From Alkalimonas sp. (GTDB lineage: Bacteria; Pseudomonadota; Gammaproteobacteria; Enterobacterales; Alteromonadaceae): a stretch of 64,000 nucleotides of DNA. The notes beneath the pieces are model-generated. The model saw only the letters and a list, made by a program, of their open reading frames with translations. It did not search any database and had not been told where the DNA came from. Where the stretch lies: contig NZ_JAFIFQ010000005.1 in NCBI RefSeq assembly GCF_020831925.1, positions 30,541-94,540 on the forward strand, written 5' to 3'. Shown here in pieces: positions 1 through 64,000 of this stretch. Made by a program: the position numbers and the translations under genes. Position 1 is the first letter of the stretch. Every line of letters begins with the position of its first letter.

Positions 1-51
1 AAGACTGATAAACATCTTTATTTTAAGCGGCAACACTGAATCATCCCTGAA

Positions 52-330
52 CTAGCGCCGGATCTGAAAATCCTGCCATTCGTCGGTCGGTAAGTCTTTA
101 TCAACATCAATGGCGCTAACTTCTGCCTGAGCCGGGCCTTGCCAGCACCATTCCAGCAGTTGCTGCAAATGATCCGGCATACCTTCGGCAACCACCTGTA
201 CCAGGCCGTCTTCCAGGTTCTGGCAGTAGCCGGTCAGGCCTAACATTTGGGCTTGCTGCTGGGTTGATGCGCGGTAAAACACGCCTTGCACTTTGCCATG
301 GATCAGCAGTCGCCAGCGTTCGTGATGCAT
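52..330 (-). CDS. acyP: Acylphosphatase
   Basis: 92 aa; GKVQGVFYR phosphate loop and conserved Asn (GYCQNLEDG). Confidence 0.92.
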   Translation of the reverse strand: MHHERWRLLIHGKVQGVFYRASTQQQAQMLGLTGYCQNLEDGLVQVVAEGMPDHLQQLLEWCWQGPAQAEVSAIDVDKDLPTDEWQDFQIRR

Positions 331-404
331 TCTGTCTTCCTTTGCTTGCTCTGAAAGACTACTAGTATAGATCAGCCAGTTCGGCCTTAGTGGCAGCCGG
401 GTAA

Positions 405-432
405 ATAAAAACGGCAGCCAGAGGCTGCCGTT
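405..432 (-). terminator. Intrinsic terminator after purH
   Basis: AACGGCAGCC-aga-GGCTGCCGTT hairpin with T-tract on the minus strand. Confidence 0.7.
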
Positions 433-450
433 GAAGAGCGAAAACAGGGG

Positions 451-2037
451 TTAGTGACGGAAGTGACGCACACCGGTAAAGACCATGGCCATGCCATGCT
501 CATCGGCTGCGGCAATCACTTCCGCATCGCGCATTGAGCCACCTGGCTGGATCACCGCAGTAATGCCAGCGGCAGCGGCCGCATCGATACCATCGCGAAA
601 CGGGAAGAAGGCATCCGAGGCCATCACAGAGCCTTTCACCTCCAGTTTTTCATCGGCGGCTTTAATGCCCGCAATTTTGGCGCTATACACCCGGCTCATC
701 TGGCCGGCGCCGACGCCAATGGTCATGCTGTCTTTGACATAGACGATGGCGTTGGATTTGACGTATTTGGCCACTTTCCAGCAGAACAACAAGTCAGTTA
801 GCTCCTGCTCGGTTGGCTGACGCTTGGTCACCACTTTTAGATCGCTTACGCTGACACTGGCCTGATCACGGTCTTGCAACAAAATACCGCCATTGACCTG
901 CTTGATATCTACCGCTGGTGCCGCGGTACTAAAAGCACCGCAAACCAACAGTCGTACATTCGGCTTGCTGCCAATCACGGCGATGGCAGCCTCAGTTGCT
1001 GCCGGGGCAATGATCACTTCAACAAACTGGCGATCGATGATGGCTTTGGCGGTGGTGTCATCCAGCTCCCGATTAAAGGCGATGATGCCACCAAAGGCTG
1101 ACGTGGGATCGGTCAGGTAAGCACGCTCGTAGGCGGCCAGAATGCTGTCACCAATGGCCACACCGCATGGGTTGGCGTGTTTTACAATGACACAGGCTGG
1201 CTCACTGAACTCTTTCACGCACTCCAGCGCGGCATCGGTGTCGGCGATGTTGTTGTACGACAGTGCTTTGCCTTGCAGCTGAGTGGCTGTAGCAACGGAT
1301 GCTTCCTGAGCAGTTGGGTCAATATAGAATGCCGCTTGTTGGTGGCTGTTCTCGCCGTAACGCAAATCCTGTTTCTTCACGAACTGGCTGTTGAAGGTAC
1401 GTGGGAAGCGGCTGGCTGGCTCGGCGGGTGTGTCATAGGCTGGTAGCATGGTGCCAAAGTGATTGGCGATCATGCCATCGTACTGAGCGGTGTGCTCAAA
1501 AGCCGCAATGGCCAGACTGAAACGGGTAGCATGGGTGGTGCCGCCCTGATGGGTTTTCATTTCGCCCAGTACAGTGGCGTAGTCGCTGGCGTTAACAATG
1601 ATGGTAACATCCTTGTGGTTCTTCGCTGCTGCACGAACCATGGTTGGGCCACCGATATCGATGTTTTCAATGGCATCTTCCAGGCTGCAGTCTTTGTTCG
1701 CTATCGTTTTAGCAAAAGGATACAGATTGACAGCGACCAAATCGATGGCGCCAATGCCATGCTCTGCCATCACGGCTTCGTCCTGACCACGGCGTGCCAG
1801 AATGCCACCATGCACTTTCGGGTGCAGGGTTTTGACACGGCCAGCCATGATTTCAGGGTGACCGGTGTAGTTGGAGACTTCCTGTACAGGAATGCCATGC
1901 TCAGCCAGCAGCTTGGCGGTACCGCCAGTAGAGAGGATCTCTACTTGCATTTGATGGAGGGCGCTGGCAAATTCAACAATACCGGTTTTGTCCGACACAC
2001 TTAGCAGTGCACGACGAATAGGGCGATAGGTAGTCAT
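451..2037 (-). CDS. purH: Bifunctional AICAR transformylase/IMP cyclohydrolase
   Basis: [35 protein letters not shown]-terminal RHFRH. Confidence 0.98.
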
Positions 2038-2075
2038 TTTTGTTTCTCTATTGCTTAAACGGGGCGATTAAAATG

Positions 2076-2121
2076 AAAAAAGCACCTGGCGGTGCTTTTA
2101 AGCAGGGGCCGGGGCCCCTGC
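2076..2121 (-). terminator. fis terminator plus upstream GC-rich hairpin
   Basis: AAAAAAGCACC-tggc-GGTGCTTTT (2076-2099) and GCAGGGGCC-gg-GGCCCCTGC (2102-2121). Confidence 0.7.
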
Positions 2122-2128
2122 GTCAGTC

Positions 2129-2419
2129 TCAGCTCATGCCGTACTGTTTTAATTTTTTCCGCAAAGTACCGCGGTTAATACCCATCAGGTTGGCAGCACG
2201 GGTCTGGTTGCCACGGGTATATTTCATCACTTCTTCCAGCAGTGGGCGCTCCAGCTCAGACAACACCAGGTTGTACAGATCATTGACGTCCTGACCATTC
2301 AGTTGTTGCAGGTAGTGCGCAACGGCCTTTTGAGCAGCGGTTCTCAGCGCTTGTGGTTTTTCCTGAGACTGCACATGGGCATTGGTGATAAAAGGCGAAG
2401 AAACAGTTTCATTAAACAT
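2129..2419 (-). CDS. fis: Nucleoid protein Fis
   Basis: [30 protein letters not shown]; downstream of dusB. Confidence 0.98.
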
Positions 2420-2434
2420 TGCGATTCTCTTTAC

Positions 2435-3406
2435 TTAAGTTGCTGCTAGTTGATGAAAATACATAGTTAACGCCTCCAGTTGCTGTTCAGGCAGCTCGAT
2501 GGCGTTGAATTCTCGGCGAAATGCACCGGCTGCATCATGCTCGGCCAGATACCAGCCAACATGCTTGCGCGCGATGCGTGGCCCCAAGTGCTGGCCATAG
2601 AGCTGATGCAATCCCTGCACATGCTCTTGCAAAATGGACTCGACTTCCGAAAGCGCAGGGGGCGCTAATTCCTGCCCTGTGGCCAGGAAGTGAACCACTT
2701 CCCGGAAGATCCAAGGGCGACCCTGGGCCGCGCGGCCAATCATAATGGCGTCCGCGCCGGTGTAATCAAGTACCATCTTGGCTTTTTGCGGTGAGGTTAC
2801 ATCACCATTGGCAATCACCGGTAGGGTGATTGCCTGTTTGATGGCGCGAATTGTATCGTATTCTGCGTTCCCTTTGTACATACAAGCACGGGTACGGCCA
2901 TGAACCGCCAGCGCTTGTATGCCATTGGCTTCGGCAATACGGGCAATTTCCACTCCATTTCTATGATCCGGGTGCCAGCCGGTGCGAATTTTCAGTGTCA
3001 CTGGCACCGACACGGCTTGGACCACGGCCTGGATGATCTGTTCCACCAATTGCGGAAATTGCAGTAGTGCAGAACCAGCCAGTTTTTTATTCACTTTCTT
3101 GGCCGGGCAGCCCATATTGATATCAATGATATCGGCACCCAGCTCCACATTGTACTGAGCGGCTTCAGCCATTTGCGCTGGATCGGCCCCGGCAATCTGC
3201 ACCGAGCGGATGCCACTTTCAGCCTGATGCGTCATGCGCTTTTGTGATTTCTCACTCTGCCACACCAGCGGATTGCTTGAGAGCATTTCCGACACCGCCA
3301 GGCCTGCACCAAACCGACGACACAGCTGACGAAAGGCAACGTCCGTGACACCTGCCATAGGGGCACAAATGACATTGTTCGGCAGTTGATAGGGACCGAT
3401 TCGCAC
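2435..3406 (-). CDS. dusB: tRNA-dihydrouridine synthase B
   Basis: APMAGVTD, DINMGCP, VHGRT; dusB-fis operon. Confidence 0.97.
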   Translation of the reverse strand: MRIGPYQLPNNVICAPMAGVTDVAFRQLCRRFGAGLAVSEMLSSNPLVWQSEKSQKRMTHQAESGIRSVQIAGADPAQMAEAAQYNVELGADIIDINMGCPAKKVNKKLAGSALLQFPQLVEQIIQAVVQAVSVPVTLKIRTGWHPDHRNGVEIARIAEANGIQALAVHGRTRACMYKGNAEYDTIRAIKQAITLPVIANGDVTSPQKAKMVLDYTGADAIMIGRAAQGRPWIFREVVHFLATGQELAPPALSEVESILQEHVQGLHQLYGQHLGPRIARKHVGWYLAEHDAAGAFRREFNAIELPEQQLEALTMYFHQLAAT

Positions 3407-3440
3407 TTTATTCGCTCAGCTCGCACAGCTCTTACCCTCA

Positions 3441-3477
3441 GGGGGCGCAAGTTTACGGATTTTTGCCCGCCTTGCAA
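3441..3477 (-). promoter_or_regulatory. sigma70 promoter of dusB-fis with GC-rich discriminator
   Basis: Minus strand TTGCAA-N16-TAAACT followed by TGCGCCCCC. Confidence 0.6.
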
Positions 3478-3580
3478 AGGCTAATATTTAAACAATTCTG
3501 AAATTTATTGCGCCTTGATGCCTTGACAAAAGCTAACTGCTTGAATTTTCGCCAACATCGGGCCAGGCCTGACATCGGAA

Positions 3581-3610
3581 TAAAAAAGGCGCCACTCAAG
3601 GGCGGCGCCA
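3581..3610 (-). terminator. Terminator of the His-rich lipoprotein gene
   Basis: GGCGCC stem with a 6-T tract on the minus strand. Confidence 0.7.
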
Positions 3611-3662
3611 ATACCCAACACTCAGGAACAGAGGTGCAGGAAACCGGGAGGGTTAGAACCCT

Positions 3663-5018
3663 TTAGTGATCGTGCTCATCGTGCGATGGGTCCGCGACAC
3701 CTAGCCAGGTGATCAGCGCTGGCTCGAAATCCAGCGAAATACGCTCAACCGTCAGGCTGTGTAAATCCACCACTACCAGTTGTTTTGCCACCGGATCGGT
3801 CAGGTAAATGGTTTCATTTTGCTGATTGACGGCAATGCGTGGCCGGTTGTTGTTGTCGATGGTTTCGATCAACGTCAGGCTGTCTTTCAAAGCGAAATCC
3901 GCATCCCAATCGAACACATGCAAGGCTCCAGTGCTATCCAGCACCGCATAATGCTCACCATGAGCATCCACCGCAGAGGCAATACGGGTTACCTCGCTGT
4001 CGCCACGCCAATCCAGCTCACGCATACTGCCGTGAATGGCATCGATGATCCAGATGGCCTGGCCGGCATAGCCAATCACTTCATGCTGGTGCTTGTGGCC
4101 GCTAAAGCTGCCAATACGGCCAGTCAGGCTTTCGGCATTGGCAATTTTGCTGGCCAGAAACTGAGTGCCACGTTGTTCGACTAACAGCACGCCATCAGCA
4201 CAGCCGAATAGCGTATAATCTTCAATTGAATAGCTGCCGTGCAAGCGTTCGCATGGCTCGTTGAACCGAATTTCAAAATCGTAATGATCATCATGGCGGT
4301 GGTACAGCTCCACCTGGCTTGGCAAGGTGGTGGCAGTGCCAGCGGCCCGGTAGGTGGTTAGCAGATAGTCACCACGCACTTCAGCGGTACCGTGCTGGTT
4401 GATATCCAGCGTCAGGCTGGCACCAATGCGGCCGTGTGCCAAATCGTCATCGCTGAATACGAATACAGCAGCGTTTTGCTGTGGATCGGCGTAACCATCG
4501 TAAAACAGTGCTGCCAGGCCTTCATGGGCCTCGTAATGGGTAGGCGCCGGGCCTGCCAGTTCAAAGCTAAGCATGACTGGGGCCTGCACATAGTCGTGCA
4601 TGTGATCGCCGTGATCTTCCTGCCACTGACCGCCATCGAGTATCTGGGTGATGTTTTCGCTGCGCTGATTTAACAGGGCAAACCGAAAGCCCGGACTGGC
4701 AAAGAGTTGGGATACTTCGTGCTCTGTTTCCAGTTCGGCAATGATTTCATTGTCATGCAAATCGAACACATAGACATGGTGGTGGCTATGGTCATGATCG
4801 TGATCATCATCATGATGCGGCGCAGCGGTGATGACCAGGCGACCGCCCTCGGTGCTGTGGTGACCGTGGTCGTGATCATGATCGTGGTCATGGCCATGAT
4901 CGTGTTGATCCTCTGCCACAGTGTCCAAATAGGTGTGGCTGTCGTTACAGCCGGTCAGCAGTAAGCCACTGGCCAGTGCCAGGCTGGCTGCCAGAGGAAA
5001 AGAGGTTGAAGTGCGCAC
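3663..5018 (-). CDS. His-rich lipoprotein, AztD-like zinc metallochaperone (beta-propeller)
   Basis: Lipobox LLLTGC; His/Asp-rich tracts at N- and C-terminus; motifs EDHGDH, PTHY, QHG, CERLHG recall AztD; GTG start with GGAG RBS; upstream Zur-like box. Confidence 0.7.
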   Translation of the reverse strand: MRTSTSFPLAASLALASGLLLTGCNDSHTYLDTVAEDQHDHGHDHDHDHDHGHHSTEGGRLVITAAPHHDDDHDHDHSHHHVYVFDLHDNEIIAELETEHEVSQLFASPGFRFALLNQRSENITQILDGGQWQEDHGDHMHDYVQAPVMLSFELAGPAPTHYEAHEGLAALFYDGYADPQQNAAVFVFSDDDLAHGRIGASLTLDINQHGTAEVRGDYLLTTYRAAGTATTLPSQVELYHRHDDHYDFEIRFNEPCERLHGSYSIEDYTLFGCADGVLLVEQRGTQFLASKIANAESLTGRIGSFSGHKHQHEVIGYAGQAIWIIDAIHGSMRELDWRGDSEVTRIASAVDAHGEHYAVLDSTGALHVFDWDADFALKDSLTLIETIDNNNRPRIAVNQQNETIYLTDPVAKQLVVVDLHSLTVERISLDFEPALITWLGVADPSHDEHDH

Positions 5019-5042
5019 AGCAAATCTCCGATATTAGGTTGT

Positions 5043-5065
5043 GATTTGTTATAACATAACATTAA
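5043..5065. promoter_or_regulatory. Zur-like operator
   Basis: GATTTGTTATAACATAACATTAA versus consensus GAAATGTTATA-N-TATAACATTTC; 24 bp upstream of the start codon. Confidence 0.8.
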
Positions 5066-5137
5066 ATAGCTGGAGCTGACCAGTCCCTTTGGCCTGGATT
5101 TCAGGCTACTCAGCGGTGATCGGAGCTGTTTTTATCG

Positions 5138-6022
5138 TTAAGCACTGTGCTTACGAGCGCTCAGGCGTACCCATTCGTCCTGCTCCACCACAGGATCGAA
5201 TGCAAAACGATCGCGGTAGGCGGCCATCACCTGCTCTGCCTGTTGTGGCAAAATGCCAGACATCACCAGGCTGCCGCCAGGGCGTACATAAGCGGCAATG
5301 ACCTGATTTAGCTCGGCCAGGGGCCCTGCCAGTATATTGGCCACTACCACATCGGCGTTTAAGCTAGGTTGATCTTTGGGTAAATAGAGCTCCAGCTTAT
5401 CGGCCACTGCATTGCGCTCAGCATTGGCCATGCTGGCTTGAATGGCCTGGGGGTCGATGTCGATGCCTACCACACGCTTGGCGCCAAGTTTTAAAGCAGC
5501 TATTGCCAGAATACCGGAACCACATCCAAAATCGACCACGGTTTGCTCTGGTTCAATATGCGCGTCCAGCCATTGCATGCAAAGGGCTGTGGTTGGGTGG
5601 GTGCCGGTGCCAAAGGCAATACCCGGGTCCAGCAGCACATTGATGGCATCTGGATCCGGAATCGCGCGCCAGCTGGGGCAGACCCAGAGCCGCTTGCCAA
5701 ACTGAATCGGGTGGAAATTATCCATCCATTCGCGCTCCCAGTCTTTGTCTTCCAGCTGCTCCAGCTTGTAGCTTAGCCCCTGTTTAAACAACGCCGTTTG
5801 CCGCAGTTTATCCAGCACCGCTTGCATGGGATGATCGGCTTCAAACAAACCCATGACGGTGGTGTCCTGCCAGTACAGCACTTCGCCGGGCAAGGGCTCG
5901 TAAATGGGGGTGTCTTTGCTGTCGATAAAGGTCACGGCCTGGGCGCCCCAGCCAATCAGCATGTCACTGACTTGTTCGGCATGATGTTCGGTGGTTTGAA
6001 TGCGAAGTTGGATCCAGGGCAT
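5138..6022 (-). CDS. prmA: Ribosomal protein L11 methyltransferase
   Basis: [25 protein letters not shown]; start set at MPWIQ. Confidence 0.97.
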
Positions 6023-6158
6023 GGCGGTTCTCATGGTTTAGCTGTAAAAAACGGTATTCTATCATCAGCCAGCGACAAAGCCGAAAAAAAGCAGAGTCAT
6101 GAGGACATCAAAACAAAACAGGCTCCGCAGAGCCTGTTTTAATGGTTTGAAGCCGGGC

Positions 6159-7499
6159 TTATAAGCCGAGCTTCTTTTCCAGATAATGAATATTGGTGCC
6201 GCCTTTGCAGAAGCCGGCATCATTCATAATATCTTTGTGCAGCGGGATATTGGTTTTAATGCCGCCAACCAGCAATTCGCTTAGTGCATTGCGCATTTTG
6301 GCAATGGCCACATCGCGGGTATCACCATAGGTGATCAGCTTGCCAACCATCGAATCGTAATTCGGTGGCACTGTGTAATCGGCATAAATGTGCGAATCCC
6401 AACGTACGCCAAAACCACCCGGCGGATGGAAGCGGGTAATGGTGCCCGGCGATGGAATAAAGGTGGCTGGATCTTCGGCATTGATACGGCACTCGATGGC
6501 ATGGCCACGAATCACAATGTCTTCTTGCTTGATGCTCAGTGGCAAGCCAGAAGCGATGCGCAGTTGCTCCTTGATCAGATCGACGCCGGTGATCATCTCA
6601 GTGACCGGATGCTCAACCTGAATACGGGTGTTCATTTCAATAAAAAAGAACTCGCCGTTTTCAAACAGGAACTCAAAAGTACCGGCACCGCGGTAGTTCA
6701 TTACCTTACAAGCATCGACACAGCGGCCACCGATGAAATCACGCAGCTCCTGAGTAATGCCAGGGGCCGGAGCCTCTTCCACCACTTTTTGGTGGCGACG
6801 CTGCATCGAGCAGTCGCGCTCACCCAGGTGAATGGCATGGCCCTGACCATCGGCCAGTACCTGCACTTCAACATGGCGTGGATTTTCCAGGAATTTTTCC
6901 ATGTAGACCATGTCGTTGCCAAAGGCAGCTTTGGCTTCGGCTTTGGTCATCTCAATCGAGCTGACCAGTTCGCTTTCCGAACGCACCACCCGCATGCCAC
7001 GACCACCACCGCCGCCAGCAGCTTTGACAATGATCGGGTAGCCGATGCGATTGGCAATGGCTTTGTTCTTGGCGGCATCATCACCGACCGCACCGTCGGA
7101 GCCAGGCACGCACGGCACGCCGGCTTTTTTCATTGCTTCGATGGCTGAGACTTTATCGCCCATTAAGCGGATGGAGTCCGGCCGCGGGCCAATAAAGACC
7201 AGGCCGCTTTCTTCCACTTGCTGCGCGAACTCAGCGTTTTCTGCCAAAAAGCCATAGCCTGGGTGGATGGCTTGGGCATTGGTGACTTCCGCCGCCGCAA
7301 TCAGTGCTGGCACATTCAGGTAACTTTTCGGTGAGGGCGCTGGGCCGATGCAGATGGTTTCATCGGCCAGCAGCACATGTTTCAGGTTACGATCGACCGT
7401 GGAGTGCACGGCGACCGTCTTGATCCCGAGCTCTTTGCAGGCACGCAGAATGCGTAGTGCAATTTCGCCCCGGTTGGCAATCAAGACTTTTTCTAACAT
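6159..7499 (-). CDS. accC: Acetyl-CoA carboxylase biotin carboxylase
   Basis: [27 protein letters not shown]. Confidence 0.98.
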
Positions 7500-7517
7500 A
7501 GGTTTGGCCTTTTTTGC

Positions 7518-7973
7518 TTATTCGATAATAACCAGGGGCTGGTCAAATTCTACCGGCTCGCCGTCTTGGACCAGAATTTCTTTCACCACACCGGCTTTGT
7601 CGGACTGGATCTGGTTCATCATCTTCATCGCTTCCACGATGCAGAGGGTATCGCCTACTTTCACACTCTGGCCTACCTCGATAAATGGCTTGGATGTTGG
7701 CGAAGGCGAACGGTAGAAAGAACCAACCATGGGTGAACGTACCCGGTGGCCTGTGGTTTCTGCCGGAGCACTGGCAACGGCTGGGGCAGCCGCTGGAGCT
7801 GCTGCCGGAGCAGGAGCAGCCATAGGGGCTGGTGCCGCTGCATAGTGAACTTGCTGAGGTGCTGTGCTTTGACGGCTGATGCGAACCGATTCTTCGCCTT
7901 CGGTGATTTCCAGCTCAGAGATACCGGACTCTTCAACCAGCTCGATCAGTTTCTTAATTTTTCTAATGTCCAT
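7518..7973 (-). CDS. accB: Biotin carboxyl carrier protein
   Basis: EAMKMMN biotinylation motif; Ala/Pro linker. Confidence 0.98.
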
Positions 7974-7992
7974 AAAGGTTTAACCTGTCATT

Positions 7993-8451
7993 CTAGGTGG
8001 ATGGATTGGATTGCGTAAAAGACACTGCTGCCTCAATGGCAAAGCGGTAGCCTTGTGGTCCCAGACCACAAATCACGCCTTTGGCAATGTCCGAAAGATA
8101 CGAATGCTGCCGGAATGGCTCGCGAGCATGCACATTGCTCAGATGCACTTCAATGCAGGGAATGGCAACCGCCAGCAAGGCATCACGAAGAGCCACGCTG
8201 GTATGAGTGAAGGCACCCGGGTTGATGACAATAAAATCAACCTGGCCCAGACTCTGGTGAATACGGTCGAGCAGTTCATGTTCAGCGTTGCTCTGAAAAT
8301 GGCTGAGCTGCACCTTCATGCCAGCGGCAAAATCCTGCAGTTCTTGCACCAGCTCGGACAGGGTTTGACGCCCATAGACCGTAGGCTCGCGCACACCCAA
8401 CATATTCAAGTTTGGGCCATTTAACAACAGAATCCGCGTTTTATTCACCAT
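7993..8451 (-). CDS. aroQ: Type II 3-dehydroquinate dehydratase
   Basis: [30 protein letters not shown]. Confidence 0.96.
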
Positions 8452-8603
8452 AAGCTGCACATTTCCTGCACGTTCACGTTATTTCTCTGCATTATGCCTG
8501 AAGCAACCAGAATTAACAGCTGCCTTGAGTTTTATGAGTAAATAACGCGCGCTTGGTTCCGATTTAACGGCTTATTATAGTGAAATCGTGACAAATGGCA
8601 GCA

Positions 8604-8640
8604 AAATACTGGTCTAATCAGCAGGAAAAGACCAGTTTTC
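8604..8640 (-). terminator. Probable dsbD terminator
   Basis: ACTGGTCT...AGACCAGT inverted repeat followed by ATTTT on the minus strand. Confidence 0.45.
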
Positions 8641-8675
8641 CGTTGTCTCATGCCTCTTTATCCGACCAGGGCTGC

Positions 8676-10457
8676 TTATTCAAGGATGGCTGCCAGGTGG
8701 CGGGCAAAGGGGCGGGCCGCCATAAAGCCGGTGACACGGGATTGCGTCATTTCGTTGCCATCGGCATCAAAGAACAACAAGGTCGGTAGCCCCAGCACCT
8801 GGTAGCGATCCAGCAACTGCTGATCGGCCCTGCTCATGCGGGTGACATCAATTTTCAGCAGTACCATCTGCTGCAGGTAGGGTTGGACTTGCTCGGCCGG
8901 GAAGGTCAGTAGCTCGAATTCCTTGCAGGCCACACACCATTCAGCGTACAAGTCCAGCAATACCACCTGGCCATTGGCTTTGGCTTTGGCCAATGCCTGA
9001 TCTAGCTCGGTCTGATTAGCCACCAGCTGGAACTGGCCTGGGGTTTGTTGCCCGGCAGATGTCTGCGCCATTGTCGTACTGCCGCTTTGTGGCCACCAGC
9101 TTTGTACATTGATCAGCACCGTCAGGATCAGCAACAACTGAGCCGGTAACCAGAGCGCGCTTCGGGCTTTGAGGCTGGTCAGTTGCTGCGACACATAATG
9201 CAGGTAGAGGGCGGCAGATAAAGCCAGTACTGTGCCCAGCAGCAAAGTAACCCAGCCGGGCACAAAGCGATCGAGCAACCAGACCGGCACCGCCAGCAGC
9301 AAAAAGCCAAAAATATTTTTTACCGCGTACATCCACTGGCCGGCTTTGGGCAGCAGCTTAGCGCCCGAGCTGCCCAATATCAGCAGCGGTAAGCCCATAC
9401 CCAGGCTCAGCACATAAAGCGTAATAGCACCGCGCAGCAAATCGCCGCTTTGTGCTACGTACAGCAGAGCAGCAGTCAGTGGAGCTGTGGTGCAGGGGGA
9501 GGCAATAAGACCGGACAAACTGCCCATGACAAAGGCCCCTTTGGCAGAACCGCGCTGTTGTTTGTTGCTAATGGCCGCAACTTTCGCCTGCCAGGCGCTC
9601 GGCAAACTAAAATTCAACGCACCAAACATCGCCAGCGCCAGCAGCACAAACAAGGCGCTGACCAGCAGTAAAATGGCCGGGTGCTGAAGCATGGCCTGAA
9701 AACGCACCCCCAGGCTGGCAATGACCAGGCCAAGCAAGGCATAAGTCAGCGCCATGCCCTGCACATAGGCAAAAGACAGGGTAAAGGCTTTCTTATTGGA
9801 CAGATCCTTGCCCTGGCCGACAATAATGCTGGATAAAATCGGGTACATCGGAAAGACGCACGGGGTAAAAGCCAGACCCAGTCCCAGTAAAAAGAACACC
9901 CCCAGCGTCAGTAAAAAGCCGGAGCCTGCCAAGCGTTCGGCCAGGGTATTCTGGCTGGAAATCGGTGCGGACGACGCGACCGATTCAGCGCCATTGCTGG
10001 CAGTATTGCCGGTGGCAGGGCTTAGCGGCACGGTTTTGGTGGTGGGCGGGTAGCAAAAGCCAGCCTCGGCACAACCCTGATAGCGCACCCGTAGCTCGGC
10101 ATCGTCGCCAATATCGGATAACGGCAAACGCAGAATGACCTGATGGTAGTAGACATCGGTCACGCCGAAGAACTCATCTTCGATGGTCATGGCGGCCGGG
10201 TAGCTGGGATGCGAGAAGCTAACAGCAATACCGGCAAACTTGAATTGCTCTTTGTACAGGTAGTAGCCGTCGGCAATGGTCCAGCTGAGCAGCAGCTCAT
10301 CGTCCTGCTGGCGAAAATCAAACTCGAAGGCCTGATCGACCGGTAAAAAACGTGATGACTCACCGGTAATGGCGGCCAATACACTGTCATTGGCCTGAGC
10401 CGGTAACAGCGCCAACCAGCACAACAACAAGCAACTCAGTAAAGCTCGTAACATCAA
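8676..10457 (-). CDS. dsbD: Thiol:disulfide interchange protein DsbD
   Basis: Signal peptide; QGCAEAGFCYPP; membrane cysteines in FTPCVFP and ASPCTTAP; C-terminal WCVAC. Confidence 0.96.
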   Translation of the reverse strand: MMLRALLSCLLLCWLALLPAQANDSVLAAITGESSRFLPVDQAFEFDFRQQDDELLLSWTIADGYYLYKEQFKFAGIAVSFSHPSYPAAMTIEDEFFGVTDVYYHQVILRLPLSDIGDDAELRVRYQGCAEAGFCYPPTTKTVPLSPATGNTASNGAESVASSAPISSQNTLAERLAGSGFLLTLGVFFLLGLGLAFTPCVFPMYPILSSIIVGQGKDLSNKKAFTLSFAYVQGMALTYALLGLVIASLGVRFQAMLQHPAILLLVSALFVLLALAMFGALNFSLPSAWQAKVAAISNKQQRGSAKGAFVMGSLSGLIASPCTTAPLTAALLYVAQSGDLLRGAITLYVLSLGMGLPLLILGSSGAKLLPKAGQWMYAVKNIFGFLLLAVPVWLLDRFVPGWVTLLLGTVLALSAALYLHYVSQQLTSLKARSALWLPAQLLLILTVLINVQSWWPQSGSTTMAQTSAGQQTPGQFQLVANQTELDQALAKAKANGQVVLLDLYAEWCVACKEFELLTFPAEQVQPYLQQMVLLKIDVTRMSRADQQLLDRYQVLGLPTLLFFDADGNEMTQSRVTGFMAARPFARHLAAILE

Positions 10458-10609
10458 TCGGTTCTCTTCTTTGTTTCAGGCAGGCCAGACTATACGCTGC
10501 CTGGCAGGTTCCGGTCTTGTTTGAAGCGATACAATACCAGTTTGACGCTATCATTAGCAAAATCTGTTGTCGTAATCTGGCCATTGCAGAAAATTTTTTT
10601 AGCTTCCCC

Positions 10610-10638
10610 CTTGGATTCAGTTTTTGCTTACCCCATAT
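10610..10638 (+). promoter_or_regulatory. sigma32 heat-shock promoter of groESL
   Basis: CTTGGA-N15-CCCCATAT (consensus CTTGAA-N13-15-CCCCATNT). Confidence 0.8.
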
Positions 10639-10698
10639 ACAGCGCAACCCAATTTAACAACCCATGTTAAAACGCAAACTCGCTTTAGGAGATAGAGC

Positions 10699-10992
10699 AT
10701 GAATATTCGTCCTTTACATGACCGCGTCATCATCAAACGTCAGGAAGCTGAAACCAAATCAGCTGGTGGCATCGTTCTGACTGGCTCTGCCGCAGAGAAA
10801 TCCACCCGTGGTACTGTTATCGCCGTTGGCAACGGCCGCATTCTGGATAACGGTGATGTGAAAGCACTGGATGTCAAAGTTGGCGACACGGTGATTTTCA
10901 ACGATGGTTACGGCGTTAAGACGCAAAAGATTGATGGTGAAGAAGTGTTGATCGTCAGTGAGAACGATATCCTGGCTGTAGTTGAAGCCTAA
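10699..10992 (+). CDS. groES: Co-chaperonin GroES
   Basis: [15 protein letters not shown] mobile loop. Confidence 0.99.
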
Positions 10993-11018
10993 TCCATCAT
11001 TGCACTAACTGAATTTAG

Positions 11019-12674
<1,656 letters not shown>

Positions 12675-12701
12675 TGCGCTCAGACCTCGTCTGAAACCCT
12701 G

Positions 12702-12729
12702 AAAACCCGGCCTTGGCGCCGGGTTTTTT
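12702..12729 (+). terminator. groEL terminator, probably bidirectional
   Basis: AAAACCCGG-ccttggcg-CCGGGTTTTTT. Confidence 0.85.
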
Positions 12730-12740
12730 ATTGGTACAAT

Positions 12741-13178
12741 TCAGTAGTGGGAGCTGTTAGCTGGTAGTACGGTGATAACTTGCCAGCGGCCGGTTTCACG
12801 AATAAAGAACACCGTTCGGTCACTGAGCGAAAACTCAAGCGTACTTACTTGATCATGGTTGATGGACATGGTTGGGTCGAATGGCGTCAATGCAACCACT
12901 AAGCCGTCAAATAGAGGATCTGTGATTGCCTCATCAAAGGCGACTTGTTCTTTTTGGTAGCGTTGTGCAAATTGCAACAGATCTTCGAAACTGTGCGTGC
13001 TTTGAATGGCATGCATCACAATTGCATCAATGTCATCTTGGCACTCAGAGTAAATAATAGATGCCCCCGCAAACATAGAGTCTTGCTGACTGCAAAGTTG
13101 TGAGGGAATAGGTGTATGGATAGATTCCGAAGCACTCAAAGTGAGCATGCAAACTAGAAACAACACTATCGCTTTCAT
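12741..13178 (-). CDS. Hypothetical exported protein
   Basis: 145 aa ORF with a signal-like N-terminus (MKAIVLFLVCMLTLSA); ATGA overlap with the upstream ORF; no recognised family. Confidence 0.65.
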   Translation of the reverse strand: MKAIVLFLVCMLTLSASESIHTPIPSQLCSQQDSMFAGASIIYSECQDDIDAIVMHAIQSTHSFEDLLQFAQRYQKEQVAFDEAITDPLFDGLVVALTPFDPTMSINHDQVSTLEFSLSDRTVFFIRETGRWQVITVLPANSSHY

Positions 13179-13693
13179 AAAAACCCTGCCCTCTCAAGAC
13201 GCCTGACCATTTGAGTTTCATGAGCATTTCGCCAAAAGTCAAAGCTACGAGGCTCAGACATTAACTCAAGCATAACACCAGTCACGTTTGTCATGGTTTT
13301 TAGCGATAAGTGTGTGGCAAAGTATTGATTTGCACGTCCCAAACTTCTTGTCGCAGCACCAGCGCGGCCAGGCATATTTTGGCTGCCTTGCTCTAACACT
13401 TTGCCTACTGTGTCCATTTCAAATCCAGCTGGATCAGCGACTGCTTCTGCAATCTTATGTAAATTCTCTTCAAGGCATACAATCCTGATGTCATCCATAA
13501 GGTGCGTTCGTATCATAATAGCCATAGCTTTGGATCGGAGTATATTGCGGATAGTTCCAAGGGAAAGTTCATTATCGGAAAAGAAGTTATAAAACATGGC
13601 TACTTCAACACGTTCCATCACCGCAGAACAGTGATTTTCTAACAGCCGCCCCCGTATGTTAAGGAGTTTGCTTTTTGCTTTAGTTATATTCAT
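13175..13693 (-). CDS. Hypothetical cytoplasmic protein
   Basis: About 172 aa from ATG 13693, which lies downstream of the consensus promoter (ORF track starts at 13717); no recognised family. Confidence 0.65.
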   Translation of the reverse strand: MNITKAKSKLLNIRGRLLENHCSAVMERVEVAMFYNFFSDNELSLGTIRNILRSKAMAIMIRTHLMDDIRIVCLEENLHKIAEAVADPAGFEMDTVGKVLEQGSQNMPGRAGAATRSLGRANQYFATHLSLKTMTNVTGVMLELMSEPRSFDFWRNAHETQMVRRLERAGFL

Positions 13694-13721
13694 AAACTTA
13701 ATTCCATTTAAAAACATGAAA

Positions 13722-13749
13722 ATTATATATGTTGTTATTTTTATGTCAA
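13722..13749 (-). promoter_or_regulatory. Consensus sigma70 promoter for the two-gene cassette
   Basis: Minus strand TTGACA-N16-TATAAT. Confidence 0.8.
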
Positions 13750-13764
13750 TAAAATATCCCTTGC

Positions 13765-13855
13765 TCGGAACTGCGGCATGAACATTACCCTGCTTACGAT
13801 GGAGGCAGCACTACGTCAAATCGTGGCCAATGCCGGCCTTGGCGGCGGTTTTTTC
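13765..13855 (+). repeat. Degenerate direct repeat of groEL 12335-12406 fused to a copy of the groEL terminator (att-like remnant)
   Basis: 58/72 nt gap-free identity to groEL codons ~436-459 including a 17-bp perfect core CGTCAAATCGTGGCCAA, then CCGGCCTTGGCGGCGGTTTTTT matching 12707-12729. Confidence 0.9.
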
Positions 13856-14070
13856 TTTTTTCAAAATTAGAAACTGATGATTTATTCGCCAACCCTTGTT
13901 CTTGTTCATCATTCACAAAAGTGATTATCTTAATCGATTAATTTCGCTGTATTCTAAATTATTGTTCAAATATTCTGCGCCCAAGTTCAGTCATGAACCA
14001 TTCAAACGGTGAATGCGATAATGCACTGCCGTTTCCTACCACTGGCGTTCAGCCACCTTGAGTTTGCTCC

Positions 14071-15648
14071 ATGAGAAAAAATTTACCTGTGACCAATCGT
14101 GAGGTGCACTTAAGTGACACTTCCAACATTTTATCGACCACCAGCCCGAATAGTCATATTACCTATGTAAATGACGATTTCATTAAAATCAGCGGATTCA
14201 CTGAAGCCGAGCTGATAGGGCAGCCGCATAATTTGGTGCGGCATCCCGATATGCCGACAGCGGCCTTTGAGCATATGTGGGCCACCCTTAAAGCAGGGCA
14301 TTCCTGGATGGGGCTGGTAAAAAACCGTTGCAAAAATGGTGACCATTATTGGGTCAGTGCTTTTGTAACGCCGATCAGTAAGAACGGCAGCATCACTGAA
14401 ATTCAATCGGTGCGTACCAAAGCCGATCCACAAAGTATTCGACGGGCTGAACAATGTTATGCCTCATTGCACGCAGGCAAAGCTGTACCAGCAAAGTCGA
14501 AAGTATCCATACCACTGAAGCTGATGCTGTGGGTGGTTTTGAGTATGCTGCTTGGTGGCTTTGGCAGCTTATTGGTGTCTGAGTTCTGGCTTCAGTTGAG
14601 CCTGAGCTTGCTGGCTCCTGTTGTGCTAAGCACAGCCGCTATTTTTTATCTGTTGGCGCCGTTAAAGCAGCTCAGAGCGCTTTCAGCCAGCATCGTTGAG
14701 AACCCGTTGAGCCAAAAATTATATACCAATCGCAATGATGAATTTGGCGGGATTGAGTTTGCACTGCGCATGTTGCAAGCCGAAACGGGATCTGTGGTTG
14801 GCCGAATTCATGATGCTTCCGGCAAACTAACTCAGCATACCCGCAGCTCACTGCAGAAAGTAGAAGCAGGCAACAAGGTCAATGCAGCGCAACAAACGGA
14901 AACCGATCAGATTGCGACGGCAGTGACTGAAATGGCGGCCAGTATCCAGCAGGTTGCATCGAGTGCTCAGGTTGCTGCCAATGCAGCAGAGGAAGCCGAT
15001 AGTGAAACAGCAAGTGGCCGGCATTTGGTTGAGAAAACCAAAGGTTCCATTAAAAGTCTGGAACATGAGCTTAGCAAGGCGGCGCAAGCTATTCATGAAC
15101 TTGAGAAACAAAGCTTTGAGATATCCAAGGTGCTTGAGGTGATCAGGGGAGTGGCCGAGCAAACGAATCTTCTGGCCTTAAATGCGGCTATTGAAGCGGC
15201 GCGAGCCGGTGAGCAAGGCCGGGGTTTTGCGGTTGTTGCTGATGAAGTCCGAAGCCTAGCTGGCCGAACCCGCCAATCAACAACCGATATTCAGTCGATG
15301 ATCGACACCTTGCAAAACCGGGCGCAAACTGCGGTTGCGGCGATGGAACAAAGCAGTGCTCAAGCCAATGAGTGTGTTAGTGATGCGGTAGAGGCGGCTT
15401 TAGCGCTGGAGAGTATCGGCCAGAAAGTCAACAAAATCAGTGATATGAACGTACAGATAGCGATGGCTGCCGAGCAGCAGGGAACGGTAAGTGAGAGCAT
15501 TAACCGGGCGGTGAACAGCATGCAGGAAGCGGCCAATGATAATGTGCATATTGGCAAAGGGAACTTAGAAAGTGCTACTGCTGTGGCCACCTTATCGAGT
15601 GGTCTGAATGAGTTGGCTCAGCAATTTTGGATGAAACGAAAAAGCTAA
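14071..15648 (+). CDS. aer: PAS-domain methyl-accepting chemotaxis protein (Aer-like aerotaxis receptor)
   Basis: N-terminal PAS ([26 protein letters not shown]), hydrophobic hairpin, MCP signature [31 protein letters not shown]. Confidence 0.85.
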
Positions 15649-15882
15649 AGATGCTATCAAGACTCTACTGTAAGGCCGCTGATGCGGCCTTATGAACACC
15701 TGGGCGTTAGGAGCAAATGGCTGAGTGTTGTACTCGCGAACACCGGCACAACAAATAACAAAAAATGACAACTTAATGAATCCAATTCAGTCTATAGTCA
15801 TATAAAGTTGACTAGTATTTAGTCAGGCTCGACCCTTGTATCGTCGAGCTACGCATCTGCGTGCTATTAATTGGAGGCAATA

Positions 15883-16446
15883 ATGACCACACCTATTTGG
15901 CGCAAACTAATGATGGCAGGTGCCCTGGCTGGGCTGATGAGCGCAAGCTTTCATGGTCTGGCGGAGGATGCATCCAACTTAACCCTTACTTTCCAGGAGC
16001 CGGAGAAATTTACTGATATTCGGCCGGCTAATGAAAGCCGGGCACGTTTTCGCGAGCGTACTCTGGCCGGCTTTGAGCGAATTTTCCAGGAGTTCGCGGC
16101 TGAGCTGCCGGAAGGGTATCAGTGGCAGGTGACGGTGACAGACATCGATTTGGCCGGGGATGTCAATCCGATGTATAGCCGTACGGGCCAGGATATTCGG
16201 GTAGTGAAAGATCTTTATTCACCGCGAGTAGCCTTTACCCATGTACTGCGGGATGGCTACGGCGAGCAGGTGGCTGCTGGTGAAGAAAATATCCGTGATA
16301 TGGGCTTTTTACAAAGCCCGCGTATGGTAGGGCCCCGGCATCAGGACCTGCGCTACGAGTACACCATGTTGAAACGCTGGTTTGAACGTGATTTGATGCC
16401 ACAAATCGAAGCACATCAGGCCAAGTTGCCCAAAGTCAGCCAGTAA
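15883..16446 (+). CDS. DUF3016-family exported protein
   Basis: Signal peptide; FQEPEKFTDIR and VTDIDLAGDV motifs; GGAGG RBS. Confidence 0.75.
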   Translation: MTTPIWRKLMMAGALAGLMSASFHGLAEDASNLTLTFQEPEKFTDIRPANESRARFRERTLAGFERIFQEFAAELPEGYQWQVTVTDIDLAGDVNPMYSRTGQDIRVVKDLYSPRVAFTHVLRDGYGEQVAAGEENIRDMGFLQSPRMVGPRHQDLRYEYTMLKRWFERDLMPQIEAHQAKLPKVSQ

Positions 16447-16491
16447 ATTGAATTGGGCATGAAAACGGCGAGCTTAGGCTCGTCGTTTTGC

Positions 16492-16803
16492 TTAATGGTG
16501 CTTTAAAGCCTGCTGAAACTCTTGCAGGGTTTGATGCAATTGCTTAAGTTGCTGCACTGCACGTTGCAAGGTGGCGGTACTGAACTGCTGGCTCTGACGC
16601 ATGGCAGCCACCAGTTCGGCAGTTTCTGCTAAGTAAGGCATAAAGCGGGCGCTTTGCACTTGAAAGCCGGCATTGGCCGGGAAAATGGCCTGATACTTAC
16701 CCTTGCCTTGTTGTTTCAGCGCGTCCAGGGCCTGATCGGCATCCAGCGCTTTGCGGTACAACTCTTTCAGGTTGGCATCCAGTTGGTCCAGCAGTTGATC
16801 CAT
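16492..16803 (-). CDS. Hypothetical helical protein
   Basis: 103 aa ORF with RBS; convergent terminator at ~16456-16483. Confidence 0.7.
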   Translation of the reverse strand: MDQLLDQLDANLKELYRKALDADQALDALKQQGKGKYQAIFPANAGFQVQSARFMPYLAETAELVAAMRQSQQFSTATLQRAVQQLKQLHQTLQEFQQALKHH

Positions 16804-16897
16804 GGTTGCGATCTCATCCTCTATAATGGGGCGGATTATGCCATAAAGCCAGACCGCAAGCAGCAGCTTGTGCCTGGTTCATATTTCATTTTTTGCC

Positions 16898-16920
16898 GAT
16901 TTGTTATATCATCTCATTCC
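16898..16920. promoter_or_regulatory. Second Zur-like (possibly Fur-like) box
   Basis: GATTTGTTATATCATCTCATTCC; 18/23 identical to the box at 5043-5065. Confidence 0.55.
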
Positions 16921-16933
16921 TATTGATGATTGA

Positions 16934-17371
16934 GTGGTAACTGCTGTGCTTAGCCTGGGACGAAACGTATTGGATAAAGCGGGGATTGCGCTGACATCGC
17001 TTTGTGCGGTGCATTGCATTATGCTGCCTGTGCTGTTGCCGGTATTGCCGTTGCTTGGCGCTAGCTTTCTGGCCAACGAGAGCTTTGAACGTGCTGCTTT
17101 GCTGCTGACGATGGTGCTGGGTTTTATTGCACTGTTTTCAGGTTTTCATCGTTACCACCGTAAACTCTACCCCTTCTACTCGCTGTTTTTAGGCGGTTTT
17201 ATCTACTGGCACAAAGATATTTTTGGTCACCACTGGGAGCCCGCAGTGCTCACCATAGGTGCAGCCTTTGTGGTACTGGCGCATGTGCTGAATATGCGGC
17301 TATGCCAGCGTTGCACCGCTTGTAAAACAGACGTGGCATGCAAAGATGAGGCAGAGCCACTGCAAAGCTAG
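16934..17371 (+). CDS. MerC-domain membrane protein
   Basis: LDKAGIALTSLCAVHC motif, four hydrophobic segments, Cys-rich tail CQRCTAC; true start may be TTG 16970. Confidence 0.8.
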   Translation: MVTAVLSLGRNVLDKAGIALTSLCAVHCIMLPVLLPVLPLLGASFLANESFERAALLLTMVLGFIALFSGFHRYHRKLYPFYSLFLGGFIYWHKDIFGHHWEPAVLTIGAAFVVLAHVLNMRLCQRCTACKTDVACKDEAEPLQS

Positions 17372-17374
17372 CCT

Positions 17375-18073
17375 TTAGTCGGCTTCGAATGCCCAAATCC
17401 GGCTCCGTGCCGGATAGTTAGTAAAGATACCATCCACTCCCAACTGCTGCATCTCGCTGATGTCATCCAGTCCATCCACGGTATAGACATAGACTTTCAA
17501 GCCAAGTTGGTGGGCATCATGCACCAGCTGCTGGTCGATGAAGTTCAGATCACAGTGCACGGAATACATGCCTAAATCATGCACATACTGGGCGTAGTTC
17601 AGTTGCAGACTGGCGGTGAGGGCACCTAGCCTGAGCTGAGGCAAGGCCTGTTTCAACTGCAACAGCAGGTGATGGTTAAAAGACGACACCAGCACCTCGT
17701 TGAGGGACAAACCAAGCTCTTGCTCAGCTCTCGCCAACAAGGCCAGTAGTGGCTTGGCGGTATCCTTGCCTTTGAGCTCGATATTCAGCCAGCAGCGGCC
17801 TTGTACCAGCTCCAGTACTTGCCACAGGGTAGGAATAGGCTCGCCCTCACCGGCATCCAGCTGTTGCAGATAAGCCAGGCTATGCTGGTAAATGGTACCA
17901 CTGCCATTGGTGGTGCGCTCCAGCTTGGGATCGTGAATCACGATCAGCTCACCTTCAACTGCATACACATCCACCTCGATGGCATCGGCTCCCTGCAAAA
18001 TTGCCTGAGCTATCGCCAGCAGGGTATTTTCTGGAAACTCGCCACTGGCTCCCCGATGGGCAATGATTTGCAT
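17375..18073 (-). CDS. Glycerophosphodiester phosphodiesterase family protein
   Basis: IIAHRGASG, PENT, IEVDV, IELK, GVDGIFTNYP. Confidence 0.93.
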   Translation of the reverse strand: MQIIAHRGASGEFPENTLLAIAQAILQGADAIEVDVYAVEGELIVIHDPKLERTTNGSGTIYQHSLAYLQQLDAGEGEPIPTLWQVLELVQGRCWLNIELKGKDTAKPLLALLARAEQELGLSLNEVLVSSFNHHLLLQLKQALPQLRLGALTASLQLNYAQYVHDLGMYSVHCDLNFIDQQLVHDAHQLGLKVYVYTVDGLDDISEMQQLGVDGIFTNYPARSRIWAFEAD

Positions 18074-18105
18074 ACAGGCTCCTTAAGGTGATGCGGGTAT
18101 TTAGC

Positions 18106-18972
18106 TTAATCCGCCGTCAGTCGCTTGGCAAAGGGTGCCCCCATCCGGGTGACACTACCTGGCTGCTGCTCGGCTAAAAACTCCAGCTGTTCAGGTGCAA
18201 ACGCCAGTACAACGGTGGAGCCCAACTTAAAGCGACCCATTTCATCGCCTTTTTCCAGTCGAACAGCGGTAGGGCCTGTTGCCGGGTACTGCCACCGATG
18301 CACCGTTTTACCGGTTGGTGGCGTGATGGTGCCGGCCCAAACCGTTTCAATGCTGGCAACAATGGTCGCGCCTACCAGTACCAGCGCCATTGGGCCCAGC
18401 TCGGTATCAAAGATGGTCACGACCCGCTCGTTGCGGGCAAACAGATTGGGCACATTGTCTGCGGTCAGGGGATTCACGGAGAACAAATCACCTGGCACGT
18501 AGATCATTTCGCGCAGGATGCCGCTGACGGGCATATGAATGCGATGGTAATCTTTCGGTGCCAGATAGATGGTGGCAAACTGGCCGCCAAGAAATGGCAC
18601 TGCGGTTTCAGCTTCGCCGCCTAGCAGCGTTTGCAGCGAATAATCGTGGTTTTTGGCCTGCACCAGCTTGCCATCGGTAATAGCGCCTAACTGACTGATG
18701 GTGCCATCGACTGGGTGGGCAATGATATCGGCCGCTTCCGCCAGTGGCCGGATGCCATCTTTTAATGGCCGGGTAAAAAACTCATTGAAGCTGCGGTAAT
18801 CACGCGCCTGTTCGTACTTGGCTTCGGTCATATCGATTTTGTAGGCTTTGATGAAAAGTTTAATCAGCATATGGCTGAAAAAGCCCAGCCGGGCGGCTGC
18901 CAGGTAACCGACCAGCCGCGAGATCAGGTGCTTAGGCAGAATGTATTGCAGAATGATTTTTACTTGGTCCAT
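18106..18972 (-). CDS. psd: Phosphatidylserine decarboxylase proenzyme
   Basis: [24 protein letters not shown] cleavage motif. Confidence 0.97.
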
Positions 18973-18989
18973 AACAGGCTCTTTTGACG

Positions 18990-20039
18990 TTAGAAATGAT
19001 TTGGTTTGTCTTCTGCCATGCTGGTCAGAATGCGCAGATAGCTCTGGTAACGTTGTTCGCTGATGTCGCCATCGGCCACTGCTTGCAGAATAGCACAGCC
19101 GGGGTCTTTGATATGTTTGCAGTCACGAAACTTGCAATGGCCAAGAAACTGCTGAAACTCGACAAAGCCAGCGGTGACCTGCTCCGGACTAAAATGCCAC
19201 AGGCCAAATTCACGAATACCGGGCGAGTCAATCAGCTGGCCGCCACTGGGTAAATGATACAGGCGTGAGGCGGTGGTGGTGTGCTGACCCAGGCCAGATA
19301 CATCCGAGACCTGCTGGGTCGACAGCGCCAACTCAGGTAAAATGGCATTCATAATGGACGACTTGCCGACACCGGATTGCCCGACCAGAATACTCGTGCC
19401 TTCCTGCAGCAACTGCTGCAGCGCGGCCATGCCTTCGCCCTGTTTGGCACTCAGCCATAAGGTGGCATACCCCAAATCGCTATATAGCTGCAGCTGTTGT
19501 TGCAAGGCGTGCCGCTGTTCATCGCTCAGCAGGTCGGTTTTATTCAGTACCAGCACCGGCGGGATGCCGGTGACTTCGGCCGCCACCAGATAGCGATCGA
19601 TGATCTGGGCTGAAAACTCCGGCAACACAGCCGATACCACCACAATGCGATCAATGTTGGCTGCTACCGGTTTTAAGCCATCGTAAAAATCGGGCCGAAG
19701 CAACACCGAGTCGCGCTCGGCGACTGCATCAATGATGCCATCGATACTACCCTGTGACTGACGGACCCGGCGAAATGCAACCCGATCACCAGTCACTACC
19801 GAGCTTAAGGTACGGCGCAGGTTACAGCGGATCACGCTGCCATCAGCAGCTTCAACATCGGCATGTTTGCCAAAGCGACTTAAAATAAGGCCAGGCTCGG
19901 CGGCTAAATAGATGTCGTCATCACCGGCGCTTTCCTGCTTGCTGGTATCCAGCCGCTTTTGGTTGTGCTTGGCAATACGGGCCTGTTGCTGTTTGGTTAA
20001 ACGTCGTTTGGAGCTCACTCGATTCCGCCTGTTCATCAC
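18990..20039 (-). CDS. rsgA: Small-subunit biogenesis GTPase RsgA
   Basis: [28 protein letters not shown]; real start may be GTG 20018. Confidence 0.97.
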
Positions 20040-20142
20040 CGGTAGCCGACTAGGCGAGGTGTGGATTGCGGTGTATGATACCCTTAAACCGTTCTGTTAA
20101 AAAGTATCCGGCGCTTTAGCGCAGCTGAGAGGCGAAACCGCA

Positions 20143-20694
20143 ATGGCAGTAAGTGAACACAATTTAATCTGGCTTGATCTGGAAATGACCGGGCTGGACC
20201 CGAAAAAAGATGTAATTCTGGAAATCGCCACCATCGTGACTGACAGTCAGCTGACTATTTTGGCCGAGGGGCCGTCGCTGGCAATCAAGCAGCCGGACGC
20301 AGTGCTGGATGGCATGGATCCCTGGTGTGTTGAGCAGCACGGCAAAAGTGGCCTGACTGAGCGTTGCCGTCGCAGCACCGTCAGCCTGGCCGAGGCTGAG
20401 CAACAAACGCTGGCCTTTTTGCGCCAGTTTGTGCCGGCCGGAAAGTCGCCGATGTGTGGCAATAGCATTGGTCAGGACCGGCGCTTTTTGGTGGAGTATG
20501 CGCCTGAGCTGGAGGCTTATTTTCACTACCGCAATCTGGATGTCAGTACCGTCAAAGAGCTGGCCAGACGTTGGGCTCCTGAGATTTTAAAACAAGTGCA
20601 AAAGCAGGGCAGCCACCTGGCGCTGGATGATATCCGTGACTCCATCGGTGAATTAGTCACCTATCGCACGCATTTTTTCAAAATTCCGCAATAA
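20143..20694 (+). CDS. orn: Oligoribonuclease
   Basis: [31 protein letters not shown]. Confidence 0.98.
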
Positions 20695-20699
20695 AGGGC

Positions 20700-20734
20700 T
20701 TGCATTGGCCGCTGGTTTTTGTAAAATGCGCGGC
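20700..20734 (+). promoter_or_regulatory. tRNA promoter with stringent-type discriminator
   Basis: TTGCAT-N16-TAAAAT-GCGCGGC. Confidence 0.65.
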
Positions 20735-20765
20735 ATCAGGAACGTCACCAGCCCTGATGCATAAT

Positions 20766-20841
20766 GCGAGTATAGCTCAGCTGGTAGAGCGCGACCTTGC
20801 CAAGGTCGAGGTCACGAGTTCGAACCTCGTTACTCGCTCCA
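20766..20841 (+). tRNA. tRNA-Gly (GCC)
   Basis: 76 nt cloverleaf: acceptor GCGAGTA/TACTCGC, anticodon arm CGACC-TTGCCAA-GGTCG, GTTCGAA T-loop, encoded CCA; terminator at 20849-20875. Confidence 0.97.
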
Positions 20842-20914
20842 AATTCTGAAAAAGCAGCCTTCTGGCTGCTTTTTTGCTTTCTGTACTTGTTGATTTGAAG
20901 GCTGGTGGCGGCTG

Positions 20915-22042
20915 TCAGGCATCGCGTGGCAGGCCTTTTTTCACAATCCGCACCAGCCGCTCTGTTTGCCGGGGTAGTAAAGATTCATTGAGCCACTGCT
21001 TTTTCTGTTGCTGCTGCAGGGCCCAGCCGATGTGCTCTTGCACTAGCTCGGATGAAGCTGCATGCGCTAGTTGCAGCGCCTGCACGATATCCTCAGAAAA
21101 AGGCGCATTACCAAGTGCCACTGCCAGGTTGCGTTGCCAGCGCTCAAAACCAATACGGCGAATTGGGCTGCCTTCGGTACGCTGTAAAAAAGTGGGTTCA
21201 TCCCAACCAAACAAGCTCAGTAAGCTTTGATCGCGCCAATGCTCTTTGATTTGAAAATCAGCTTCCAGGCTCAACGGTGCTGCCCGGTTTTCCGGGCAGA
21301 CCAACTGGCAGTCGTCACAGCCATAGATCCGGTTGCCAAGTAGTGGCCGAAACTCCGGTGGAATCGCCCCTTTTAGCTCGATGGTGAGGTAGGAAATGCA
21401 GCGCCGGCCATCCACCACAAAAGGGGCAACGATGGCCTGGGTTGGGCAACTGGTGATGCAGGCGACGCAACTGCCGCAATCCCCCGGGTGTGGTTCATCA
21501 ATCGGCAGTGGCAGATTGACCAGCAGTTCGCCGAGAAAAAACCAGGAGCCGGCTTCTTGATTGAGCAGCAAGCTGTGTTTACCCACCCAACCAAGCCCTG
21601 CTTTTTGCGCCAGTGGTCGCTCCAGCACCGGGGCTGAGTCCACAAAAGGTCGGTAACCTAGCTCGCTGACTTCCTGCTCTATCCGCTCAGCCAGTTGTCT
21701 CAGCTTTCTGCGGATCACCTTGTGGTAATCGCGCCCCAGCGCATAACGGCTGATGTAGGCTTGGCTTGGGTCTTGTAAATTACTGGCAAAAGCTGCGCGT
21801 TCAGGCAAATAGTCCATCCGCACTGAAATCACCCGCAGTGTACCGGGAAGTAATTCGTCAGGGCGGGCGCGAACCATGCCATGGCGCGCCATGTAATCCA
21901 TTTCACCATGAAAGGCCTGCTCCAGCCAGGCCTGCAAGCGCGGCTCTTCCCGCTTTAAATCGGTATCGGTGATGCCACAGTCGGCAAAGCCAAGCTCCTT
22001 GGCCCAGGTTTTAATGCGTGTTGCCAGTGCTGCTAAGCTCAT
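20915..22042 (-). CDS. queG: Epoxyqueuosine reductase
   Basis: SRYALGRDYH, CGSCVACITSCPT and GCDDCQLVCP Fe-S motifs; start set at MSLAALA. Confidence 0.96.
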   Translation of the reverse strand: MSLAALATRIKTWAKELGFADCGITDTDLKREEPRLQAWLEQAFHGEMDYMARHGMVRARPDELLPGTLRVISVRMDYLPERAAFASNLQDPSQAYISRYALGRDYHKVIRRKLRQLAERIEQEVSELGYRPFVDSAPVLERPLAQKAGLGWVGKHSLLLNQEAGSWFFLGELLVNLPLPIDEPHPGDCGSCVACITSCPTQAIVAPFVVDGRRCISYLTIELKGAIPPEFRPLLGNRIYGCDDCQLVCPENRAAPLSLEADFQIKEHWRDQSLLSLFGWDEPTFLQRTEGSPIRRIGFERWQRNLAVALGNAPFSEDIVQALQLAHAASSELVQEHIGWALQQQQKKQWLNESLLPRQTERLVRIVKKGLPRDA

Positions 22043-22174
22043 GCCGTAGTGAAGTAAAGGATGAATGCACCGATGGTAGCATAAGCACCCTTGGCTGGTA
22101 ATCTTTCGTGCCGCTGTCATCAGGGATAACAGTTGGGCGGAATTTTTGTTAAAATCTGCGGTCAGAGCAGCTAA

Positions 22175-22687
22175 ATGGTAGAGGCAAATCGCGTGCAGGC
22201 AGTAAATCGCTTTCAGATCGTGTTACTGGATGAAGCTGTGACCCAGCAAGTTGCTGCCAGACTGGCTCATTTGCTGCCAGAGCAGGCGGTGTTGTTTTTA
22301 CAGGGACCTCTCGGGGCAGGAAAAACCACCTTTAGTCGCGGTTTGCTGCAAGCGCTGGGGCATCAGGGCGCAGTGAAAAGTCCCACTTACACTCTGGTAG
22401 AGCCTTACCAACTGGCGACTAGACAAATTTATCATTTTGATTTATACCGGTTAACAGATCCGGAAGAGCTTGAATTTATTGGGGGTCGCGACTATTTCAG
22501 CGACCAGGCGATTTGCCTGATTGAATGGCCGGAGCGTGGACTCGGCTTTTTGCCAGAGCCGGACCTGGTGTTAGCGCTAAGTTATCAGGCTGACGCTGAC
22601 GAGCCGGTACGTACGCTGAGTATCCACGGACAGAGTGAGTTGGGCCGTTCGATAGTAACAACGATGAGTGCGCATGAAGAACGATAA
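22175..22687 (+). CDS. tsaE: t6A biosynthesis ATPase TsaE
   Basis: GPLGAGKT, SPTYTLVEPY, HFDLYRL. Confidence 0.96.
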   Translation: MVEANRVQAVNRFQIVLLDEAVTQQVAARLAHLLPEQAVLFLQGPLGAGKTTFSRGLLQALGHQGAVKSPTYTLVEPYQLATRQIYHFDLYRLTDPEELEFIGGRDYFSDQAICLIEWPERGLGFLPEPDLVLALSYQADADEPVRTLSIHGQSELGRSIVTTMSAHEER

Positions 22688-23993
22688 GAAAAAGGTTCAC
22701 TGGCTGTGGTTACTGCTGTGTTGCTGGGCTGGTTCGGTATGGGCAGCCAGCAATGAAGTGCAAAGTATCCGGATTTGGCCATCACCGGAAAATACACGGG
22801 TCGTGTTTGATTTGGCTGCTGCGCCAGATCAGCGTAGCTTTGCACTGGAGAATCCGCATCGTTTTGTCATTGATCTACGCCAGCACAAAGCCCAGAGCCG
22901 GCTGCCTGCAGCCAGTGGTGATGCCAGTCTGATTCAAAATATCCGTTCCAGCTATACCGCCAACAACCAAACGCTGCGCATCGTGCTGGATTTGTCGGAA
23001 AAAGCCTCTGCCAACGTATTTAGCCTGCCACCGACCGGGCCTTATGGGCATCGGCTGGTGGTTGACTTTAAAGGCGAGCAGCGGGAGCTGCCCGTAGCCC
23101 AGGCCCGGGCACAGCGCCAGCCTGGTCGTGATATTATCATCGCCATCGATGCTGGCCATGGGGGAGAGGACCCAGGCTCCATCGGACCTGCGGGCACTTT
23201 TGAGAAAAACCTGGTGCTGCCAATTGCTCGCCGGCTGGCGGAGCTGATTAATAACGAGCCGGGTATGAAAGCCGTGCTGGTGCGTACCGGCGATTACTTT
23301 GTACACCTGAATCGGCGGACAGATATTGCCCGAGAGATGCAGGCTGATTTGCTGGTCTCGATTCACGCCGATGCCTTTACTTCACCACAACCGCGTGGAG
23401 CTGCTGTCTGGGTATTGTCCTTACGCCGTGCTACCTCGGAAGTAGGTCGAATGCTGGAGCAAAAAGAGCGCCATTCTGAGCTGCTCGGTGGGGTCGGTGA
23501 AATTATCCGCGACTCAACGCAGGAGCGTTATCTGGCGCAAACCGTGCTGGATTTGTCGATGAATCATTCGATGGTGTCGGCGCACCAGGCTGCAACACAT
23601 GTATTGGCTGAGCTTGGGCAAATTACTCGGTTACATCGGCGCGAGCCTCAAGCGGCCAGTTTGGCGGTGCTGCGCTCGCCCGATATCCCATCGATCTTGG
23701 TGGAAGTCGGTTTTATCTCCAACCCGCAGGAAGAGCAGCAGCTTCGTACGGCTCAGCACCAACAGCGTCTGGCGCAATCCATGTTCCAGGGCCTACGCCG
23801 GCATTTTCGCGAATCACCGCCTGCCGACTCCTTGTTTGCGCAGCATCGCTCGCGGGAGCATAGGGTCGAGCGTGGCGAGTCTTTATCGCTGGTTGCTCAG
23901 CGTTACAATGTATCGGTAGAAGCCTTGCGGCAACACAATCAGCTCAATGGCGATACCATCCGTATCGGCCAGGTGCTGCGGATCCCAGACTAA
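22668..23993 (+). CDS. amiB: N-acetylmuramoyl-L-alanine amidase with AMIN and C-terminal LysM domains
   Basis: [24 protein letters not shown]; Lys[17 protein letters not shown]. Confidence 0.93.
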
Positions 23994-25774
23994 TGCCAAT
24001 TCAGATTTTGCCGCCGCAGCTAGCCAATCAGATTGCGGCGGGAGAGGTCGTCGAACGCCCTGCCTCTGTGGTGAAGGAGCTGGTGGAAAATGCGTTGGAT
24101 GCTGGTGCCAGCCAAATCGATATTGATATTGAGAAAGGCGGTGCCCGACTGATCCGCATCCGGGATAACGGTTGCGGTATTGCTCAGCAGGAACTAACCC
24201 TGGCGTTAAGCCGCCATGCCACCAGTAAAATCAGCAGTCTGGATGATTTGGAGCGGATACTTAGCCTGGGTTTTCGTGGTGAAGCCCTGGCCAGTATCAG
24301 TTCGGTGGCTCGTTTAAGCTTGACCTCGCGGCCAGCCAATCAAGAGACTGGCTGGCAAGCCAGTGCCGAAGGACGGGATATGCACGTTCAGCTGCGTCCA
24401 GCCGCTCACCCAGTGGGCAGCACGGTCGAGGTGCTGGATTTATTTTTCAATACGCCGGCCCGTCGTAAATTTCTGCGTACCGAGAAAACCGAATTTTTCC
24501 ATATCGATGAGCTGATTAAACGGCTGGCACTTAGTCGTTTTGATGTGGGGTGGACACTCAGTCACAACGGCCAGCCGGTGCGACGTTTAAAAGCCGCCAG
24601 TACTGCCGCCCAACAATTGCAGCGGGTGGGCAGTCTTTGTGGCCGACGCTTTGCCGACAGCGCCTGCTGGATTGAAAACCAACACCAGCAATTGAAGCTC
24701 TGGGGTTGGTTGTTACCGCCTGCAGCCATCGAGCGGCAAGCCGGCTGCCAGTACAGTTACGTTAATGGCCGGATGATGCGCGATAAATTGCTCAATCATG
24801 CCATCCGGCAAGCCTATGGCGAACATTTAAGCGACGATCAGCAACCGGTTTTTGTGCTGTATCTGGAGCTGCCAGCGACGGAAGTGGATGTGAATGTGCA
24901 CCCGGCCAAGCATGAGGTGCGTTTTCATCAGGCCCGTTTGGTGCACGACTTTGTTGCCAGTGCGCTTGGCGATGCCCTGGCGCAGTTGCAGCCTGAGGCA
25001 TTGATTACGGCTACAACGCCGGTCAGTATGCAAGCGCAAGCAGAGCCGGCATTGTCAGCGGTTTGGAAAACACCTCCAGGCCCTGGACAAACCGCCACTG
25101 CCCGCAGTAGCCGTAGTTATAATCCACCCGCGAAACCAGCGGCTGCAGAGGTCGCGCGCCAGTTGCAGTACTTGGATGCTCTGCAGCAAGGCAGCCAGCA
25201 ACATGAGGTCAGTCAGCTGCAGGATGCAGGCAAGGCTTCCTATGTGCTGGCGCCGCAGACAGAAACCGTAAGCGCATCAGCGCCGGCTGCAGCGACACCC
25301 TGGTCGGTGCAAAATCGCTTTTTGCTGCTGCAATGCGATGAGGGCATCCAGCTACGTAGCCTGGCCAAAGGCATGGCGCTGCTGTGCCAGGCCACGACAA
25401 ACGAGCGTCCTGCTGGCAAAACCTTGCTGGTACCGATGCGGCTGGCCGTCAGCCCGGAGGAAGTGACGTTATTACAACAGCTGGCCGATAGGCTGGTTGG
25501 GCTGGGCTTTGATTTACTGCTGCGTGATCAGTTGCTGATTGTGCGGGCCGTGCCGCTTTGGTTGCAACGCAGTCCATTGCAACAGTGCCTGCTGCCGTTT
25601 TTCCAGCAATTGCAACAGAACGATTTGGCCGGCGCCATCGATATACTGCTAAAGGCGCATTGGCTTCAGGCCGATACCCTTATACACTATCAGCCAGAAC
25701 TGTTGAGTGATGGATTAGAAGCCGCCACTGTAGCCATTGATATCAACCCGGCCGTTCAGGCACTGGAGCAATAA
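23993..25774 (+). CDS. mutL: Mismatch repair protein MutL
   Basis: [37 protein letters not shown]. Confidence 0.97.
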
Positions 25775-25775
25775 G

Positions 25776-26702
25776 ATGCCAGAGCAAACTCCGGTTGTAT
25801 TTTTGATGGGGCCAACGGCATCCGGCAAAACAGCACTGGCATTGGCGCTGGCGGCGGAGCTTCCGGTTGATATCATCAGTGTTGACAGTGCCTTGATTTA
25901 CCGGGGTATGGATATTGGTACAGCCAAGCCGTCAGCAGAAGAACTGGCGGCGGCACCCCATTATTTGATTGATATTAAAGATCCAGCCGAGGCGTATTCA
26001 GCCGCAGATTTTCGCAGCGATGCATTGGCCTGCATTGAACGCAGCCAACAGCGGGGCCGTTTGCCACTGCTGGTAGGCGGTACCATGTTGTATTTCAAAG
26101 CGCTGTTGCAAGGCATTTCACCCTTACCGGCGGCAGACCCACAAATCAGGGCTGAGTTGGAACAGGAAGCACAGGAAAAAGGCTGGGAGGCACTGCATCA
26201 GGAACTTTCCGTCATTGACCCTGTCTCAGCTGCTCGGATACATCCAAATGATCCACAGCGTATTAACCGGGCGCTGGAGGTCTATCGCATCAGCGGTCAG
26301 ACCATGACGGAGCTAACGGCACAGCAAGGCAGTGCCTTGCCCTTTCCGGTTCGGCAATTTGCGATAGCGCCGACCGATCGGGCCGAGCTGCACAGACGTA
26401 TAGAATTACGCTTCATGCAAATGCTGGCAGCTGGCTTTGAGCAGGAAGTGCAACAACTTAAGCAGCGGGGTGACTTGCATCTGCAATTGCCATCGATGCG
26501 CTGTGTAGGCTACCGACAGATGTGGCATTATCTGGATGGTGCTATCGATCACCAGCAGATGCAACAACAAGGAATTGCCGCTACCCGGCAACTGGCTAAG
26601 CGACAATTGACCTGGTTGCGGGGCTGGCAGAATGTAAACTGGTTGAAAACTGAAGCAAAACTGACGGAAAACTTGCAAGCGGTGTTAACTTCGCTAAGCT
26701 AA
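25776..26702 (+). CDS. miaA: tRNA dimethylallyltransferase
   Basis: [26 protein letters not shown]. Confidence 0.97.
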
Positions 26703-26796
26703 ACTCGGGACGCAAAAAAATAGTCAGTTGTTTAACTTGAAAAATCTAAATGAATCCATAGATCAAGCGGACTTATAACAATAAGGAATGCGGCAC

Positions 26797-27057
26797 ATGG
26801 CAAAAGGCCAATCATTACAGGATCCTTTCCTGAACACTTTACGGCGGGAGCGTATCCCGGTTTCTATCTATCTGGTCAATGGTATTAAATTGCAGGGGCA
26901 GGTTGAGTCTTTTGATCAATTCGTCATTCTGTTAAAGAATACAGTCAGCCAAATGGTTTACAAACATGCCATTTCAACGGTGGTGCCTTCGCGGGCAGTG
27001 AACACCATGATGGCTCACGCCAACAGCGGGAGCGACTCTGACGAAGCAGACGATTAA
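26797..27057 (+). CDS. hfq: RNA chaperone Hfq
   Basis: [16 protein letters not shown], acidic tail. Confidence 0.99.
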
Positions 27058-27100
27058 CCCCTCCGCAGCAACAGGGCCAAACAGCCCGGATCCATCGGGT

Positions 27101-28381
27101 ATGGATCTGGAACGGGCAGTGCTGGTTCAGGTCGAGTTTTCTGCGCAAAGGCAGCAGGAATCTTTGCACGAACTTGTATTGCTGGCTCGATCGGCGGGTG
27201 TCGAGGTGGTGGATACGGTGCGTTGTCGCAGGCAGCGACCGGACAGCCGTTATTACGTTGGTTCAGGCATTGCACAATCTCTGGCAGAGCACGTCATTGC
27301 ATCCGAACTGACGGTCCTTATATTTAATCACGATCTGAGTCCGGCGCAGACTCGCAATCTGGAACGTTGTTGTCAGTGCCGTGTAATTGACCGTACCACC
27401 CTGATCCTGGATATTTTTTCGCAGCGGGCCCGCAGCTACGAAGGCAAGCTGCAGGTAGAACTGGCACAACTGCGGCATTTATCGTCGCGTTTGGTGCGTG
27501 GCTGGGATAATGCCGAGCGGCAAAAAGGCGGCATTGGTTTACGTGGCCCGGGCGAAACCAAACTGGAAACGGATCGGCGCTTGCTGCGTCAGCGTGTTAC
27601 TGCTTTGCGTCAGCGGTTGGATAAAATGACGAAGCAGCGCGAGCAAGGCCGTCAAGCCAGGCATAGAGCTGCAGTGCCTGTGTTGGCATTGGTCGGTTAT
27701 ACCAATGCTGGTAAGTCCTCATTGTTTAATCGCCTGACGCAAGCCAATGTCCATGCGGCAGATCAACTGTTTGCCACCCTGGATCCTACTTTACGCCGTC
27801 TGGAGCTGGCTCATTTTGGTGATGTCGTGCTGGCCGATACCGTTGGCTTTATCCGTGAGTTGCCTCACGATTTGGTTGCCGCATTCAAATCCACCTTGCA
27901 GGAAACTCAGGATGCTGATCTGGTGCTGTTGGTGGTGGATTATGCCGATGGCGATTATCCAGCGAAGTTGGCACAGGTGCAAAAAGTGCTGGCCGAAATT
28001 GAAGCCTCCGAGGTGCCACAACTGCTGGTTTGGAATAAAATTGATCAGTGTGCGCTGGCTCCCCGTATTGATCGTGACGAAGACGACTTACCACAGGCGG
28101 TGTATTTGTCGGCGCAGACCGGGGAAGGGGTGCCACTGTTGCTGGACGCTATCCGACAGCGGTTGGCGCAGCACTATTTACGCCTGACACTATCCTTGCC
28201 GGCTGATGCTGGTATCTGGCGGGCGCGCTTGCATCAATTGCATGCAGTTGAACAGGAGCACTTTACCGAGCAGGGTACAACGGAACTGCGCATCAGTGTT
28301 TCAGCGACCGATTGGGGACGTTTGCTGCAGCAAAGTAAAGGCAGACTGGAAAACTATATCGTCAGCGAACCGCTTTTTTGA
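27101..28381 (+). CDS. hflX: Ribosome-splitting GTPase HflX
   Basis: GYTNAGKS, DTVGF, NKID. Confidence 0.95.
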   Translation: MDLERAVLVQVEFSAQRQQESLHELVLLARSAGVEVVDTVRCRRQRPDSRYYVGSGIAQSLAEHVIASELTVLIFNHDLSPAQTRNLERCCQCRVIDRTTLILDIFSQRARSYEGKLQVELAQLRHLSSRLVRGWDNAERQKGGIGLRGPGETKLETDRRLLRQRVTALRQRLDKMTKQREQGRQARHRAAVPVLALVGYTNAGKSSLFNRLTQANVHAADQLFATLDPTLRRLELAHFGDVVLADTVGFIRELPHDLVAAFKSTLQETQDADLVLLVVDYADGDYPAKLAQVQKVLAEIEASEVPQLLVWNKIDQCALAPRIDRDEDDLPQAVYLSAQTGEGVPLLLDAIRQRLAQHYLRLTLSLPADAGIWRARLHQLHAVEQEHFTEQGTTELRISVSATDWGRLLQQSKGRLENYIVSEPLF

Positions 28382-28419
28382 TACATTAACCCAAATTGCA
28401 ATATTGAGTGGAGTAGACC

Positions 28420-29580
28420 ATGGCTTGGAATGAGCCGGGCAAGAATGGCAAAGATAACGACCCTTGGAAACAAGGGGGTCGTGATCAAGGCCCGCCCGAT
28501 TTAGATGAAGTGTTTCGTAATTTTGGTAAGAAGTTTGGTGGCATCTTTGGCGGCTCTGGCGGGGGCAACCAAAGTTCCTCTGGTGGCGGCTCTATATCTA
28601 CCTTGCTCTTGCTGGTGGCTATTGTAGCGGCGTTGGTCTGGGCCTTCAGTGGATTTTACACCATCAAAGAATCCGAGCGGGGAGTGATCCTGCGTTTCGG
28701 TCAGTACCATACCGAAGTGGGGGCAGGCATTCACTGGAAACCCACCTTTATTGATCAGGTGCGACCGGTCGATATCGCCAGTGTTCGCTCTTTCCGAACC
28801 GATGGCTTTATGCTGACCCAGGATCAGAATCTGGTGCGGGTGACCTTTGAAATTCAGTACCGGGTGTTTGATGCGCGCTCTTACCTGTTCTCGGTGGTGA
28901 ACGCAGACAACAGCCTGCAGGAAGCGACCGACGCAGCTTTGCGTTTTGTGATTGGTCACTCGCTGATGGATGATATCCTGACTCGTGGCCGGGAAGTGGT
29001 GCGGCAAAATACCCGCCAGGAACTGGAAACCATCATAACGCCATACCAGATGGGTCTGACCCTGGTGGATGTCAACTTCCGTGATGCCCGTCCACCGGAA
29101 GAAGTGCGTGATGCTTTCGATGATGCCATAGCAGCACAGGAAGATCAGGAACGTTTTGTGCGTGAAGCAGAAGCCTATGCCCGTGAAATTGAACCTCGTG
29201 CCCGTGGTCAGGTGAACCGGATCATGCAAGAAGCAGAAGCCTATCGCCAACAGGTGATTTTACGCGCCCAGGGGGAAGTGGCTCGGTTCGAGCAGTTGCT
29301 GCCTCAGTATCTGGCTGCACCGCGTGTGACCCGTGAGCGTTTGTATCTGGAAACCATGGAAGAAGTGTACAGCAACACCTCTAAAGTCTTGATCGATGTC
29401 AGCAGCGGCAACAACATCATGTACTTGCCACTGGATCAAATGTTAAAAGGTGGTGCGGGTGGTTCCGGCTCGTCCAGCGCCTTGCCAGTAACGCCTCCGC
29501 GTTCTTTGCAGGACTCGCAAAATACCGCTCCGCGGCAGGATGGCATTCGTGGCACCACAACTCGTGATGGGAGACGTTAA
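28420..29580 (+). CDS. hflK: FtsH modulator HflK
   Basis: MAWNEPG, GPPDLDE, SPFH domain. Confidence 0.97.
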   Translation: MAWNEPGKNGKDNDPWKQGGRDQGPPDLDEVFRNFGKKFGGIFGGSGGGNQSSSGGGSISTLLLLVAIVAALVWAFSGFYTIKESERGVILRFGQYHTEVGAGIHWKPTFIDQVRPVDIASVRSFRTDGFMLTQDQNLVRVTFEIQYRVFDARSYLFSVVNADNSLQEATDAALRFVIGHSLMDDILTRGREVVRQNTRQELETIITPYQMGLTLVDVNFRDARPPEEVRDAFDDAIAAQEDQERFVREAEAYAREIEPRARGQVNRIMQEAEAYRQQVILRAQGEVARFEQLLPQYLAAPRVTRERLYLETMEEVYSNTSKVLIDVSSGNNIMYLPLDQMLKGGAGGSGSSSALPVTPPRSLQDSQNTAPRQDGIRGTTTRDGRR

Positions 29581-29583
29581 GGC

Positions 29584-30462
29584 ATGAAAAATTTAATTGT
29601 AGCAATCCTGGTGGTTGCCGGCCTGATCCTGTCTTCGGCGCTCTTTGTGGTGCCGGAAGGTGAGCGGGCCATCGTGATCCAGTTCGGTAAGATTCAGCGT
29701 GATGCTGCCGGCGATGTGCAGGTGTTTGAGCCAGGCCTGCATTTTAAAATTCCGATGATTGAAACCGTGCGTAAGCTGGATGCGCGGGTACAAACCCTGG
29801 ATGATCCGGCCGATCGCTTTGTGACCGCAGAAAAGAAAGACTTGTTGGTCAACAGCTATGTTAAATGGCGCATTCGTGACTTTGGTCAGTACTTCTTAAG
29901 TACCGGTGGCAATACCCAGCAAGCTGAAGTGCTGTTAAAGCAGTACATCAACAACGGTTTGCGGACCGAGTTTGGTACCCGTACCATTCCGGAAATTGTC
30001 TCTGGTGAGCGGACCGAGTTGATGGAGAGCGCCCTGCAGCAAGCTGGTATTGCGGCAGCTGAGCTTGGCATTGAAGTCATTGACGTACGGGTGAAGCAAA
30101 TTAACCTGCCGGATGAAATCAGTATTTCCATCTTTGCCCGGATGCGGGCCGAGCGTCAGGCGGTTGCCCGTGAGCATCGCTCACGCGGTATGGAAGAAGC
30201 CGAAAAGATCCGGGCTGATGTCGATGCCCGTATCACCGTTATGCTGGCCGATGCAGAGCGTAACTCACGCACCGTGCGCGGTGAAGGGGATGCACAGGCA
30301 GCCAACATCTATGCGGATACCTACAACCAGGATGCGGAGTTCTTCTCCTTTATCCGTAGCTTAGAAGCGTACAAGCGCAGCTTCCGCAGTAAGGACGATG
30401 TGTTGGTGATTCAACCGGACAGCGACTTCTTCAAACACATGAAGACGATACAACGTCAATAA
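29584..30462 (+). CDS. hflC: FtsH modulator HflC
   Basis: N-terminal TM, PGLHFKIP, RMRAER; terminator at 30474-30500. Confidence 0.97.
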   Translation: MKNLIVAILVVAGLILSSALFVVPEGERAIVIQFGKIQRDAAGDVQVFEPGLHFKIPMIETVRKLDARVQTLDDPADRFVTAEKKDLLVNSYVKWRIRDFGQYFLSTGGNTQQAEVLLKQYINNGLRTEFGTRTIPEIVSGERTELMESALQQAGIAAAELGIEVIDVRVKQINLPDEISISIFARMRAERQAVAREHRSRGMEEAEKIRADVDARITVMLADAERNSRTVRGEGDAQAANIYADTYNQDAEFFSFIRSLEAYKRSFRSKDDVLVIQPDSDFFKHMKTIQRQ

Positions 30463-30515
30463 ACCATGTACATAAAAAAGAGGCCCCGCGGGGCCTTTTT
30501 GTTAGGTAAATCATT

Positions 30516-31691
30516 ATGTATCAACATTTGTATCAGCACTTTTTGCAGGGGCATCAGGGCAAGCAACACTTTGCCAGTCACTCCCACCACTTCTGGCCGG
30601 ATGTCACCCGCCAGGCCATGCTGGACTACTGGGACTTAAGCGCGCGCAGCTCCGATGAAAAGTGGCAAACCATCTTTGGCGAGGTGTTGCCGCAAACGCA
30701 GCAATTACTGGCAGCCCAGCTGGGCAGCCAACAACCGCAGCAACTGGTGTTCGCGCCCAATACCCATGAGCTGGTGATGCGTTTGCTCAGTTGTTTTGAC
30801 TGGCGCCAACCCATCCGCATCCTGACAAGCGACAGTGAGTTTTACAGTTTCCAGCGCCAGGTGAGCAGGCTGCAGGAAGACAACCTGGTGCAACTGACGG
30901 TGATTCCAACCGAACCCTTCACTGACTTTGAGCAGCGTTTTGTCGCAGCAGCGGCCAGTCAGGAATTTGAGTTGATTTTCTGCAGCCAGGTGTTTTTTAA
31001 TTCCGGTGTGGCACTGGCAGATTTAACAGCCTTTGTTCAGCAGTTGGCCGCAGTGTCACAAGCGATGATTGCCATTGACGGTTATCATGCCTTTATGGCT
31101 TTGCCAGTGGATTTGTCGGCCATTGAATCGCGTATCTTTTATCTGGCTGGCAGCTACAAGTATGCTCAGGCGGGTGAGGGCTGTTGTTTCATGCTCTGCC
31201 CAAAGGATAACTCCTACCGACCGCTTTATACCGGTTGGTTTGCTGAGTTTGGTACTTTAAGTGCAGAGCGTGGTGAGCGGGTGCCATACAGTACCGATGG
31301 CTTTCGTTTTGCCGGCGCTACCATGGACTTCAGTGCTCTGTTTCGTTTGCATGCAGTGCTGCGTTTATTGCACAGCGAGCAGATCAGTGTCAGCCGCATT
31401 CATCACTATGTGCAGCAGCTGCAACAGGCTTTTTTACAACAGCTCAGCACCTTGTCACAGACGGCACTGAGCAATGAACAGCTGTTGCAGCGCGATGTGC
31501 AGCACCACGGTCATTTTTTCACCTTTGCTCTGCCAACAGCCGATGAGGCTGCAGCGCTGGCTGATTTTTTAAAGCAACATCATATTCTTACGGATTACCG
31601 TGGCAACCGATTGCGTTTTGGTTTTGCCCTCTATCAATGCGCTGAACAGTTCGATTTGCGCTGTCTGGAGCGATTTACGACGAGTAACTGA
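30516..31691 (+). CDS. Class V PLP-dependent aminotransferase, kynureninase-like
   Basis: IDGYH aspartate, AGSYKY PLP lysine, P..TGWF motif. Confidence 0.75.
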   Translation: MYQHLYQHFLQGHQGKQHFASHSHHFWPDVTRQAMLDYWDLSARSSDEKWQTIFGEVLPQTQQLLAAQLGSQQPQQLVFAPNTHELVMRLLSCFDWRQPIRILTSDSEFYSFQRQVSRLQEDNLVQLTVIPTEPFTDFEQRFVAAAASQEFELIFCSQVFFNSGVALADLTAFVQQLAAVSQAMIAIDGYHAFMALPVDLSAIESRIFYLAGSYKYAQAGEGCCFMLCPKDNSYRPLYTGWFAEFGTLSAERGERVPYSTDGFRFAGATMDFSALFRLHAVLRLLHSEQISVSRIHHYVQQLQQAFLQQLSTLSQTALSNEQLLQRDVQHHGHFFTFALPTADEAAALADFLKQHHILTDYRGNRLRFGFALYQCAEQFDLRCLERFTTSN

Positions 31692-31736
31692 CTTTTTTTC
31701 AGCCATCCAGATGCAGTTTGCTCAGAGTTTTGGTAG

Positions 31737-33074
<1,338 letters not shown>

Positions 33075-33163
33075 TTTTTTGTGATGTTCGGTTCCTTAAA
33101 AAGCTGCCATTAGGGCAGCTTTTTTTATATGATACACAATCAGGTAAATATGAGGTTGCTAAA

Positions 33164-34567
33164 ATGAAGTTGTATCTTGTTGTATTTGCATCGCTTTTGT
33201 TGGTCGCCTGTGGTGGATCTGGTTCTAATTCATCAGGGGCCACCGGCGGTCCTCCACCACCAACGGGCCCAAATCAAAGTCAATTTTCAGGGGCAAATTG
33301 TCCTTCTTACGTGACGGCTAACGCCGAAGCCTTTTGCCTGATGTTTCGTTACTACCTTTGGTACCGCGAGATGCCGCAAACGGTCAATTTAACACAATTT
33401 AATTCCACCAATCAGTTGGTGCAGGCACTAAGTGCGCCGAATGATCGGTTTAGCTACACCATGTCGGCAGCGGACTATCAGTCGCGCTTTATCGATGCCC
33501 GTTTTTTTGGGTTTGGCATGTCATTTCGGATCGTCGATAGCGACAGCGCTTTGCTGGTTCGTTTCGTCTACGATGATGGTTCAGCGGCTGAAAACGGCTT
33601 GCGTCGTGGAGACCGCATCACGGAGATTGAAGGCAAGTCCATTGCTGAGTGGTATGCCGATATAGATGCAGGACGTGCCACCAATGACGATATGTTTGGC
33701 CCCAATGATGATGGCGTGATGCGCAATTTCGTTTGGACTAAACCGGATGGTACAGTAATGCAATCCGATTTTATCAAGCGCGAAGTAACCACCAATACTG
33801 TGTTGCATCGCTCTGTGATTGAAGAAGCAGGCAAGCGGGTTGGTTATCTGGTGTTTAATTCCTTTATTGAACTGTCGGAAACCGAGCTGGAGCAAGCATT
33901 TAGCTACTTCAAACAACAAAATATCGATGAGTTAGTTGTGGATGTTCGTTACAACGGTGGTGGCCTGATTCGGGTGGCAAGCCAGCTTGCATCCCACATT
34001 GCCTGGCCAGCGGTGCAAGGGAAAACCTTTGTGACCTTTGCTTATAACGATAAGAATAGCCACAAAAATCAAACATCCCTGTTCACCAATGTGGAGTTGA
34101 GGAATCTTACTGCCCTTGGGTTAGATCGCGTGCATGTGCTTACAACGCCTGGTTCTTGTTCCTCTAGCGAAATTTTAATCAACTCTTTATCTCCTTTTAT
34201 TGATGTGGTGCAAATTGGTGAGGTAACTTGTGGCAAACCTGTCGGCCAACAGCCAGAGTTTTTCGATGCACGTAATCAAGTGATGTTTGCGGTGAATTTC
34301 CAGACAGTGAATGCGGACGGTTTTGGTGACTACTTTGAAGGCCTGATGCCAAATTGCCCTGCCCGGGAAACCATCCCGGGTGATTGGGGGGTAACTTCAG
34401 AAGCCTTGTTAAAGGAGGCGCTGTATTATGTAGCGAACGGTAGCTGCTCGGACAGCTCACAGCAGTTGTTTGACAGCTTGTTGTTGCAAGCAGACGGGCC
34501 TGTGCGTCTGACAGCGCCGAAGCAAAACCTGGCGCAGCCATTCTGGCAGCAGTGGAATGAACACTAA
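33164..34567 (+). CDS. S41-family (C-terminal processing type) peptidase lipoprotein with PDZ domain
   Basis: Lipobox LLVAC; GFGM and GLRRGDRI PDZ; DVRYNGGG, SCSSSE, GEVTCGK. Confidence 0.85.
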   Translation: MKLYLVVFASLLLVACGGSGSNSSGATGGPPPPTGPNQSQFSGANCPSYVTANAEAFCLMFRYYLWYREMPQTVNLTQFNSTNQLVQALSAPNDRFSYTMSAADYQSRFIDARFFGFGMSFRIVDSDSALLVRFVYDDGSAAENGLRRGDRITEIEGKSIAEWYADIDAGRATNDDMFGPNDDGVMRNFVWTKPDGTVMQSDFIKREVTTNTVLHRSVIEEAGKRVGYLVFNSFIELSETELEQAFSYFKQQNIDELVVDVRYNGGGLIRVASQLASHIAWPAVQGKTFVTFAYNDKNSHKNQTSLFTNVELRNLTALGLDRVHVLTTPGSCSSSEILINSLSPFIDVVQIGEVTCGKPVGQQPEFFDARNQVMFAVNFQTVNADGFGDYFEGLMPNCPARETIPGDWGVTSEALLKEALYYVANGSCSDSSQQLFDSLLLQADGPVRLTAPKQNLAQPFWQQWNEH

Positions 34568-34688
34568 CCTCTGAAGCTGCGTAAAGAAGGCCAACCAACA
34601 GAGTTGGCCTTTTTTTTGCTATATTTTTATACTAAGCAGCTAACGTGCAGAGGTGTTGCTCTGCAACCAACCAGCCAGGCGAGATAAG

Positions 34689-35324
34689 ATGAGACGGTTT
34701 TTATATGCAGCAGTGTTCGCTAGTGTGTTGCTAAGTGGCCTTGGATTGGCAGAAGAAGTGCGTATTCGCCAGTTAGAAGCGGTGCAGCTGTATACCCAGG
34801 ATGAGCTGTTGGCACTGATCCGAACCAACAGTCATTTGCGCCGGGTGCAGGACGACGATTGCCAGCTGGTGCGGGATATTGAAGCCCGTGCGGATATTAT
34901 GAAGCTTCCAGCTTATCAGTTTTTGTGGGGCGATATGTTGGCTTATGCGGTTTGTGTGCCGCGGGATATTGAGCGGGGTTGGCAGTTGATGCAGGACTCC
35001 GCTGCTCAGGGTTTGCCGGAGGGACTGGAACAAGTGGGGCGTTATTACCACATTGGTCGCTTTGTTCAGCCCGATGCTGAAAAAGCCATAGTCTATTTGC
35101 GTGAAGCGGCCGCTCTTGGCAATTTACCGGCTACTATTCGGTTGGCGGAGATCTTGCTTGGCGATGCTGGCAGCCCGCGTGATTACGAGCAGGTCTATCG
35201 CTGGTTGCACCATTCCGTGACTGCGGATAGCACAACGCATCAGAAAATCAGCCAGTTACTTCGTCAGTTCGAACAGCGGATGCCTGAACGGGTGGTGCAA
35301 CGGGCGCGCCGCCCAGTGTCCTGA
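34689..35324 (+). CDS. motX: Polar flagellar motor protein MotX (Sel1 repeats)
   Basis: CQLVRDIEARA, YQFLWGDMLA..VCV, AQGLPEGLEQVGRYY, YLREAAALGN match Vibrio-type MotX. Confidence 0.85.
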   Translation: MRRFLYAAVFASVLLSGLGLAEEVRIRQLEAVQLYTQDELLALIRTNSHLRRVQDDDCQLVRDIEARADIMKLPAYQFLWGDMLAYAVCVPRDIERGWQLMQDSAAQGLPEGLEQVGRYYHIGRFVQPDAEKAIVYLREAAALGNLPATIRLAEILLGDAGSPRDYEQVYRWLHHSVTADSTTHQKISQLLRQFEQRMPERVVQRARRPVS

Positions 35325-35389
35325 ATGTCATACAAGGATCCGCTGAAGGTGTTACACTGAAGATTAGTTAGGTTACAGAAGGGTCATGC

Positions 35390-37750
35390 ATGACCATTAA
35401 AGATCCATTCCTTGCCCGTGAGCAGGAAAAGTACGACAACCCGATCCCAAGCCGTGAGTTTATTCTTGAGCACATCGAAAAGCGGCAACAACCTGCCTAT
35501 TTTGAGGAATTGGTTGCCGAGTTAAAGCTGACCGATGACGATGCTATTTTCGCCTTAAAAAAGCGGCTGCGTGCTATGGAGCGCGATGGCCAGTTAATTT
35601 TTACCAAGAACCGGCGTTACGGTCTGGTCGATCGAATGGACTTGAAGCAGGGCCGGGTGATTGGTCACCGCGATGGCTTTGGTTTTTTAAAGCTGGATGA
35701 AGGCGGGCCGGATTGGTTTATTCCAAACCATGAGATGCAGCGGTTGCTGCATGGCGACAGAGTACTGGCCACCTTGACAGAAAGCAGCCGCGGCCGCCAA
35801 AAAACGGAAGCACGTATTGTACGGGTATTGGAACCACGCACTGAAGCGGTCGTCGGACGCTATTACCGTGATTATGCTCTGGCTGTGGTAGTGCCGGATG
35901 ATCCGCGCATTGGTCAGGATATTGTGGTACCTGAAGGTGCCCAGGGCGAAGCGCGCCATGGCCAGGTGGTGCTGGTTGAGATTACCGAGCGGCCGACCAA
36001 ACGGGTGAATGCCGTTGGCCGGGTGTTGGAAGTGCTGGGTGAACATATGGCACCTGGCATGGAAATCGAAGTTGCGATTCGTAACCATCAAATCCCGCAC
36101 CAATTCCCAGAGGCGGTGAGCAAACAAGTCAGCCACTATGGTGAAGAGGTTGCCGCGGGCGATAAAGCCGACCGGGTCGATTTAACCGCCATGCCTTTTG
36201 TCACCATCGATGGTGAAGATGCCCGTGACTTTGACGATGCTGTTTATGCCGAGCCGCGTGATGATGGCGGCTGGCGTCTTTGGGTGGCTATTGCTGATGT
36301 CAGCAGCTATGTGCAGGTGGATACGCCACTGGATCAGGAAGCCTTATTACGCGGCACCTCGGTGTACTTCCCGGATCAGGTGGTGCCTATGTTACCAGAA
36401 GCACTGTCCAATGGGCTTTGCTCACTTAACCCGCATGTGGACCGGCTTTGCCTGGTGGCCGAGATGGACATCGGTGCCAATGGCAAATTGATGAATTACC
36501 GCTTTTTTGAAGCGGTGATGAACTCGAAAGCCCGCCTGACCTACAGCAAGGTGCATGCGATCTTGCAGGGCGATCTTGCTTTGCGTCAGCAGTACCAAGC
36601 CAATCTTACGGCACTGGAAACCTTGTACAGCCTGTACCGGCGGCTGGCGAAAACCCGAGCGCAGCGTGGCGCCATTGAATTTGAGACGGTGGAAACTCGC
36701 TTTATCTTTAACAGCCATCGTAAAATTGAACAGATTGTGCCGGTGCACCGCAATGATGCGCACAAGTTGATCGAAGAGTGTATGATCATGGCCAATGTGG
36801 CGGCGGCCCGCTTCCTCGAGAAGCACAAAACGCCTGCGCTGTATCGGGTGCATGAGCAACCGGACCCGGATCGCTTTGCCAACTTCCGCCGTTTCCTGGC
36901 CGAGCTTGGTATTGAAACCACCTTGCCGGATGAGCCCGAGCCGCTGCAACTGGTGCAGGAGTTGGCTAAGTTGGCCGACCGACCGGATCGCGAGCTGATT
37001 GAAACTACCTTACTACGCTCGATGAAGCAGGCGGTCTATCAGGGCGATAACCAGGGGCACTTTGGTCTGGCGCTGCCGGCTTATGCCCACTTTACCTCCC
37101 CGATCCGGCGCTATCCGGATTTGGTGGTGCACCGCAGTATTAAGTCGATTTTGCAGCAGCAAGGTCAGCACACCAAAGGTGCTCACCGATACAGCCCGGA
37201 GCAAGTGGAGCAACTCGGTGAGCACTGCTCAATGACCGAACGCCGGGCCGATGATGCTACCCGTGAAGTATCGGACTGGCTGAAATGCGAGTACATGCAG
37301 GATCATCTGGGCATGGAGTTCGATGGAGTGGTCTCTACCGTCACCAGCTTTGGCCTTTTTATCCGGTTAACCGAGCTGTACATCGAAGGGTTGGTGCATG
37401 TGACCTCACTGAAAAACGATTACTACCACTTCGATGCCGAGCGCCAGATATTGATGGGTGAACATTCCCGTCAGGGCTACCGGCTTGGCGATCTGGTCAA
37501 GGTCAAGGTGATGGCGGTCAATTTAGAAAGTCGCACCATCGATCTTGCACTGGAAGAAAGCGGTACACCACGCCGCAGTAAGAGCAAAGTCAAAGATCCG
37601 GCTCAGCCATTGCCTGGTAAGGTGGTGGTGAAGAGCGCGAAAAAGCCAGCTGGCAGCAGGCGCAAAGCGGTCGCAGCCAAACCGGCAGCCAAAGGCCGGC
37701 CGGGTAAGCCAGCCGGCAAAGGTAAGCCGAAGGCTAAGAAAAAAAGTTAA
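35390..37750 (+). CDS. rnr: Ribonuclease R
   Basis: Cold-shock domains, DARDFDDA, HFTSPIRRYPD, S1 domain, Lys-rich tail. Confidence 0.97.
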   Translation: MTIKDPFLAREQEKYDNPIPSREFILEHIEKRQQPAYFEELVAELKLTDDDAIFALKKRLRAMERDGQLIFTKNRRYGLVDRMDLKQGRVIGHRDGFGFLKLDEGGPDWFIPNHEMQRLLHGDRVLATLTESSRGRQKTEARIVRVLEPRTEAVVGRYYRDYALAVVVPDDPRIGQDIVVPEGAQGEARHGQVVLVEITERPTKRVNAVGRVLEVLGEHMAPGMEIEVAIRNHQIPHQFPEAVSKQVSHYGEEVAAGDKADRVDLTAMPFVTIDGEDARDFDDAVYAEPRDDGGWRLWVAIADVSSYVQVDTPLDQEALLRGTSVYFPDQVVPMLPEALSNGLCSLNPHVDRLCLVAEMDIGANGKLMNYRFFEAVMNSKARLTYSKVHAILQGDLALRQQYQANLTALETLYSLYRRLAKTRAQRGAIEFETVETRFIFNSHRKIEQIVPVHRNDAHKLIEECMIMANVAAARFLEKHKTPALYRVHEQPDPDRFANFRRFLAELGIETTLPDEPEPLQLVQELAKLADRPDRELIETTLLRSMKQAVYQGDNQGHFGLALPAYAHFTSPIRRYPDLVVHRSIKSILQQQGQHTKGAHRYSPEQVEQLGEHCSMTERRADDATREVSDWLKCEYMQDHLGMEFDGVVSTVTSFGLFIRLTELYIEGLVHVTSLKNDYYHFDAERQILMGEHSRQGYRLGDLVKVKVMAVNLESRTIDLALEESGTPRRSKSKVKDPAQPLPGKVVVKSAKKPAGSRRKAVAAKPAAKGRPGKPAGKGKPKAKKKS

Positions 37751-38334
37751 GGCTGACGGCGGAACAAACGATAGGCCAGCTGGCCGGCGATTTTTTCCCG
37801 GTACAGCTGCCAGCTGGCTGGTAACGCCTGCAAGGGTAGCTCTTTCTCGGTTTCCAGATAGATCCAGGCCTCGACACTGAGCCACCCGTGTTGTTCCAGC
37901 AATTGGCAGCATGGCTCGGCCAGTTGCTGACGAAATGGTGGGTCGATAAACACCAGATCAAAGGGTTGGCTGCAGCCTTGTTGCAAATAGTGCAGGCTAT
38001 CGGTTTGTTGCACCTCGGCGTTGGCACCGAGGCTTTGGCACAGACTCTGTAGCTGCTGAGCTTGCTGCCGGTCTTTTTCCAGCAGCAACGCAAAGCTGGC
38101 CTCACGGGATAAGGCTTCCAGCGCCAGAGCGCCGCTGCCGGCAAAGCAATCCAGTACCCGTTGCTCCGCAACTTCCTGCATTAGCCAATTAAACAGAGTT
38201 TCCCGCACCCGATCGGTGGTGGGTCTAAGCCCTTCGGCATCGGCGACCGGAATTTTCCGGCCCCGCCAGCGGCCGCTGATGATCCGGATTTGCCCCGGGC
38301 TGGCTGGTTTTTTTGCTGCAGCTGGTCGTCTCAT
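37747..38334 (-). CDS. rsmD: 16S rRNA m2G966 methyltransferase
   Basis: LRPTTDRVRETLFNWL, FAGSGALALEA, DPPF. Confidence 0.96.
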   Translation of the reverse strand: MRRPAAAKKPASPGQIRIISGRWRGRKIPVADAEGLRPTTDRVRETLFNWLMQEVAEQRVLDCFAGSGALALEALSREASFALLLEKDRQQAQQLQSLCQSLGANAEVQQTDSLHYLQQGCSQPFDLVFIDPPFRQQLAEPCCQLLEQHGWLSVEAWIYLETEKELPLQALPASWQLYREKIAGQLAYRLFRRQP

Positions 38335-38413
38335 CTAATGGTTTATGCCTGTCAGTGAAGATGCTAGTATAACCACCAATTTTACCCGATCTGAAGTGCA
38401 CTGACACCGACTT

Positions 38414-39613
38414 ATGAGCAAAGAATCCAAACTCTTCTCCTGGCTTGGTTTTGGCAAGAAAGCGCCAAAGCCCGACAGCACTGAACCAGCAGAGATCACT
38501 GAGGCTGCAGACAGCCCTGAGCGAGTCGACAACCCTGAGCCAGTCGACAAAACGCCAGAGCCAATGACAAGCTCAGAGACTGAGGAAAAAGCCGAACCAG
38601 TAACTAGTTCTGAAAATGAGTCTGCACCAAAGTCTGCAGCTGATTATGCACCGCAGTCTATGAGTAAGCCTGAGCCGGTCCAGGCCAATAAGCCAGGCCT
38701 GTTGGCCCGCTTGCGGCAAGGGCTGAGCAAAACCAGTCAGAACCTGGGGGCGGGCCTGGCCAGTTTATTTTCCGGCAGGAAAATAGACGATGAATTGTAC
38801 GAAGAGCTGGAAACTCAGTTGCTGCTGGCTGATGTGGGGGTGGAAACCACCCAGAAACTCATCAGCCAGCTGACCCAGCATGCCGATCGTAAAGCCTTAA
38901 AAGATGCCGACTTGCTGTATCAAAAGCTGCAGCAGGATATGGCAACTTTGCTGCAGGATGTCGAACAGCCGTTGGTGCCAGAGTGCCGTGAAGGTCCCTT
39001 CGTGATCCTGATGGTTGGTGTCAACGGGGTTGGTAAAACCACCACCATAGGCAAGATGGCGCAGCAGTTTAAGCAGCAGGGCAAAACCGTCATGCTGGCC
39101 GCCGGTGATACCTTTCGTGCGGCGGCAGTCGAGCAATTGCAGGTTTGGGGCGAGCGTAACCAGATCCCGGTGGTGGCGCAGCATACCGGCGCTGACAGCG
39201 CCTCGGTGATTTTTGATGCTTATCAGGCAGCCAGAGCGCGTAAAGCCGATGTGCTGATCGCCGATACCGCTGGTCGACTGCAAAACAAAGCCCACTTAAT
39301 GGAAGAACTAAAGAAAATTGTCCGGGTGCTGCAAAAAATTCAGCCGGATGCCCCGCACGAAGTGATGTTGACGCTGGATGCCGGCACCGGGCAGAATGCA
39401 CTTAGTCAGGCGCGCATTTTTAATCAGGCGGTGCCCTTAACCGGCATCAGCCTGACCAAGCTAGACGGTACCGCCAAAGGCGGGGTGATTTTTGCTATTG
39501 CCGATCAGTTTAAGGTCCCTATCCGTTACATTGGGGTTGGTGAAGGGATCGATGACCTGCGTACCTTTCACAGCACCGACTTTATCCAGGCACTGTTTAA
39601 CAAGGACTCCTGA
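38414..39613 (+). CDS. ftsY: SRP receptor FtsY
   Basis: GVNGVGKTT, DTAGR, TKLD; short acidic/Pro-rich N-terminus. Confidence 0.97.
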   Translation: MSKESKLFSWLGFGKKAPKPDSTEPAEITEAADSPERVDNPEPVDKTPEPMTSSETEEKAEPVTSSENESAPKSAADYAPQSMSKPEPVQANKPGLLARLRQGLSKTSQNLGAGLASLFSGRKIDDELYEELETQLLLADVGVETTQKLISQLTQHADRKALKDADLLYQKLQQDMATLLQDVEQPLVPECREGPFVILMVGVNGVGKTTTIGKMAQQFKQQGKTVMLAAGDTFRAAAVEQLQVWGERNQIPVVAQHTGADSASVIFDAYQAARARKADVLIADTAGRLQNKAHLMEELKKIVRVLQKIQPDAPHEVMLTLDAGTGQNALSQARIFNQAVPLTGISLTKLDGTAKGGVIFAIADQFKVPIRYIGVGEGIDDLRTFHSTDFIQALFNKDS

Positions 39614-39615
39614 TT

Positions 39616-40299
39616 ATGCTGACGTTCGATCAGGTCAGTAAAAGTTATCCCGGTGGCTTTATCGCGCTGGATCGTATCAGTTTCGAGCTGGCCAAAGGTG
39701 AGATGGCGTTTTTAACCGGTCACTCAGGTGCCGGTAAAAGCACCTTGCTGAAACTTATCAGCCTGATCGAGCGCCCTACCAGTGGCCGGGTATTGATCAA
39801 CAACGTCGATTTAAAGCGGATTCGCCGCTCCCAGGTACCCTATATCCGGCGTGATATTGGCATTATTTTCCAGAATCACCGTCTGCTGATGGAGCATACT
39901 GTGTTCGATAATGTGGCACTACCTTTGGTGATAGAAGGCTTTACCGGCAAAGAGATGGTCAAGCGGGTGCATGCGGCGCTGGATAAAGTCGGTTTGCTGG
40001 ATAAAGTACGCTGTCTGCCGGAAACCCTATCCGGTGGAGAACAGCAGCGAGTAGGCATTGCCCGCGCTGTGGTAAATAAGCCACCTTTGCTGCTGGCCGA
40101 TGAGCCGACCGGTAACCTTGACCCCGAGTTGTCGAAAGACATTATGCGGGTATTTGAAGCCTTTAATCAGGTCGGTGTGTCGGTACTGATTGCCACCCAC
40201 GATCACAGCCTGGTAGCGCGGATGCGGTACCGTACCCTGACGTTAAAACAGGGCAAAATGATCAACGATGGCTTATTGCAATACGAGGAGCCACTGTGA
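39616..40299 (+). CDS. ftsE: Cell division ABC ATPase FtsE
   Basis: [23 protein letters not shown]. Confidence 0.97.
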
Positions 40300-41276
40300 G
40301 TATTCTGTTTTCCGGTCGGGCGGCTGGTGCCAGCAGCAGACAGATCCATCCATTGCAGCGCTGGTTGATGTTTTGGGTGCAGCACCTGCGTCAGTGCATT
40401 GGCAGCCTGGGTGAGCTGTGGCGCACACCGCTGGCGTCCTTGATGACCATAGCGGTGCTTGGTGTCAGCCTGACCCTGCCAACGACGCTGCATTTGCTGG
40501 TTAAAAACGTGCAAAGTATCAGTGGTAGCTTTACTCAAGCCGCCGAGATCAGCTTTTTTATCAAAGATGACGCCACCGATACCCAAATCAGTACGCTGGT
40601 CACCATGCTGAGTGCTGATCCGGATATCGAGCAGGTGCGTTTTATTTCTAAAAGCGATGCTATGGCAGAGTTTCAGCAAGTATCGGGTTTTGGTCAGGCA
40701 TTGCAGCTGCTGGACGATAACCCCTTGCCCCATGTGATCCTGGTGTTACCGCGTCATACCCAGCCTCAGGCGGCGGAGCAACTACGCCGTCGTATTGAGC
40801 AAGAGCGGATTGTTGATTTTGGTAAACTGGATATTGCCTGGCTGGAACGACTGGATGCCATCTTGCTGTTGATGCGCCAGGCGGTGCTGGCTATTGCCTT
40901 GTTGCTGTTAACTGCAGTACTACTGATTATCGGCAATACTATTCGCTTGTCCATTATCAATAAGAAAGAAGAAATTGAAGTGATGAAGCTGGTCGGGGCC
41001 ACCGATGCTTTTATCCAGCGACCTTTTTTGTACACCGGCGTCTGGTTTGGCGTTTTTGGTGGTTTGCTGGCCTTTCTGGTGGTGGAGTTGATGGTGTGGT
41101 GGTTGGAAGGAGCTATCGGTCAGATCACCGATTTATACCAGAGTCATTTCACCCTGATGACGATGAGCTTTAGTGAGTTTCTGGCGTTGTTGTTGCTTTC
41201 AGTTCTGCTTGGACTGGCCGGCTCTTACATTTCTGTCAGTCGCCATATTCGTGCCATTGAGCCAAGTGGCCCCTGA
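40296..41276 (+). CDS. ftsX: Cell division permease FtsX
   Basis: Four TM segments, NPLP, GNTIRL, MKLVGAT. Confidence 0.96.
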   Translation: MSILFSGRAAGASSRQIHPLQRWLMFWVQHLRQCIGSLGELWRTPLASLMTIAVLGVSLTLPTTLHLLVKNVQSISGSFTQAAEISFFIKDDATDTQISTLVTMLSADPDIEQVRFISKSDAMAEFQQVSGFGQALQLLDDNPLPHVILVLPRHTQPQAAEQLRRRIEQERIVDFGKLDIAWLERLDAILLLMRQAVLAIALLLLTAVLLIIGNTIRLSIINKKEEIEVMKLVGATDAFIQRPFLYTGVWFGVFGGLLAFLVVELMVWWLEGAIGQITDLYQSHFTLMTMSFSEFLALLLLSVLLGLAGSYISVSRHIRAIEPSGP

Positions 41277-41293
41277 CACTCTGGGGTGCACAG

Positions 41294-42502
41294 CTACAGC
41301 TGCAGCTGTTCTGCCCAGTCAATGGCATCCAGGTAGAGCGAGCGGATGTCGGTTTGGCCAGGAATGAGCTTGCTGCTGGCTTGTTCACACAGCTGCCAAT
41401 TGGCTTGTTCATAATCTAGGATCAATTTCAGTGGCTTACTTAGCGGCCCTTGCTGCTGCAGTAAAGCCACCTTGATACTTGACTCCAGTGGCAGCTGCGA
41501 CAGTACCTGATCCAGTGGCTGCTCCAGCAAGGCATCAATCAAAGACAGCATGCCGGTTAAAAAAGCACTGGATTGCAGTTCAGTCTGGCCAGCTGCCTTG
41601 GTCACCAGATCGCAAAAGCGGGCCCGGATAATGGATAACTTGAGTAGTTCAGGTTGTTTATTTTCTGCCAGGTTGGACAGCGCAACCAGAGCGATAAACT
41701 TTTTCAGCTCGACTTCACCCATAAACACCATGGCATGTTTTAGCGACTGAATAGGGTTAGGGCGGGCGTAATAGGCGCTGTTGATAAAGCGCAGCAGCTT
41801 GTAGGATAACCCCAGATCTCGCTCCATAACCTGCACCAGCTTATCAAAATCCAGCTCCGGCTCGGCCGCTTCGGCAATCAGGGACAACAGGTGTATCTGG
41901 TGATGGCCAAGGCGTTTATGCTTGAGCATTTCGGGCCGGGCAAAGAAGTAGCCCTGAAAGTAATCAAACCCCAGCTGCTGCAGCTGCTGAAATTCGGCCA
42001 TGGTTTCAACTTTCTCGGCCAACAGCTTGCCATGAAAGTCTTTTAGCTCAGCCAGTTTCTCTGCCAGGCCCGACAGTGGGTTTTGTTGGATGTCAATTTT
42101 CAGGTAGCTGATGTAGGGCATCAGCCGCTGCCACTGCGAATGAAAAGTGAAATCGTCCAATGCGAGCTGATAGCCCTGTTCATGCAGTTCACGGCAGGCG
42201 GTGAGCAGCTCGCTGCTAAAGTGCACCGACTCCAGAATTTCAATCACGGTTTTGCTTGGATCGAGTGCGGTAGGAAATTGATACAGCAGGCTGTCTTCAG
42301 CGAAGTTTATAAAGGCCAGTTTATCGCCGGTAATGCGCTCCAGGCCAAACAGCAGATGTTGTTCAGAAAGTAGCCGACTGGTCGCTTCATCCGGATCAAT
42401 ATCCGGAAAGCGGTTTTGTGCACTATCCCGGAAGAGCAGCTCATAGCCAAGCAGCTGCTGCTCTTTGTCAAAAATGGGTTGGCGCGCCACAAAACCGTAC
42501 AT
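41294..42502 (-). CDS. EAL-HDOD domain protein (YuxH/CdgJ-like)
   Basis: VARQPIFD, GYELLFR, ALDDF, AEKVET, QGYFFARP, then helical HDOD (LSYKLLRFINSA). Confidence 0.88.
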   Translation of the reverse strand: MYGFVARQPIFDKEQQLLGYELLFRDSAQNRFPDIDPDEATSRLLSEQHLLFGLERITGDKLAFINFAEDSLLYQFPTALDPSKTVIEILESVHFSSELLTACRELHEQGYQLALDDFTFHSQWQRLMPYISYLKIDIQQNPLSGLAEKLAELKDFHGKLLAEKVETMAEFQQLQQLGFDYFQGYFFARPEMLKHKRLGHHQIHLLSLIAEAAEPELDFDKLVQVMERDLGLSYKLLRFINSAYYARPNPIQSLKHAMVFMGEVELKKFIALVALSNLAENKQPELLKLSIIRARFCDLVTKAAGQTELQSSAFLTGMLSLIDALLEQPLDQVLSQLPLESSIKVALLQQQGPLSKPLKLILDYEQANWQLCEQASSKLIPGQTDIRSLYLDAIDWAEQLQL

Positions 42503-42623
42503 GAAATGGGTTCCTTTTGCTTGCTCAGCTCAGTGTAAAGCAATTTCTTCGTGCCGTATATTACTGATGGCTATGAAGATAGCGGCCTTAGAAAAATTAA
42601 TTCTGGCAAAGCTGAAACTAAAA

Positions 42624-42650
42624 TTAGCACTCTCCGTCAAAGAGTGCTAA
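42624..42650. promoter_or_regulatory. CIRCE operator (HrcA binding site) upstream of rpoH
   Basis: TTAGCACTC-tccgtcaaa-GAGTGCTAA: 18/18 match to consensus with exact 9-nt spacer. Confidence 0.93.
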
Positions 42651-42685
42651 GATACTTTTCAATTTGAGATGGATGGAAGCCCAGC

Positions 42686-43537
42686 ATGACAAAATCATCT
42701 GAACTTATGACCCTGACCTTAGGCGCCAGCAGTAGCTTTGAAGCATATACCCAGACGGTTAGCTCCATTCCGATGTTAAGCGCGGAAGAAGAGAAAGGCT
42801 TAGCTGAGCGTCTGCATCAGCATGGCGATTTAGCAGCCGCCCGTCAGCTTATCATGTCGCATTTACGCTTTGTGGTGCACATTGCCCGCAGTTATTCAGG
42901 TTATGGTTTGCCAGTCAGCGACTTGGTGCAAGAGGGCAATATCGGCCTGATGAAAGCCGTTAAACGTTTTGACCCTTCCGTTGGAGTTCGCCTGGTTTCT
43001 TTTGCCGTGCACTGGATCAAAGCCGAAATTCATGAGTACGTGTTGAAGAATTGGCGCATTGTGAAAATTGCCACCACCAAAGCCCAGCGCAAACTGTTCT
43101 TTAACCTGCGTAAATCGAAAAAACATCTGGGCTGGTTTAGCCAGGATGAAGTCAAGCATGTTGCCGAGTCACTCGGTGTAGCCGAGCATGAAGTGCGCGA
43201 GATGGAATCTCGTATGAGCAACTACGACATGCCATTCGATGCACCCGAAGGTGATGACGACCAGGCTTACACAGCACCGGCTTATTACCTGGAAGATAAA
43301 AGCTCGGATCTGGCCAGCCAGGTGCAGGACCAGCAATCCGGTGATATGGCGCATGACCAACTGCACGCAGCCTTGCGTACCTTGGACGAGCGTAGCCAAG
43401 ATATTATCCAAGCCCGTTGGTTGGCACAAAGCAAGATGACCTTGCAGGAACTGGCCGAGCGTTATCAAGTCTCTGCCGAGCGGGTACGCCAGCTGGAAAA
43501 AAATGCCATGAAAAAGCTGCAAGCTGCGATGAGCTAA
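42686..43537 (+). CDS. rpoH: Heat-shock sigma factor sigma32
   Basis: [14 protein letters not shown] and RpoH box QRKLFFNLR. Confidence 0.98.
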
Positions 43538-43539
43538 GC

Positions 43540-43595
43540 AACCTTGGTCCATAAAAAAACCACCGCTTGCGGTGGTTTTTTTATGGACCAAGGTT
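43540..43595. terminator. rpoH terminator within a 27-bp perfect inverted repeat
   Basis: AACCTTGGTCCATAAAAAAACCACCGC-tt-GCGGTGGTTTTTTTATGGACCAAGGTT. Confidence 0.85.
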
Positions 43596-43761
43596 AACCT
43601 GGTTTGCTTCTAAATCCGAGGTGGCAAGCCGGCTTTGCTTTGCCTCATAACCAGGGTGGGTTAAAAATTTGTTGATTGAATGTGGGTTGTTGGCTAGATT
43701 GAACCCAGCAAAAACGCGCCATAGGGTGCAAACTGGCCGCATTATTCGGGGGCGATAGCCT

Positions 43762-44754
43762 ATGAAAGCAATGGTATATGAACGATATGGGCCGCCCGAG
43801 GTGCTGCTATTGAAGGTGGTTGAAAAGCCCAGCCCTCAGAGCAATGAAGTCCTGATAAGAACCCACGCGACCACAGTCACATCCGGGGACTGCCGGATAC
43901 GCAGTCTTACAATGCCTGTTGGTTTTGGGCTTATCTCGCGTTTGGTATTCGGCATCTCAAAGCCAAGGCAAGCCATATTAGGAACAGAGATCGCCGGTGA
44001 AATTGAAGCCGTTGGCAAAGACGTCAGCAAGTTCAAAGTTGGCGACCAGGTGTTTGCATTAAGCGATATGAGCATGGGCTGTTATGCCGAGTACAAATGC
44101 ATGCCGGAAGATGGGGCTTTGGCATTAAAGCCGTTCAATCTGAGCTACGATGCAGCCGTAGCACTGCCGTTTGGTGGCACGACGGCGTTGGATTTTTTCA
44201 GACGAGGCAAGCTTCAGCGCGGGGAGCGAGTTCTGGTGAATGGTGCTTCCGGCGCCGTAGGCACGGCTGCGGTGCAGCTGGCCAGGCACTTCGGTGCGGA
44301 GGTGACCGGAGTATGCAGTACGGCGAATGCTGAGTTGGTCAGGTCGCTGGGTGCCAGTCATGTCATCGACTATACCAAAGAGGACTTTTGTCGAAATGGC
44401 GAAAGCTATGATGTTATTGTCGATACCGCTGGCACAGCTCCGTACGCACGTTGCAAAGCCTCGTTAAAAGAAGGCGGGCGCCTGCTGATGGTGTTAGGTG
44501 GGCTGCCGGACATGCTGCAGATCCCTTGGGTGTCAATGACGAGCAGCAAGAAAGTTATTGCCGGACCAGCGGCTGTGCGCGCAGAAGATCTGCGTTTTCT
44601 TGCAGAGTTGGCTGTAGCCGAAGCATTCAAACCGGTCATCGATCGGCGCTATCCGTTTGAGCAGATCACCGAGGCGCATCGCTATGTCGACACCGGGCGC
44701 AAGAAAGGAAATGTTATCATCAGGCTGCAGCATGACGATGAAAGCTGGCAGTAA
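43762..44754 (+). CDS. NAD(P)-dependent MDR-family oxidoreductase (quinone-reductase type)
   Basis: YGPPEVL, ILGTEIAGEIEAVG, NGASGAVG, HRYVDTGRKKGNV. Confidence 0.9.
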   Translation: MKAMVYERYGPPEVLLLKVVEKPSPQSNEVLIRTHATTVTSGDCRIRSLTMPVGFGLISRLVFGISKPRQAILGTEIAGEIEAVGKDVSKFKVGDQVFALSDMSMGCYAEYKCMPEDGALALKPFNLSYDAAVALPFGGTTALDFFRRGKLQRGERVLVNGASGAVGTAAVQLARHFGAEVTGVCSTANAELVRSLGASHVIDYTKEDFCRNGESYDVIVDTAGTAPYARCKASLKEGGRLLMVLGGLPDMLQIPWVSMTSSKKVIAGPAAVRAEDLRFLAELAVAEAFKPVIDRRYPFEQITEAHRYVDTGRKKGNVIIRLQHDDESWQ

Positions 44755-44811
44755 GAATGCTTAAGGTAACCATCGGTTGGGCTGCCGTTAAATACAATCT
44801 TTATTTTTCAA

Positions 44812-45228
44812 ATGGAGTTTCGTTTGAGCCGTGTCGATTATACGAAATATAGTTTGTTGGAATTGTATGAAGCGCTTGAAAGCATTGATGCTGCTGCATT
44901 TCCTGAAAATTACGAAAATTTGATGGCTGAGCTCGCAAAGCCGGAACGAAATAATGAACAGACGCTCAGCGAACACAAAGAGAGAAACGAAGCTGAGCTA
45001 ATAATCTTTAAGCGTGTAATTTGGATATTCGTCGCACTGATGATGTTTGTGGCTTCTGCTGTCATGCATATAGAGGGAGTCATTAAAGCAAGAGGTGGGA
45101 GAGTGATTGTTACCTTAGATGACAACCCGATAGGTTTTCACCTGGGTATATTGGCATTTATATGTCTTGGAATTTATTCAATATATATAGGTGTTTTTGG
45201 GGATCTGAAAACAAAAAAACGTATTTAA
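44812..45228 (+). CDS. Hypothetical membrane protein
   Basis: 138 aa, AT-rich, two C-terminal hydrophobic segments. Confidence 0.65.
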   Translation: MEFRLSRVDYTKYSLLELYEALESIDAAAFPENYENLMAELAKPERNNEQTLSEHKERNEAELIIFKRVIWIFVALMMFVASAVMHIEGVIKARGGRVIVTLDDNPIGFHLGILAFICLGIYSIYIGVFGDLKTKKRI

Positions 45229-45247
45229 GAAAATAGGAGCTGCCTTA

Positions 45248-45478
45248 ATGCCTCGATATGTCTCTGTCCTGTTGGTTTTTATGCTGCTGTTTATCAGTGC
45301 TTGTGCACAGCAGCCTGTGCCTGCGAAAACTGCGAAGGTACACGATGCCTTGCAACAGCGCGAGCAGGGGCAAACAACCTAAACCGGTAAGTACTTGCTG
45401 GTGTGGGAACAGCGCGCCGTGGACTGGCTGATAGTGTTTTACAGCCTGAGCAGCAATCAAACTGAGGTGCGTCGCTAA
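45248..45478 (+). pseudogene. Probable pseudogene of an NTF2/DUF4440-like lipoprotein (not in ORF track)
   Basis: GGAG RBS; MPRYVSVLLVFMLLFISAC lipobox; in-frame TAA at 45380-45382; same frame continues TGKYLLVWEQRAVDWLIVFYSLSSN to TAA 45478. Confidence 0.5.
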
Positions 45479-45538
45479 CCGTGGCCGATGTGTAGCTGCC
45501 ACAGCATGGGTGAGAATGAACACTACAGAGGTTACGTG

Positions 45539-45967
45539 ATGAAAAAACGATTGGTTTTGTGCTTAGCTTGCTGTTCGCTGGCAGCTTTTTCCTGTGAGGA
45601 GCACCGTATCGACTGCAACAAGGCCTATAGCACTTATGACATCAATCAGTGTGCAGCCATGGAACTGGACAAAGCCAGGCAACAGCTGACGGACTATCTG
45701 GAAACTGTACTAGAGCATCGTCGTGATGATGCCGAACTTGTGGCAGCGATACAGGCAGCTCAGCAGGATTGGGAGCGTTATGCCAGTGCGCATTGCCAGG
45801 CGGTCTATACCCAGTGGCGCGATGGCACCATTCGGACAGCAATGGCACTGTCCTGCATGACCGAACTCACCCAGCAACGGACGCACGAGCTTTGGCAGCG
45901 CTTTCTCACCTTCATGGATAGCACACCGGCCGTGCTGCCAGAGCCAGGCCTGTTAGAACTGCCCTAA
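45539..45967 (+). CDS. LprI/DUF1311-family exported protein
   Basis: Signal peptide; DC...STYDINQCA, AQQDWERY...HC, ALSCMTELT..R pattern. Confidence 0.8.
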   Translation: MKKRLVLCLACCSLAAFSCEEHRIDCNKAYSTYDINQCAAMELDKARQQLTDYLETVLEHRRDDAELVAAIQAAQQDWERYASAHCQAVYTQWRDGTIRTAMALSCMTELTQQRTHELWQRFLTFMDSTPAVLPEPGLLELP

Positions 45968-46073
45968 AAATGGCAGTTTTGCCTTTGCTGCTTTCATATC
46001 TTAGTGGGGTGTTGGCGGGTTTTTGCAGCGCCCGGTTTGACCGGGCTCTGCTTCGAAATAAAATAGCTTTTTG

Positions 46074-47120
46074 TTATGGTAACCTTGGTTGTAACCATTG
46101 CTGCATCCGCTCAGTAAGCTGGGGTGCCAGGTGCATCTTGCCAAAAGCATGCTCTCCGGGTGCCAGCTCGTCACTGCGTAAAAAGAAATGATCCTGGTCC
46201 GGCATGATCTGCACAGTAAAATCCTGAGTTGGAGCTAACAGAAGAGCCTGCATCAATTCCGGCGCATTGACGCGGGCGGATGTCAGGGTATCAAGCGAGC
46301 CATACACTGCCAGGACTGGTTGCTGCACCTGAGTTAGTGCCGGTCGTGGGTCATAGCTGAAGAAAAAGCTCATCCAGGGGTCCAGCACCGTGCGGCTAAA
46401 ACCTTCGATCATGCCTTGTTCCCGTGCTTGTGCCTCCGCAATATCGCCCAGCTCAAATAGCTCAATGACCAGCTTTTCCATGTGCTCCATAGACCCGCCA
46501 GCGACTGAAAGCGCAACAATCTGCTGCAATAACTCTCGGACCATTGGCAGTCGTGGTGAATGCTCGCCAAACTGGCGGGCAAAGTTGGCAACTTGCTGAT
46601 CCACCCAGACAACCTCTCCGGGAAGCGCCGGTGTACCAAGCAAAATCATCCAATCCACTGCCTCTGTTCTGGCATTGGCAACTTGCGGTGCAATCATGGC
46701 TCCTTCACTAAAACCAATCAGGCCCAACTGGCTGAGTTGGAAATGCTGTTGCTCTTGCAGGAAGTCGATCACAGCTACCATATCGGTGACACGATCTGCC
46801 GTGGTAGAGGCTCGGGTTGAGGGGCCTGTTGACTGCCCTGTGCCACGATCATCCAACCGCAGCGAGGCGATGCCATGACGCTTCAGATAATCTGACATCT
46901 CTTTGAACATTGGGGTACCTGAGATAATGCCATCGCGGACATGGTCACCTGAGCCGGTGAGCAAAATGGCGACAGGAGCTGTGCTAACGCCGTCCGGAAT
47001 TACTAAGGTGCCGGCTAAAGTGACGGCGGGATCAGGGGTGCTGACTGTGACTTCAATATCCTGTGCCTGGGCGGTTAGGATCCAAGCCAAAGCGGACATT
47101 GTGAATAACCAGTGTTTCAT
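46074..47120 (-). CDS. Exported alpha/beta hydrolase
   Basis: Signal peptide; LAGTL, LTGSG, DDRGTGQS, GFSEG nucleophile, DHFF. Confidence 0.88.
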   Translation of the reverse strand: MKHWLFTMSALAWILTAQAQDIEVTVSTPDPAVTLAGTLVIPDGVSTAPVAILLTGSGDHVRDGIISGTPMFKEMSDYLKRHGIASLRLDDRGTGQSTGPSTRASTTADRVTDMVAVIDFLQEQQHFQLSQLGLIGFSEGAMIAPQVANARTEAVDWMILLGTPALPGEVVWVDQQVANFARQFGEHSPRLPMVRELLQQIVALSVAGGSMEHMEKLVIELFELGDIAEAQAREQGMIEGFSRTVLDPWMSFFFSYDPRPALTQVQQPVLAVYGSLDTLTSARVNAPELMQALLLAPTQDFTVQIMPDQDHFFLRSDELAPGEHAFGKMHLAPQLTERMQQWLQPRLP

Positions 47121-47428
47121 TGTTTACCTCTTTATTTTTGACAAATGAAGCATGCCGTATCGCAAATGACATGCCATTATTTTTTATTATAACAATCAAT
47201 TACCTATGTCTTTCTGCAAGGTGAGGTATGAGAAAGTTGGTGAAAGATTAGCGGATTGAGCCAAAAAATAGTTTTCTGCACAAGCTGTCAACGACAGGGC
47301 TCACCGCAGAGGCAACTGGTGGTCAGGGTCTAATGTCGTGTCTAAGAGCAGCTATCTGGTGGCAAACGGCTCTTCATTGTTGTAAGGTCTTGCCTTTTCA
47401 TAGTTCAGATCAAGAAGAGCGTGAACCC

Positions 47429-47767
47429 ATGAGTGATTTCCCTGCCTGCCCAAGCTGTGGCTCCGTCTATACCTACCGGGATGGGGCTCTGTTGCTCTGC
47501 CCTGAATGCGACCATGAATGGCAAGCCGGCGAAGAAACCCTGCCAGACGATGACTTCGTGGTAAAGGATGCCCATGGTAATATTTTGCAGGATGGCGATA
47601 CCATCACGGTGATAAAAGATCTGAAAGTGAAAAGCAGCTCTTTGATCGTGAAAGTGGGTACCAAGGTGAAGAACATCCGCCTGGTCGATGAAGACCACAA
47701 CATCGATTGCAAAATCGATGGCATAGGTGCGATGAAGCTAAAATCTGAGTTTGTAAAGAAAGCCTGA
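47429..47767 (+). CDS. phnA: PhnA/YjdM zinc-ribbon protein
   Basis: CPSC...[31 protein letters not shown]. Confidence 0.88.
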
Positions 47768-47827
47768 GTCGCCGGGCGTTTTGGGCGATGATGGTGGCCA
47801 ATTTTTTTAGGTGAGTATGAGGACGTA

Positions 47828-48223
47828 ATGATGACGAAGCGACAAGGAGTTTACCTGGGATTGTTTGCAGTGCTTGGTTTGGTGTTACTCAAGCTGAATG
47901 TCGTAGAGGTAAATGTTAGCGTCACACATAGCCAAAATATTGCTTTGGAGCAGGGCTGGGATAACAGCCTTGCGGATATTGAAAGGCACCTGCAAGCGTT
48001 TAAAGCAGATACGCACGTACTGGCCGGTTATTTACGGCCGATGGGAAAAACCATAGCGGACTTTGAAGGCGCTTTAACAATGAGCATAGTCGCTGACGAG
48101 AATACCTATGCAATTAAGTTTGCGTCTCCTGAAGTGTTGGATCCTTACCGGCCTGGCATGGTTAATTTTGGCAAACAGTTCGAGGCCTATCTACTTAGCA
48201 ACCATGAAGCAATAACAGACTAA
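47828..48223 (+). CDS. Hypothetical protein with N-terminal membrane anchor
   Basis: 131 aa ORF, GAGG RBS; no recognised family. Confidence 0.6.
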   Translation: MMTKRQGVYLGLFAVLGLVLLKLNVVEVNVSVTHSQNIALEQGWDNSLADIERHLQAFKADTHVLAGYLRPMGKTIADFEGALTMSIVADENTYAIKFASPEVLDPYRPGMVNFGKQFEAYLLSNHEAITD

Positions 48224-48254
48224 CGGGCTGGCATCGGCTCATTTTAAAACCCTC

Positions 48255-48286
48255 TTGACTCTGTAGTTAGGTCTATAGTGTAAGCT
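48255..48286 (+). promoter_or_regulatory. MerR-family (ZntR/CadR-type) promoter-operator
   Basis: TTGACT-CTGTAGTTAGGTCTATAGTG (20 nt)-TAAGCT; same architecture as the E. coli zntA promoter. Confidence 0.7.
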
Positions 48287-48325
48287 CGAAGCTGAGTTGA
48301 CGTTTCTCAAGAGGGAGCCCATCCT

Positions 48326-49075
48326 ATGAGTGCTAGCAAAACGGCGGTCTTGTACCGCATGATGACGGCTAAACACCAATGCCCTTATGGGCTGAAAACA
48401 CAGTATTTACTCCGTCGTGCCGGTTATCAGGTGGAAGATCACCACCTGACAAGCCGAGATGAAATTGATGCTTTTAAAGCCAAGTATCAGGTGAAAACAA
48501 CCCCGCAGGTGTTTATTGATGGTGAGCGCATTGGTGGTTACGAAGACCTGCGCCGGCATTTGGGCAAGTCGGTGCCTGATGCCAATGCCACCAGTTACCG
48601 GCCTGTTGTAGCGTTGTTTTCACTGACGGCATTAACAGCCATGGCGTTGAGCCTTGGTGGGCATGGCGCTGGGCTTTCAGTGCAAACCGTGGAATGGTTT
48701 ATAGCGCTGTCGATGGTGGTGCTGGCGTTGCTCAAACTGCAGAATGTGGAAAGCTTCGCTACCATGTTTCTGAACTACGATGTAATGGCGCGTCGCTGGG
48801 TGCCCTATGGCTATGTTTACCCCTTTGCCGAAGGCCTGGCCGGCGTCTTGATGGTAGGTGGCTTACTCAATTGGTTGTCTATTCCGTTGGCGTTGTTCAT
48901 TGGCAGCGTGGGGGCTTTTTCTGTCTTTAAAGCGGTATACATCGATAAGCGTGAGCTTACATGTGCCTGTGTCGGCGGTTCGAGCAAGGTTCCTCTTGGC
49001 TTTGTGTCCTTGCTAGAAAATCTGATGATGATCGCTATGGCGAGTTGGATGTGGTATGCCCATGGCTGGTTTTAG
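48326..49075 (+). CDS. Glutaredoxin-MauE/DoxX fusion membrane protein
   Basis: CPYG and TTPQVFIDGERIGG (Grx); membrane domain with YPFAE and LTCACVG. Confidence 0.85.
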   Translation: MSASKTAVLYRMMTAKHQCPYGLKTQYLLRRAGYQVEDHHLTSRDEIDAFKAKYQVKTTPQVFIDGERIGGYEDLRRHLGKSVPDANATSYRPVVALFSLTALTAMALSLGGHGAGLSVQTVEWFIALSMVVLALLKLQNVESFATMFLNYDVMARRWVPYGYVYPFAEGLAGVLMVGGLLNWLSIPLALFIGSVGAFSVFKAVYIDKRELTCACVGGSSKVPLGFVSLLENLMMIAMASWMWYAHGWF

Positions 49076-49127
49076 CGGGCAACTGTGACGACCTGGCTGA
49101 GAGGTGATGTTGCATCAATCACTGGCG

Positions 49128-49901
49128 TTACTCCAGTGCCGCGATGGCTGGTGCTGTGAAGCCGGCGGCAATCACCCGGTGATGTTCGGGTAAAAAGGCT
49201 GAAATGGGTACCAGCTCTACTCCGAGCTCGGGGAGTTCGGCTAAACGCTGTTGCAAAAAGCGGTAGGTTTCAGGGTAAGGGTGGCCGATGGCAATGGCTC
49301 TGTTGTGTCGTTTGGCAATGCGGATCAATAAATCAAATTGCTGCTGCAGCGCATCTTCACTGACATCATTATCCAGAAACACGTGCCGGCTCAGACTGGT
49401 AACGCCGTGCTGCTCGGCCTGATAGCGGGCTCGGCTATGCACAGTAGTCAGGCTATCGACAAAAAACAATTGCCGTTGTTTTAAATACTGCATCAGCCAG
49501 CTCATCGGTTGGTCTAGTTCTGTCAGCAGGCTGCCCATGTGGTTATTGACACCGATGGCGTAAGGAATATCCTGCAAGGCATAACTGAGCTGCCGGGTAA
49601 AATCTACCCGGTTCATATCGTGGGTCAGGCCGCCGGGGCCTAAGGCTTTGCCGTTGCTGGCCTGCATCGGCATATGCAGCATCACATCCTTGCGTTGGCT
49701 GTAGGCCAGCTGGGCGGATTGTTGACCATAAGGGGTAAAAGGCAATACAGCGATGGTAAGCGGGTAGGGCAGGCGCACCATATCCAGATCACTGCGTTGG
49801 TAGCCAATATCATCGATGATAATGGCAATTTGCGGTTTGGCCGCTACGCTGGTGCAGCAGACAAGCAAACACAGGAAGAGCAGTTTTAGTAATCCGTGCA
49901 C
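49128..49901 (-). CDS. Divergent polysaccharide deacetylase (YibQ-like)
   Basis: AIIIDDIGY, NNHMGS, FLDN, AIGHP; follows envC. Confidence 0.92.
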   Translation of the reverse strand: MHGLLKLLFLCLLVCCTSVAAKPQIAIIIDDIGYQRSDLDMVRLPYPLTIAVLPFTPYGQQSAQLAYSQRKDVMLHMPMQASNGKALGPGGLTHDMNRVDFTRQLSYALQDIPYAIGVNNHMGSLLTELDQPMSWLMQYLKQRQLFFVDSLTTVHSRARYQAEQHGVTSLSRHVFLDNDVSEDALQQQFDLLIRIAKRHNRAIAIGHPYPETYRFLQQRLAELPELGVELVPISAFLPEHHRVIAAGFTAPAIAALE

Positions 49902-50037
49902 AGGTCGCGTTCGTTCTTATTGTTGATGGCGAAAGCACTGGTTAGCATTTCACCTTGAGCTTGTTTTTTTCATTATAAGTCGTTTTTTGACCAGGGAAAG
50001 CCCAAATTTTACCATTTAACCGAATGGCCGCGTGCTG

Positions 50038-51168
50038 CTAACGACTCTGCAACCAGCTCTGTGGATTGACCGCTTCGCCCTTGTCACGGATCTCAAAATA
50101 AACTCCTGGTGTTGCCTGGCCTCCGCTGCGACCGACCAGAGCAATTTGCTCACCCGCCATCACTTGTTCACCAGGCTCTTTCAGTAAATTCTGATTGTGG
50201 CCATACAGGCTCATAAAGCCTTCACCATGATCCAGTACCAGCACCCAACCATAACCTTTTAGCCAATCGGCATAGATCACTTGGCCGTTAGCAATGGCGC
50301 TAACTGCACTGCCTTCGCTACCTTCAATCAGGATGCCACGAGAGCGCAAACCGCCCTGACGCAATTCATTGAAGCGTTGCAGTAACCGACCTTGTAATGG
50401 CCATTGCAATTGGCCTTTAAGCGCAGTTAAACCAGAGAGCTGAACTTGCTGAGCCCGGGCTTTTAAGGCATCGATAGTCGCTTGCAGGCTGCTTTCATTT
50501 TGGCGCAGATAACTGAGTTGTTGGCCTTGTTCTTCCAGCAGGCGTTGCAACGAACGAACCGTGCTCTGTTGTTCCGTGCGGGCCAGTTGCAACTGCTCTT
50601 GGCGCTGTTGCAGGCTTTGCAGTTGTTGTTCCAGTAATTCCTGGCGGGATTGCAGCTCTGCCTGGACGCTTTCTAATTGTTCGGCGGTACTGCGGATCGC
50701 GCTTAATTGCTGCATCCGTGCCCGGTTAAAATACTGGTAATAAGTGAGTACCCGCTCCAACTGGCTGGCGTCCTGTTGATTGAGCAGCAGCTGGGTATAA
50801 TCATGTTGACCCAGTTGATAAGCACTTCGCAGTTGCGCAGCCAGTTGCTGCTGCTGTCTGGCAAAGTCTTGCTCTAGCTGCGCTTGCTCGGCAACCAGTT
50901 GTTGCAGCCGTTGCTCGGTTTCACGCAGAGCTTGTTGTTGTTGCTGTACTTGCTGGCTGGCAGTGGCAAGAGTTCTATCCGCTTGCTGCAGCAGGTTTTC
51001 GGCTTGTTGCAGCGCCTGTTGTTGTTGCTTTAGTCGCTGTTCTGTCTGGCGAATGCTCTCTTGCACTTCGGCCAGCTCTTGCTCTGAGCTGGCGCGGGGA
51101 TCCTGAGCCTGCAGCGCAGTGGTAAACAGCAGCAGGCTAGTCAATAGAAGCAGCTTAAGCGCTGGCAT
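50038..51168 (-). CDS. envC: Murein hydrolase activator EnvC
   Basis: Signal peptide, long coiled coil, degenerate M23 domain (HGEGFMSLYGHNQ). Confidence 0.92.
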   Translation of the reverse strand: MPALKLLLLTSLLLFTTALQAQDPRASSEQELAEVQESIRQTEQRLKQQQQALQQAENLLQQADRTLATASQQVQQQQQALRETEQRLQQLVAEQAQLEQDFARQQQQLAAQLRSAYQLGQHDYTQLLLNQQDASQLERVLTYYQYFNRARMQQLSAIRSTAEQLESVQAELQSRQELLEQQLQSLQQRQEQLQLARTEQQSTVRSLQRLLEEQGQQLSYLRQNESSLQATIDALKARAQQVQLSGLTALKGQLQWPLQGRLLQRFNELRQGGLRSRGILIEGSEGSAVSAIANGQVIYADWLKGYGWVLVLDHGEGFMSLYGHNQNLLKEPGEQVMAGEQIALVGRSGGQATPGVYFEIRDKGEAVNPQSWLQSR

Positions 51169-51171
51169 GGG

Positions 51172-52716
51172 TTAGTTCAGTTCAAACAGGTTGTGGCCTG
51201 TCATCTCGGCGGGTATGGCCATGTCCATCAGTCGTAGCATGGTGGGGGCTATATCGCTGAGAATGCCTTTCGTGGCGGCCTTCGCTGAGCGTCCCACATA
51301 AATCAGCGGTACCGGACAACTGGTGTGAGCGGTATGTGCCTGACCGGATTGATGATCAGTCATTTGCTCGGCGTTGCCGTGATCGGCGGTGATCAGGCAT
51401 TCGCCTCCTACCTGCTGCAATGCTTCTACCACCCGGCCAATGCAGTGATCGACTGCCTCAACAGCTTGGATGGCTGCCGACAGAATACCGGTATGGCCCA
51501 CCATATCACCATTGGGGTAGTTGCAAACAATCACATCGTACTTGCCACTGTGAATGGCGGCGACCAGCTGATCGGTTAATTCTTCCGAGCTCATTTCCGG
51601 TTGCAGATCGTAGGTAGCCACCTGCGGCGATGGGATCAAAATGCGCTCTTCGCCGGGGAACACGTCTTCCCGGCCGCCGCTAAAAAAGAAGGTAACGTGG
51701 GCGTACTTTTCCGTTTCAGAAATGCGTAGTTGGGTTTTCTGATGCTTAGCCAGCCACTCTCCCAACACATTATTCAGGCTTTCTGGCGGAAAGGCCGCTG
51801 GCGCAGCTAGATCAGCTGAATACTCGGTCAGCATAGTGAACTGGCTCAATTGTGGACGCTGGCCACGCTCGAAACCTGAGAAATCATTATTGATAAAGGT
51901 CTGACTGATTTGGCGAGCGCGATCGGCGCGGAAGTTCATAAAAATAAGGCTGTCGCCATCCTGCATACGGATCACATCGCCTGCAGCATCGGTGATAGCG
52001 GTTGGTTTAACAAACTCATCGTTTTCTTCACGCTGATACGCTTGTTGCAAAGCACTGATGGCATCGCTACTCAGATACTCGGCCTGACCCTTGGTTAGTA
52101 AGCGGTAGGCTTGCTCTACACGCTCCCAGCGGTTGTCTCGGTCCATGGCGTAATAACGGCCTACAATGGAGGCAATCTGGCCACACGACGCTTGGTCAAA
52201 GTAGTCCTGAACACGCCGTAAGGAGGCTTCGGCGCTGCGAGGCGGCGTATCGCGGCCGTCTAAAAAGGCGTGCAGGTAGACTTTTTTAGCACCCTGAGCT
52301 CTGGCCATCTCCAGCATCGCCAGTAGATGGTCTTCATGGCTGTGCACACCGCCAGGTGACAACAAGCCCATTACATGCACAGCACCATCCGCTTCGACAG
52401 CCTTGGCGACGGCTTGTTGTAACACTGGGTTTTGTTGGAAGCTGCCATCTTCGATGGCTTTAGTGACCCGGGTAAAATCCTGATAGACCACCCGGCCGGC
52501 ACCCAGGTTGACGTGGCCAACCTCGGAGTTACCCATCTGGCCATGAGGCAAACCAACATCCATGCCCGAGCCTGAAATCAGCGTATGGGGGTAGTCCTGC
52601 CACAGCCGATCCATTACTGGGGTATTGGCCTGAGCAATGGCATTGGCATCTTTGTCTTCACGGTAACCCCAACCATCCAGAATCATCAATACTAACGGTT
52701 TTTTTGCCATGCTCAT
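51172..52716 (-). CDS. gpmI: 2,3-bisphosphoglycerate-independent phosphoglycerate mutase
   Basis: [27 protein letters not shown]. Confidence 0.98.
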
Positions 52717-52878
52717 GCTGTCGGTTTCTCCATTGGATTATGCGTCAATCTGAATGCTTTATCTTACCTGTTTTTTCTGCCGGCTGCAGCCCTGAACCGA
52801 GGCTGTCGGGGCTGTTTTATTGATACAAAGCGGGTATACTCTTGCTCTTTCAATTTGGCAAGAGTGCAAGAGAGCGTC

Positions 52879-53310
52879 ATGGAGCAGTGGATAGAATTTA
52901 TCGGTAACAACCTTATATTAAGTCTGATCTGGGCAGCACTGGCATTTATGTTGATCTTTGGCATGATCAAATCCCGCTTTTCCAGCATCAAACTGGTCAG
53001 CCCAACCGAGCTCACCATGTTGGTGAACCGGCAGAATGCAACTGTGGTGGATATTCGCCCGGAGGCCGACTTCAAGAAAGGCCATATCACAGGTGCGAAG
53101 CATCTGCCACTGAACGACATTATTCAAGGCGAAGCGAAAGGCCTTGAAAAGCTCAAAGCGGCCCCCATTATTGTGGTATGTCAGGCTGGCATTTCAGCGC
53201 AAAAAGCTGCGTCTGCACTTGCAAAGCAAGGTTGCAGCGAGGTGACGGTGTTACAAGGTGGAATGAACAGCTGGCTTGGTGCAAGCCTTCCTGTTGTTCG
53301 TGCAAAGTGA
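52879..53310 (+). CDS. Rhodanese-like membrane protein (YibN)
   Basis: N-terminal TM, VVDIR..F..GHI.GA, VVCQAG. Confidence 0.9.
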   Translation: MEQWIEFIGNNLILSLIWAALAFMLIFGMIKSRFSSIKLVSPTELTMLVNRQNATVVDIRPEADFKKGHITGAKHLPLNDIIQGEAKGLEKLKAAPIIVVCQAGISAQKAASALAKQGCSEVTVLQGGMNSWLGASLPVVRAK

Positions 53311-53317
53311 GGAACTC

Positions 53318-53572
53318 ATGGCAGACGTAACTATTTACACCAAAGCTTATTGTCCTTATTGTGTACGCGCAGTGGCATTACTCAACAGTAAAAAGGTCAA
53401 TTTTCAGGAGTTTCGCATTGATGTGCAACCTGAATTGCGCCCACAGATGATTGAAAAAGCGGGTGGCCGAAGCACGGTGCCGCAAATATTTATCAATGAT
53501 CAGCACATTGGCGGTTGCGATGATCTGGTTGCTCTGGATGCAGCCGGTAAACTGGACCCGCTGTTAGATTAA
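53318..53572 (+). CDS. grxC: Glutaredoxin 3
   Basis: CPYC, TVPQIFI, IGGCDDL. Confidence 0.97.
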   Translation: MADVTIYTKAYCPYCVRAVALLNSKKVNFQEFRIDVQPELRPQMIEKAGGRSTVPQIFINDQHIGGCDDLVALDAAGKLDPLLD

Positions 53573-53600
53573 TTATTGACTCAGAATTTTAGGACTTATC

Positions 53601-54098
53601 ATGGCCGAACAACAAGCAAACGGCGTTGCAAACGAGCAACAGGATCCACAGGCACTGCAATTTGCCATTCAACGTATCTTTGTAAAAGACATTTCTTTTG
53701 AAGCGCCAAATGCGCCTGCGATTTTCCGTAAAGAGTGGAAACCAGAGGTAAAGCTGGATTTAGATACCCGTAGCGATAAGCTGGAAGATGATGTCTATCA
53801 GGTGGTTTTATCCCTGACTGTCACCACGACGGTGGGTGAAGAAACGGCATTTTTGTGTGAAGTGCAGCAAGCGGGTATTTTCAGCATTGCGCAACTGCCT
53901 GAAAATCAATTGGCGCATATGCTGGCATCCTTCTGCCCGAACATTTTGTTCCCGTACGCGCGTGAGGCTGTCTCTAACCTGGTTAACCGGGGTACTTTCC
54001 CGCAGCTGAACCTGGCGCCGGTAAATTTTGATGCGTTGTTTGCTCAGTACGTGCAACAGCGTCAGGCTGAAGCAGGTGAAGCACCACAGATTAACTAA
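53601..54098 (+). CDS. secB: Protein export chaperone SecB
   Basis: [24 protein letters not shown]; terminator at 54116-54149. Confidence 0.98.
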
Positions 54099-54161
54099 GC
54101 TTCTTTCGCAAAGCCAAAAAACGCGCTGTCAGTGACAGCGCGTTTTTTTGGTCAAAAAGCA

Positions 54162-55997
54162 TTAGCCTGTTTGCTGGCGAATGGCTCGGGATTCTCTGGC
54201 AATGACTGCTGCCAGTTCCGAAGGTAGCACCGCTTTACTGAATACATGCCCCTGAATGGTCTCGCAGCCCATCACATGCAGCAGATAAGCCTGCATCTCG
54301 TTTTCAACCTGGCATGCAACTACCCCCAGCTGCAGATAGCCTGCCATTCGAATCAGACTGGCTGTGAGATTGCGATCAAGCTCAGATTGCTCCAGTTTTT
54401 GGATGAGGCTGCCATCAATTTTGATTTGGTCGAAGGAGAAATCACGTAGATGCTGCAAGGCAGATAAACCTGACCCAAAATGATCAAGCACCAGGAAAAA
54501 ACCGGCTTCTTTGGCGCTTTGCAAAATACGTTTACTTTGTTCGGGTTGTTGTTCCAGGATGGTCTGGTCCAATTCCAGCTCAAACTGTTCCGGCTTAAGA
54601 TTGTGTTGTTGTAGTTGCTGCAGATAATAAGTCAAAAAATCCGGTTGAAAGAATGTCCTGCTGGCAATGTTCAAGGCTAGTCGACCACGCATTAAACCCG
54701 TATTATTCCAGTGTTTTAAATGCTCACAGGCTTGCTGCAATACCAAGTGGTCCAGATGAATGATGCTATCACTTTCTGCTGCGATACTCAGAAACTGAGC
54801 AGGTAACAGCAATCCTCGCTGGGGGTGCTGCCAGCGCACCAAAGCTTCCAGACCTGTGACCCGATTGCTGCTAACACATAGCTTGGGTTGGAAGCTGAGT
54901 CGTATTTCCTGATTCTCCAAGGCTGATTGCAGCTCTTGTTCAAGCAAAAATGAATCACTGGAACGTGGCAGGGCCGCCTGATGGAAAAGTTGGATTGGGG
55001 AGGCTGCTGAGCGAGCTCGCTGCAGGGCATGATCAGCACTTCGCAACAATTGATCGTAACTATGGCCATCATTCGGGTATAAGGCGATTCCCATTGCAGG
55101 TGTCAGGGCCGGCTCTACGGTTGAACGCTCCAGTGCAGCCATGACTTGGCGTGCCAGTCGGTAACAGTGCAGATCCAATCGTTGGCTGGCCAGATAGGCT
55201 GGCAACAAAATGCCGAATTCGTTGGTGCTTAATCGGGCTAGCAGCAACCCGGTAGGTAGCTGCGAGCGAATCGCTGTGGCTAACTCGGCTAAAGGAAGGT
55301 TTTGTGGCATGTTATCTGAGTCTGAGTTGAGTTGCAGGATCATCACTGCAAAGACTGGGTGTTGCTCAGTGACCGATTGGAGCTCGCGTTCCAGATAATC
55401 CATAAACACAGCCCGGTTGGGCAGTCTGGTGCCAGGATCCTTGGTATTGACTCGGCGCAACTCCAACTCATTCATTTTTCGGGTGCTAATGTCGGCAAAG
55501 GTTGCCAGATACAACGCTGGCTTGGATTTGGTAGCCGGTCGCAAACAACTGATGGATAAATCCAGTGCAAATACCTGTTGGTTGGCTTTGCGGCTCCAGA
55601 TATCACCGTGCCAGAACTGGCTTTTTAGCAGGGACTTTTGAATCGTGTAGGCAATGTCTTCAGGCTCCCCCTGGCTGTTAAATACTCGCAGGGGCTGACC
55701 AATTACCTGTTCTTTGCGAAAACCGGTAATCCGGCAAAATGCAGGGTTTACTTGCTGGATGTCCAAGTCTGCGTCCAGCAGGCAGACGGCATCCTGATGT
55801 TGGTGGATAAAGTTATGCAGCTGGCTGGCGGCTTGATTTGCACGATGCAATTTGAACCAGAGCGATAGGCTTAGCACGACAAAGATTAGCAGCAACACGT
55901 AAACAGGGACTGTGGAGGATGTGACGGAAAAGGCAAAAGCAGGACCGCTGACAAGCAGAAGAGTGGCAGTACAAAAAATGCGGCCGAGCTGCGCCAT
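54162..55997 (-). CDS. Membrane-anchored PAS-GGDEF-EAL protein with degenerate catalytic motifs
   Basis: PAS (QVNPAFCRITGF); GGDEF replaced by STNEF; EAL kept (GLEALVRW) but DHFGSG and CQVE. Confidence 0.85.
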   Translation of the reverse strand: MAQLGRIFCTATLLLVSGPAFAFSVTSSTVPVYVLLLIFVVLSLSLWFKLHRANQAASQLHNFIHQHQDAVCLLDADLDIQQVNPAFCRITGFRKEQVIGQPLRVFNSQGEPEDIAYTIQKSLLKSQFWHGDIWSRKANQQVFALDLSISCLRPATKSKPALYLATFADISTRKMNELELRRVNTKDPGTRLPNRAVFMDYLERELQSVTEQHPVFAVMILQLNSDSDNMPQNLPLAELATAIRSQLPTGLLLARLSTNEFGILLPAYLASQRLDLHCYRLARQVMAALERSTVEPALTPAMGIALYPNDGHSYDQLLRSADHALQRARSAASPIQLFHQAALPRSSDSFLLEQELQSALENQEIRLSFQPKLCVSSNRVTGLEALVRWQHPQRGLLLPAQFLSIAAESDSIIHLDHLVLQQACEHLKHWNNTGLMRGRLALNIASRTFFQPDFLTYYLQQLQQHNLKPEQFELELDQTILEQQPEQSKRILQSAKEAGFFLVLDHFGSGLSALQHLRDFSFDQIKIDGSLIQKLEQSELDRNLTASLIRMAGYLQLGVVACQVENEMQAYLLHVMGCETIQGHVFSKAVLPSELAAVIARESRAIRQQTG

Positions 55998-56238
55998 AGT
56001 AACAACATCCCTGTGTTGACCAAAATCTGAACGTTAACTATAGCGCTGCCGGCCAAAAGATTGCAACTTTTAATGCAGTTTTCCAGACAATAAATCGAAA
56101 AGAGTATTTTAGTGCAAACTAAAGTGACGTTTTCTGTCAAAAGCCTTTACAGCTGCTAGATAGAGCAGATGTCAGTCTGCCTTTTATCTGTTATATTTCT
56201 GCTTTTTGAAAGGTCTTTTCCACCACTATTGAGGTTCT

Positions 56239-56703
56239 ATGTTTGAAATCGCCCTCTTTGAGCCACAAATTGCGCCAAACACTGGAAATATCATCCGTTT
56301 ATGCGCCAACCTAGGCGCTCAGTTGCACCTGATAGAGCCTCTGGGATTTGAGTTGGAGGAAAAAAAGCTACGCCGGGCTGGATTGGATTACCATGATCTA
56401 ACCCGGGTACACCGGCATGCTAATTACGCTGCATTTCAGGCGGTTATCGGTTCGCGCCGGATCCTGGCCTGCACCACCAAAGGCAGTCAGAGCTACCATC
56501 AAGTGGCGTTTCAGTACGACGATGTGCTGTTGTTTGGCTCTGAAACCTCGGGTTTACCAGATTCGATTCGGGATGCCTTCCCTGCCAGTCAGCGTATTCG
56601 TATTCCGATGCAGCAAAGTAGTCGTAGCCTGAACCTGGCGAATGCGGTGGCTATTATCAGTTACGAAGCCTGGCGTCAGCAGGGCTTTGTTGGCGGAAGT
56701 TGA
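56239..56703 (+). CDS. trmL: tRNA(Leu) 34 2'-O-methyltransferase
   Basis: [34 protein letters not shown]. Confidence 0.96.
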
Positions 56704-56712
56704 GGGGCAGTG

Positions 56713-57708
56713 TCATTCCTGCATGGCCCTATAGCGGGCAAAGAACTGCAGTATTGAGTGCATCGTCTGCTCTCGGATACTGGCTTGCTCCAGCAGTAAC
56801 TCGTGCTTAGCCCCGGCAAGAACTTTCAGTTCGCGCAGCTCTGGCCGCTGGGCAACAAACTGCTGTTGTGCTTTATTATTCACCACCCGATCAGCACCTG
56901 CCTGAAGAACCAGTAGAGGGAGCTCAATACTGTGCCCGGCCGTTGCTAAACGCTGCATCACCTGATCGGCGGCCAACAACCAGTCGAGCGTCACGCCGCC
57001 GAGTTGCAGAGTTGGTTCGGCCTGATACAGCGAAAGTAGCCATTGGTACTGTTGGGGGCAACTGGTCAGGCGGTTGGCAGGAAACGGATCGGGCCGGTAA
57101 TTGCCCTGACCGGGTAAATACCAACTTTGGCTTGACAGAAGCCGGTTGAGCCAGCGCAGCGCTCGCACCACAGGCATTGCCGCTTTAAATGGCAGTGGTC
57201 CCGAGTAGATACCTAGCATCGGTGAGCACAGCACGGCCGCAGCAAACGGATGCTCTGGGTAGCGCAGCAGGTAGTTGGCAAAAATCGCGGAGCCCATCGA
57301 ATGACATAAAGCCAAATAGCGTTGGTGTTGGCTTGGGATCACGACTTGCTGCATAAAAAACTGCCAGTCATCGCTGTAATGATCAAAGGTGCAGATATGA
57401 CCTTTATGCGGATTGCTCAGCTCACGCGCTGAGGCACCCTGTCCCAGATGATCCAGAATGTAGACACTGTAGCCGGCCTGTACCAGCTCAAAAATCACCG
57501 CGCTGTATTTTACGGCCATTTCGATACGACCTGCACTGATAACGATAGCTGTGGTCGCGTTAGGAAGTCTGAAACAGCTGTAGTGCAACACCTGCCCGCG
57601 TTGATTGAGCATCTTGTCGTGCTGCATTTGTTGCCATAATGGTTGCCAGTGATGCAGCCAGTTTTGCTGCACAAGGTTCTCTGTGTTCAACTGGTCACTT
57701 GCTGGCAT
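56713..57708 (-). CDS. pldB: Lysophospholipase L2-like alpha/beta hydrolase
   Basis: GRIE..KY, DHLGQG.S, HSMG nucleophile, GAKHELLLE. Confidence 0.8.
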   Translation of the reverse strand: MPASDQLNTENLVQQNWLHHWQPLWQQMQHDKMLNQRGQVLHYSCFRLPNATTAIVISAGRIEMAVKYSAVIFELVQAGYSVYILDHLGQGASARELSNPHKGHICTFDHYSDDWQFFMQQVVIPSQHQRYLALCHSMGSAIFANYLLRYPEHPFAAAVLCSPMLGIYSGPLPFKAAMPVVRALRWLNRLLSSQSWYLPGQGNYRPDPFPANRLTSCPQQYQWLLSLYQAEPTLQLGGVTLDWLLAADQVMQRLATAGHSIELPLLVLQAGADRVVNNKAQQQFVAQRPELRELKVLAGAKHELLLEQASIREQTMHSILQFFARYRAMQE

Positions 57709-59086
57709 CGGTTGATTCCTTTAAAGTTGAACTGCAGTTTCCGGGTAAGGTCAGCACCAGGCAAAGCCCCGCGGGTTGATTTAGCTGGGCTTGCAGCTTA
57801 CCGCCATGAAGGCGGACGGATTCAGCGGCGATTGCAAGACCAAGACCAAAACCGCCAGTTGCACTGCTGCGACTGTGGCTGACCCGGTAAAAGGGCGTGA
57901 AAATAGCCTCCAGTTCGGATGCCGGCACCCCAGGGCCCTGATCGCAGATGCTGATTTGTAACTGAGCCGCGTTTTCGCCTAACTGGCAATGAATGATGCT
58001 GCCTGCAGGACTGTATTTCAGTGCATTGCGTAAGATATTTTCCAGTGCTCTGCTAAGCAAGCGCTTGTCAGCCATTCGTTCGACCAGTGCCGGGCAGTCC
58101 AGACTGATGTGCTGTTGCTTATGTTGAGCTTCTAATTGGCTGCTGTCTACCAGCTGCTGTAATAGCTCGGATAGATCCAGTGGCTCAAGCTCAAGTGGAT
58201 AATGGCCACTGTTGAGTCGGCTGTAGGTTAGGAGTTCATCCAACAGGGCATCCACTTGCTCCAGCTCGTATTGCAACCGTGGTAGTTGTTTACCCTCCCC
58301 CTGGCGCTCTTCCAATGCCAGCGCCAGCTGTGCCCTGGTTAAAGGGGTGCGAAGTTCATGCGACACATCGCGCAGCAGACGCTGCTGCCCCTGGAGTAAG
58401 CCGCTAATTCGCTCTGCCATCGCATTAAACCCCCGGCCCAAAGCTCCAAGTTCATCATTTCGTTGTGCCAGTTTACTGCTTCGCTGAGCCAGCTCGCCAG
58501 CAGCAAAGCTCTGATAGCTGTGCAACAGTTCGCGCAGTGGCCGTGTAATGGAGATCGCCAAAAACAGACTGGCAATAGCAGAAATCAGGAATAAGCTGAG
58601 CAACAACAAGGATTGCGGCAGTGCGCTCAGCTGCCACCAGGGTTGTTCTGGGCGTTGCCGCTGCTGATACAACACCAAAGCACGGCCTTCTACCTCGATG
58701 GCGACCGGGCCAGCCAGAAACAGGTTGGAGTGATGCAACAGGCGTGGTTGCTCCAGATCAGACAGCTCGGTCAGCCAGTTGTGGTCAAACTGCCTTGGCA
58801 GCCCAGCAGGATTGAGCACTTGCTGCTGCTCAGGGTCTACCAGCAACCAGCGGCCTTGACGTCGTCGTTCAAGTCGTTGCAGTAAATCAGCCAGTGAGTC
58901 GGCATCGCTGTAAAAGCGAGCCGCCGCATGCAACTGGTGCTGCATCGGTGGCGGCAGTCGCCGGATCTCGGTTTGCTCGGGCAGGCCTCGGGCAATCAGT
59001 AAGGTGGCTGCCACTGTGGCCAGAATCACCAGCCAGAACCAGAGAAAAATCCGGCTGGCTAAATAGTGCAGCGGGTTTTTTAACAT
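57695..59086 (-). CDS. cpxA: CpxA-like sensor histidine kinase
   Basis: Two TM, HAMP, DVSHELRTPL, ENILRNA, DQGPGV, GFGLGL; locus with cpxR and cpxP. Confidence 0.8.
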   Translation of the reverse strand: MLKNPLHYLASRIFLWFWLVILATVAATLLIARGLPEQTEIRRLPPPMQHQLHAAARFYSDADSLADLLQRLERRRQGRWLLVDPEQQQVLNPAGLPRQFDHNWLTELSDLEQPRLLHHSNLFLAGPVAIEVEGRALVLYQQRQRPEQPWWQLSALPQSLLLLSLFLISAIASLFLAISITRPLRELLHSYQSFAAGELAQRSSKLAQRNDELGALGRGFNAMAERISGLLQGQQRLLRDVSHELRTPLTRAQLALALEERQGEGKQLPRLQYELEQVDALLDELLTYSRLNSGHYPLELEPLDLSELLQQLVDSSQLEAQHKQQHISLDCPALVERMADKRLLSRALENILRNALKYSPAGSIIHCQLGENAAQLQISICDQGPGVPASELEAIFTPFYRVSHSRSSATGGFGLGLAIAAESVRLHGGKLQAQLNQPAGLCLVLTLPGNCSSTLKESTDASK

Positions 59087-59790
59087 GGATCCGACTCCGG
59101 CACAAAGCGAAAACCACTGCCGCGCAATGTCTGGATGTATTCTTGCGCACTGTGCTGCGCCAGTTTGCGACGAATGTTGCTCAGATGCATATCCAGGCTG
59201 CGATCATGCAGTTGTAGGCTGCGCCCCAGCACCTGTTTGCTTAATTCTTCTTTGCTGATGACCTGGCCCACCCGCCGTATTAAATAATCCAGCAGTTGAA
59301 ACTCGGTGGCTGTCAGTTGCACTGGCTGTTGTTGTACTGTGAGCTGATGGCTGGCACTATCCAGTTGCAGATCGTGCACTGTGATGGTGGTCACTTGGCG
59401 TTCTTTGTTCTGCTGCACCAGTTCGATGCGACGAAAAATCGCTTTGATGCGTGCGACCAACTCTCTTGGGTTAAACGGCTTGGCCAGGTAATCATCAGCA
59501 CCCAGTTCCAGGCCAACAATACGGTCTATTTCATCGCCACGGGCGGTCAGCATCAGCACAGGACAATTGCTGGTTTTGCGCAGCTGCTGCAACAGGCTAA
59601 AACCATCCATGCCTGGTAGCATCACATCCAGTAGCAGCAAGTCATGCTGTTGGCTTTGAGCGCGCTCCAGGCCGGCCGGCCCGTCGTGGCTGGCATCAAA
59701 CTCGAAGCCATCCAGCTGCAGGTAGTCTTTGACCAGCTCAGTCAGAGCGACATCGTCATCGATCATCAGGATTCGGTTCATCAAACTCAC
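59080..59790 (-). CDS. cpxR: CpxR-like OmpR-family response regulator
   Basis: LLDVMLP, KPFNPREL, DRSLDMHLSNIRRKL. Confidence 0.85.
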   Translation of the reverse strand: MSLMNRILMIDDDVALTELVKDYLQLDGFEFDASHDGPAGLERAQSQQHDLLLLDVMLPGMDGFSLLQQLRKTSNCPVLMLTARGDEIDRIVGLELGADDYLAKPFNPRELVARIKAIFRRIELVQQNKERQVTTITVHDLQLDSASHQLTVQQQPVQLTATEFQLLDYLIRRVGQVISKEELSKQVLGRSLQLHDRSLDMHLSNIRRKLAQHSAQEYIQTLRGSGFRFVPESDPC

Positions 59791-59846
59791 TTCAATGCAT
59801 TGCTCTGGTGATCAGTCTAACGTCATCCGGGCGCAGCGAACAGATC

Positions 59847-59883
59847 TTTACGGAACCTTTACACGGCCTTTGCACTGCTTTGC
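59847..59883. promoter_or_regulatory. CpxR-type binding repeats
   Basis: Four TTTAC/TTTGC pentamers at 59847, 59858, 59869 and 59879 (reverse GTAAA/GCAAA, period 10-11). Confidence 0.7.
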
Positions 59884-59928
59884 ATTCAGCCTGCTAATCT
59901 GAAATCGTCAAATAAAAGGAGACAGACC

Positions 59929-60468
59929 ATGAAAGCAATCAGCATGATTTCGTTATTGATGGCAGCTTCAGTCAGCCTTACGGCAGCACCCATTGCAGCC
60001 GGTGAGTTGACTGCTGAAACCAGCACTTCACAACCGCAACAACAAGGTAAGCGCTGGCAGCACAGAGCGAAGCAAGCAGGTATGCCGCATGATGGTGCCA
60101 GCCAGTACCGCAAACAGAACCGACATGGGGCTGAGCGTCATACCTTGCGTCAGTTAGCACTGAGTGATGCACAAAAACAGCAACTGCAGGCAATGCGGCA
60201 AGAGCAGCGAGCACAGTATGGCGACCGGGCAGAGCAGCGCCAGCAACGTCAGCAACTGCAGCAACTGGTGCAGGCCGATAGTTTTGATGCCACGGCTGCC
60301 CGCTTGCTGCTGGAACAGCATCAGCAACAGCAATTGGAGCGTCAGTTGGCTATGCTGGAGTTTCGTCATCAGTTCTGGCAGCAGCTGACCCCTGAGCAAC
60401 GTGAGCAGTGGCAGCAGCAGCGATCAGAGCGCCAACCGCGTCAGCTAGCTAAGATCCAACTCTTTTAA
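59929..60468 (+). CDS. cpxP: CpxP/Spy-family periplasmic protein
   Basis: Signal peptide; two LTXXQ-type motifs (LSDAQ, LTPEQ); divergent from cpxR. Confidence 0.85.
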   Translation: MKAISMISLLMAASVSLTAAPIAAGELTAETSTSQPQQQGKRWQHRAKQAGMPHDGASQYRKQNRHGAERHTLRQLALSDAQKQQLQAMRQEQRAQYGDRAEQRQQRQQLQQLVQADSFDATAARLLLEQHQQQQLERQLAMLEFRHQFWQQLTPEQREQWQQQRSERQPRQLAKIQLF

Positions 60469-61863
60469 CTTTCGTGTCAGCGTATTGCGGCCCCAGCCTA
60501 AAAAACGGGCCGCTTCCTGTTTGTGACCATGGGTGTGCTGCAGCGCCTGCTGCAAAGCGATACTTTCCAATTGCTGGCTGGCTTCGTTCAGGATATCCAT
60601 CCGGCCCAGCTTCAGTTGCTGCTGCATCCAGTGGCGAAAACTGTCCTGCCAGCCGCTGCACGGATTCTCAGAGTTGCTAAGTGGTTCGTTCTCCTGCGGG
60701 GGCGGGCCTGATAACTCCGGTGGTAAATCGGCTATCAGCACTTGCTTACCGCTGGCCATCACGGTGAGCCAACGGCAGGTGTTCTCCAGCTGCCGCACAT
60801 TGCCGGGCCAGTCCAGTTTTTGCAGGAATTTTTCGGCTTCACTGCTGAGCTGCTTGGCTTCGACATTCAGCTCACGGGCTGCCTGTTGCAAAAAATGTCG
60901 GGCCAGTGCAGGGATATCTTCACGCCGCTCTTTTAGACGCGGCAGATGCACCCGAATCACATTCAGACGGTGAAACAAATCTTCCCGAAATAAATGTTTC
61001 GCCACCAATTGCTCCAGATTCTGGTGGGTGGCCGCAATAATGCGCACATCGACACTGATGGCCTGATGGCCACCCACCCGATAAAACTGGCCATCGGCCA
61101 GTACCCGTAGCAGCCGGGTTTGTACATCCAGTGGCATGTCGCCGATTTCATCCAGAAATAAGGTACCGCCATCGGCTTGTTCAAAACGGCCTTTGCGCAC
61201 ATTAGCGGCGCCGGTAAAGGCGCCTTTTTCATGGCCGAACAATTCGGATTCAATCAGATCTTTTGGGATTGCGGCCATATTCAGCGCAATAAAGGGCTGG
61301 TCGCTGCGCGGGCTGTGCTTGTGCAGCGCATGTGCCACCAACTCTTTGCCGGTACCGGATTGGCCATTAATTAGCACGCTGATGCTGGAGCGGCTAAGCC
61401 GGCCGATGGCACGAAATACCTCCTGCATGGCTGGGGCTTCACCAATGATCTCCGGCAACAGTTGCGGTTGGCTGGCTTTGGTTTTGCGCAAGCTGGCTTT
61501 GCTGTGCTCCAGCGCCCGGCTTACCAGTGCTACGGCTTCGTCCATATCAAAGGGTTTTGGCAGGTATTCAAAGGCCCCGCGTTTAAAGGCATTGACGGCG
61601 CTGTCCAGATCCGAGTGGGCGGTCATAATGATTACTGGCAATTCCGGGGCTAATTGTTGCAAACGGGCCAGCAAGGCCATGCCATCGGTGCCGGGCATAC
61701 GAATATCGGAGAGCACTACGGCTGGCTGGTGGTAGTCAAGCCGCTGCAACATCAAGTCGGCACTGGCGAAACTCTCGCAGGGGATCTCAGCTCGTTGCAA
61801 TGCTTTTTCCAGCACCCAGCGAATGGAGTTGTCGTCATCAATGATCCATACGTCCTGATTCAT
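60445..61863 (-). CDS. ntrC: Nitrogen regulator NtrC
   Basis: SDIRMPG receiver, GQSGTGKE, ESELFGHEKGAFTGA, C-terminal HTH. Confidence 0.97.
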   Translation of the reverse strand: MNQDVWIIDDDNSIRWVLEKALQRAEIPCESFASADLMLQRLDYHQPAVVLSDIRMPGTDGMALLARLQQLAPELPVIIMTAHSDLDSAVNAFKRGAFEYLPKPFDMDEAVALVSRALEHSKASLRKTKASQPQLLPEIIGEAPAMQEVFRAIGRLSRSSISVLINGQSGTGKELVAHALHKHSPRSDQPFIALNMAAIPKDLIESELFGHEKGAFTGAANVRKGRFEQADGGTLFLDEIGDMPLDVQTRLLRVLADGQFYRVGGHQAISVDVRIIAATHQNLEQLVAKHLFREDLFHRLNVIRVHLPRLKERREDIPALARHFLQQAARELNVEAKQLSSEAEKFLQKLDWPGNVRQLENTCRWLTVMASGKQVLIADLPPELSGPPPQENEPLSNSENPCSGWQDSFRHWMQQQLKLGRMDILNEASQQLESIALQQALQHTHGHKQEAARFLGWGRNTLTRKLKELDLS

Positions 61864-62951
61864 GCGGTTTCCTCTGTGTCACTGATGGGAAGGTACAGGG
61901 TGAATTCGGTATGGCCAGGCCAGCTGTCGCAATCGATCCAGCCACTGTGCTGGTGCAATAGGGTTTGCGCTATGGTCAGGCCGAGACCACTGCCGCCCGG
62001 TTTGCCACTGACCATGGGGTAAAACAGGGTGTCGCGAATATCAGCCGGGATGCCGGGGCCATTGTCGATCACCTTGATGGCAGCCACTAATTTATGCCGC
62101 TGGCCGTGCAAGGTGTGTTGATACAAAATTCTGCTTTGCAGCAGAATTTGGCCACCTTGTTCCAGAGCTTGTTGGGCATTGCGTACAATGTTGAGCAGAG
62201 CCTGCTCTATTAGCTCTGGATCAAAGCGAAACACCGGGATGCTTGGATCGTAGTCGCGCTGAAAACGGACTTGTGCCGGGTTATCCAGTTGGGCCAGCTG
62301 ACACACCCGCTCAATCACTTGATGCAAGTTAGCAAATTGCTGCTGTGGTGGCCGATAGGGGCCGAGCAAGCGGTCCACCAGCTTGCGCAACCGATCGGCC
62401 TGCGCAATGATGAGCTGAGTGTATTCTTTTTGTTCGTCGGACAGCGAGGATTCCAGCAACTGTGCGGCACCGCGCAGCCCACCAAGCGGGTTTTTAATCT
62501 CATGTGCTAAATTGCGAACCAGCTCGCGGGCTGCATGATGCTGATGCTGCTGCACATTTTCCTGGCTGATTTTGCGTTGCCGCTCAATTTGGCGAATTTC
62601 CAACAGTAAATACCACTGCTGTTGATGCTCAAAAGGGCTCAGGTAAACATCCAGCAGGGTCGGATGCCCATCGTGCAAAATGGTTTGCACATCACTGATG
62701 GCAAAGCTAGTTTGTTGCTCTAGGGCCCTAAGCAAAGGTTCTTTCCCCAGCTCACAGTATTGAAATAGCTCGGGAAATGGCTGACCACTCAGCCGTTTTG
62801 CGCTGATGGTCAATACCTGACTGCAGGCGGCATTGTAAAAACAGATCCGCAGTTGTTGGTCCAGCACCAATACAGCGGTGCTAAGAAGCTCGCTGAGCTG
62901 CTCAGGTTTAAAAGAAACGGTTGTACTCGACTGTTGTCCTGATTCGGTCAC
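61860..62951 (-). CDS. ntrB: Nitrogen sensor kinase NtrB
   Basis: PAS, LAHEIKNPLGGLRGAAQLL, DNGPGI, GSGLGL; GTG 62951 fits the GAGGA RBS (track start 62957). Confidence 0.96.
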   Translation of the reverse strand: MTESGQQSSTTVSFKPEQLSELLSTAVLVLDQQLRICFYNAACSQVLTISAKRLSGQPFPELFQYCELGKEPLLRALEQQTSFAISDVQTILHDGHPTLLDVYLSPFEHQQQWYLLLEIRQIERQRKISQENVQQHQHHAARELVRNLAHEIKNPLGGLRGAAQLLESSLSDEQKEYTQLIIAQADRLRKLVDRLLGPYRPPQQQFANLHQVIERVCQLAQLDNPAQVRFQRDYDPSIPVFRFDPELIEQALLNIVRNAQQALEQGGQILLQSRILYQHTLHGQRHKLVAAIKVIDNGPGIPADIRDTLFYPMVSGKPGGSGLGLTIAQTLLHQHSGWIDCDSWPGHTEFTLYLPISDTEETA

Positions 62952-62963
62952 GGCCAATCCTCA

Positions 62964-62980
62964 CGCACCATTATGGTGCA
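62964..62980. promoter_or_regulatory. NtrC binding site upstream of ntrB
   Basis: CGCACCA-tta-TGGTGCA versus consensus TGCACCA-N3-TGGTGCA. Confidence 0.85.
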
Positions 62981-63030
62981 TTTGCGATGCCAGTGTACGT
63001 CAGTCCGCTGAAAAATGCATCACAAATGCC

Positions 63031-63549
63031 CTATCTAGGGGATATCACCGTTGCTCTATGCAAATAAAAGGTGATGATCTCACTAAGTGCAATTTGCTTG
63101 CCGCTTTGATCAAGGAGCTCCATTTGCAGCTGATATTCACCGCGGTCTTGATCGCGTAGCACGAAGGTAGTGCTAGTTTGCGGGGCGCCGTAACGGCTGC
63201 CATTGACCTTAAGTGCGACCTGGAATCCACGGGTAAAGCGGGGTAGTACACGCCCGGTGATATGAACAGTGCCAGTGTTGTCGCGAATAGTCGCTTCCTG
63301 CTCGGGATTGGTAATTTCAATGGTGAAAGGAGTCGTCTTTTCTTGTTGCTGTGGCCGAAATGGCTCGGTAGCCTCCATCAGGTTGATCCGGGTGGTGAGA
63401 TTGACTTCTTCAGCGCCAGGTTTGGGGCTGTCGGAAAACACCAGCACGCCATTGGCATCACGCCAGACATAAACTTTGCCATTGGCGTCTGTTGGCATGG
63501 GTAAACACAGCAGAAGCAAAACCACAATGGTGAGTAGTCGTGTTATCAC
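63031..63549 (-). CDS. DUF4124-family exported protein
   Basis: Signal peptide, VYVWRDANGVLVFSDSP; GTG start at 63549 with AGGA RBS (track start 63675). Confidence 0.8.
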   Translation of the reverse strand: MITRLLTIVVLLLLCLPMPTDANGKVYVWRDANGVLVFSDSPKPGAEEVNLTTRINLMEATEPFRPQQQEKTTPFTIEITNPEQEATIRDNTGTVHITGRVLPRFTRGFQVALKVNGSRYGAPQTSTTFVLRDQDRGEYQLQMELLDQSGKQIALSEIITFYLHRATVISPR

Positions 63550-63706
63550 GGTGTTGGATCCTGTCGCTGATTTGGTCAACCTTTCTTCATTAACTGTACG
63601 CCTGTTTTCATCATTTGACCAGATTTGTTGTGCAGGCAGGACCTGTTGCCAGGATATCGGCAGAAAAAAGCCCACCGGTTGGCGGGCTTAAAGCAAAGGA
63701 GAGGAC

Positions 63707-64000
63707 TTAGACGCTGTAGTACAGCTCGAATTCAAGTGGATGAATGGCGATATTGACCCGACGCGCTTCTTCCCGCTTGATTGCGATGTAGGCATCAATC
63801 ATGTCGTTTGACATCACACCGCCTTTGGTGAAGATTTCGCGTGAGGCATCCAGTGCATCCAGCGCCTGATCCAGTGAGGTAGCAACCTGTGGAATATTGG
63901 CTGCTTCTTCTGCTGGCAAGTCGTACAGATCTTTATCCATCGCATCGCCAGGATGGATTTTGTTCTGAATGCCATCCAAACCGGCCATCAACTGGGCAAC
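63707..64000 (-). CDS. glnA: Glutamine synthetase type I, 3' end (truncated by window edge)
   Basis: [22 protein letters not shown] adenylylation Tyr, [11 protein letters not shown]; terminator at ~63665-63688. Confidence 0.97.

Follow-up and report, generated by a model that had tools for sequence, protein, structure and literature searches.

A predicted HrcA operator laid over the rpoH promoter in the genus Alkalimonas

In Alkalimonas sp., the gene for sigma32, rpoH, is preceded by a palindrome that matches CIRCE, the operator of the repressor HrcA. This raises the question of whether HrcA acts on the sigma factor gene in this bacterium, instead of on groESL, and of how widespread such a wiring is. 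We addressed this question in the window, i.e., the whole 64-kb stretch of DNA analyzed, which is found on contig C95 of a 3.6-Mb assembly (134 contigs, 95% complete), as well as in the genomes of relatives.

The palindrome and the rpoH promoter

The gene downstream of the palindrome (positions 42686 to 43537, forward strand) encodes a protein of 283 amino acids that belongs to the RpoH equivalog family, with a score of 411 bits for TIGR02392 (cutoff, 323). It is followed by a putative intrinsic terminator at 43540 to 43595, found by a terminator scan and by reading of the sequence, which is bidirectional in form and consists of a 27-bp perfect inverted repeat between A and T runs. This repeat starts directly after the rpoH stop codon and is unusually long for a bidirectional terminator, although the gene that follows (43762) has the same orientation as rpoH. 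On the other side of the palindrome, a gene for a 402-amino-acid EAL-like/HDOD-type protein (41294 to 42502, reverse strand), with weak matches to c-di-GMP phosphodiesterases, lies divergently between ftsX and rpoH. It interrupts the ftsEX-rpoH neighborhood known from Escherichia coli, and the same neighbor was found in genome G029.

The motif scan of the window placed the palindrome at 42624 to 42650, where the arms TTAGCACTC and GAGTGCTAA are separated by 9 nucleotides and agree with the CIRCE consensus at 18 of 18 positions, with no mismatch. The complete site reads TTAGCACTCTCCGTCAAAGAGTGCTAA, with TCCGTCAAA as the spacer, and the rpoH ATG is 35 nt downstream. The original prediction had described a perfect CIRCE at this place and distance, and the scan reproduced both the coordinates and the match. 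There was no second CIRCE with up to 3 mismatches within the 64-kb window, and none at this threshold in 100 dinucleotide shuffles of the window. The genome-wide search for CIRCE proposed with the original prediction returned, for the 3.6-Mb assembly, one site with 0 mismatches, no site with 1 to 3 mismatches, and nine sites with 4 mismatches. The rpoH CIRCE is the sole CIRCE of the assembly, and its location is that of an operator of a heat shock gene, before the rpoH ATG and over a conserved extended -10.

This extended -10, TGcTAAGAT (TGCTAAGAT), covers positions 42645 to 42653 on the forward strand, made up of the CIRCE right arm and the next 3 nt, and belongs to a likely sigma70 promoter of rpoH. 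A weak -35-like TTAGCA (42624 to 42629, forward strand), with 4 of 6 matches, may be read in the CIRCE left arm, 18 nt before TAAGAT, and a Shine-Dalgarno-like GGAAG (42675 to 42679, forward strand) can be recognized in the sequence 6 nt 5' of the ATG. Since a strict scan of the rpoH leader for the sigma70 -35/-10 consensus called no promoter (8/12 matches), the argument for the -10 rests on conservation across lineages. We superimposed 37 CIRCE-rpoH loci in a common register and inspected the bases that follow CIRCE, the third of which is a T in 36 loci and the second an A in 29. Because these bases are conserved, they delineate an extended -10 of the form TAAnAT, composed of CIRCE bases 25 to 27 and the next three, with the TG at CIRCE bases 22 and 23. 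As the right arm is part of this extended -10, the operator would lie on the promoter rather than in the leader, and bound HrcA would thus block RNA polymerase. A transcript from this promoter would start near position 42660.

A second element of uncertain status is a sigmaE-like pair on the forward strand (42614 to 42641), in which GAAACTA (42614 to 42620) is separated by 16 nt from a TCAAA (42637 to 42641) that lies within the CIRCE spacer. Compared with a GGAACTT-N16-TCAAA-like pair of the type of the sigmaE-dependent E. coli rpoH promoter P3, its halves score 5/7 and 5/5. Seven of the nine aligned genomes contain both halves, and the other two (G002 and G003) contain neither; this joint presence or absence hints at a real second promoter, the -10 of which would be in the CIRCE spacer. 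Among the 37 loci, 19 carry a GGAACTT sigmaE-type module at -15/-16. This canonical module is missing from the Alkalimonas family, and the GAAACTA pair of the genus is some 6 nt out of register with it. The extended -10 and the sigmaE-like pair were both located over the operator as the original prediction had described them, and all other factual statements made there were likewise upheld.

Conservation of the operator and the missing hrcA

An alignment of rpoH upstream regions across relatives, which had been suggested together with the prediction, revealed that the CIRCE arms do not vary across the eight genomes of the genus plus one genome of a second genus (G025). In each case, CIRCE is about 35 nt before the rpoH ATG. 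The spacer occurs in 7 versions, and the flanks diverge. Each complete congener contains exactly one real CIRCE. Two further CIRCE-like matches in congeners, each with 3 mismatches, were rejected as chance matches, since one is within a porin-like open reading frame (L105) and the other at the end of an L-serine dehydratase gene (L106). The latter belongs to a recurrent false half-site: the end of the L-serine dehydratase gene, GAG TGC TAA (Glu-Cys-stop), equals the CIRCE right arm and was seen at about 1021 to 1047 of L106 (G002) and at about 1501 to 1527 of L114 (G110).

We then compared the presence of CIRCE with that of hrcA in a phylogenetic profile of 61 genomes (this genome and 60 relatives), to which 5 named genomes were added, giving 65 relatives besides this genome. 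In the 61-genome profile, CIRCE was present in all 11 hrcA-positive genomes, and 48 genomes had neither hrcA nor CIRCE. The two discordant cases, this genome and G003, are both fragmented assemblies of an hrcA-bearing genus. As for named species and genera, Pseudoalteromonas luteoviolacea has both CIRCE and a divergent hrcA, and both are absent from Glaciecola, Alteromonas, Psychrobium, and Paraglaciecola. At the homologous rpoH position, the latter four have kept the extended -10 (e.g., TTTGCTAAAAT or TGGTATATT), with decayed arms, and relatives without hrcA differ from the CIRCE arms by about 5 or more mismatches. Taken together, CIRCE is under selection and is co-inherited with hrcA. A point against a working operator is that HrcA of the Alkalimonas family is divergent, with TIGR00331 scores of about 230 bits in the genus, 117 to 128 bits in two other genera, and about 320 bits elsewhere. 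The proteins with the lowest scores, of about 316 amino acids and below the cutoff of 197, are those of P. luteoviolacea (L112) and G026, in which HrcA is divergent while the rpoH CIRCE stays perfect.

In this assembly, profile searches with TIGR00331 and PF01628 gave no match to hrcA. Intact hrcA genes were found in six of the seven congeners, with 226 to 234 bits (cutoff, 197), the one without hrcA being an 88%-complete assembly of 390 contigs. The HrcA of G005 falls within the TIGR00331 equivalog family (232 bits; cutoff, 197), and that of G006 matches the structure of Thermotoga maritima HrcA (PDB 1STZ; E = 2.7e-19). The gene order in the congeners is dnaJ-dnaK-oxidase-kinase-grpE-hrcA, followed by nadK-recN on the opposite strand and then by ratA and smpB. 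With the congener proteins as queries, tblastn gave no match in this assembly to grpE, hrcA, nadK, recN, ratA, or smpB, and of the kinase gene that adjoins grpE no more than the part for the C terminus was recovered, right where contig C92 begins. Two copies each of the oxidase gene and of the 5' part of dnaK were found, on the short redundant contigs C92 (4,239 bp) and C98 (3,840 bp), both of which break inside dnaK; compared with G006, the oxidase is 91 to 92.5% identical and DnaK about 99%. Strain heterogeneity or an assembly bubble may underlie this redundancy, which would account for the absence of the neighboring hrcA-grpE-nadK-recN-smpB stretch from the assembly.

The original prediction had named the lack of hrcA from the genome as evidence against it. 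Read literally, this is what the assembly shows. However, we rejected a genuine loss of hrcA, because the near-universal grpE, nadK, recN, and smpB are missing as well and the adjacent kinase gene is cut by a contig boundary, which argues for an unassembled stretch. We attribute the missing hrcA to an assembly gap and infer that the gene is present in this organism. A missing gene in an assembly of 134 contigs should not be counted as a gene loss.

Alternative readings of the site and its distribution

On the basis of these comparisons, we consider it likely that the palindrome functions as an HrcA operator and lies directly over the rpoH promoter. A relic operator, which would have outlived hrcA and persist only as the rpoH -10 in its right arm, is quite unlikely. 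Consistent with such a relic, the assembly is devoid of hrcA, and two genomes of other families (G091, C50, 36527 to 36553; G208, C27, 14335 to 14361) have a lone CIRCE with 1 mismatch just before rpoH and no detectable hrcA. These two sites are probable relics, partly preserved by the right arm doubling as a -10, and they indicate that near-perfect relics can persist. In Alkalimonas sp., however, the absence of the whole grpE, nadK, recN, and smpB neighborhood at a contig edge points to a gap, the left arm is perfect too, despite having no -10 role, and hrcA is intact in a close congener whose DnaK is 99% identical. Moreover, the relatives that lack hrcA show the decayed arms described above.

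That the site serves mainly the divergent EAL/HDOD gene, or both genes, is very unlikely. CIRCE is symmetric and 121 nt upstream of the start of that gene, which is also found divergent to rpoH in G029, but the pairing of CIRCE with rpoH at a fixed short distance occurs in dozens of lineages that have no EAL/HDOD neighbor, and the overlapping -10 is oriented toward rpoH. It is likewise very unlikely that the palindrome acts in RNA instead of as a DNA operator, be it as a 5'-untranslated-region hairpin for mRNA stability or translation or as a terminator. CIRCE in Bacillus subtilis transcripts reportedly affects mRNA stability, and the terminator scan flagged the palindrome as a hairpin with a T-rich tail on both strands. 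Nevertheless, neither strand has a gene whose end lies upstream of the palindrome, so that it was discarded as an intrinsic terminator. Furthermore, in lineages ranging from beta- to gammaproteobacteria the arms are identical to the CIRCE consensus at every base and show no compensatory changes, the site tracks the presence of hrcA, and transcription from the conserved -10 of the right arm would start 3' of the hairpin.

CIRCE at rpoH is found well beyond Alkalimonas. Of 80 rpoH loci from named beta- and gammaproteobacteria, 29 have a perfect CIRCE just before the gene, including those of Dyella, Alcanivorax, Ectothiorhodospira, Nitrosomonas, Cupriavidus, Pandoraea, and Variovorax. CIRCE at rpoH is reportedly a finding that Permina and Gelfand made in 2003 for beta- and gammaproteobacteria. 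The caution of the original prediction that comparative surveys may have anticipated the idea was warranted, as CIRCE at rpoH is already in print (Rodionov et al. 2004, PMC545781). Given these 29 loci and the published predictions, the CIRCE-on-rpoH wiring is a widespread, already predicted design, and the general idea is not new.

The restriction to rpoH is a different matter. All nine named genomes tested outside the Alkalimonas family contain two or three CIRCE sites each, and G042, G051, and G093 have CIRCE at both groES and rpoH. The rpoH locus of G042 (L103; C1, 316761 to 316818), from another family of the same order, carries a tandem CIRCE pair before rpoH, one perfect and one with 1 mismatch, 4 nt apart. 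When the class was sampled with a single genome for each family, CIRCE was found in 98 of 151 genomes, mostly with two or three sites. There were 16 other genomes with a single CIRCE at up to 1 mismatch: in 6 of them the site is away from rpoH, 2 (G091 and G208) have it at rpoH without hrcA, and the remaining 8 also have a second site at 2 mismatches. In G110, the second site was dismissed as a coding coincidence, namely, the GAG-TGC-TAA end of an L-serine dehydratase gene, so that this genome has hrcA and a sole true CIRCE, at rpoH. A purely serial layout appears to be rare: of the 98 CIRCE-bearing families sampled, it would apply to the Alkalimonas family and probably to that of G110. As judged from the distribution of sites, the unusual feature of the Alkalimonas family is that rpoH would be the sole HrcA target, which makes the "instead of groESL" part of the wiring lineage-specific.

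A possible, tentative scenario is that the HrcA regulon shrank to rpoH in the genus Alkalimonas, in three further genera, and in P. luteoviolacea, with hrcA being driven by sigma32 and groESL having left the regulon, and that most genera then lost repressor and operator together. If true, the result would be a closed two-gene loop, in which the sensing of chaperone capacity by HrcA (via GroEL elsewhere) gates transcription of the entire heat shock regulon. The patchy distribution offers a natural series for the decay of a promoter-fused operator, with both partners kept, both lost, or relic sites remaining.

The predicted circuit and its comparison with known systems

The output side of the proposed cascade is represented in the window by groES, which has a sigma32-type promoter, CTTGGAT-N14-CCCCATAT, at 10610 to 10638 (forward strand) and no CIRCE in its leader; a sigma32 promoter without CIRCE was what the original prediction had noted there. 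Before dnaK, contigs C92 and C98 have a sigma32-type CTTGAAT-N14-CCCCATAA and no CIRCE in the leader. The same was observed for hrcA-grpE, which in the congeners is behind a conserved sigma32-type CTTGTTT-N13-CCCCAGAT and in G025 is preceded by CTTGAAT-N13-CCCCATAT, in both cases with no CIRCE there.

In the circuit that we propose, an HrcA dimer on CIRCE would exclude RNA polymerase and keep rpoH transcription low, with the right arm contributing the TG plus the initial TAA of the extended -10 and the spacer possibly holding a sigmaE-type -10. Inactivation of HrcA would permit transcription of rpoH and raise sigma32, which would then activate groESL, dnaK, and, judged from the congeners, hrcA-grpE through their sigma32-type promoters. 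The rise of GroESL and HrcA would close a negative feedback loop on rpoH. With no CIRCE gene other than rpoH in the family, HrcA would stand upstream of sigma32 in a strictly serial arrangement. Elsewhere among bacteria, heat or the titration of GroEL inactivates HrcA. A titration of this kind may operate in Alkalimonas by analogy with Bacillus and Chlamydia, two of the bacteria in which the dependence of HrcA on GroEL was studied (review, PMC7053576). The cascade from HrcA via rpoH to groESL put forward in the original prediction is supported in part by the comparison of genomes: the operator is conserved and overlaps the promoter, it occurs together with hrcA in relatives, and groES and dnaK have sigma32-type promoters without CIRCE. 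Binding and repression by HrcA, its dependence on GroEL, and the start site are predictions, and hrcA itself is deduced to be present in this organism. The main uncertainty is that hrcA was not directly seen in the assembly, with the mechanism being a prediction.

The wiring of HrcA to rpoH joins the two main bacterial heat shock systems, a link that was already recognized from comparative genomics. This lineage would represent its simplest form, in which a single repressor acts through a single operator on a single sigma factor gene, with groESL regulated only indirectly. It may thus be a clean system for establishing what a transcriptional HrcA layer adds to the control of sigma32 beyond the DnaK/FtsH route.

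The predicted circuit shares with the CIRCE/HrcA system of the B. subtilis type, which acts on groESL and hrcA-grpE-dnaKJ, an identical 9-N9-9 operator, a repressor of the HrcA family (in the congeners), and the overlap with a vegetative-type promoter. In contrast to the Bacillus paradigm, the target is a sigma factor gene, and groESL, dnaK, and hrcA-grpE have no CIRCE in the genus. A similar layout is predicted for Geobacter sulfurreducens, where rpoH has a perfect CIRCE some 50 nt ahead of its start, which places HrcA above sigma32 (Rodionov et al. 2004, PMC545781, Table 8). Geobacter, however, also has CIRCE at groESL and hrcA-grpE-dnaKJ, whereas in the genus Alkalimonas it is at rpoH only and hrcA has a sigma32-type promoter. 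The CIRCE-rpoH pair of G. sulfurreducens was reportedly studied further by Ueki and Lovley in 2007. With other beta- and gammaproteobacterial rpoH loci, the site has in common the operator-on-promoter module with the -10 TAAnAT, but most of these loci have GGAACTT at -15/-16, unlike the Alkalimonas family. In E. coli, rpoH has multiple promoters, including the sigmaE-dependent P3, its mRNA acts as a thermosensor, and the sigma32 protein is controlled by DnaK and FtsH. Alkalimonas resembles E. coli in the ftsE-ftsX...rpoH neighborhood, the sigma32-type promoters of groES and dnaK, and a possible sigmaE-type promoter. E. coli has neither HrcA nor CIRCE, whereas in Alkalimonas a transcriptional repressor layer is predicted to be added on the rpoH promoter.
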